A stretch of DNA of 31,458 nt, taken from IMG/VR virus record IMGVR_UViG_3300037605_000008, positions 1-31,458 of that record. The stretch is one strand, 5' to 3'. The stretch is from a virus. Lineage: Duplodnaviria; Caudoviricetes. The notes under the pieces were generated by a model that saw only the letters and a list, made by a program, of their open reading frames with translations, searched no databases and was not told the DNA's origin. Positions 1 through 31,458 of the stretch are shown piece by piece. Numbering within the stretch: the first letter of the stretch is position 1; every line of letters begins with the position of its first letter. The position numbers were made by a program, and so were the translations under genes.

Positions 1-52
1 ATCAAGTTAAAATTATACTTAATAGCCTCTTTTACAGGTATTTACAAAAATT

Positions 53-113
53 GGTGTAATAAAAAATGTATTAAATGGAATCTTTTTAAATTACTCTATT
101 CAATTATTACACC
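53..113. repeat. Candidate integrase arm-type sites, left end (GGTGTAATAA motif)
   Basis: GGTGTAATAAA at 53-63, TGTATTAAA at 67-75 and inverted TTATTACACC at 104-113; the same motif is clustered at the right end beside the integrase. Confidence 0.55.
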
Positions 114-370
114 TCATCTTTTTTGATTTTTGTTCCTGCCAATTCAAGTTTAATGTAAAAAATCAGATTTTCAGATTCATTCCTGAAAAATTCTGAATGT
201 CTAAAGGGTTCATTGTACCTTTTTTTTCTCAGGTACTGATTTAAACATTTACGGGTATTCCATCTACAGATTTTATCCAAATATGGTATAAATTCTGGAT
301 TTCTTTCAGTGTACTTGTTGAACTGCTTTTTTACAATTCTTTCAAAATTCAATAGTTCTTGTAGTATCAT
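107..370 (-). CDS. Hypothetical protein
   Basis: 87-aa ORF with a 4-bp overlap (ATGA) with the upstream polymerase-like gene; no motif recognised. Confidence 0.6.
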   Translation of the reverse strand: MILQELLNFERIVKKQFNKYTERNPEFIPYLDKICRWNTRKCLNQYLRKKRYNEPFRHSEFFRNESENLIFYIKLELAGTKIKKDEV

Positions 371-1944
371 ATTATATTTACCCCCATTCTTTCTAATTCA
401 GATGCAATAAAATCAAGCTTCTTATTTTCATCTGGATGATTCCTGTTAATATGATTTACAAAAATACCATTCCAGAAGATTGAATAATCTAACAGATTTA
501 TTTTTTTTAATCTGGTATTAACCGTTGCATAAGATCCAGTCAGATTATATACCCTATTTTTAATTAACTCTTCACTATGAAGATCAAAATCAATTGTTTT
601 AACTAATTCAGATATATCAGTGATTCCAATTCTTTTACCTTCATATTTCAAAGATTTCAAATCATTGTACTTTCTTTCAAATACATCTTGATCTACCATT
701 ATATCCTTGATAATTTTATCAATTTCTTGGTTTTCTATTTCACCAATCAAATCATATTCATCTACAGTTACTGTATATTCATCATTTACATTTAGTGTTG
801 CATTGATACCTTCCTTTGCAAAGGACTTTACTAAAGCTTCTGTAATGGTCTTAATTTCGCTTCTACCAGCATATAATGAATCGTGTACAGTCAGTACTTC
901 TTTCTGGTATTGAATTGAATTGAGTGCATTATATACTACTTGTGCTTCTTTATTCTGCATCAAGTGTGATAATACTTTATAATCATCTGATTTAATCTGA
1001 TTAATTACCCTTAATACTTGTGGGAATTTAGAACTGAATACTTCAGTTAGATAGGTATCATAATTACCTTTGGAAAAAATCAATTCAAACATCTTTTCCT
1101 TTAATTCCTTTCTATCTGTAATATCTGTATGATTCAATATAAATTCATAAAGTTTACCTGAAGTTGCCAAATCTTCAAATTTATCTGTAGATGGATCAAT
1201 TGATATATTTCTATTTTTCAGATAATCCTTTACAACAATAGATAAAAAAATCATTTGAGAATTCACAATATCAACAAAAGCTAGGTTTTCATTATTTAAT
1301 CTAACTTGATTCCTAATTGATTTAGGTAAATTTGAAAAATTGTTATATACCCTTTTACCTTTTTCACCTACTGTTTGAAATAGATTATTTTCTAACATAT
1401 CAAGAAATTTACTTTCATCTTCAGATAAATTATCTCTATCAATATGATCATATTGAAGGTTAGATAAAGATCTAAATAATCTGGATAGTATTTGAGTATC
1501 TTTTTCTACTCTTTTTGTCCTATCTTCAACTATTTTTTTTACAAATCTTGAATTTTTGAAGGTATAGAGTTTAGCACCCCTATTTTCAGTTAGAATATAT
1601 CCATTTGAAAAATTACCTATTGAAAACTTACTTACTAACTGAACTAATCCTATATCCTTTAGATTCTTTAGGATCTTTGGGTAATAATCACACCCTAATA
1701 ATTTATCTAATAATCTTGAATATAATCTACATACCTTTTCAGTCTTGTTGATTACTTCATTTGAATAGATTTTATCTATTATATAGAAATACTTTGGAAG
1801 GTGATTTTTAATGTGCTTTTCAGATACACCAATTTCTAATAATCTGTTGGTTAGATCTTCTGGTGATACAGTGGAAAAAAATTTTATTGTTTCATTATCT
1901 TTAGTCATTTGGGTAATTATTGTATTAAATATTATTCGTGTCAT
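367..1944 (-). CDS. Family A DNA polymerase / T7 RNA polymerase superfamily-like protein (TV-Pol-like), putative replication protein
   Basis: KRVYNNFSNLPKSIR, then motif A-like AFVDIVNSQ, motif B-like DRKELKEKMFELIF and motif C-like LTVHDSL; no exonuclease motifs seen. Confidence 0.7.
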   Translation of the reverse strand: MTRIIFNTIITQMTKDNETIKFFSTVSPEDLTNRLLEIGVSEKHIKNHLPKYFYIIDKIYSNEVINKTEKVCRLYSRLLDKLLGCDYYPKILKNLKDIGLVQLVSKFSIGNFSNGYILTENRGAKLYTFKNSRFVKKIVEDRTKRVEKDTQILSRLFRSLSNLQYDHIDRDNLSEDESKFLDMLENNLFQTVGEKGKRVYNNFSNLPKSIRNQVRLNNENLAFVDIVNSQMIFLSIVVKDYLKNRNISIDPSTDKFEDLATSGKLYEFILNHTDITDRKELKEKMFELIFSKGNYDTYLTEVFSSKFPQVLRVINQIKSDDYKVLSHLMQNKEAQVVYNALNSIQYQKEVLTVHDSLYAGRSEIKTITEALVKSFAKEGINATLNVNDEYTVTVDEYDLIGEIENQEIDKIIKDIMVDQDVFERKYNDLKSLKYEGKRIGITDISELVKTIDFDLHSEELIKNRVYNLTGSYATVNTRLKKINLLDYSIFWNGIFVNHINRNHPDENKKLDFIASELERMGVNII

Positions 1945-1958
1945 TTGGAGTTAATTAA

Positions 1959-1989
1959 AGTGAGGAGATTAATATATAACCCCCTCACT
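1959..1989 (-). promoter_or_regulatory. 13-bp hairpin in the leader of the polymerase-like gene
   Basis: Minus strand AGTGAGGGGGTTA-TATAT-TAATCTCCTCACT pairs fully with two G-U wobbles; ends about 15 nt before the ATG. Confidence 0.6.
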
Positions 1990-2052
1990 AATTTAACACA
2001 TTCAATTACCCCTAATGAACACTACAAAATTAATATAATTATATTAACCTTG

Positions 2053-2060
2053 CAAATATA
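2053..2060 (-). promoter_or_regulatory. Bacteroidota primary-sigma -7 element
   Basis: TATATTTG on the minus strand fits TAnnTTTG, upstream of 367..1944; a second match, TAATTTTG, lies at 2025-2032. Confidence 0.55.
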
Positions 2061-2190
2061 AATACTATAAAAAATAAAAAAGTACATTAATTTTATGTTA
2101 AAAAAACTAAATAATTTATATAATTATTGAAAAACACTGATATTTAATAAATAAGCAACATTTTTAACTTTATTTAGAATCTTTCTAAAT

Positions 2191-2466
2191 TTACAATAAT
2201 CTTTTTGGTCTTCTCATTTTTGCTTTTTCATATCGATCCAGAAGATCCTTTAAATCATCTCTAAATGCTTTTTCCTTAATCGGAAAACCAGCAGATTCAA
2301 ACATTTCATCTAATGCTTTAACAAGATCAGTTGGATATACTTCTTTTGAATAATGTGCAGCATCTGCTACGTGAATGAATTGATTATCAAATGTTTGAAA
2401 TACAATACCTTGATCAGATTTTTCCAATAAATCCAAACTTTCCTTTACTAGATTTTTAAATTTCAT
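2191..2466 (-). CDS. Hypothetical protein
   Basis: 91-aa ORF with normal composition and an AT-rich leader. Confidence 0.65.
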   Translation of the reverse strand: MKFKNLVKESLDLLEKSDQGIVFQTFDNQFIHVADAAHYSKEVYPTDLVKALDEMFESAGFPIKEKAFRDDLKDLLDRYEKAKMRRPKRLL

Positions 2467-2761
2467 ATTTTATTGATTTTAGATTTTCTGAATTTATTAA
2501 ATCTTCCTTAAATATCAATATTTGATTTAAGGGTATTTTTAGCCCCATACAGAAGAGTTTGTTTGAAATGATGTCAATATACAATCAATATATAAATCAT
2601 TGCTACAGTAGCTTTTTTTATAGCTTATTTAATAATCTTGATAAATAGATTATTATTTGTTACTTTGATTATTTAATATTATATAAAAACAAAATAAGGT
2701 AAATGTAATTTATTTATTTATAATATATATTATCAAAAAAATATAAAATAACAATAAGATT

Positions 2762-2843
2762 TATACCTTATGTACTCGGAGTTTTATAAATAAATAACAA
2801 TAATAAGAATAGAAGAATATATACCTTATGTACTCGGAGTTTT
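2762..2843. repeat. Two exact 24-bp direct repeats (candidate origin iterons or operator)
   Basis: TATACCTTATGTACTCGGAGTTTT at 2762-2785 and 2820-2843, inside a ~530-bp very AT-rich divergent intergenic region. Confidence 0.85.
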
Positions 2844-3002
2844 GAATGAATGATTAATCAAACTATATCAGTAAATAATGTGTATAATGAATGATATATA
2901 AGCAATTAATAATATTTAACAAAAAATTAACATTAAAACAGTATTTTTTAAATTTTCCAAGTATTTATAATTGAATAAAGATTAAAAATATATTTATAAA
3001 AA

Positions 3003-3539
3003 ATGAAAGTACAAGAACAATATGAAATTAATGAAGCAGAAATAGCTAAATCACTAATGGAATTATTCAAGATTAAAGAATTTAACATCTACTGTAATAA
3101 TGTTGATTATGCACCTATTGATATGGAATTTGATCATCAATCGGGAAAAAAATATATAGCAGAAATAAAGTGTAGACAAGAAATGAAGCTAGGTATGATG
3201 ATAGAGCAAAAGAAGTTAATAGAATTAATAAATTCAGCAAAAAAAGGTATAGAGGCTAGATATATTAATTATGTCGAATCAACGGATCAATTAATTATTT
3301 ATGATATAAATTCAAGATGGAATTTAGAATTTTTGAAAATATGGGAATTTCCAGAATATCCAGCTTATTATGAAAAAATTAAAGCTCAAAAATCTGAAGC
3401 CAACAAAGAAAGAAAATATAAAAATGTAATGTATTTATATTACAATCATTTCCAGACTAAAGATTATGTAATTGATAATTTTTCAAAAACATTAGAAAAT
3501 AATAATATTCAATTTAATTATAAAAAAATAACAAGATGA
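3003..3539 (+). CDS. PD-(D/E)xK nuclease-like protein
   Basis: YAPIDMEF...YIAEIKCR matches the D...ExK pattern. Confidence 0.6.
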   Translation: MKVQEQYEINEAEIAKSLMELFKIKEFNIYCNNVDYAPIDMEFDHQSGKKYIAEIKCRQEMKLGMMIEQKKLIELINSAKKGIEARYINYVESTDQLIIYDINSRWNLEFLKIWEFPEYPAYYEKIKAQKSEANKERKYKNVMYLYYNHFQTKDYVIDNFSKTLENNNIQFNYKKITR

Positions 3540-3757
3540 AAAAAATAACTAATATATTTGCAGGTACACTAGTTATCCTGTATTACTCAAGCTTAATCGG
3601 TGTGATATCAAGTATATATTACTTCTTGATTCCTTATATTACACTAATAGTAGAACCTAATGATTCATTATTGATATTGATTATATCTTTATTGATTTTT
3701 ACTATTTTACAGATCTTACTTTTTTATTATAACGTTAAAAAGAAATATGAACAATGA
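3536..3757 (+). CDS. Small membrane protein with two transmembrane helices
   Basis: Two hydrophobic stretches; overlaps both neighbouring genes. Confidence 0.6.
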   Translation: MKKITNIFAGTLVILYYSSLIGVISSIYYFLIPYITLIVEPNDSLLILIISLLIFTILQILLFYYNVKKKYEQ

Positions 3758-4238
3758 TTTAATAAATTTCATAAATGCACTGATAAACAAAAGATTACGA
3801 TATTTGAATAATATTAATAAAGATGATCTAACGGGTGATGTTATACTAGAAGTTCTTGAAAAGGGTATAGAGAAAGTAGAAGATAATCAATTAACAATTA
3901 ATGGTATAATTGCTTACCACATCAATAAAGCAATTAGGTATAACAAGAAAATATATAATTGGTCCGAAGATATTTATTTTGATATAAATCAAGAAAAAAA
4001 TGAATTATATGAATGTCAATATAATAAACTAGAAGAAATATTTAATTCATTTAAAAATGATAATCCAAAACTAAATCAAAAACATTTACATTTATTCGAG
4101 TTAATTAAAATAAATGGAATGAGTTACAAAGATATTGGTGATAATGTAAGTGATAGAAAAAGAGTTGAAAGAATATTTACCAAATTTAAAAATTACATCA
4201 AAGAAAAGAATATTAAACTAATTGATTTTTATGAATAA
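3747..4238 (+). CDS. Phage sigma70/ECF-like factor (putative late transcription activator)
   Basis: Region 2-like DDLTGDVILEVLEK and region 4-like LFELIKINGMSYKDIG helix-turn-helix; 163 aa. Confidence 0.55.
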   Translation: MNNDLINFINALINKRLRYLNNINKDDLTGDVILEVLEKGIEKVEDNQLTINGIIAYHINKAIRYNKKIYNWSEDIYFDINQEKNELYECQYNKLEEIFNSFKNDNPKLNQKHLHLFELIKINGMSYKDIGDNVSDRKRVERIFTKFKNYIKEKNIKLIDFYE

Positions 4239-4587
4239 TAGTTGGGGAAAAGATACTAAATTTTACAAATCAAAAGCTTGGAAAAATTTAAGAAATCAGA
4301 AAATAAATGATAATCCATTGTGTGAATTATGTTTACAACATTCCATTATAAATGAAGCTAAATATGTAGATCACATTTTAAATAGGCTAATATTTCCAGA
4401 TTTTGAATTGGAATATGATAATTTACAATCCTTATGCCCTACTTGCCATTCTCAAAAAACACAATTAGAAAGAACAATAAAAGATCCTGCATTGTATTTA
4501 AAATCAATGCAGGATGGTAAACTTCAATACATCTGTACACCTGAAGCGAAAAAAAGGTTATTTGATTTATTAACCAAATCCACCTGA
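4222..4587 (+). CDS. HNH endonuclease (terminase-associated, HK97 gp74-like)
   Basis: FYKSKAWKNLR, PLCELC, VDHI, NLQSLCPTCHSQKT; the start may be the ATG at 4231. Confidence 0.9.
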   Translation: MIFMNNSWGKDTKFYKSKAWKNLRNQKINDNPLCELCLQHSIINEAKYVDHILNRLIFPDFELEYDNLQSLCPTCHSQKTQLERTIKDPALYLKSMQDGKLQYICTPEAKKRLFDLLTKST

Positions 4588-5472
4588 ACCTGCACCACAA
4601 GATGTATAATTATTTATTTCAACAGTTCCATTACCGAAATTAGCTGAAGCTAGGAAAATATATTTAATATTATTGGCTGTATCTATCCAAGCATAATTAC
4701 CTGTTACTATATTAGTTGTACCTTGATTATCTGTATATAATGGTGCATTATTACCCAATGTAGATACATTACTAAATGCTGTAAATGCAGATCCAGTTAC
4801 ACTAGCACCACAAGATAATGAACCAATAGGATATATTAAATATCCATTAGGGAATGCAGGTGGTTGAAGTGTATTATCTGTAGCTGCAATAGTACCAGTT
4901 GGTGCAGGTTCGAAATAAGCATTTAAATCTGCAAATGGTGATGTACTCTGAACGAATACAGAATATGTAATATCTATTTCACTACCACCAGATGTAGATG
5001 GTGAAACATTATCCCAAGTTATTTCTATATATCTATTATCACTCTGACCAGTTGTCCAAGTAACATCTATTTGTTGCTCTGTACCCAAATCTAAATTAAT
5101 TGCAGCTTCAATTCTTAATGTTTGATTGAAGCCAACGAACCAATTAGGAATTAGAACCAAAGAAAAAGTAACATCATAATTAGAACCATTATCAATAAAG
5201 AATGCATCTATATTACTTATAGTAAATGTTCTTCTCGGATACGATCTAAATTGGCCTGTAGAATTTGGTAATGTTGTCCTTTTTGGGACAAACATATCTA
5301 ATTTTGCATTATTAACTATTGTTGCAAAGTTCTTAGTAACATTAGCAGGTGTACTAGATGTACCCTTTACTGCTGACTGTATTGAATTAAAATCACTTAT
5401 ATTATTTCCAGATGGATCTTGTGCATTCCCTTCGAAAATCTTAGCAAAACCAGTTGCAGGTATGAATCCCAT
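4570..5472 (-). CDS. Putative tail tip or receptor-binding accessory protein
   Basis: Last gene of the tail operon; G/S/T/N-rich, beta-strand-like composition. Confidence 0.55.
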   Translation of the reverse strand: MGFIPATGFAKIFEGNAQDPSGNNISDFNSIQSAVKGTSSTPANVTKNFATIVNNAKLDMFVPKRTTLPNSTGQFRSYPRRTFTISNIDAFFIDNGSNYDVTFSLVLIPNWFVGFNQTLRIEAAINLDLGTEQQIDVTWTTGQSDNRYIEITWDNVSPSTSGGSEIDITYSVFVQSTSPFADLNAYFEPAPTGTIAATDNTLQPPAFPNGYLIYPIGSLSCGASVTGSAFTAFSNVSTLGNNAPLYTDNQGTTNIVTGNYAWIDTANNIKYIFLASANFGNGTVEINNYTSCGAGSGGFG

Positions 5473-5501
5473 ATTTTATTTATTTTTTTATTTTATAATA
5501 A

Positions 5502-8500
5502 TTATTCAAATACAAAGTTAGTAGCAGTTACTACACCTTGATTATCAATTGTAAATACTCTATTACTAGCACTTGATAAATCACCAGATGTACCCACCGC
5601 AAAAAATGCATTACTAGAATTACCCCTACCCAAATATGTACTACCTGAAGTATTTGTTTCTAACCTAATTACAGCATTAGCATTTGTTCCTGTTCTCTTT
5701 CCATAATAAAGAATACCATCACTACCTTCAGCCCAAGAACGTGCAAATTTGACCTGTAATTCATCCATATTCAGCATATGCATCACTCTTCCATATGATC
5801 CCCAAGTACCATTGGTTCTATTCCTAATATATAATTCAGGCTGTGAACCTGTTGTACCAGTCATTAAAACACTTTCATATACTCCGCCTAATTGATGTCT
5901 GAAAGTTAATGTACTCCAATAATTAGCACCAGATGGTGCATTAGATGCCTGTAAACTTCCCGTATGAAACCTTGGTACAAATGCATCTGTTGTTATATTA
6001 TTCCAATTCGTAACAAAATTAGCTATTCTTGGATATCTGAAATCAATTACTGAAGTATCAAAATTAATAATAGGGTTACCACTCTGTCCATCGGCATTAG
6101 TAATAGTAATTCCTGTACCAGCAATTAATGATCTAGTACCTATAGTACCACCACTTCTATAAATTAAACCATTTGTTGCTAAAGAATGAAATGTCAATGC
6201 TTGGCCTGTTAATGATATAGTTCTATCAGATGTTAAATTACCACCACCAGCTAAACCAGTACCAGTATTAATTGATCTTGATGATAATGCATATCTACTA
6301 TCTAAATTAACTGAATTAATTCCTGTAATATGTCCATATGTATCAAGTGTTATATCTTGAATAACTGTACCATTTGAATTATTTACTGAACCTTGTGAAG
6401 AAGTATCTGAATGAGAAAATACAGTACCTGCTAATGATAATCCTGCACCTGCACTATATGTAGTATTAGTATCAGTTGCAGAAATAGTAATAGAATCAGA
6501 TGTAGTATTAGTTGTTATAGTAACATTAGTACCTGCTACTAAAGTTAAAGTATCATTGTTGTTATCTGCTACTACTGTACTTTGTCCAGATACAGCTATA
6601 TTTTTAAATATATTTTGGCTACTTCCCCTATCAGTATTAGAAAATACAGTACCAGCTAAAGATAATCCAGTACCTGCACTATATGTTGTGTTAGTATTTG
6701 TATCTGTTGATGATATAGTAATAGTATTAGTACTTGAATTGAATGATACTGAAGTTGCACCAGTACCTGCAAATCTAATACTATCATTATTTGAATCTGC
6801 TGAAAATTGTGTAGTACCAGCAGAATTAGCAATATTTTTAAATATATTTTGAGCTGATCCCCTATCAGTATTTGAGATTGTCAAATTACCAATAGATATT
6901 AATCTATTAATTCCAGATCCAGATAATGATATACCAGATCCACTTACAATTGAACCTTTACTAAATGCTGGTTCTGCACCTACATCTGAAGCTGTTAATG
7001 TTATTGAAGCTGTTAAATCACTTAATCCAGTTTGTGATAAAAATAATGTATTTCCTAAAAATGATATACCAGTTACAGATGCACCACCACCTATACCCCC
7101 TGTACCACCTTCACCATCAAAAATAAAGTTGGTTCCTGTGATATCTTCTGTAAATGTTTTTTCTCCTGTTATTGTCTGTGCAGTATCTAATGTTACATAG
7201 TTTGAATTTAAATAACCCAAATCAAGACCAATATTGATATTACCTGAAGATACTAATCTATTCGTTAATGTACCTGCACTTGTTATACCAGTACCTATAG
7301 TAATTGATCCTTTACTAAATGCAGATTCTGCACCAATATTAGCAGGTGTTAATACTCTAGTGGTAATACCTGTAACAGATCCAATTGTATTTGTGGTTAT
7401 ACTCGCTAATACAGTTGCACCAGTTAATGTAGGATTCAAAGCAGTATATGTAGGGTGTACATAGTTATTAGCATTTGCTTCTATATTATCCAATTTAAGC
7501 TTGTCTGAAGCACTCATAGCACCAGCTATAGTAGTAGATGCTAATGCAAGTGATAATACTTGATCAACTAAAGAAAGTCCATTAGTAGAAGTACCAAGTG
7601 TTACAGGTAAATGTAACTGTGATTCATCTGCTTTATTATTTAAAGCAGTTTGTAAACCAGTAATTTTATTTATTGATAAAGCAGGTATATCACCTTCAGT
7701 TAAAGTTATTGAAGCTGTTAAATCACTTAATCCTGTTTGACTTAGTGATAGTGTAGTACCAACAAATGATATACCAGTTACAGATGCTCCACCACCTATA
7801 CCACCAGATCCACCTTCACCATCAAATATAAAGTTAGTACCTGTAATATCCTTTGTAAATGTTTTTTCACCTGTAATGGTTTGATCTGTATCAATAGTAA
7901 CATAATTACCTGTAAGATATCCTAAATCTAATCCAATATTAATATTACCAGTATTAACCAATCTACCAGTTAATGTACCTGCACTTATTAAACCAGTACC
8001 TATAGTAATTGATCCTTTAGAAAATGCTGGTTCTGCACCTATGTTTGATGCTGTAATTGGTCTGGTAGTCCAATCCGTAATATGACCTAATGAATCTACT
8101 TGAAGATTAGAAATTACTACATTACCTGAAAGATTTGATTTAGATGTCCAAGATGATAATGGATGTACATAGTTATTTGCATTCGCTTCTATATTATCCA
8201 ATTTAAGCTTGTCTGAAGCACTCATTGCACCAGCTATACTTGTAGATGCTAATGCTAAAGAAAGTTCACCAGATACCAAAGAAAGACCGTTAGCAGGTGA
8301 ACCAATACTAATAGATGTACCAGCATTATCTAATGCAGTTTGTAAACCAGTAATTTTATTTATTGACAAAGCAGGTATATCACCTTCGGTTAATGTAAAT
8401 GTTGCAGATAAATCACTTAATCCTGTTTGACTTAGTGATAATGTTGTACCCAAAAAAGATATTGAAGTTACTGAAGATCCACTACCATCTATACCCCCTG

Positions 8501-8693
8501 TATCACCTTCACCATTGAAGATGAAATTATCTGAATATGTTACACCAGATACAGTTAAATCAGCATTCCACACTTCCCACTTTTCCACAAAATTACCAGT
8601 GGTAACAATACTGTTATTACCTGTATTATTAACATTAGAATCTTCAGTTGTTCTAAATTTAAATTTAGGTGTAATATTTATATTATAACTCAT
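5502..8693 (-). CDS. Tail fibre protein with internal repeats
   Basis: G/S/T-rich; repeated AGAMSASDKLKLDNIEANANNYVHP, INKITGLQTAL, TYSAGxGLSL and QTITGEKTF fibre motifs. Confidence 0.85.
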   Translation of the reverse strand: MSYNINITPKFKFRTTEDSNVNNTGNNSIVTTGNFVEKWEVWNADLTVSGVTYSDNFIFNGEGDTGGIDGSGSSVTSISFLGTTLSLSQTGLSDLSATFTLTEGDIPALSINKITGLQTALDNAGTSISIGSPANGLSLVSGELSLALASTSIAGAMSASDKLKLDNIEANANNYVHPLSSWTSKSNLSGNVVISNLQVDSLGHITDWTTRPITASNIGAEPAFSKGSITIGTGLISAGTLTGRLVNTGNINIGLDLGYLTGNYVTIDTDQTITGEKTFTKDITGTNFIFDGEGGSGGIGGGASVTGISFVGTTLSLSQTGLSDLTASITLTEGDIPALSINKITGLQTALNNKADESQLHLPVTLGTSTNGLSLVDQVLSLALASTTIAGAMSASDKLKLDNIEANANNYVHPTYTALNPTLTGATVLASITTNTIGSVTGITTRVLTPANIGAESAFSKGSITIGTGITSAGTLTNRLVSSGNINIGLDLGYLNSNYVTLDTAQTITGEKTFTEDITGTNFIFDGEGGTGGIGGGASVTGISFLGNTLFLSQTGLSDLTASITLTASDVGAEPAFSKGSIVSGSGISLSGSGINRLISIGNLTISNTDRGSAQNIFKNIANSAGTTQFSADSNNDSIRFAGTGATSVSFNSSTNTITISSTDTNTNTTYSAGTGLSLAGTVFSNTDRGSSQNIFKNIAVSGQSTVVADNNNDTLTLVAGTNVTITTNTTSDSITISATDTNTTYSAGAGLSLAGTVFSHSDTSSQGSVNNSNGTVIQDITLDTYGHITGINSVNLDSRYALSSRSINTGTGLAGGGNLTSDRTISLTGQALTFHSLATNGLIYRSGGTIGTRSLIAGTGITITNADGQSGNPIINFDTSVIDFRYPRIANFVTNWNNITTDAFVPRFHTGSLQASNAPSGANYWSTLTFRHQLGGVYESVLMTGTTGSQPELYIRNRTNGTWGSYGRVMHMLNMDELQVKFARSWAEGSDGILYYGKRTGTNANAVIRLETNTSGSTYLGRGNSSNAFFAVGTSGDLSSASNRVFTIDNQGVVTATNFVFE
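6880..8530 (-). repeat. ~700-bp module repeated about 2.3 times in the tail fibre gene
   Basis: NFIFxGEG starts near 8530, 7835 and 7130; near-identical DNA at ~7458-7517 and ~8166-8225. Confidence 0.85.
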
Positions 8694-10662
8694 TTCTTAT
8701 TTCAATTAATTCTATTTGGTACACACCCTGTTTATCATTATAATTAAATTTATCAATACCAAATTCTTTACTATCGATATTAACAACAGATAAAATATCA
8801 AAACCAGTATCATTAATTACTTTCAGATTACCAGTTATATATTGCTGTTGTCTTCCAAATTGATTTAAGTTCTGATTGATTAAATATTCGTATATTCTTA
8901 AATCTTCATTTCTAAATGCAGTATAATCTACGGTTCTTCTATTAATACCTTTTCCAATTGAATTACCTGAACTATTTACAAGTGTATAAGTATATTTAGA
9001 TTCATCTATATCTGTATAGAAATATTCTTGATCCCTATTTAGATTATAATTGAATACATTTCTATCAGTTCTACCCTCATATCTTTCTTCTTCAATACCT
9101 ATTCTATCAATGTTTAAAAATTCGATATCTGATATAAATACATTTACACCTTCAATACTTCTAGTATTTGATGATGAAAGTAATGATGAATCAGTATATA
9201 CATATGGATGAAAAAACTTTATTTCTAATTGATTTTCACCATTCTTTAATGGTATATCAATAACATAATCATAACCAGATATTAATTGATCTATACCCAA
9301 TGAATCTATACCAGAAGTACCATTAACTTCTATATAAGCTGGAAATGTAGTATAAGTATAATTACCATTTCTACCAGTATTCAAATAATAGGTAGTACCA
9401 CCAACAATTGTATTTATTTGATAATAAAATCTAATTTCTGTATTTGCTTCTATTTCTTTAATATCCTCTTCTAACTGTATTTTTTCAGAAGTAGTAAGTG
9501 AATTAAATTCAGTATCTGTAATACCATAATCAAATTCAAATCTTATTTTATATTTTAATCTGTACTTTCTATTAAAATCATTAAATGGATTATCAATGTT
9601 TATTTTATCGGTAAATATTGAAACATCCTTATAACTTTTATTTGGATCTGGATCAGTCCTGGTTACAGGTTCATCAGCAAATGAGTTAAATATAATTACA
9701 CCATCATCATTTAATGGATTATTGGCAGAAGTAAAAGGTGATAAAACTTCAATATTATTAAAATTATTACTTGATAGATAACTTGGATCTTGATCATACC
9801 TATGAAAAACTTCTATTTTTTTTAGTGAATCCCAAAAGGTAATTAATTTACTTTTATCAATCCAATAATGATTTGAATCAATTGTTTTATTATTTGATAT
9901 TGTTGAAGCTGTAGATGTAAAAAAATTATATACAACAGGATTTTTTAAATAAGAAAAATTATAAACTAATAATTTATTCTTATAATTGGCAAATGTAAAA
10001 TTAAATGTTTGACCTATTCTGATTAAAATATCATATAGATTTAATGGATTATTCGAATTATCAAACAAAGAATCTTTATTGATATGTACAACATTCAAAA
10101 AATAATTACTAATACTCTGATTATGTCTAACAAAATCAAAGAATAATACATCAGTATCTTCATCAATAAATGCAAATAAATTAAAAGAGATTGCATAAAA
10201 TAATTCATATAGACTAATTTCATTTGCAGATAGTTGTGGTAAATCTTCAATAGTATAGATTCTTAATCTAGATATTGCATCATAAAATTTCAAAGAAATA
10301 AATGGATTGTTGTTATCATCACCTTCTTGATATTGTTCTTGGAGTATATAACCAGACCAGATTAAATTACCATTCCTGCTATATTCTAAAATAATATTAT
10401 TTTCATCTTCTATTTCAATAAAATCATTTATAATAGCTGAAGTTCTTTTAACATTGATAGTAGCATAAGATGATTTTAGAGTATCAAAAGGATTTTCATC
10501 ATTTGATTCATATACTAATTCAAATGGAGATTCAGAACCAATTAATTCAATTATTGATCCTGTATAATCTTTAAATTTAATATCTATTCTTGTAGCATAA
10601 TTACCCCTTGATTGATATTCCAATCTGTATTTTACACCATAGTTAATTAATCCTATTGCCAT
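8683..10662 (-). CDS. Distal tail / baseplate hub-like structural protein
   Basis: Directly after the tape measure gene; YRLEY..., LIWSGYI and LKFYDAISRL N-terminus resembles that of post-tape-measure proteins in Bacteroidota siphoviruses. Confidence 0.65.
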   Translation of the reverse strand: MAIGLINYGVKYRLEYQSRGNYATRIDIKFKDYTGSIIELIGSESPFELVYESNDENPFDTLKSSYATINVKRTSAIINDFIEIEDENNIILEYSRNGNLIWSGYILQEQYQEGDDNNNPFISLKFYDAISRLRIYTIEDLPQLSANEISLYELFYAISFNLFAFIDEDTDVLFFDFVRHNQSISNYFLNVVHINKDSLFDNSNNPLNLYDILIRIGQTFNFTFANYKNKLLVYNFSYLKNPVVYNFFTSTASTISNNKTIDSNHYWIDKSKLITFWDSLKKIEVFHRYDQDPSYLSSNNFNNIEVLSPFTSANNPLNDDGVIIFNSFADEPVTRTDPDPNKSYKDVSIFTDKINIDNPFNDFNRKYRLKYKIRFEFDYGITDTEFNSLTTSEKIQLEEDIKEIEANTEIRFYYQINTIVGGTTYYLNTGRNGNYTYTTFPAYIEVNGTSGIDSLGIDQLISGYDYVIDIPLKNGENQLEIKFFHPYVYTDSSLLSSSNTRSIEGVNVFISDIEFLNIDRIGIEEERYEGRTDRNVFNYNLNRDQEYFYTDIDESKYTYTLVNSSGNSIGKGINRRTVDYTAFRNEDLRIYEYLINQNLNQFGRQQQYITGNLKVINDTGFDILSVVNIDSKEFGIDKFNYNDKQGVYQIELIEIRNEL

Positions 10663-10670
10663 ATATTGTT

Positions 10671-10699
10671 TAATTATTATTAATAATAATAAATGTGAC
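10671..10699 (-). promoter_or_regulatory. Putative late promoter (GTCACA motif, copy 1)
   Basis: GTCACA-N16-ATAATTA on the minus strand, between a terminator and 8683..10662. Confidence 0.55.
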
Positions 10700-10700
10700 T

Positions 10701-10730
10701 AAAAAAATAAAGTGCAACTATTGTTACACT
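10701..10730 (-). terminator. Rho-independent terminator after the tape measure gene
   Basis: AGTGTAAC-AATA-GTTGCACT followed by TTATTTTTTT. Confidence 0.8.
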
Positions 10731-10757
10731 CTATAAAAATAAACCAACTATGAAATT

Positions 10758-13538
10758 TTAAAATCTTCTTTTGAATCTGTTGTAATTATCCAATACCCCT
10801 ACAAGTTTATCACCCTTAATTTCAAATTCTACTTTTCCAATACCCCTTGAATTAAGGAAATTATTATTAAATCCTTGTGTATCTCTATTAGTAGCAAAAG
10901 TATTACTACCTGCACCACCACCACCAACTGCACTATTTATATTAGATGCAAATGCACTCATAGCACCACCCACTGCAATTAATGCAAGTGAAGCACCTAT
11001 ACCTATTGCAGGATTTAAAAAAGCACCTTGTATTTTTTGTGCAAATTTGGCATAAACCAGACCCATTTTACCCATCTGAACCAAAAACTTTCCAAATGAT
11101 CCAAGTATTCCAGATGCAAATTGATTAATACCATTCTTACCTTGAACAATTAAAGCACCGAAACCTTCAGCAAATTGTGTAGTAATATCAAGTTTAAAAT
11201 TTTGTATCATATTCTGCCAACTCTGGATGAACTGATTATTGAAATTAGATTGATCTTGTGCCATTTGTGCATATACGGCTTTATTATTATTTGCCATATT
11301 CATATTAGCATCAAATAAAGCTTGATTTCTTGCTTCCATTTGTGCCTTAAAATTAGCATTGATACCTAATAAATCTTGTGCTGTAGTACCTTGAGTTACA
11401 TCTACAGTAATACCAGATCTATTAAATGATAATTCATCTAACTTACTTGCAAATTCCTGTAGATTCTTTGTATCTAAAGCTTGATCATACTGTTTTTTTA
11501 CATTAATAAATTCATCTGATAATGGTGATATACCAGTCATTCTTAAATCAATCAATGCACTTTTTAGTGTGGATATCCTAGCATCTATATTATCAAAGTT
11601 AGAATCAACTTCTTTTGTAACAGATATTCTTTTTAATTCTTGATTTAATGATTCAAATATTTTCTTTACAGATTCTGCTGTATCACCCAATCCATTTACA
11701 TTATTATTTAATGGTTCTAATTCTTGATTAGCTATTTGATTTAATAATTCTTTTAGGGTGTTTAATTCAGCTTCTGCACCTGCTGTAGCTTCACCAGCTT
11801 CACCCATTACTGCACCAAATTTTTCTGCACTCTTTTCTGCTAGTCTATATGCTGTAGATGCTGCATTACCAAAACCCATTACATAAGATGTGAATTTTTC
11901 CCAAAGGGTTAATTCCATAGCTTTCTTTGCAGTCAATTGTGCTAATGCTTTCTGTTGTTTAATCGATGCTTCAAGATCTAATATCTTAGCTTGTGTAGAT
12001 GCTATAATTCTTTTTCTTTCTTCTTCAGATAGCTTGTTAAAATCTTTTACTTTGGTATTTAATTTTTGTGTTTCTTCTGTAGCCTGTTTTTTAATTGAAT
12101 TAGATTGTTTAGTAATAGTAGTTAATTCTGCTGTTACCCTTTTATTCTTTTCTGAATTCTTATTAAAGTATTCACCAGCTTTATAAATACCATATAATGC
12201 AGCTATTGTAGCAGTAATTGGTAATATAGAACTTGCTACTGCTGTACCAAAAGATGAAGCAGCTAATGCAGATGCTTTATAAGTTACTGCTAATACTTTT
12301 AATCTTGCTACACTAGCAATATATAGTGTAGTTAATTTACCCACAGCAAAAATAATAGGTGGTAAAACAGCAGCAAACATACCAAAAGTAACTATACCCC
12401 TTTGTACCCCCTTATCCAAGCTGTTAATATATTGTGCAGTACCTTGAATTATATTTGCAAATGTATTTATGGTAGGTGCTAAATTATCTCCAATAATGAT
12501 TTGAATAGATTCTAATGAAGAATTTAATTTTCTTAAAGATCCACCCAATCCAGATTCCATTTCATCAGCCATTTTTGATGCAGAACCTGTAGCATTATTT
12601 AATAACTCTTGATATCTTCTTAATTCTTTTGTACCAGAATTCAATACTATATTAACTGCTCTAATTGATCTTTCTTCAAATAAAGCACCTAAAGCAGCAT
12701 CTCTTTGGGCTTGTGTCATTCCTTTAGTAGCACCCTCAATATCTGATAATATATCTACAGTACTTCTCATAGTACCATTAGAATCATAGATAGCTACAGC
12801 AGTATTACCAATTGATATTGCACCATCTCTAGAATTAGATATCAGATCTTTTAGCATAGCATTTAATGCAGTACCTGCCATTGATCCCTTGAATCCGTTA
12901 TTAGCTAAAACAGCTAATAGTGTTGATGTATCTTCAATGCTCTGGTTAGCAGATGCAAAATTAGGTGCAACATATTTAAATGCTTCTCCTAGCTGTAATA
13001 CATTTGTATTGGCCTTAGCTTGTGTTAATGCAAATAAATCCGATACCCTTGAAGCGTTTTGTGCTTGGATACCATATGCACTCATTGTATCAGTCACAAT
13101 ATCAGATGCTGAAGCTAAATCTGTAGCAGATGCAGCAGCTAATGAAAGTATTGCAGGTGTAGCAGCTAAAGTTTGATTAGTATTAAATCCTGCCAAAGCC
13201 ATAAAACCCATAGCATCCGCAACCTGTGAAGCTGAAAACCTTGTAGAAGATCCTAATTCCTGTGCTTTACTTTCTAACCTTTCAAATTCATCACCAGTAG
13301 CACTTGATAATGCTTTTACCTTTAACATTGAATCTGAAAATCTAGCAGTAGTTTGTGTTGCTATATAACCTATAGCAGCCAAAGGTGCTGAAACCCTAAG
13401 TGATAATGAAGAACCTATATTTTCTAAATTCCTTCCAAATGTTTTTATTCTTTTTTCAGAATCACTTAATGCATTTGTTAACTGTCTATTATTAGCACCT
13501 AAAAGTACATTTAAATATGCTATTGTTTTACCTGCCAT
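10758..13538 (-). CDS. Tail tape measure protein (TP901 family)
   Basis: ELGSSTRFSASQVADAM, LGEAFKYVAP, GFKGSMAGTAL; Ala-rich and helical; 926 aa. Confidence 0.95.
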   Translation of the reverse strand: MAGKTIAYLNVLLGANNRQLTNALSDSEKRIKTFGRNLENIGSSLSLRVSAPLAAIGYIATQTTARFSDSMLKVKALSSATGDEFERLESKAQELGSSTRFSASQVADAMGFMALAGFNTNQTLAATPAILSLAAASATDLASASDIVTDTMSAYGIQAQNASRVSDLFALTQAKANTNVLQLGEAFKYVAPNFASANQSIEDTSTLLAVLANNGFKGSMAGTALNAMLKDLISNSRDGAISIGNTAVAIYDSNGTMRSTVDILSDIEGATKGMTQAQRDAALGALFEERSIRAVNIVLNSGTKELRRYQELLNNATGSASKMADEMESGLGGSLRKLNSSLESIQIIIGDNLAPTINTFANIIQGTAQYINSLDKGVQRGIVTFGMFAAVLPPIIFAVGKLTTLYIASVARLKVLAVTYKASALAASSFGTAVASSILPITATIAALYGIYKAGEYFNKNSEKNKRVTAELTTITKQSNSIKKQATEETQKLNTKVKDFNKLSEEERKRIIASTQAKILDLEASIKQQKALAQLTAKKAMELTLWEKFTSYVMGFGNAASTAYRLAEKSAEKFGAVMGEAGEATAGAEAELNTLKELLNQIANQELEPLNNNVNGLGDTAESVKKIFESLNQELKRISVTKEVDSNFDNIDARISTLKSALIDLRMTGISPLSDEFINVKKQYDQALDTKNLQEFASKLDELSFNRSGITVDVTQGTTAQDLLGINANFKAQMEARNQALFDANMNMANNNKAVYAQMAQDQSNFNNQFIQSWQNMIQNFKLDITTQFAEGFGALIVQGKNGINQFASGILGSFGKFLVQMGKMGLVYAKFAQKIQGAFLNPAIGIGASLALIAVGGAMSAFASNINSAVGGGGAGSNTFATNRDTQGFNNNFLNSRGIGKVEFEIKGDKLVGVLDNYNRFKRRF

Positions 13539-13550
13539 TTAAAAAATATA

Positions 13551-13866
13551 TTACTCTCTTTTGGGTTCACCATAGATATCAAACATACTTTGCAGTTGTT
13601 CTTTATTCATCAGTGGTTTTTCAACATCCCAATTAAACTTATATAATTGTGATGGTTTTTTAATCTTGTTATTATGTACCCCCACAATATGATAATTAAT
13701 CAATCTGTTTTCTTCAAGCTGTAATTTTAAATTAGTCTCTTGATAGCTTTCAAATTGATTAATAATACTTAATAATTCCTTATCTTCTAGATTCCAAAAA
13801 TCATTATATGATACACCGATTACACCGACTACATAACCAAATACATCATAAATATTAATTATTCCT
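13551..13866 (-). CDS. gpT-like C-terminal part of the tail assembly chaperone, reached by -1 frameshift
   Basis: Open -1 frame GIINIYDVFGYVVGVIGVSYNDFWNLEDKELL...YGEPKRE* after the slippery A AAA AAG; absent from the ORF track. Confidence 0.8.
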
Positions 13867-14191
13867 TTTTTTTTGTATCATCAGTAGATACTTCACCTTC
13901 ATCACCAATACCAAAAAATTCTTTGAATAATATTTTATTATCTTTGTATAGTAATTCAGGATCTTTTTGTTCCATCTTATCTATCAATTCATAATAATCC
14001 ACTACATCAAGTGGACAATCAATTCTTGTATAAAAATAATGTGCAACAATACAAGAATAAATATATTCTAATATATCACTTGCTAAAGCTGGATTATAGG
14101 ATCTTTTATTTCTTTCTTCAAAATCTTTATATGCATAAGCAGATTTTCTAAATCCAAACTTTTTATTTAAAAGTTTTATTTCTTTTTTCAT
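13859..14191 (-). CDS. Tail assembly chaperone (gpG-like)
   Basis: Lies between tail tube and tape measure genes; ends ACA AAA AAA AAG GAA TAA. Confidence 0.8.
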   Translation of the reverse strand: MKKEIKLLNKKFGFRKSAYAYKDFEERNKRSYNPALASDILEYIYSCIVAHYFYTRIDCPLDVVDYYELIDKMEQKDPELLYKDNKILFKEFFGIGDEGEVSTDDTKKKE

Positions 14192-14203
14192 AGTCTATTT
14201 ATT

Positions 14204-14234
14204 TTTAAAAATAAGGGTGAAATTAATCACCCTT
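14204..14234 (-). terminator. Terminator after the tail tube gene
   Basis: AAGGGTGA/TCACCCTT 8-bp stem (14213-14234) followed by ATTTTT on the minus strand. Confidence 0.7.
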
Positions 14235-14237
14235 TAA

Positions 14238-14672
14238 TTAATTTGCGGCTCCTACTTCAACCAAACTTAATCCACCAGTACCTTGAATTTCTGCACTGTA
14301 TGTTACAGCCTCATTTTTAGATGCATCTATTTCAACACTCATTATATATCCATCACCTTCATATACAGTCTGTGTATCAACATTATAACCAAATCTAAAT
14401 TTGATCTTTTCACCACTCATTAAACTAGATATTTTATCATCAACACCGCTATCTGCTCTTTGAATACCTTCAACACTGAATGAATATGTATATTCACCAG
14501 CACCATCAAATTCTTTAACAAAATTACCAAGTGCATCAACACTATCTTTTGTTGTTATTTCAATTGCATCTTTGGAGATAGAAAAGTTAGAACTTACTTC
14601 ACCACCAAATTTATCATATGTACCACTATTATCAACATATAATGCTACAAAATTTCCTATACTTAAACTCAT
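14238..14672 (-). CDS. Major tail tube protein
   Basis: DAIEITTKDS, YSFSVEG, YEGDGYIMSVEIDA, VTYSAEIQGTG. Confidence 0.9.
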   Translation of the reverse strand: MSLSIGNFVALYVDNSGTYDKFGGEVSSNFSISKDAIEITTKDSVDALGNFVKEFDGAGEYTYSFSVEGIQRADSGVDDKISSLMSGEKIKFRFGYNVDTQTVYEGDGYIMSVEIDASKNEAVTYSAEIQGTGGLSLVEVGAAN

Positions 14673-14702
14673 ATTTTAAAAAATTTATTTATTTATTATT
14701 AT

Positions 14703-15092
14703 TTATTTGTTTATAAAATGTGCCATCAATACAATAGTTTTATTATAAAGTTGTGCATCATTTTTATAATCTTCTTTGATTGTAATAAAATTAAAATCAC
14801 AAAAAGTATTATCATCTGTAAATGTATAATTTTCAAATATTGATCTTATAGCATCTACTAATATTGTTATATCTTTATATTTATCTGTAAATAAATCTAT
14901 CTCAATTGTATAATCATCAAAAATACTTAATTCTTTTTTTCCTGAATTAGGACTAATATCAGTAATTATATATGTAACAAATGGTACAGATTTATTTTGT
15001 GCAGCCCTTATAGGAAATACAGAATCATTAACAATACTAAATACTGTTTGATCTGATATGATTTGATTATATACTATTTCAGCTACATTCAT
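14703..15092 (-). CDS. Tail terminator/completion protein (DUF3168-like)
   Basis: VFPIRAAQNKSVPFVTY motif; canonical position. Confidence 0.8.
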   Translation of the reverse strand: MNVAEIVYNQIISDQTVFSIVNDSVFPIRAAQNKSVPFVTYIITDISPNSGKKELSIFDDYTIEIDLFTDKYKDITILVDAIRSIFENYTFTDDNTFCDFNFITIKEDYKNDAQLYNKTIVLMAHFINK

Positions 15093-15550
15093 AAATTATT
15101 AATTTCCTTTTTTATTTCTTCTTGAAATACTCTTATTGCTTCATCTTTAGATGATTCATATCCCCTTTCAAAAAAGTTATTAGCTGGCATAGCACCAGTT
15201 TTTTCTGTATAAAAGTAACTTCCATTCAATAGGCTAATAATAGTAGGTTTTTTTAAATACCTTTCTTCAGTACCAAATTCTACTAAATGAGCGTGTGGTG
15301 CTATACTTGCATCTGCACCTACCCTAATTAATGCACCACCTTTAGATGAGATAGATCTATCTGCAAATACTTTGATACTCTTCTTTAACAGTCCAGTTCT
15401 TTCTGGTGCTTCTTGTTTTACACTTCTTTTAATCTTTGTACCTGCTTTTCTCAATACTTTTTTCAAAACATTTGCAGCTACATTTCTTTGTAACTTTCGA
15501 AGCTTACCAATTAAATCTTCATTACCACTAACATCTATTTCAACTTCCAT
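15089..15550 (-). CDS. HK97 gp10-like tail component
   Basis: APERTGLLKKSI, HAHLVEFGT, MPANNFF. Confidence 0.9.
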   Translation of the reverse strand: MEVEIDVSGNEDLIGKLRKLQRNVAANVLKKVLRKAGTKIKRSVKQEAPERTGLLKKSIKVFADRSISSKGGALIRVGADASIAPHAHLVEFGTEERYLKKPTIISLLNGSYFYTEKTGAMPANNFFERGYESSKDEAIRVFQEEIKKEINNL

Positions 15551-15879
15551 TAAAATCTATCTTTAGAATAACAGTATAATTGTAAACCTTCTTGATAATT
15601 GATTTCTTTGATTCCTTCTATTTCAAATATTTCACCAGTATCTTCATCAATTATTCTAGATTCAGTAGTAATACCATCCATATAATAAATAGTATATACA
15701 GTATATTGTACAGCTACTTTTTGATTTGCTTCAAATTTTTCATTTCTAATAGACCTTTGAAATTTTTCTGCATATACAACATCAAGTACAGCCCATTCAA
15801 TACTTTCTTCACCATATGAATTTTTAACCTTTACAGGATTTTCTATTACTATTGATCTATTAAAATTACCTATAAACAT
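15550..15879 (-). CDS. Head closure / head-tail adaptor (SPP1 gp16-like)
   Basis: IGNFNRSIVIE...NSYGEESIEW...FEIEGI; canonical position. Confidence 0.85.
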   Translation of the reverse strand: MFIGNFNRSIVIENPVKVKNSYGEESIEWAVLDVVYAEKFQRSIRNEKFEANQKVAVQYTVYTIYYMDGITTESRIIDEDTGEIFEIEGIKEINYQEGLQLYCYSKDRF

Positions 15880-16406
15880 TAGAGTGTAACATATTTTTTA
15901 TAGGGTGCTAAAACCCTATTTATTAAATCATTATTAAATACTGATCTTCCAATTACTATTTCTTGCCTATTATTGAATAGATCACCAATAATTAAAAGTG
16001 CAGCTATTTTAAGTGCATCTGGTATTACATCAAAATCTGATTTAATATTAAATGTAACATCAATAGAATCAAATTCTTTAGTATTGTCTTCAAGTACAAT
16101 TGTATTATTAGATAGAGTAATACCAGATGCAACAATATCTACTACTTGATTATCTACTATGTATTCAATAGAATCTACAGATTCAATATTATATGTACCT
16201 AAAAAATAATGATCACCCTTTTTAAATGATCTTTTAGCCTTTACATCAAAAATAATTCTATCTATTGTTTCTTCTACCATAGAAGATGCAACAGGAATTA
16301 ATTCAAATAAATATTGATCTTCTCTATTATGATTGATTCTTAGATGCTTTTTTACCTCTTCCAGATTTAACAATCTTTTCTTCTGTAGGTTTTGGATTAT
16401 CTTCAT
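15879..16406 (-). CDS. Head-tail connector (HK97 gp6-like)
   Basis: LEEVKKHLRI...EDQYL, PDALKIAALLIIGDLFNNR, LAPYK; the true start may be the TTG just before LNLEEV. Confidence 0.88.
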   Translation of the reverse strand: MKIIQNLQKKRLLNLEEVKKHLRINHNREDQYLFELIPVASSMVEETIDRIIFDVKAKRSFKKGDHYFLGTYNIESVDSIEYIVDNQVVDIVASGITLSNNTIVLEDNTKEFDSIDVTFNIKSDFDVIPDALKIAALLIIGDLFNNRQEIVIGRSVFNNDLINRVLAPYKKYVTL

Positions 16407-16524
16407 TTACTATTTCAATCTCATTATAATCTTTAATCGCTTCTAATTGATCATCATCAACATCAATTACAATACCTGCCAAATAACCAGATACTTTACT
16501 TGGTTTAACTATTTTAATTTTCAT
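16327..16524 (-). CDS. Small hypothetical head-region protein
   Basis: 65 aa with a Lys-rich tail, typical of small genes between capsid and connector; 4-bp overlap with the upstream gene. Confidence 0.6.
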   Translation of the reverse strand: MKIKIVKPSKVSGYLAGIVIDVDDDQLEAIKDYNEIEIVNEDNPKPTEEKIVKSGRGKKASKNQS

Positions 16525-16967
16525 CTTTTTGATCTTATTTCTTTATATATCATTTGTGTTAATATTACCCCTTCACTAAAGGATAATTGACCATCAGATA
16601 ATGCTATATTTAATTCAGCAGAAAACAATACCCAAAAAGCTTTTCTACTCTCAGGATTTAAAGATTTTAAATGATCAATCAATTTAGCTATCAATTCAGC
16701 ATTTGAATTACTATCTTCACCAACCTTAGCAGCTAAAGAAACTTTAGCAATAACTACAGGTAATATTGATCTTAATCTATCAACAATTATATTATCTATT
16801 TCTGAAGGTATTAAATCAACTGCAATATCTACCAAATCAGATTCTATAATTGATTTCAATTTATCAGTTACTAATACTGCAACTTCTGCTGACTTTCTAA
16901 AATGATCTAACAAATTTCCTAATATAGATTTAACCCATACTACAATTTTTTTAAACAGGTTTTTCAT
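16521..16967 (-). CDS. Hypothetical protein (amphipathic, helical)
   Basis: 148-aa ORF in the late operon. Confidence 0.75.
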   Translation of the reverse strand: MKNLFKKIVVWVKSILGNLLDHFRKSAEVAVLVTDKLKSIIESDLVDIAVDLIPSEIDNIIVDRLRSILPVVIAKVSLAAKVGEDSNSNAELIAKLIDHLKSLNPESRKAFWVLFSAELNIALSDGQLSFSEGVILTQMIYKEIRSKR

Positions 16968-17112
16968 TATCTTCTTTTGATTCTTCTTTAATTTTTATTT
17001 CTTCACCAAGCTTATTTATACAATCTTGTATAGTCTTGATTTCTAGCTTTGAATAGATATTATTTACAATACCCTTTTGAAGTGCTTCCACTAATAGTTG
17101 TAATTCTTCCAT
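16951..17112 (-). CDS. Small hypothetical protein (53 aa, not in the ORF track)
   Basis: MEELQLLVEALQKGIVNNIYSKLEIKTIQDCINKLGEEIKIKEESKEDNEKPV*; fills the gap downstream of a GTCACA motif. Confidence 0.65.
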   Translation of the reverse strand: MEELQLLVEALQKGIVNNIYSKLEIKTIQDCINKLGEEIKIKEESKEDNEKPV

Positions 17113-17138
17113 ACTTATTTTTTTATGATTTATATTAA

Positions 17139-17166
17139 TATTTATCTGATTAAATTAAATTGTGAC
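17139..17166 (-). promoter_or_regulatory. Putative late promoter (GTCACA motif, copy 2)
   Basis: GTCACA-N15-ATAAATA immediately after the capsid terminator. Confidence 0.55.
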
Positions 17167-17200
17167 AAAAAAAAAGGTTGATAAATTAATATCAACCTTT
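17167..17200 (-). terminator. Terminator after the major capsid gene
   Basis: AAAGGTTGATA/TATCAACCTTT stem with a 9-T run on the minus strand. Confidence 0.85.
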
Positions 17201-17219
17201 AAGTATATACTATAAAAAT

Positions 17220-18455
17220 TTAAGCAATTATATCTTTTACTACACTTATACCTTCTGGATATCCGAAAGCGAAACCGTGGAAAGTATTAGAAGTAATTTT
17301 AGTCTTAGCTTGTGATGCAAGTGTATATGGATCTATTACTAATTCCATTGCACCAAAGTTACCTAAATATGTTTTAGTGAAGTCACCAAAAGCCATTGCA
17401 GATAAACCAGTACCAGTACCTTTAGTAAGGTTTGAAGGCATATAATTAGTAGCCTCATATTCAAAACCATCTACTAAATTATTTTCTAATACAAATGTAC
17501 CAGAACCTGCATCTTTTTTCAATTGCTTCAAAGAAGACCAAGTTTTGTAATTCATCAAGAATTTAGCTAATGCAATATCTTCAGATGATTCACCTACTTT
17601 AGTTATCATTTCAAGTACTTTAGCATAATCTAAAGCACCACCATTTGTATCTACTGCTACACCGATTGTACCAGCATTAGCTAATAACAATTCAACAAAT
17701 TTAGTATCAAGTGCTTTTCTAATTTTTCTTGATAATTCAGTTCTAACAATATTTTCAGCAGCACTTTGTACCAATAATTTATTAGAGATTGCATAAGGTG
17801 CAGCAAGTCTTGTTGGTCTTAATGGTACAGATCCTACTTGAAAATTAATATTAGATACAGTATCATTTTCATCAGCCCAAACAGCATCACCAGATGCAGA
17901 TTGTTTTGGCATATCAACATTATTTGTAAGATCATTTAAAACCTGTACACCAAGTTTTTCAATTAATGATCCTTCCATCATTTCATATAAAAACCCTACT
18001 TTATCAGTTTGTACTAACTGACCACCTTTAGCACCAGAATCACCACCTACAGAAAGATCTCTGGTAATGCTTGATGGAATAGCTACAGAAAATTCATTAG
18101 CCTGATATAGTCCAGAATTTCTTAATTCAGTTTCACCAGCTTCTTGAACTTCTTTGTATAAACCTTCAAGTTTTCCATTTCTAACTTGATTAATGTGATT
18201 TACCAATGAATACTTTTCATTACTCTTTTCAGTCTTGATAGCAGGTGCAGTTTTAGCCATTCTAGCCTTGTATGCTTCTTCTTTTTCTGCTACTTCAATT
18301 TGTGTATCTAGATTTCTGATTTCTTCATCTAGCTTATCAAAAGATCCTTTTTCTTCATCAGAAAAATTTCTATTTTCTTTATCTTTTAGATTAATCAAAC
18401 CTTCCATTTCCTGAAGTTTTTGATTTCTCAATTGTTTTAATTCGTTACTTTTCAT
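17220..18455 (-). CDS. Major capsid protein, HK97 fold with N-terminal delta domain
   Basis: Coiled-coil N-terminus, GGQLVQTD, AVWADE, FGDF, ELVIDPYT. Confidence 0.95.
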   Translation of the reverse strand: MKSNELKQLRNQKLQEMEGLINLKDKENRNFSDEEKGSFDKLDEEIRNLDTQIEVAEKEEAYKARMAKTAPAIKTEKSNEKYSLVNHINQVRNGKLEGLYKEVQEAGETELRNSGLYQANEFSVAIPSSITRDLSVGGDSGAKGGQLVQTDKVGFLYEMMEGSLIEKLGVQVLNDLTNNVDMPKQSASGDAVWADENDTVSNINFQVGSVPLRPTRLAAPYAISNKLLVQSAAENIVRTELSRKIRKALDTKFVELLLANAGTIGVAVDTNGGALDYAKVLEMITKVGESSEDIALAKFLMNYKTWSSLKQLKKDAGSGTFVLENNLVDGFEYEATNYMPSNLTKGTGTGLSAMAFGDFTKTYLGNFGAMELVIDPYTLASQAKTKITSNTFHGFAFGYPEGISVVKDIIA

Positions 18456-18480
18456 ATTAAAAATTTATTCAATTAATTAT

Positions 18481-18508
18481 TATTTATTTTAAAAAATGAT
18501 ATTGTGAC
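18481..18508 (-). promoter_or_regulatory. Putative late promoter (GTCACA motif, copy 3)
   Basis: GTCACA-N15-ATAAATA upstream of the capsid gene. Confidence 0.55.
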
Positions 18509-18512
18509 AATA

Positions 18513-19124
18513 TTACTTTTTATGTTTTAAAAATTTATATATATAATTTGAATTATCTACAGTTTCAACATCATTTGTTTCAACTTTATCTAATTCTTTT
18601 TTTGCATCTTCAAAAGATCTAACAGTACTAGAAGTATTATCATATGCAGGATTAGTTACAGGTGATACATCTACAATTTTTTTAAACTGTGTAATATATC
18701 TGTAATATTTATCATCTATTTTTTCCCACCTTTCACCACTTCCATCTGAAGGTAAATAAAACCCAAAAGAAGATTTGGTAATATTCTTTTTCTGAATGTT
18801 TTTATATAAATCTCTTACATATGAAATATCTTCATCAACTTCAAATTTATATTTCAATCCAATATCATCTACTTCTAATTCAAGTGTAGATACTTCACTA
18901 TTTAATCTTGCTAATACATAGTTCATTGAGTGATTGAATAAAGCTAATACATCACTCATATCTGTATTTTCATTAATTGATCTTGGTTCAATTATTTCTA
19001 CAAATCCCCCTAAATCTTTTGATTGATTATTGAATTTTAATGCATATCCTTCAATATACCTTTTATTATCTTCTTCTATTGCTCTAAATTCAATATTATC
19101 TATATACCTTATTTCTTTACTCAT
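18513..19124 (-). CDS. HK97-family prohead protease
   Basis: IEGYALKFN, LALFNH, SSFGF, DVSPVTNPAY. Confidence 0.95.
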   Translation of the reverse strand: MSKEIRYIDNIEFRAIEEDNKRYIEGYALKFNNQSKDLGGFVEIIEPRSINENTDMSDVLALFNHSMNYVLARLNSEVSTLELEVDDIGLKYKFEVDEDISYVRDLYKNIQKKNITKSSFGFYLPSDGSGERWEKIDDKYYRYITQFKKIVDVSPVTNPAYDNTSSTVRSFEDAKKELDKVETNDVETVDNSNYIYKFLKHKK

Positions 19125-20334
19125 TATTCTGTATGTTTAAAAATTTTGCATTATCTGCATTTATTTTACCTTCATAAAATTCATTGATTAATTTGGATGG
19201 AATTAAATTAGCCTGTACATATGTATCACCATTTATTTCTACATTCATATCTTCTAATTCTCTGATTTCATTAGGACTAATAGCACCCAAATAAAATAGT
19301 TCTTTATAATACTCTGCTCTGCTTTTAGAATCACCCCTTAATAATGATTCAATAGAACCTTTGAAATAATAACCATCTTTGATATTTGATCTTGTTAATA
19401 GTTTAGATTTTAATTCAGCTTCTATCATATAGATCATAGGTGCTAAAGTTCTTTTATAAAAATCTAATATATGTGCTTCAGTTGAATTATAATTTGAAGG
19501 TGTTTCACTTGCAATTATTTGAATTGGTACATTTAAAATCCTTGCTACTTCTGCTACTTGAATATTTCTAGTTTCAATTAGCTTTATTTGTTCTGGCGAA
19601 AAAGAAACAGGTTTAAAATCAAATCCTGCATCAAGTACCAATAATGATTTAGAATTTGATCCTGTATAATTAGCTTGAATAGAATCTCTAAATTCTTTCT
19701 TTTGCTCTTCTTTTAACTTGTTTGTTGATGTTATAACACCCTTGATATTTGATCCATCACCTTCAAATGTTTTTCTTGTATATCTGGTAGATGATAGAGT
19801 AATACCCAAAGTTTCAGCAAATATTGTGAGTGGATCTAAACCAAATGCACCAGTACCTGAAATTTTAAATACTAAAATATCATCAGAATGTATTGGAATA
19901 AAATTTACTATATAATATAATTCACCTTCAACAATTCTTGCTTCAGTTACTTTATCAAATTCAATTGGTAATAATTCAACAACTTCACCTGTATTTATAT
20001 CTCTAATGATTCTTGCAAATGCTGTACCCCTGTACAACATATCATTTATTAAACCCCTTTTAAAATCAAATGCAGTCTGGAATCTATTTGGTTTTTCTTT
20101 GATGATATAATTTAGATCATCATTTACATACTCTTTATCTCTTCTTAATTTGAATGGTACTGAAGCAATAGCATTTGAAATGCTGTTAACACCTGCTGTA
20201 TATGCAGTTATTGATTTTAAAGTTCTTTCATTTAATACTACTTCATTGGAAATAGAATCAACAGAATATACATCTGGTTTTATTATTGTCTTGAATGTTG
20301 AAAATAAACTATCCCAATTATCAAATAATGCCAT
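19117..20334 (-). CDS. HK97-family portal protein
   Basis: KPNRFQT, EVARILNVP, LLRGDSKSR, SPNEIRELE. Confidence 0.95.
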   Translation of the reverse strand: MALFDNWDSLFSTFKTIIKPDVYSVDSISNEVVLNERTLKSITAYTAGVNSISNAIASVPFKLRRDKEYVNDDLNYIIKEKPNRFQTAFDFKRGLINDMLYRGTAFARIIRDINTGEVVELLPIEFDKVTEARIVEGELYYIVNFIPIHSDDILVFKISGTGAFGLDPLTIFAETLGITLSSTRYTRKTFEGDGSNIKGVITSTNKLKEEQKKEFRDSIQANYTGSNSKSLLVLDAGFDFKPVSFSPEQIKLIETRNIQVAEVARILNVPIQIIASETPSNYNSTEAHILDFYKRTLAPMIYMIEAELKSKLLTRSNIKDGYYFKGSIESLLRGDSKSRAEYYKELFYLGAISPNEIRELEDMNVEINGDTYVQANLIPSKLINEFYEGKINADNAKFLNIQNNE

Positions 20335-20348
20335 ATTGAAAATTTAAA

Positions 20349-20410
20349 AGGTAGGGGAAAAATCATAAAAAAATTTATTACTTCCATTAAAAAAAATAAA
20401 TCCCCTACCT
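20349..20410. repeat. 10-bp GC-rich inverted repeat in the portal leader
   Basis: AGGTAGGGGA (20349-20358) and TCCCCTACCT (20401-20410) with a 42-nt AT-rich loop. Confidence 0.8.
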
Positions 20411-20416
20411 ACCTAA

Positions 20417-20445
20417 TATTTATTATAAATAAAAATAATTGTGAC
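20417..20445 (-). promoter_or_regulatory. Putative late promoter (GTCACA motif, copy 4)
   Basis: GTCACA-N16-ATAAATA upstream of the portal gene. Confidence 0.55.
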
Positions 20446-20448
20446 AAA

Positions 20449-20811
20449 TTATTTAAACCTAATTTTTGTACCTCTGATATCATAATGTATAAATGTATTA
20501 TATACACCAATTCCACCTTTTAATATTTTTCCTTCATTCATTAATCTATCAATAACTTTATAAAGATCAATGGGTTTTAATCCTTTTGTTTTTAAATCAC
20601 CTGCCATACATTTAGTATGGTAACTGTTTTTAGCTGAATTTGGAATAGTTGAATTATGTTTTTTACATCTGTAACCAGATGATATATCTAATTCTTGATT
20701 TAATTCTTTTTCTATTATTTCTAATTGATCAAGATAATTATTTTTGTTTTCTTCTAATTCTGGTGGTATATCACACCCACATCTACAATTAAATTTTATA
20801 TATCTTTCCAT
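20449..20811 (-). CDS. Peptidase M15 family endolysin
   Basis: CRCGC, ISSGYRCKKHN, SYHTKCMAGD, GGIGVYNTFIHYDIRG. Confidence 0.9.
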   Translation of the reverse strand: MERYIKFNCRCGCDIPPELEENKNNYLDQLEIIEKELNQELDISSGYRCKKHNSTIPNSAKNSYHTKCMAGDLKTKGLKPIDLYKVIDRLMNEGKILKGGIGVYNTFIHYDIRGTKIRFK

Positions 20812-20819
20812 TTGAAAAA

Positions 20820-20954
20820 TTACTTTATATCAATATTTTGTACTGTAACCTTTTCAAAAACTATTTTATTAACTTCTAATTTTGTTTCTGGTACAGTCTC
20901 ACCATTTATTTTTACTTCTGCTGTAATTTGAATAGTTACATTTATTTCTTGCAT
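20820..20954 (-). CDS. Small hypothetical protein (44 aa, not in the ORF track)
   Basis: MQEINVTIQITAEVKINGETVPETKLEVNKIVFEKVTVQNIDIK*; exactly fills the gap between its neighbours. Confidence 0.6.
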   Translation of the reverse strand: MQEINVTIQITAEVKINGETVPETKLEVNKIVFEKVTVQNIDIK

Positions 20955-20955
20955 A

Positions 20956-23900
20956 TTATACTTCTACCCATTCTGTACCATCATATCTTTTTAATGATAA
21001 TACATTTACCCAATCAGTACCATTATACATTTTTAATTTACCTTCAATCCATTCTGTACCATTCCAATATTTTATTAATACATTGTTTTCTACAACTATT
21101 ACAGTAACAGATTCAATTGTAGAAATAATTGATAATCCTTCAGGTATTATTTGTATATTTTTTTCTACCTGTAATGAAGGTGATAATACTTCAATATTTA
21201 AATCACTTACATCTACATCAATACTAGAATTTACTATCGATTCAACTGTAACATTATTTATTGTTATTTGAAGATCAATAGGATCAGTTGATACTGTAGT
21301 AGCATTAGCAGTATTAATTACAACATCTTGTAATGTAATATTTAAATCAAAACTATTTGAAATAAAATCTACAATTTCTTCTGTAGAAATATCTACATTG
21401 TTAATATCAATGGTAATATCAAAAGTACTTGGTATAATAACTTTTGATTGTACTGTATTTATTTCAGGTACTAATGATTCAAGATTTAAAGCAAATGGAT
21501 CAACAGGTATTGTTACAAAACCAGAAGAAACAACTGTAACATCTTCAATAGATAGATCTAATTCTAAAGCATTTACAGGTACTGTATTAGCTTCAACAGT
21601 AGATACAGATACATCTTCAATAGATAGATTTAATTCTAAGCTGTTTACAGGTACTGTAGCAGTCTTAACTGTAACTACTGTAGCTTCTGGTATTGATAGC
21701 TGTACATCAATTGAATCTGGTGAAGCTAAAGCAGTTTCAACAGTAGATACAGATACATCTTCAATAGATAGATTTAATTCTAAGCTGTTTACAGGTACTG
21801 TAGTAGCTTCAGCAGTATTAACCGTAACATCTTCAATAGATAGATCTAACTCTAAAGCATTTACAGGTACTGTAGTAGTCTTAACTGTAACTACTGTAAC
21901 ATCTGGTATTGATAGCTGTACATCAATTGAATCTGGTGAAGCTGTAATAGCTTGAATTGTATTAACTGTAGAATCTGGAATTAATATATCTAATTCCAAA
22001 GTATCAACATCTACATTTATATCTATATTTATTGATACATCACCTTCCGCAAATTCAATTACAGCAACTTCTGTTTCTAGCGTGGTACCAGTTGTTAATT
22101 TATACCTGTGTACAGTATCATTATCTTCAAAAGAAAAATTAGCCTGTGCATTTCTTTGAGTTGTACCAGTACCACTAGAAGTATGTGAACCAATTACAAT
22201 TGATCTTGATAAATCAACAGGTGTTGTAAAATCATAGAATTCATCATTTAGATTTGATGCAGATCCTGAAATATTTTGTACTGAAAATCTATCACACTCA
22301 ATTACAAAGAATTCTGCAACTGAAACACCCCCGTCTCGATGTTTTCTAATATCAACTTCTGTAGGTGATGATATTCTACCTCTATGATATGAATCTGATA
22401 AAGCAGAACTACTTGTCCTTGTTGAAAATACCAAAAATGCTTTGGTTGGATCTACACTAGAAATTGTTGCAGGATTAGAATTAACACCAACAAGTTCAAT
22501 TGATCCTGATTGAACTGTAGCATCAGAAATTGTTACTACTTGATAATTTATAATAACAGGTGTAGTAGGTGTTGCATCAACTTCAAATTGTAATTGTGTA
22601 GATGAATTGAATTTACCAGTAGTCCAAGTTCTATTTAAAGAACTATTATTAGCATAGTCTGATCTAAATGTTGTTATTAAAAAAGTTTTTGATAAATCAA
22701 CACTTGATATATTTTCAGTAACACTAGCTGTACCAGTTATTGATGTAGCCCCGTGAATAACAGTAGCATTTGAATCTGTCACTACTTGCCAAACTACCTG
22801 ACCATTATTAGCACCACCATCTTCACGTTTTATTATTATTGATGAATTATTAACAAATTCAACCGTGTAAAAAATATCATCAGCCTGGTTATCACCAACT
22901 GTAGATATAAAAATATAACTCTTAGAAACGTCAACAGGATCAATATTAATAGTTTGTTCTACAGTTGTACCAAATTCTACAATCCCACTTTGTACTGATA
23001 CTGCACCCCCTTGTGATGGTACATCTACAGTTACATCTTCAATTAATAAACTTAATTCTATTACTTCTGCATTAACAGTTACATCTGGATTAACAACATC
23101 TACTGTTACATTTTCAACTGATAACGTTAGATTTAATACTTCTACATTTACAATTGCATCAGGATTAACAACTTCAATAACTGCATTTTCAACTGATAAT
23201 GTTAGATTTAATACCTCTGCACTAACTGTTGCATCTGGATTTGGTTGTCCATCTGATACTTCAACAGAAAATATAACAGGTTCTATATTTTCATTATTTG
23301 TTAATTTATTTACTAATACTTGTGAATTGGAAAGATATGATATTGATGCTTCACCATTTTCAAATTCAGCACCATTAATTTCACTACTTGTAAATGATGA
23401 TACTAAAAATGATTTAGATAAATCTACTGTATTTGAAAGATTTAATTGAGTTGTTGAACTTATTGGGGATGGAATTAATGTTTCTACACTAAATCTATCA
23501 CACTCAATTACAAAGTATGATATTTCACCTCTACCTGTACTACCACCATAATCGAATCTAACTGTGGTGTTATTTTGGAATCTACCTGAAACAAATACAT
23601 CTCTTGGTGCTGCTCTATTTGTGTTAGATGAAAATATTAAAATTGATTTTGAAAGATCTACTGAAGTAATTGTAGCTGATATAGAAGATGCAAAAAAAGG
23701 AGATAGAACACCAGATTGTACAACAGCATCAGAAATTGTTACTACTTGATATTCAACTATTACATCACCATTTAAAGAACTACCACCAGTTGCAAACTGA
23801 ATTGTATTACTATTAATAAGCTTATTACTAATAAAAGCATCTCGAATATCAAGACCTGAATTACCTGTTGAATAATTAACAGTTGAATAAATAAAAGTCT

Positions 23901-24228
23901 TAGATGTATCAACACTAGAAATTGATATATTTCTTGATAGATTACTATCATTTAATGTTGTTGAACCGTGAATAACTGTAGCATCAGTATCTGTTATTAC
24001 TTCCCAAGCTACTTCACTATCAAATGAACCCGTAGATCCACCTCTAGTTATTCTTATAGTAGATGAATCAATAAATTTAACAGAATAGAATTTATTTAAA
24101 GCTGTATTTGCACCAATAGTGGATATAAAAATATAACTCTGTGAGATATTCACAGAGTTAATATTTATTGTTTGTTCACTAACTCCAATATTAAAGTCAG
24201 TAATTCCCCTCTGTACTGATACAGCCAT
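20956..24228 (-). CDS. Large acidic repeat-rich virion fibre/adhesin-like protein
   Basis: Two ~320-aa homologous blocks built from SVDxSK(S/T)F units, a 24-aa V/D/S/T-rich stalk repeat and a C-terminal (Y/W)(N/D)GTxW triplet. Confidence 0.7.
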   Translation of the reverse strand: MAVSVQRGITDFNIGVSEQTININSVNISQSYIFISTIGANTALNKFYSVKFIDSSTIRITRGGSTGSFDSEVAWEVITDTDATVIHGSTTLNDSNLSRNISISSVDTSKTFIYSTVNYSTGNSGLDIRDAFISNKLINSNTIQFATGGSSLNGDVIVEYQVVTISDAVVQSGVLSPFFASSISATITSVDLSKSILIFSSNTNRAAPRDVFVSGRFQNNTTVRFDYGGSTGRGEISYFVIECDRFSVETLIPSPISSTTQLNLSNTVDLSKSFLVSSFTSSEINGAEFENGEASISYLSNSQVLVNKLTNNENIEPVIFSVEVSDGQPNPDATVSAEVLNLTLSVENAVIEVVNPDAIVNVEVLNLTLSVENVTVDVVNPDVTVNAEVIELSLLIEDVTVDVPSQGGAVSVQSGIVEFGTTVEQTINIDPVDVSKSYIFISTVGDNQADDIFYTVEFVNNSSIIIKREDGGANNGQVVWQVVTDSNATVIHGATSITGTASVTENISSVDLSKTFLITTFRSDYANNSSLNRTWTTGKFNSSTQLQFEVDATPTTPVIINYQVVTISDATVQSGSIELVGVNSNPATISSVDPTKAFLVFSTRTSSSALSDSYHRGRISSPTEVDIRKHRDGGVSVAEFFVIECDRFSVQNISGSASNLNDEFYDFTTPVDLSRSIVIGSHTSSGTGTTQRNAQANFSFEDNDTVHRYKLTTGTTLETEVAVIEFAEGDVSINIDINVDVDTLELDILIPDSTVNTIQAITASPDSIDVQLSIPDVTVVTVKTTTVPVNALELDLSIEDVTVNTAEATTVPVNSLELNLSIEDVSVSTVETALASPDSIDVQLSIPEATVVTVKTATVPVNSLELNLSIEDVSVSTVEANTVPVNALELDLSIEDVTVVSSGFVTIPVDPFALNLESLVPEINTVQSKVIIPSTFDITIDINNVDISTEEIVDFISNSFDLNITLQDVVINTANATTVSTDPIDLQITINNVTVESIVNSSIDVDVSDLNIEVLSPSLQVEKNIQIIPEGLSIISTIESVTVIVVENNVLIKYWNGTEWIEGKLKMYNGTDWVNVLSLKRYDGTEWVEV
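21540..21950 (-). repeat. 72-bp-period tandem repeats (24-aa units)
   Basis: Identical blocks at ~21592-21659 and ~21736-21803, and at ~21686-21727 and ~21902-21943. Confidence 0.85.
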
Positions 24229-24247
24229 ATAATCTATTTATAGAATT

Positions 24248-24661
24248 TTAACTTAATCTAATTATTCCAGATGCATTCCATTGAATAGTAAAAGATCCAT
24301 CTGAAGATGTTTGATCAGATACAAAATCTACATATCCAATTAGATTATCTGTAGATGCATTACCTGTATCTTTATAGATTACTGCACCTCTAGCAGTAAT
24401 GGTACTATTAGACCAAGTAACATCATCACCATCTAATACACCTACACCTGCAACATCAGATACAGTTGCATTTGCTAATACTTCACCACCTGCTGAATAA
24501 CCAGTACCCGAAACTTCATTAGTTACAGAAGATCTAAAATTGTGTGAAGCACTTGGAGTATATGAAGATGTTACCAACATTACTTTAATAGTATCAGTAT
24601 CTAAATCAATACCACCATTTAACAAATCTGTTTTTAAATTATTATATATTACGTTTGCCAT
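24248..24661 (-). CDS. Conserved small phage structural protein (fibre-associated)
   Basis: IDLDTDTIKVMLV, EVSGTGYSAGG, DVTWSNSTITARGAVIY; this protein type usually precedes long fibre genes. Confidence 0.7.
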   Translation of the reverse strand: MANVIYNNLKTDLLNGGIDLDTDTIKVMLVTSSYTPSASHNFRSSVTNEVSGTGYSAGGEVLANATVSDVAGVGVLDGDDVTWSNSTITARGAVIYKDTGNASTDNLIGYVDFVSDQTSSDGSFTIQWNASGIIRLS

Positions 24662-24674
24662 TATTTTTTTTGTT

Positions 24675-24893
24675 TTAAATTTCTAACCATAAATCATTTA
24701 ATTCAGGATTTAATGGTTCTGTAGAACTAACTGTAATTAACTTACCTGAATTTAATTTATTTTCAATTGTTGTAATTCTATTTACAATATTTGCATCTGT
24801 ATTAACACTTACATCAAATTGATTAATATTTTCATCTACATTTACATTTACTTGTTCTAGATTTTCATCTAAAATTACAGTGTAGTTTTCCAT
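24675..24893 (-). CDS. Small fibre-associated protein
   Basis: C-terminal VSSTEPLNPELNDLW motif, as seen in fibre proteins. Confidence 0.6.
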   Translation of the reverse strand: MENYTVILDENLEQVNVNVDENINQFDVSVNTDANIVNRITTIENKLNSGKLITVSSTEPLNPELNDLWLEI

Positions 24894-24899
24894 ATATAT

Positions 24900-24928
24900 T
24901 AATTATATTAATCTAATTTAAATGTGAC
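24900..24928 (-). promoter_or_regulatory. Putative late promoter (GTCACA motif, copy 5)
   Basis: GTCACA-N16-ATAATTA; very close to the next start codon. Confidence 0.45.
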
Positions 24929-24932
24929 TATT

Positions 24933-25283
24933 TTATATACTAGCTTTAGGAAAGTTTTTATTTGAAGATAGATCTACAGTAAATTTAAATGATATTAGTT
25001 TTTTAAATGTATCACCATCAAATACCATTAAATCACCCCAATAATCTTTTTGATATAGATTAAAAGTAGAATCTGAATCTATTGAAAAACTTATTATATT
25101 ATCATTAACTGAAATACCATTATCTAAATCAAGTTTAATATTTTCAGTATCTAAATCTGGTGAAGCTGATATTGATAATAATACTTTTGTATATATACTT
25201 AAATCAATTGGATTTGAATCATTATCTGTAAAGGTTAATGAAAATTGTTTATCTTCACCTTGATTAATTGCTATGTTTACCAT
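24933..25283 (-). CDS. Ig-like / BppU-N-like structural protein
   Basis: INQGEDKQFSLTFTD..PIDLS...YWGDL pattern. Confidence 0.55.
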   Translation of the reverse strand: MVNIAINQGEDKQFSLTFTDNDSNPIDLSIYTKVLLSISASPDLDTENIKLDLDNGISVNDNIISFSIDSDSTFNLYQKDYWGDLMVFDGDTFKKLISFKFTVDLSSNKNFPKASI

Positions 25284-25791
25284 TTTTAACTTGGTTAATT
25301 TTAAGTTTGATTTTATTATAAATTTCTGTTGGTAATAATTTCATATCGTGTAAATTTTCAATGATAGAAATTAATTGCTGACCAACAAAAACAGAATAGA
25401 AAATAGAATACAAAGGATAAAAGACAATTATAAATTCACCTGCAAATTTTAAAAGTGTTAATAACATTAATGCAACCAACATTGTAATTAAAAATCTTGG
25501 AAATTTTTTTGATTTTAACTGTTTATCTTTTACTTCTTGTGGTATTGTTGCTTGTACCCTTTTTAAATCCTTTGCTTTTATTGAAAAATATATTGACTTA
25601 CTAACACCTGTAATAAAATCAATTATATATAAAATAATTAAAAAATATATTGCTTCAGTGGATTGAAACAAAAAAGAAAAAATTAAATCGATACCAACAA
25701 AAAAAGGAACTATATATTTTATTATTAATTCCGTATCAACATTTTTAAAAACCGAATTAAAAAGTTCTGTAAAATTACTATATCCAAACAT
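25264..25791 (-). CDS. Phage holin family protein
   Basis: Several transmembrane segments; IIDFITGVSKS, LKSKKFPR, QLISIIENL motifs of Phage_holin_4_1-like proteins. Confidence 0.8.
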   Translation of the reverse strand: MFGYSNFTELFNSVFKNVDTELIIKYIVPFFVGIDLIFSFLFQSTEAIYFLIILYIIDFITGVSKSIYFSIKAKDLKRVQATIPQEVKDKQLKSKKFPRFLITMLVALMLLTLLKFAGEFIIVFYPLYSIFYSVFVGQQLISIIENLHDMKLLPTEIYNKIKLKINQVKNGKHSN

Positions 25792-27392
25792 TATATCATC
25801 AAAAATCCAATACCATCATAATCATTATCTTGAATATCCAGACTATCTAGATATTGTCCAACATTCATTATTAAAGCTATAGCAGGATCTATTTTATCAC
25901 TACTCTTACTTTTTATAGGTTTAATATTTTCGTGATTATCCTGTATAACTTTTATATTGTTTACAGACCAAGTAAGAACTTTATTATCATTATGCATTAG
26001 TTTCTTTTCTAATATCATTGATTCAAATTCTTTTGTAGGTGGTGAAAACTTTCTGAAGTTTTGATTAAATTCTACTAATTCACAATCTACAATTTTACTT
26101 ACTTCTGTATTTAAATAATTACTTAAGAATCTATCATAAGTGACTTGAATAATTTTAAATTTTTGATTTAGTTCTTCTATCTTTTCTAATACAAAATCAA
26201 AATCTGTTGTTTTATGTATAGTTAAATATAAATTGTTCTTTGGATCATCTGCCCAATTAATAAATACCCTACCTGCTGAAATATTCTGTTTTTCTAAAGC
26301 TGAATCATAGGGTAAAAAATTATAACTTAATGTTGCAAATTTCTTTCTGTCTTTATAAGGTGGAAAAAGTAAATTGATAGATGTTAAATCTTTATTACTT
26401 GATAAATCATAGGATAAATAACATTCTTGATTTAATAGATCATTTTCATCAAATTCATCTTTGCAGGAATTCCAATCTTCAGATCTTACAAAAGCTGTTG
26501 CCGAATCAGTCCAGATATTCAAATGAAGCTGTTTAAATGCCTCTAGTTGCGTTGGAATATTTTTAGCCTTAGCTGCTGCATTAATTAAATATTCTTCTGT
26601 TACACCTACTCCAAGTGATGGATTAGCCTTTCTTAGATTCTCAATATCATCAATAGGTAAATTAGGATCACCTTCAAATACAAAAGGTAAAAATGTATCA
26701 TCTTCAATAATCCCTTCAATGATCTTTTTTGAATAATCATACAATTCATAGCAGATATGATTTTTGTTAGTACCTGCTGTTGTAATAGTCATTATAATAG
26801 GCTGTACCCTTGCACCAATCGATGTTGTTAATACTTGATACAATTCATCATTTGGGTGAGCGTGCAATTCATCAATTAAAGCGAAATGTGTGTTAAATCC
26901 GTGTTTAGTCTTCGCTTCAGAACTGATTACTTTAAAGAATGAATTGGTTTTATTGTACTTGATTGAATTATTATAAATCTTTAGAACCTTTGAAAATCTT
27001 GGTTCTTTTTCAATCATAGCTTTAACAATATCAAATGCTAGTCTTGCTTGTTCTCTATCTGCTGCCGCAAAATAACACTGTGAAAACTCTTCTTGATCTA
27101 ATAGAAGTACATATAATGATATAGCTGCTGAAAAGACTGTTTTACCATTCTTTCTAGGAATAAATAAAAATACTTGTTGAAACTTTCTATATCCAGTATC
27201 AATTTTTTTCCATCCAAATAAATTACCTACCAGATCCTTTTGCCATTGTAATAATTTTAAATTTTCACCAGCTTTTTTACCATCAACTATTTTACAGAAT
27301 GTTTCAATAAATTTTATAGCTTTATTTGCTTCTTCTTCATCAAAGTAATATTTATTTGTATCTATTTTAGAAAAGTCTATTGTATAATGCAT
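25791..27392 (-). CDS. terL: Terminase large subunit
   Basis: Walker A IPRKNGKT, Walker B LIDELHAH, ITTAG, nuclease YDLSSNKDLT and KIDPAIAL. Confidence 0.97.
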   Translation of the reverse strand: MHYTIDFSKIDTNKYYFDEEEANKAIKFIETFCKIVDGKKAGENLKLLQWQKDLVGNLFGWKKIDTGYRKFQQVFLFIPRKNGKTVFSAAISLYVLLLDQEEFSQCYFAAADREQARLAFDIVKAMIEKEPRFSKVLKIYNNSIKYNKTNSFFKVISSEAKTKHGFNTHFALIDELHAHPNDELYQVLTTSIGARVQPIIMTITTAGTNKNHICYELYDYSKKIIEGIIEDDTFLPFVFEGDPNLPIDDIENLRKANPSLGVGVTEEYLINAAAKAKNIPTQLEAFKQLHLNIWTDSATAFVRSEDWNSCKDEFDENDLLNQECYLSYDLSSNKDLTSINLLFPPYKDRKKFATLSYNFLPYDSALEKQNISAGRVFINWADDPKNNLYLTIHKTTDFDFVLEKIEELNQKFKIIQVTYDRFLSNYLNTEVSKIVDCELVEFNQNFRKFSPPTKEFESMILEKKLMHNDNKVLTWSVNNIKVIQDNHENIKPIKSKSSDKIDPAIALIMNVGQYLDSLDIQDNDYDGIGFLMI

Positions 27393-27395
27393 TTA

Positions 27396-27848
27396 TTAAA
27401 AATTCCAATCATCAGTATTATCATTGAGTGGTTTAAATTCTACTTTATTTCTAGAACTTGGAGTCATTCCAAACTCTTTTAGCATTCTTTGAATATCATT
27501 GAATAACATTCTTTTGTAGCTGGTTAAAGGATTTAATTTGGTTACTATCTTACCCCTTGAATTATGTTCTGATAAAATAAAACCATCTTGTTCTATTTTT
27601 TTTGTGATTTGGATGTATTCACCATAAACATCTGCTAATAGTGTTAAAGCTGGTGCATCAAGTGTTGTAATTACATTGTAACCATTTAATCCAAGTTGTT
27701 CTATAAGCAGTTTAAAATTCTTTCTGGATTCACCTTTTAAAAAGGTTGGTACTTTCATAGATTCAACAGGATCAAATACAACATCTTTATTTTTGTCTCT
27801 GTCTTCTCTATATGTACCATTTAATTTTTTAATCTCATTTGGAATCAT
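27396..27848 (-). CDS. terS: Terminase small subunit (P27 family)
   Basis: KKLNGTYREDR, PTFL, NPL, EFGMTPSSR. Confidence 0.92.
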   Translation of the reverse strand: MIPNEIKKLNGTYREDRDKNKDVVFDPVESMKVPTFLKGESRKNFKLLIEQLGLNGYNVITTLDAPALTLLADVYGEYIQITKKIEQDGFILSEHNSRGKIVTKLNPLTSYKRMLFNDIQRMLKEFGMTPSSRNKVEFKPLNDNTDDWNF

Positions 27849-27890
27849 AAATCATAGGTGGTTTTGGCCTGAAAAATTGACAAGATGCAA

Positions 27891-27950
27891 GGGGGGAGGG
27901 GGGGAATGGTACTAGCAAAAAACGTTTCTAATAATTTAACCCCCCTACCC
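27891..27950. other. Candidate cos/packaging region
   Basis: Striking G-tract GGGGGGAGGGGGGG and C-tract CCCCCCTACCC forming an imperfect inverted repeat just upstream of terS, the usual cos position in HK97-like phages. Confidence 0.6.
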
Positions 27951-27984
27951 TTTCAATCTGAATGTCAAAAAATATTTCTAAATA

Positions 27985-28013
27985 TTATTATTAACCTGTT
28001 TTCAATATGTGAC
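27985..28013 (-). promoter_or_regulatory. Putative late promoter (GTCACA motif, copy 6)
   Basis: GTCACA-N16-ATAATAA after a terminator and upstream of terS. Confidence 0.55.
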
Positions 28014-28041
28014 AAAAAAAAATCCTATCAACAGATAGGAT
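28014..28041 (-). terminator. Rho-independent terminator
   Basis: ATCCTATC/GATAGGAT stem followed by a T-run on the minus strand. Confidence 0.8.
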
Positions 28042-28174
28042 CTTTCTATATATATTATGGTTTATTTAGTTTCTTAATATTCAATATGTAATGATGAATG
28101 GTATTTGGTTTTTAGTGCTTCTTGACATAGGAGATTAACACAGATAGTTCCTAGTATATCTTTTACCTTATTTG

Positions 28175-28663
28175 CTACCAATCATCAGAAGTTTTTACTA
28201 ATTTATTTTCTAATTCCTTTTCAATTACATCAAGTGAATTAATAACCCAATCACCATTTCTTAATTCACCATTATTTTTAACTAACCAGAATTCAAGTGT
28301 ATTATTTTCTCTCATTACAGGATCTTCTATAATTATATTTGTTATTGTTACTCTTACTCTATCATCTTTTCTTTCAATTACTACATTACCTTTCATATTT
28401 GCATTAATATGAAACAAAGTCATTACTTGATTATCTTTATAACCATATTTACTATAATCACAAGGTTTTGCAACAAGTTCACCAGAAGATACAGATGGTG
28501 ATTGATTATTTATTTTAATATCTGGTAATGTTAATTCATCTGGGAAATCTTTTGCTTGATAGATTTTTTTAAATTTAAATTGACCATCAACAAGATTTAA
28601 ATCTTTTTGTGCTACAGCATTAAATGAAATTAATACCAGAATAAATAGAATTAGATTTTTCAT
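28175..28663 (-). CDS. Secreted protein (signal peptide; possibly DUF4468-like)
   Basis: MKNLILFILVLISFNAVAQ signal peptide with +1 Gln, typical of Bacteroidota; IERKDDRVRVTITNI. Confidence 0.65.
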   Translation of the reverse strand: MKNLILFILVLISFNAVAQKDLNLVDGQFKFKKIYQAKDFPDELTLPDIKINNQSPSVSSGELVAKPCDYSKYGYKDNQVMTLFHINANMKGNVVIERKDDRVRVTITNIIIEDPVMRENNTLEFWLVKNNGELRNGDWVINSLDVIEKELENKLVKTSDDW

Positions 28664-28678
28664 AATTAGTTGTTTGAT

Positions 28679-28873
28679 TTAGGATTGTACTATTAATGTA
28701 TTACTCGAATAAAATTTGTTTACATCTGCTAATATTTCTATATCATTGATCTGTACAGTTTCTGTAAAGTATCTTCTTTTAAAATAATCAATTGCTGTTG
28801 ATCTGATTGATGATTCATCTTCAGCTATTAAATATGATTCACCTTTATTTGTTTTTATTTTCGCTAATATCAT
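28679..28873 (-). CDS. Hypothetical protein
   Basis: 64-aa ORF in the same operon. Confidence 0.55.
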   Translation of the reverse strand: MILAKIKTNKGESYLIAEDESSIRSTAIDYFKRRYFTETVQINDIEILADVNKFYSSNTLIVQS

Positions 28874-29360
28874 TTTTCTTTTTCTTTGGTTTAAGTATAA
28901 TTATCAGTAATACCACAAGGATTAAAAAAAATCCTACCTTGAATACATCCCCAAATACTACAGATAAAACTGTTTCAATTACATTATATGCTTCTTGATC
29001 CCTTTCCTTTTTTACAGTATCATAATATGATTCATTGGTGAATTCAGAAATTTTAATTGCTGTAGTATCATTTACTTGCTGTTTTTCGCTCTTATTCCTT
29101 TTAATGGTAGTAGATGTTGTTACAGGTGCTAAAATAACTGTATCGGCCTTATTTGGGCTTGATATGATGTGTGGTATGAATTCAACCTTATCAACTTCTA
29201 TTGAATAATTATCAAAATACGAATAATCCAGATTAAAGTTATTAAATGATGTTGAATCTGATTTTGATGTTGAATCTTCTTGTGTGTTGGTATCTAGTAT
29301 TAACTTATTTGATTTACACCCTACCAAGAATAAGAGTGATAATATTAGGAAATTTTTCAT
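28845..29360 (-). CDS. Lipoprotein with C-terminal transmembrane helix (unimolecular spanin-like)
   Basis: Lipobox LVGC, S/T-rich linker, then VGFFLILVVLLIIIL followed by KPKKKK. Confidence 0.65.
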   Translation of the reverse strand: MKNFLILSLLFLVGCKSNKLILDTNTQEDSTSKSDSTSFNNFNLDYSYFDNYSIEVDKVEFIPHIISSPNKADTVILAPVTTSTTIKRNKSEKQQVNDTTAIKISEFTNESYYDTVKKERDQEAYNVIETVLSVVFGDVFKVGFFLILVVLLIIILKPKKKKNDISENKNK

Positions 29361-29692
29361 TTGTCAAAAAATATTTTATTAAAAGTTTGTTTACTCATAA
29401 TTACATATTCTCCTTTATACGTGACTTTCGAATAGATAATATTTAATTCATCTGGATTAAATGAATCCATATCTTTAATAATCTGATTGTAATTAATATT
29501 GTTCTTGGTATTCTTAGCTTGGATATTTAATTTTTGTTTCTTGTACTCAATATTTAAATCAACCTTTTGATGATCTGCTAATTTATTGATGAATCTATTG
29601 GTATATACTTTAACACCTGTTAATTCAGTAAATTCTTTTGCTAATTGCCTTTCATAGCTGTTACCCTTATTTCTACTATTTATTTTACCCAT
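29357..29692 (-). CDS. Holliday junction resolvase-like PD-(D/E)xK nuclease
   Basis: MGKINSRNKGNSYERQLAKEF...KVDL...NIQAK; start reassigned to 29692 because the longer ORF runs through the repeat array. Confidence 0.8.
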   Translation of the reverse strand: MGKINSRNKGNSYERQLAKEFTELTGVKVYTNRFINKLADHQKVDLNIEYKKQKLNIQAKNTKNNINYNQIIKDMDSFNPDELNIIYSKVTYKGEYVIMSKQTFNKIFFDK

Positions 29693-29709
29693 ATATTTAT
29701 AAATACTCT

Positions 29710-29810
29710 GTTGTGTATACCTTTCATTTGATGAATATATACAACATATAATCAAAATAAATTTCTCATTTGTGTTGTGTATACCTTTCATTTGATGTTT
29801 ATATATAAAC
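29710..29810 (-). CRISPR. CRISPR-like mini-array (repeat, 28-nt spacer, repeat)
   Basis: 36-nt GTTGTATATATTCATCAAATGAAAGGTATACACAAC (29745 to 29710) and 37-nt GTTTATATATAAACATCAAATGAAAGGTATACACAAC (29810 to 29774) share an identical 3' 24 nt and GTT...AAC ends; spacer at 29746-29773. Confidence 0.78.
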
Positions 29811-29932
29811 ATCACAATATATTATCTATTGTATATCAATTAAATAAAGGTACTTTCCGAGTGGATAAATCCCTCAGATTAAGGCTGCACAACCAGCCTA
29901 ATTGTAATAAATACAATCCTATTTTTTAAATT
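29811..29932 (-). ncRNA. tracrRNA-like structured RNA (type V-F/Cas12f-like architecture)
   Basis: Hairpin AGGCUG-GUUGUG-CAGCCU whose loop is complementary to the repeat 3' end CACAAC; stem CUGAG-GGA...UCC-A-CUCGG; anti-repeat UACCUUUAUUUAAUUGAUAUACAAU. Confidence 0.68.
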
Positions 29933-29937
29933 CAATA

Positions 29938-29968
29938 CAAAAGTATATACAAGATAAATAGAAAACAA
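29938..29968 (-). promoter_or_regulatory. Bacteroidota primary-sigma promoter driving the tracr-like RNA and array
   Basis: TTG-N20-TACTTTTG on the minus strand. Confidence 0.6.
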
Positions 29969-30003
29969 GTAAACGCAAGAATTAATTATATAAGCTATTT
30001 AAC

Positions 30004-31332
30004 TTATATATCCAATGATATATTTTCATATTCATCATTTACATAATCAATACCCAAATACTTTTGTGTGGTGTTGATATTGGAATGTCCTAAACAATTT
30101 TTTACAAATAGAATGTCTTTATTTTGATTATATATCAAATATGCAAATGTTTTTCTTGCAGTGTGTGATGTTACTACTTCAGATAGTTTAAATAATTTAA
30201 CTTTTCTATCCTTATAGATTTCTATTTTTCTGATTGAATTACCATATATATTATCTAATGCATTTGATACTGCACTTTGTTCTTTCTTTATATGTGTTAT
30301 TAAATCATTCTGATTAGTTAAATCTGGAAAATCCCAATTCAATTCTGTAGCTAATTCAAACAGATAATTTTTAATATAGGGTATTGTAACTTTTTTATTG
30401 TTCTTATACCCTATATATGAAAATCCATTGAATTTAGAATGTACATCTTTATTTGCACTTCTTTCAGCAATATTAACCAGTTTAGATTTATTGATATTAT
30501 GTTTATTCATTTCTCTAATTCTCATACCTGAAAAACATCTAAACAAAAAGTAATTGATAAATTTAATATCCTGCTTATCTGGTCTTGCTACCTTTTGCAT
30601 TTCTTCAGTAGGATCATATACATATTTATATAATGAAGATAATTCATCTTTGGTTAGATAGATGATTTCTTTTATCTCATTTTTATAATTATTGTCCTTA
30701 TTTTTAAAATATGGTATATTTTTATTATTGATATCATTATAATGTTTGATTGAAGTATTTAGACTATCAAAAAATGTTTTGATTGATGAATCTTTATTTG
30801 ATTCTACCTTTCTGCAAAATATTAATATGGCCTGTTGTATGTTATATATATTTTCTTCTAAATCTTGAATGTTAATGTGTTTATTATAGTATTTTTCAAA
30901 TCTTTCAAGTTTCTTGATATAGTACTCATAATTTTTAGAAGTATTATTTGATAAACCTAAATCAATTGTATTCTGATATTTCAGCTTAAGTAAATTAATC
31001 AATTTATCAGATTCAATTATAATATCTTTTGTTGCTATACCCTTTTTTGCTGCACTTACTACAATATCAATATCTTTATCATTTACATCAGATTTTTCTT
31101 CAATCTTGGTTAATTCATCTTCAATAAATGCTAATGTTTTATTGTACTTACTGTAGGATTTATTGGATCTTTTGATTCTTTGTTGTGATTGATCCCATTC
31201 ATCAATGGTACAGGAAATACCCAATCCTTTCACCTTGTACTTTTTCAAAGATTTCAGGTAATAACGGAGTACAATAGAATTTGAATCTTTAGAACCTTTC
31301 TTTTTGTCCTTAATGAAGAAAATAGTTTTCAT
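30004..31332 (-). CDS. int: Tyrosine recombinase / phage integrase
   Basis: FSGMRIRE (R), SHTARKTF (HxxR), LGHS (H), TQKY (Y); N-terminal arm-binding-like domain LGISCTIDEWD. Confidence 0.95.
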   Translation of the reverse strand: MKTIFFIKDKKKGSKDSNSIVLRYYLKSLKKYKVKGLGISCTIDEWDQSQQRIKRSNKSYSKYNKTLAFIEDELTKIEEKSDVNDKDIDIVVSAAKKGIATKDIIIESDKLINLLKLKYQNTIDLGLSNNTSKNYEYYIKKLERFEKYYNKHINIQDLEENIYNIQQAILIFCRKVESNKDSSIKTFFDSLNTSIKHYNDINNKNIPYFKNKDNNYKNEIKEIIYLTKDELSSLYKYVYDPTEEMQKVARPDKQDIKFINYFLFRCFSGMRIREMNKHNINKSKLVNIAERSANKDVHSKFNGFSYIGYKNNKKVTIPYIKNYLFELATELNWDFPDLTNQNDLITHIKKEQSAVSNALDNIYGNSIRKIEIYKDRKVKLFKLSEVVTSHTARKTFAYLIYNQNKDILFVKNCLGHSNINTTQKYLGIDYVNDEYENISLDI

Positions 31333-31354
31333 AGCTGTATTTGGTCTGATTTTG

Positions 31355-31386
31355 TATTACACAAATGTAATAAAAGGTGTAATAAA
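31355..31386. repeat. Candidate integrase arm-type sites, right end, overlapping the int -7 promoter element
   Basis: TATTACAC at 31355-31362, TGTAATAAAA at 31366-31375 and GGTGTAATAAA at 31376-31386; TACATTTG on the minus strand at 31362-31369. Confidence 0.55.
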
Positions 31387-31458
31387 TGCTATTGAAAACT
31401 CTGAAAAAGGTGCTTTAAAACTGCTTTAAATGATATTTCTTGATATTTATACTTTGGA

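What the first reader, a model, noticed from the sequence alone, without database searches (positions are those of the whole stretch)
29710..29968. Phage-encoded Cas12f-like tracrRNA plus mini-array, with no cas gene
Seen on the minus strand, in order: a TTG-N20-TACTTTTG promoter; a hairpin (29901-29917); the hairpin AGGCUG-GUUGUG-CAGCCU (29882-29899), whose loop is exactly complementary to the last 6 nt of both repeats; a second stem (29857-29877); an anti-repeat (29828-29852) pairing with GUUGUAUAU and AAAU(G)AAAGGUA of the repeat; then repeat, 28-nt spacer, repeat. Established knowledge, recalled from memory and needing verification: the Un1Cas12f1/Cas14a1 tracrRNA has the same order, with GGCUG-loop-CAGCCU pairing to the repeat 3' end, then a stem and a UUCAUUU anti-repeat, and its repeat ends AAUGAAGGAAUGCAAC. 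Inference: tracr and crRNA sit on one transcript as a natural single guide. It would be loaded onto an effector supplied in trans, such as a host Cas12f/TnpB-like protein or a nuclease-dead Bacteroidota Cas12f. Possible roles are inter-phage competition, gene regulation, or decoy (RNA anti-CRISPR).
Basis: partly seen in the sequence, partly recalled or inferred. Interest (0 to 1): 0.92.

Follow-up and report, generated by a model that had tools for sequence, protein, structure and literature searches.

The report
Phage carries its rival's Cas12f guide
A small temperate phage with no CRISPR nuclease gene carries a near-copy of the guide-RNA scaffold of a jumbo phage's Cas12f system, two of whose spacers match this small phage, and it likely uses the RNA as a decoy to blunt the rival's nuclease.

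Summary
In detail: it is a type V-F (Cas12f) tracrRNA plus a one-spacer array in a 31.5-kb temperate phage with no cas gene found. The tracrRNA is 114/125 nt identical to the one directly behind an intact Cas12f gene in a 266-kb jumbo phage (G001), and still begins with that gene's last five codons. Loop and anti-repeat covary with the repeat across related systems, and published Al3Cas12f/RhCas12f guides share the layout. New here: 2 of 8 spacers in the jumbo phage's arrays match this phage at 27/30 nt, all mismatches synonymous. So the cassette's closest source is a rival phage that targets this lineage, not a known host system. The window's own spacer has no convincing target, including in G001. 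Best reading: a captured decoy RNA that would tie up the rival's Cas12f (about 0.35). Rivals: guide against an unsampled third element (0.25), recent neutral capture (0.2), host or missing partner gene (0.1). Expression, binding and inhibition are untested. The scan earlier found orphan Cas12f cassettes on other DNA (e1-7431083).

The parts
29938..29968 (-). Predicted Bacteroidota-type promoter (TTG-N20-TAnnTTTG; consensus recalled)
   Evidence: One of 5 such sites in the window, one of 2 intergenic; a related provirus without the cassette has a TAnnTTTG site at the same post-integrase position, so the promoter position is probably ancestral
29919..29933 (-). Last five codons of a cas12f gene (E-F-K-K-stop), where likeness to the jumbo-phage locus begins
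   Evidence: Identical to the end of G001 cas12f; likeness stops 14 nt into the gene; EFxK is the consensus C-terminus of alignment A1
29901..29917 (-). tracrRNA 5' hairpin
   Evidence: Differs from G001 by one compensatory pair (C-G to U-A) and four loop changes
29882..29899 (-). tracrRNA stem whose 6-nt loop is complementary to the repeat 3' end (predicted pseudoknot)
   Evidence: Loop/repeat covariation over 14 distinct loops; same layout in Al3Cas12f and RhCas12f guides
29857..29877 (-). tracrRNA second stem (UGAG...CUCG)
   Evidence: Conserved arms in alignment A2; shared motifs with RhCas12f guide
29828..29856 (-). Anti-repeat (core TACCTTT at 29846-29852)
   Evidence: Cognate versus non-cognate duplex test on 8 systems
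29774..29810 (-). Repeat 1, 37 nt; 3' half intact, 5' half forms its own hairpin
29746..29773 (-). Spacer, 28 nt; no convincing target found
29710..29745 (-). Repeat 2, 36 nt, followed after 17 nt and without a terminator by the resolvase start codon
4876..4905 (+). Site matched by spacer 3 (index 2) of the jumbo-phage Cas12f array, 27/30, 5' flank ATT
   Evidence: three synonymous third-position mismatches
4396..4425 (-). Site in the HNH gene matched by spacer 5 (index 4) of the jumbo-phage array, 27/30, 5' flank TTG
   Evidence: three synonymous third-position mismatches
30004..31332 (-). Tyrosine integrase, upstream neighbour
   Evidence: closest named relatives are from Algoriphagus, 52-53% identical
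29357..29683 (-). RusA-like/PD-(D/E)XK resolvase, downstream neighbour and first gene of the minus-strand run to the structural genes

Best explanation
This is a Cas12f tracrRNA plus repeat-spacer-repeat in a cas-less temperate phage, nearly identical to the guide module of a jumbo phage whose array holds spacers matching this phage; it was likely captured from that lineage and likely works as a decoy RNA that would load the rival's Cas12f with a harmless guide. Shown: identity, layout, covariation, the five-codon cas12f remnant, the two matching spacers, no target for the window's spacer in G001. Inferred: the two phages share a host; the module moved from a G001-like jumbo phage into the slot behind the integrase; the promoter there is predicted to transcribe it in lysogens or early in infection; the RNA would fold as a pre-joined guide, compete for Cas12f dimers and spare the temperate genome from cutting during co-infection.
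For: tracrRNA 114/125 nt identical to the copy directly behind G001 cas12f, a 463-aa protein with invariant D265/E363/D448 and a cysteine zinc finger whose best solved relative is Cas12f-MG119-28/Al3Cas12f (E 4e-59). 2 of 8 inter-repeat spacers of G001 match the window at 27/30 (shuffle maxima 21 and 22 in 100), all 6 mismatches synonymous. Likeness starts in the last five codons of cas12f, which gives the direction of transfer. Two related proviruses lack the cassette (0 of 2). 9 of 11 differences from G001 are unpaired and the other 2 are one compensatory pair (Fisher p 0.009). The window's spacer does not match G001 (best 21/28; seed with PAM 8 nt, below the shuffle median). Precedent for guide-mimic inhibitors, for Cas9 only: 10.64898/2026.06.01.729453, 10.64898/2026.06.03.729762.
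Against: No expression, binding or inhibition data. The structural constraint cannot be assigned to the window's branch: a recent capture from a G001 relative would give the same pattern. An intact repeat-spacer-repeat is the usual form of a targeting mini-array, and a failed target search is weak because databases are incomplete. An extra tracrRNA could as well help process the jumbo phage's own repeats. The matched sites carry 3 mismatches each, so G001 targets a relative rather than this exact genome. The spacer does not match the region upstream of G001 cas12f, unlike Cas9 vsgRNAs, and the neighbours are integrase and resolvase, not known anti-CRISPR genes. Only one carrier genome is known; the host genome was not available; CheckV completeness is 42%.
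Confidence: 0.35

Rival explanations
1. Targeting mini-array: the RNA is a working guide that borrows Cas12f (from the jumbo phage or a host element) to cut a third element, such as a related temperate phage, or host DNA to abort the jumbo infection.
For: Intact repeat-spacer-repeat and intact scaffold. Most viral mini-array spacers target related viruses (PMC11656645). The first 15 nt of the spacer match the window's own resolvase-lipoprotein junction at 29364 (minus) at 14/15 behind TTG (10 of 1000 shuffles reach this), as expected if it came from the same junction in a relative.
Against: No target: 11 IMG/VR loci share the first 19 nt but reach only 20-22/28 and none has a T-rich flank; no significant full-length match among INPHARED phages or plasmids; 0 of 401 Bacteroidota genomes at up to 3 mismatches; best 21/28 in two related proviruses. 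The effector would be present only during jumbo infection unless the host has one.
Confidence: 0.25
2. Neutral capture: a recent recombination during co-infection dropped the module behind an existing promoter, and it has no function yet or is decaying.
For: Single carrier (searches found no other cas-less record with this module); first repeat degenerate in its 5' half and 37 nt; spacer 1-2 nt shorter than the G001 norm; promoter position ancestral; G001 itself spreads extra copies (4 in all).
Against: The cut is clean: whole scaffold kept, gene lost but for five codons, placed just behind the promoter; none of 71 paired positions broken; G001's own second array also has a degenerate first repeat. 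Searches may leave out near-identical genomes, so single-carrier status is weak.
Confidence: 0.2
3. Detached array of a Cas12f or dCas12f gene that lies in the host chromosome or in a missing part of this phage.
For: CheckV 42%. G001 and G002 carry cas-less tracr-array copies away from their own gene. Host dCas12f loci use the same scaffold family. An earlier scan note describes such a split layout (e1-3669339, unchecked).
Against: The window covers the whole gene order of a 28.9-kb provirus from replication gene to integrase. Of 401 Bacteroidota genomes, 12 hit the profile at 1e-30; only 1 is a full-length member of this clade and 4 more carry the truncated 368-372-aa form; their scaffolds are far less alike than G001's (bits 9.5-26 against 84-86).
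Confidence: 0.1
4. Cis-acting leader or self-targeting switch: Cas12f binding or processing of this 5' leader, or weak binding at the phage's own sites, would change expression of the resolvase-to-terminase operon when a jumbo phage invades.
For: No terminator between array and resolvase; repeat 2 ends 17 nt before the start codon; two compact G001 scaffolds also sit between a promoter and a gene. Two partial self-matches: 29364 (14/15, TTG) and a 16-nt block in the integrase (30118-30133).
Against: Each self-match arises in about 1% of controls (41 of 5000 shuffles, 17 of 1471 foreign AT-rich 28-mers; 10 of 1000) and they were found after looking; arrays abut downstream genes in many of these compact phage loci.
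Confidence: 0.1

Closest known systems
Type V-F CRISPR-Cas12f, Al3Cas12f / Cas12f-MG119 and RhCas12f group (PMC13186708; PDB 9NZO, 9NZP)
   Same: Stem with 6-nt loop complementary to the repeat end, UGAG...CUC stem, anti-repeat, then repeat and 3' guide; the sister locus encodes a homologous nuclease.
   Different: No cas12f gene in cis; one spacer; shorter second stem; sits in a temperate phage.
Viral single-guide mimics of Cas9: vsgRNA (10.64898/2026.06.01.729453) and rAcrIIA1 (10.64898/2026.06.03.729762)
   Same: Phage-encoded tracr plus crRNA parts on one predicted transcript, no cas gene, proposed to sequester the effector.
   Different: Those act on host Cas9, are shown experimentally, lie by acr genes and (vsgRNA) target the cas9 promoter; this is type V-F, its nearest effector is another phage's, and no cas-promoter match was found.
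Viral CRISPR mini-arrays and Racrs (PMC11656645; PMC10651486)
   Same: One-spacer array in a virus without cas genes.
   Different: Known ones copy host repeats; this one brings its own tracrRNA and copies a rival phage's system; no target in a related virus was found.
dCas12f-sigmaE guide RNAs of Bacteroidota (PMC13472631)
   Same: Related scaffold (model hits at 3 of 7 such host loci at E < 0.001).
   Different: Those are compact single guides beside rpoE-dcas12f; the window's nearest relative accompanies a nuclease with intact RuvC motifs.

Membership tests
Type V-F tracrRNA/crRNA | tracrRNA stem-loop pairs with the repeat 3' end | tested here: met
   6/6 in the window; 68.5 of 84 over 14 distinct loops against 48.6 +/- 3.0, 0 of 20000 permutations
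Type V-F tracrRNA/crRNA | Anti-repeat duplex with the repeat | tested here: met
   Cognate sum -67.4 against -39.5 +/- 6.8 kcal/mol, 3 of 20000, 8 systems
Type V-F tracrRNA/crRNA | Homologues lie beside a Cas12f-family gene | tested here: met
   6 of 7 viral records and 3 of 17 genome loci from the motif scans (the other 14 are chance matches without repeats)
Type V-F CRISPR-Cas system (complete) | cas12f gene in the same element | tested here: not met
   record may be incomplete
Type V-F tracrRNA/crRNA | T-rich 5' PAM at targets | tested here: inconclusive
   Two G001 protospacer-like sites have ATT and TTG; no target for the window's spacer
Type V-F tracrRNA/crRNA | RNA is expressed, processed and bound by Cas12f | not testable with these tools
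   No RNA or binding data were available
Viral CRISPR mini-array | One or two spacers in a virus lacking cas genes | tested here: met
Viral CRISPR mini-array | Repeat identical to a host CRISPR repeat | tested here: inconclusive
   Closest repeat is a jumbo phage's; the host genome was not available
Viral CRISPR mini-array | Spacer targets a related virus | tested here: inconclusive
   None found; collections incomplete
RNA anti-CRISPR (Racr / vsgRNA / rAcrIIA1) | Phage-encoded mimic of the guide RNA without the effector | tested here: met
RNA anti-CRISPR (vsgRNA) | Guide matches the cas gene promoter | tested here: not met
   No seed over 7 nt in 2.2 kb around G001 cas12f outside the repeats
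RNA anti-CRISPR (Racr / vsgRNA / rAcrIIA1) | Inhibits interference by the cognate effector | not testable with these tools
   Needs an interference assay
dCas12f-sigmaE system | Beside a RuvC-truncated dCas12f and rpoE | tested here: not met
   No such gene in the window; nearest sister protein has full RuvC and zinc finger

The most novel reading that the evidence does not exclude
A temperate phage has taken the whole guide module of a jumbo phage's Cas12f system that targets it, and expresses it as an RNA anti-CRISPR against another virus's CRISPR: the first RNA inhibitor of a type V-F nuclease and a counter-weapon in a phage-versus-phage CRISPR conflict.
Probability: 0.35. Interest if true: 0.88.

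Novelty: new variant of a known kind. Interest (0 to 1): 0.72.

Why it matters
Jumbo phages are known to carry small CRISPR systems, but how their viral targets answer is open. Here attacker (intact Cas12f, tracrRNA, spacers), target sites and a candidate counter-measure are all in hand as sequence, so the conflict can be rebuilt on plasmids. If the decoy reading holds, RNA anti-CRISPRs extend to Cas12f and to virus-virus conflict, and the RNA would be a natural off-switch and a compact single-guide template for a genome-editing nuclease family. The G001 nuclease with its tracrRNA and T-rich flanks is also an uncharacterised Al3Cas12f relative.

Tried and rejected
Rfam: no match to the element. 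Cas13b or Cas9 readings (repeat likeness recalled from memory): rejected, since homologues lie behind cas12f-family genes in the minus-strand sense. L001 shares the repeat's last 20 nt but has a different TnpB-family gene and no such tracrRNA: not used. Spacer target searches all negative; a 24/26 plasmid hit in a Bacteroidota genome (H61, E 0.06) includes repeat bases and was rejected. Self-matches at about 1% chance each kept only as a rival. Sequence after repeat 2 as a guide against G001: 12-nt seed, within the shuffle range. No RNA holder listed. Four pond-metagenome runs laid on the window end showed no differing letters; two runs that hold the phage showed no contig on G001 cas12f at 80% likeness and no second tracrRNA copy, a gap that proves nothing. 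Host genome not found among 401 Bacteroidota. First covariation runs had faulty automatic picking (2 of 20000; 466 of 20000, anti-repeat mis-picked in 4 of 8) and were redone. The atlas search on ORF 367-1944 pointed to a polymerase-like protein, not a Cas. PAM refinement from G001 spacers in INPHARED failed.

Full report
Observation. The window is a whole 31,458-nt virus record with integrase, terminase, portal, capsid and tape-measure genes. The closest named relatives of the integrase are from Algoriphagus (52-53% identical), so a Bacteroidota host is inferred. No cas or tnpB gene was found (0 of 35 ORFs; six-frame profile). CheckV gives 42% completeness, but the window is colinear from replication gene to integrase with a 28.9-kb provirus that CheckV rates 45%, so it is probably near complete.

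What it is. An exact 16-nt scan for the hairpin returned 26 viral loci; those from 3 records continue into anti-repeat and repeats, the rest are chance. In G001, a 265,845-nt record with terminal repeats and a terminase, the module lies directly behind a 463-aa gene whose best solved relatives are PDB 9NZO/9NZR (E 4e-59), named Cas12f-MG119-28 in 10.1101/2025.08.14.670346 (passages). D265, E363, D448 and four cysteines are invariant in 28 homologues; reading them as RuvC and zinc-finger residues rests on my knowledge of the family. The window's tracrRNA equals this copy at 114 of 125 nt. A looser motif found the module in 7 viral records (12 loci) and 3 of 17 genome loci; 6 of the 7 and all 3 have a Cas12f or truncated Cas12f gene upstream. 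Published guides (PMC13186708, supplementary file 11 part 7) show the same order: Al3Cas12f has loop GUUGGA and a repeat ending UCCAAC; RhCas12f shares GGCUG, CAGCC, CUGAGGG and CACUCGGAAAG with the window.

Covariation. A hairpin rule that does not ask for loop-repeat pairing gave 34 rows. I kept 24 (dropping duplicate copies, one reverse-strand row, rows with 7-8-nt loops and a few others), which hold 14 distinct loops: pairing score 68.5 of 84 against 48.6 +/- 3.0, 0 of 20000 permutations (a first run with faulty repeat ends gave 2 of 20000). Anti-repeats of 8 systems pair better with their own repeat (-67.4 against -39.5 +/- 6.8; 3 of 20000; 466 of 20000 with four mis-picked anti-repeats). 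The systems are related and the Bacteroidota loops were partly fixed by the scan pattern, so these are not clean probabilities.

The link between the two phages. G001 has two arrays with 8 inter-repeat spacers. Two match the window at 27 of 30 nt (4876-4905 plus; 4396-4425 minus), where 100 shuffles of each reach at most 21 and 22; the other six and the two trailers are within their shuffle range. All six mismatches are synonymous third positions in window ORFs, so the spacers came from a close relative of this phage. The 5' flanks are ATT and TTG, in line with the T-rich PAMs reported for this group. G001 has no cas1. Likeness between window and G001 starts in the last five codons of cas12f, which G001's second copy lacks: the module came from a gene-adjacent copy. 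Two related proviruses lack it, and one has a TAnnTTTG site at the same place behind the integrase (consensus recalled, PMC13472631 names only the -7 and -33 positions). I infer a shared host and a capture into an existing promoter slot.

Selection. Of 11 differences from G001, 9 are at unpaired positions and 2 form one compensatory pair (71 of 125 positions marked paired by me; Fisher p 0.009). This shows constraint on the RNA but not on which branch: a recent capture from a G001 relative would look the same.

The spacer. No convincing target in G001 (best 21/28), IMG/VR (11 loci share 19 nt, at most 22/28), INPHARED, plasmids, 401 Bacteroidota genomes or two related proviruses. Two partial self-matches each occur in about 1% of controls. 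No match upstream of G001 cas12f.

Mechanism. The promoter is predicted to give a transcript starting near 29933. Cut 20 nt into the spacer it folds with anti-repeat on repeat 1 (p 0.85); at full length repeat 2 competes (0.56 against 0.28). A lysogen or co-infecting phage that already holds this RNA would offer the jumbo phage's Cas12f a ready scaffold with a guide that cuts neither phage, diluting the guides against the temperate genome. I put this at 0.35, a working guide against an unsampled element at 0.25, neutral capture at 0.2, a host or missing partner gene at 0.1 (1 full-length and 4 truncated clade members among 401 Bacteroidota genomes; far weaker scaffold likeness), and a cis switch at 0.1. 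The identification as a Cas12f guide module is about 0.95 and its origin from a G001-like phage about 0.8.

What is known. Viral mini-arrays that borrow host systems and Racrs are established (PMC11656645, passages; PMC10651486, passages, tested subtypes I-C, I-E, I-F, V-A; 10.1101/2023.03.03.530964, passages). Phage single-guide mimics that sequester Cas9 are described in two 2026 preprints (abstract and passages; passages; their supplements are closed and could list type V cases). Orphan arrays in jumbo phages are noted in PMC12607003 (passages). Eight full-text searches showed no paper on a cas-less phage Cas12f tracrRNA-array, on an RNA inhibitor of Cas12f, or on a phage carrying the guide module of a phage that targets it; the library lacks most subscription papers. 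Earlier scan notes describe orphan or detached Cas12f cassettes on other DNA, none with the targeting link; no note exists for this sequence or genome.

Verdict. Real, a new variant of a known kind. The surprising and testable part is the victim-holds-attacker's-guide relation; the function is inferred. Interest 0.72.

Noticed in passing
G001:C1:30798-30847 and 32722-32791 (L042:4760-4865, 6710-6810, minus): Two compact single-guide-like copies of the scaffold (short hairpin in place of anti-repeat plus repeat, ending in C-A-C/T-A-A-C), each behind a TAnnTTTG site and in front of a gene, 200 kb from cas12f.
   Followed up: partly
G001:C1:231016-231241 (L041:5070-5241, minus): Second tracrRNA with a three-repeat array 2 kb downstream of the cas12f locus, without its own gene.
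   Followed up: partly
G002 (L043:1412-1600 plus; L044:5010-5125 and 6790-7108, 7385-8509 minus): Provirus with a RuvC-truncated 374-aa Cas12f, an array and two further detached tracrRNA copies; a 16-nt stretch upstream of two tracrRNAs recurs inside the third copy's array.
   Followed up: partly
L126, L136, L063, L199: Further nuclease-intact Cas12f loci of this clade with tracrRNA and arrays in large phages and one Bacteroidota genome; uncharacterised editing candidates.
   Followed up: partly
L049, L062, L069, L077, L082, L084: Cas12f-type tracrRNA loops pair with repeats that look like class 1 (I-B, I-C, I-E) repeats (likeness recalled), suggesting repeated adoption of foreign arrays.
   Followed up: no
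window 2762-2842: Two copies of a 24-nt direct repeat about 57 nt apart in the AT-rich intergenic region before ORF 3003; possible origin or operator.
   Followed up: no
window 367-1944 (minus): 525-aa protein without Pfam or PHROG hit; atlas neighbours include a family-A polymerase palm-like cluster (TM 0.65); 50% identical to a G408 protein.
   Followed up: partly
window 3747-4238 (plus): 163-aa protein that looks sigma-factor-like by eye; no Pfam, PHROG or NCBIfam hit.
   Followed up: partly
L001:1746-3152: 35-kb phage with an IS200-type TnpB-family gene followed directly by three repeats that share the last 20 nt of the window's repeat.
   Followed up: partly
window 31429-31458: In run X2 the right end forks into two contigs of half depth, as at a prophage boundary.
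   Followed up: no
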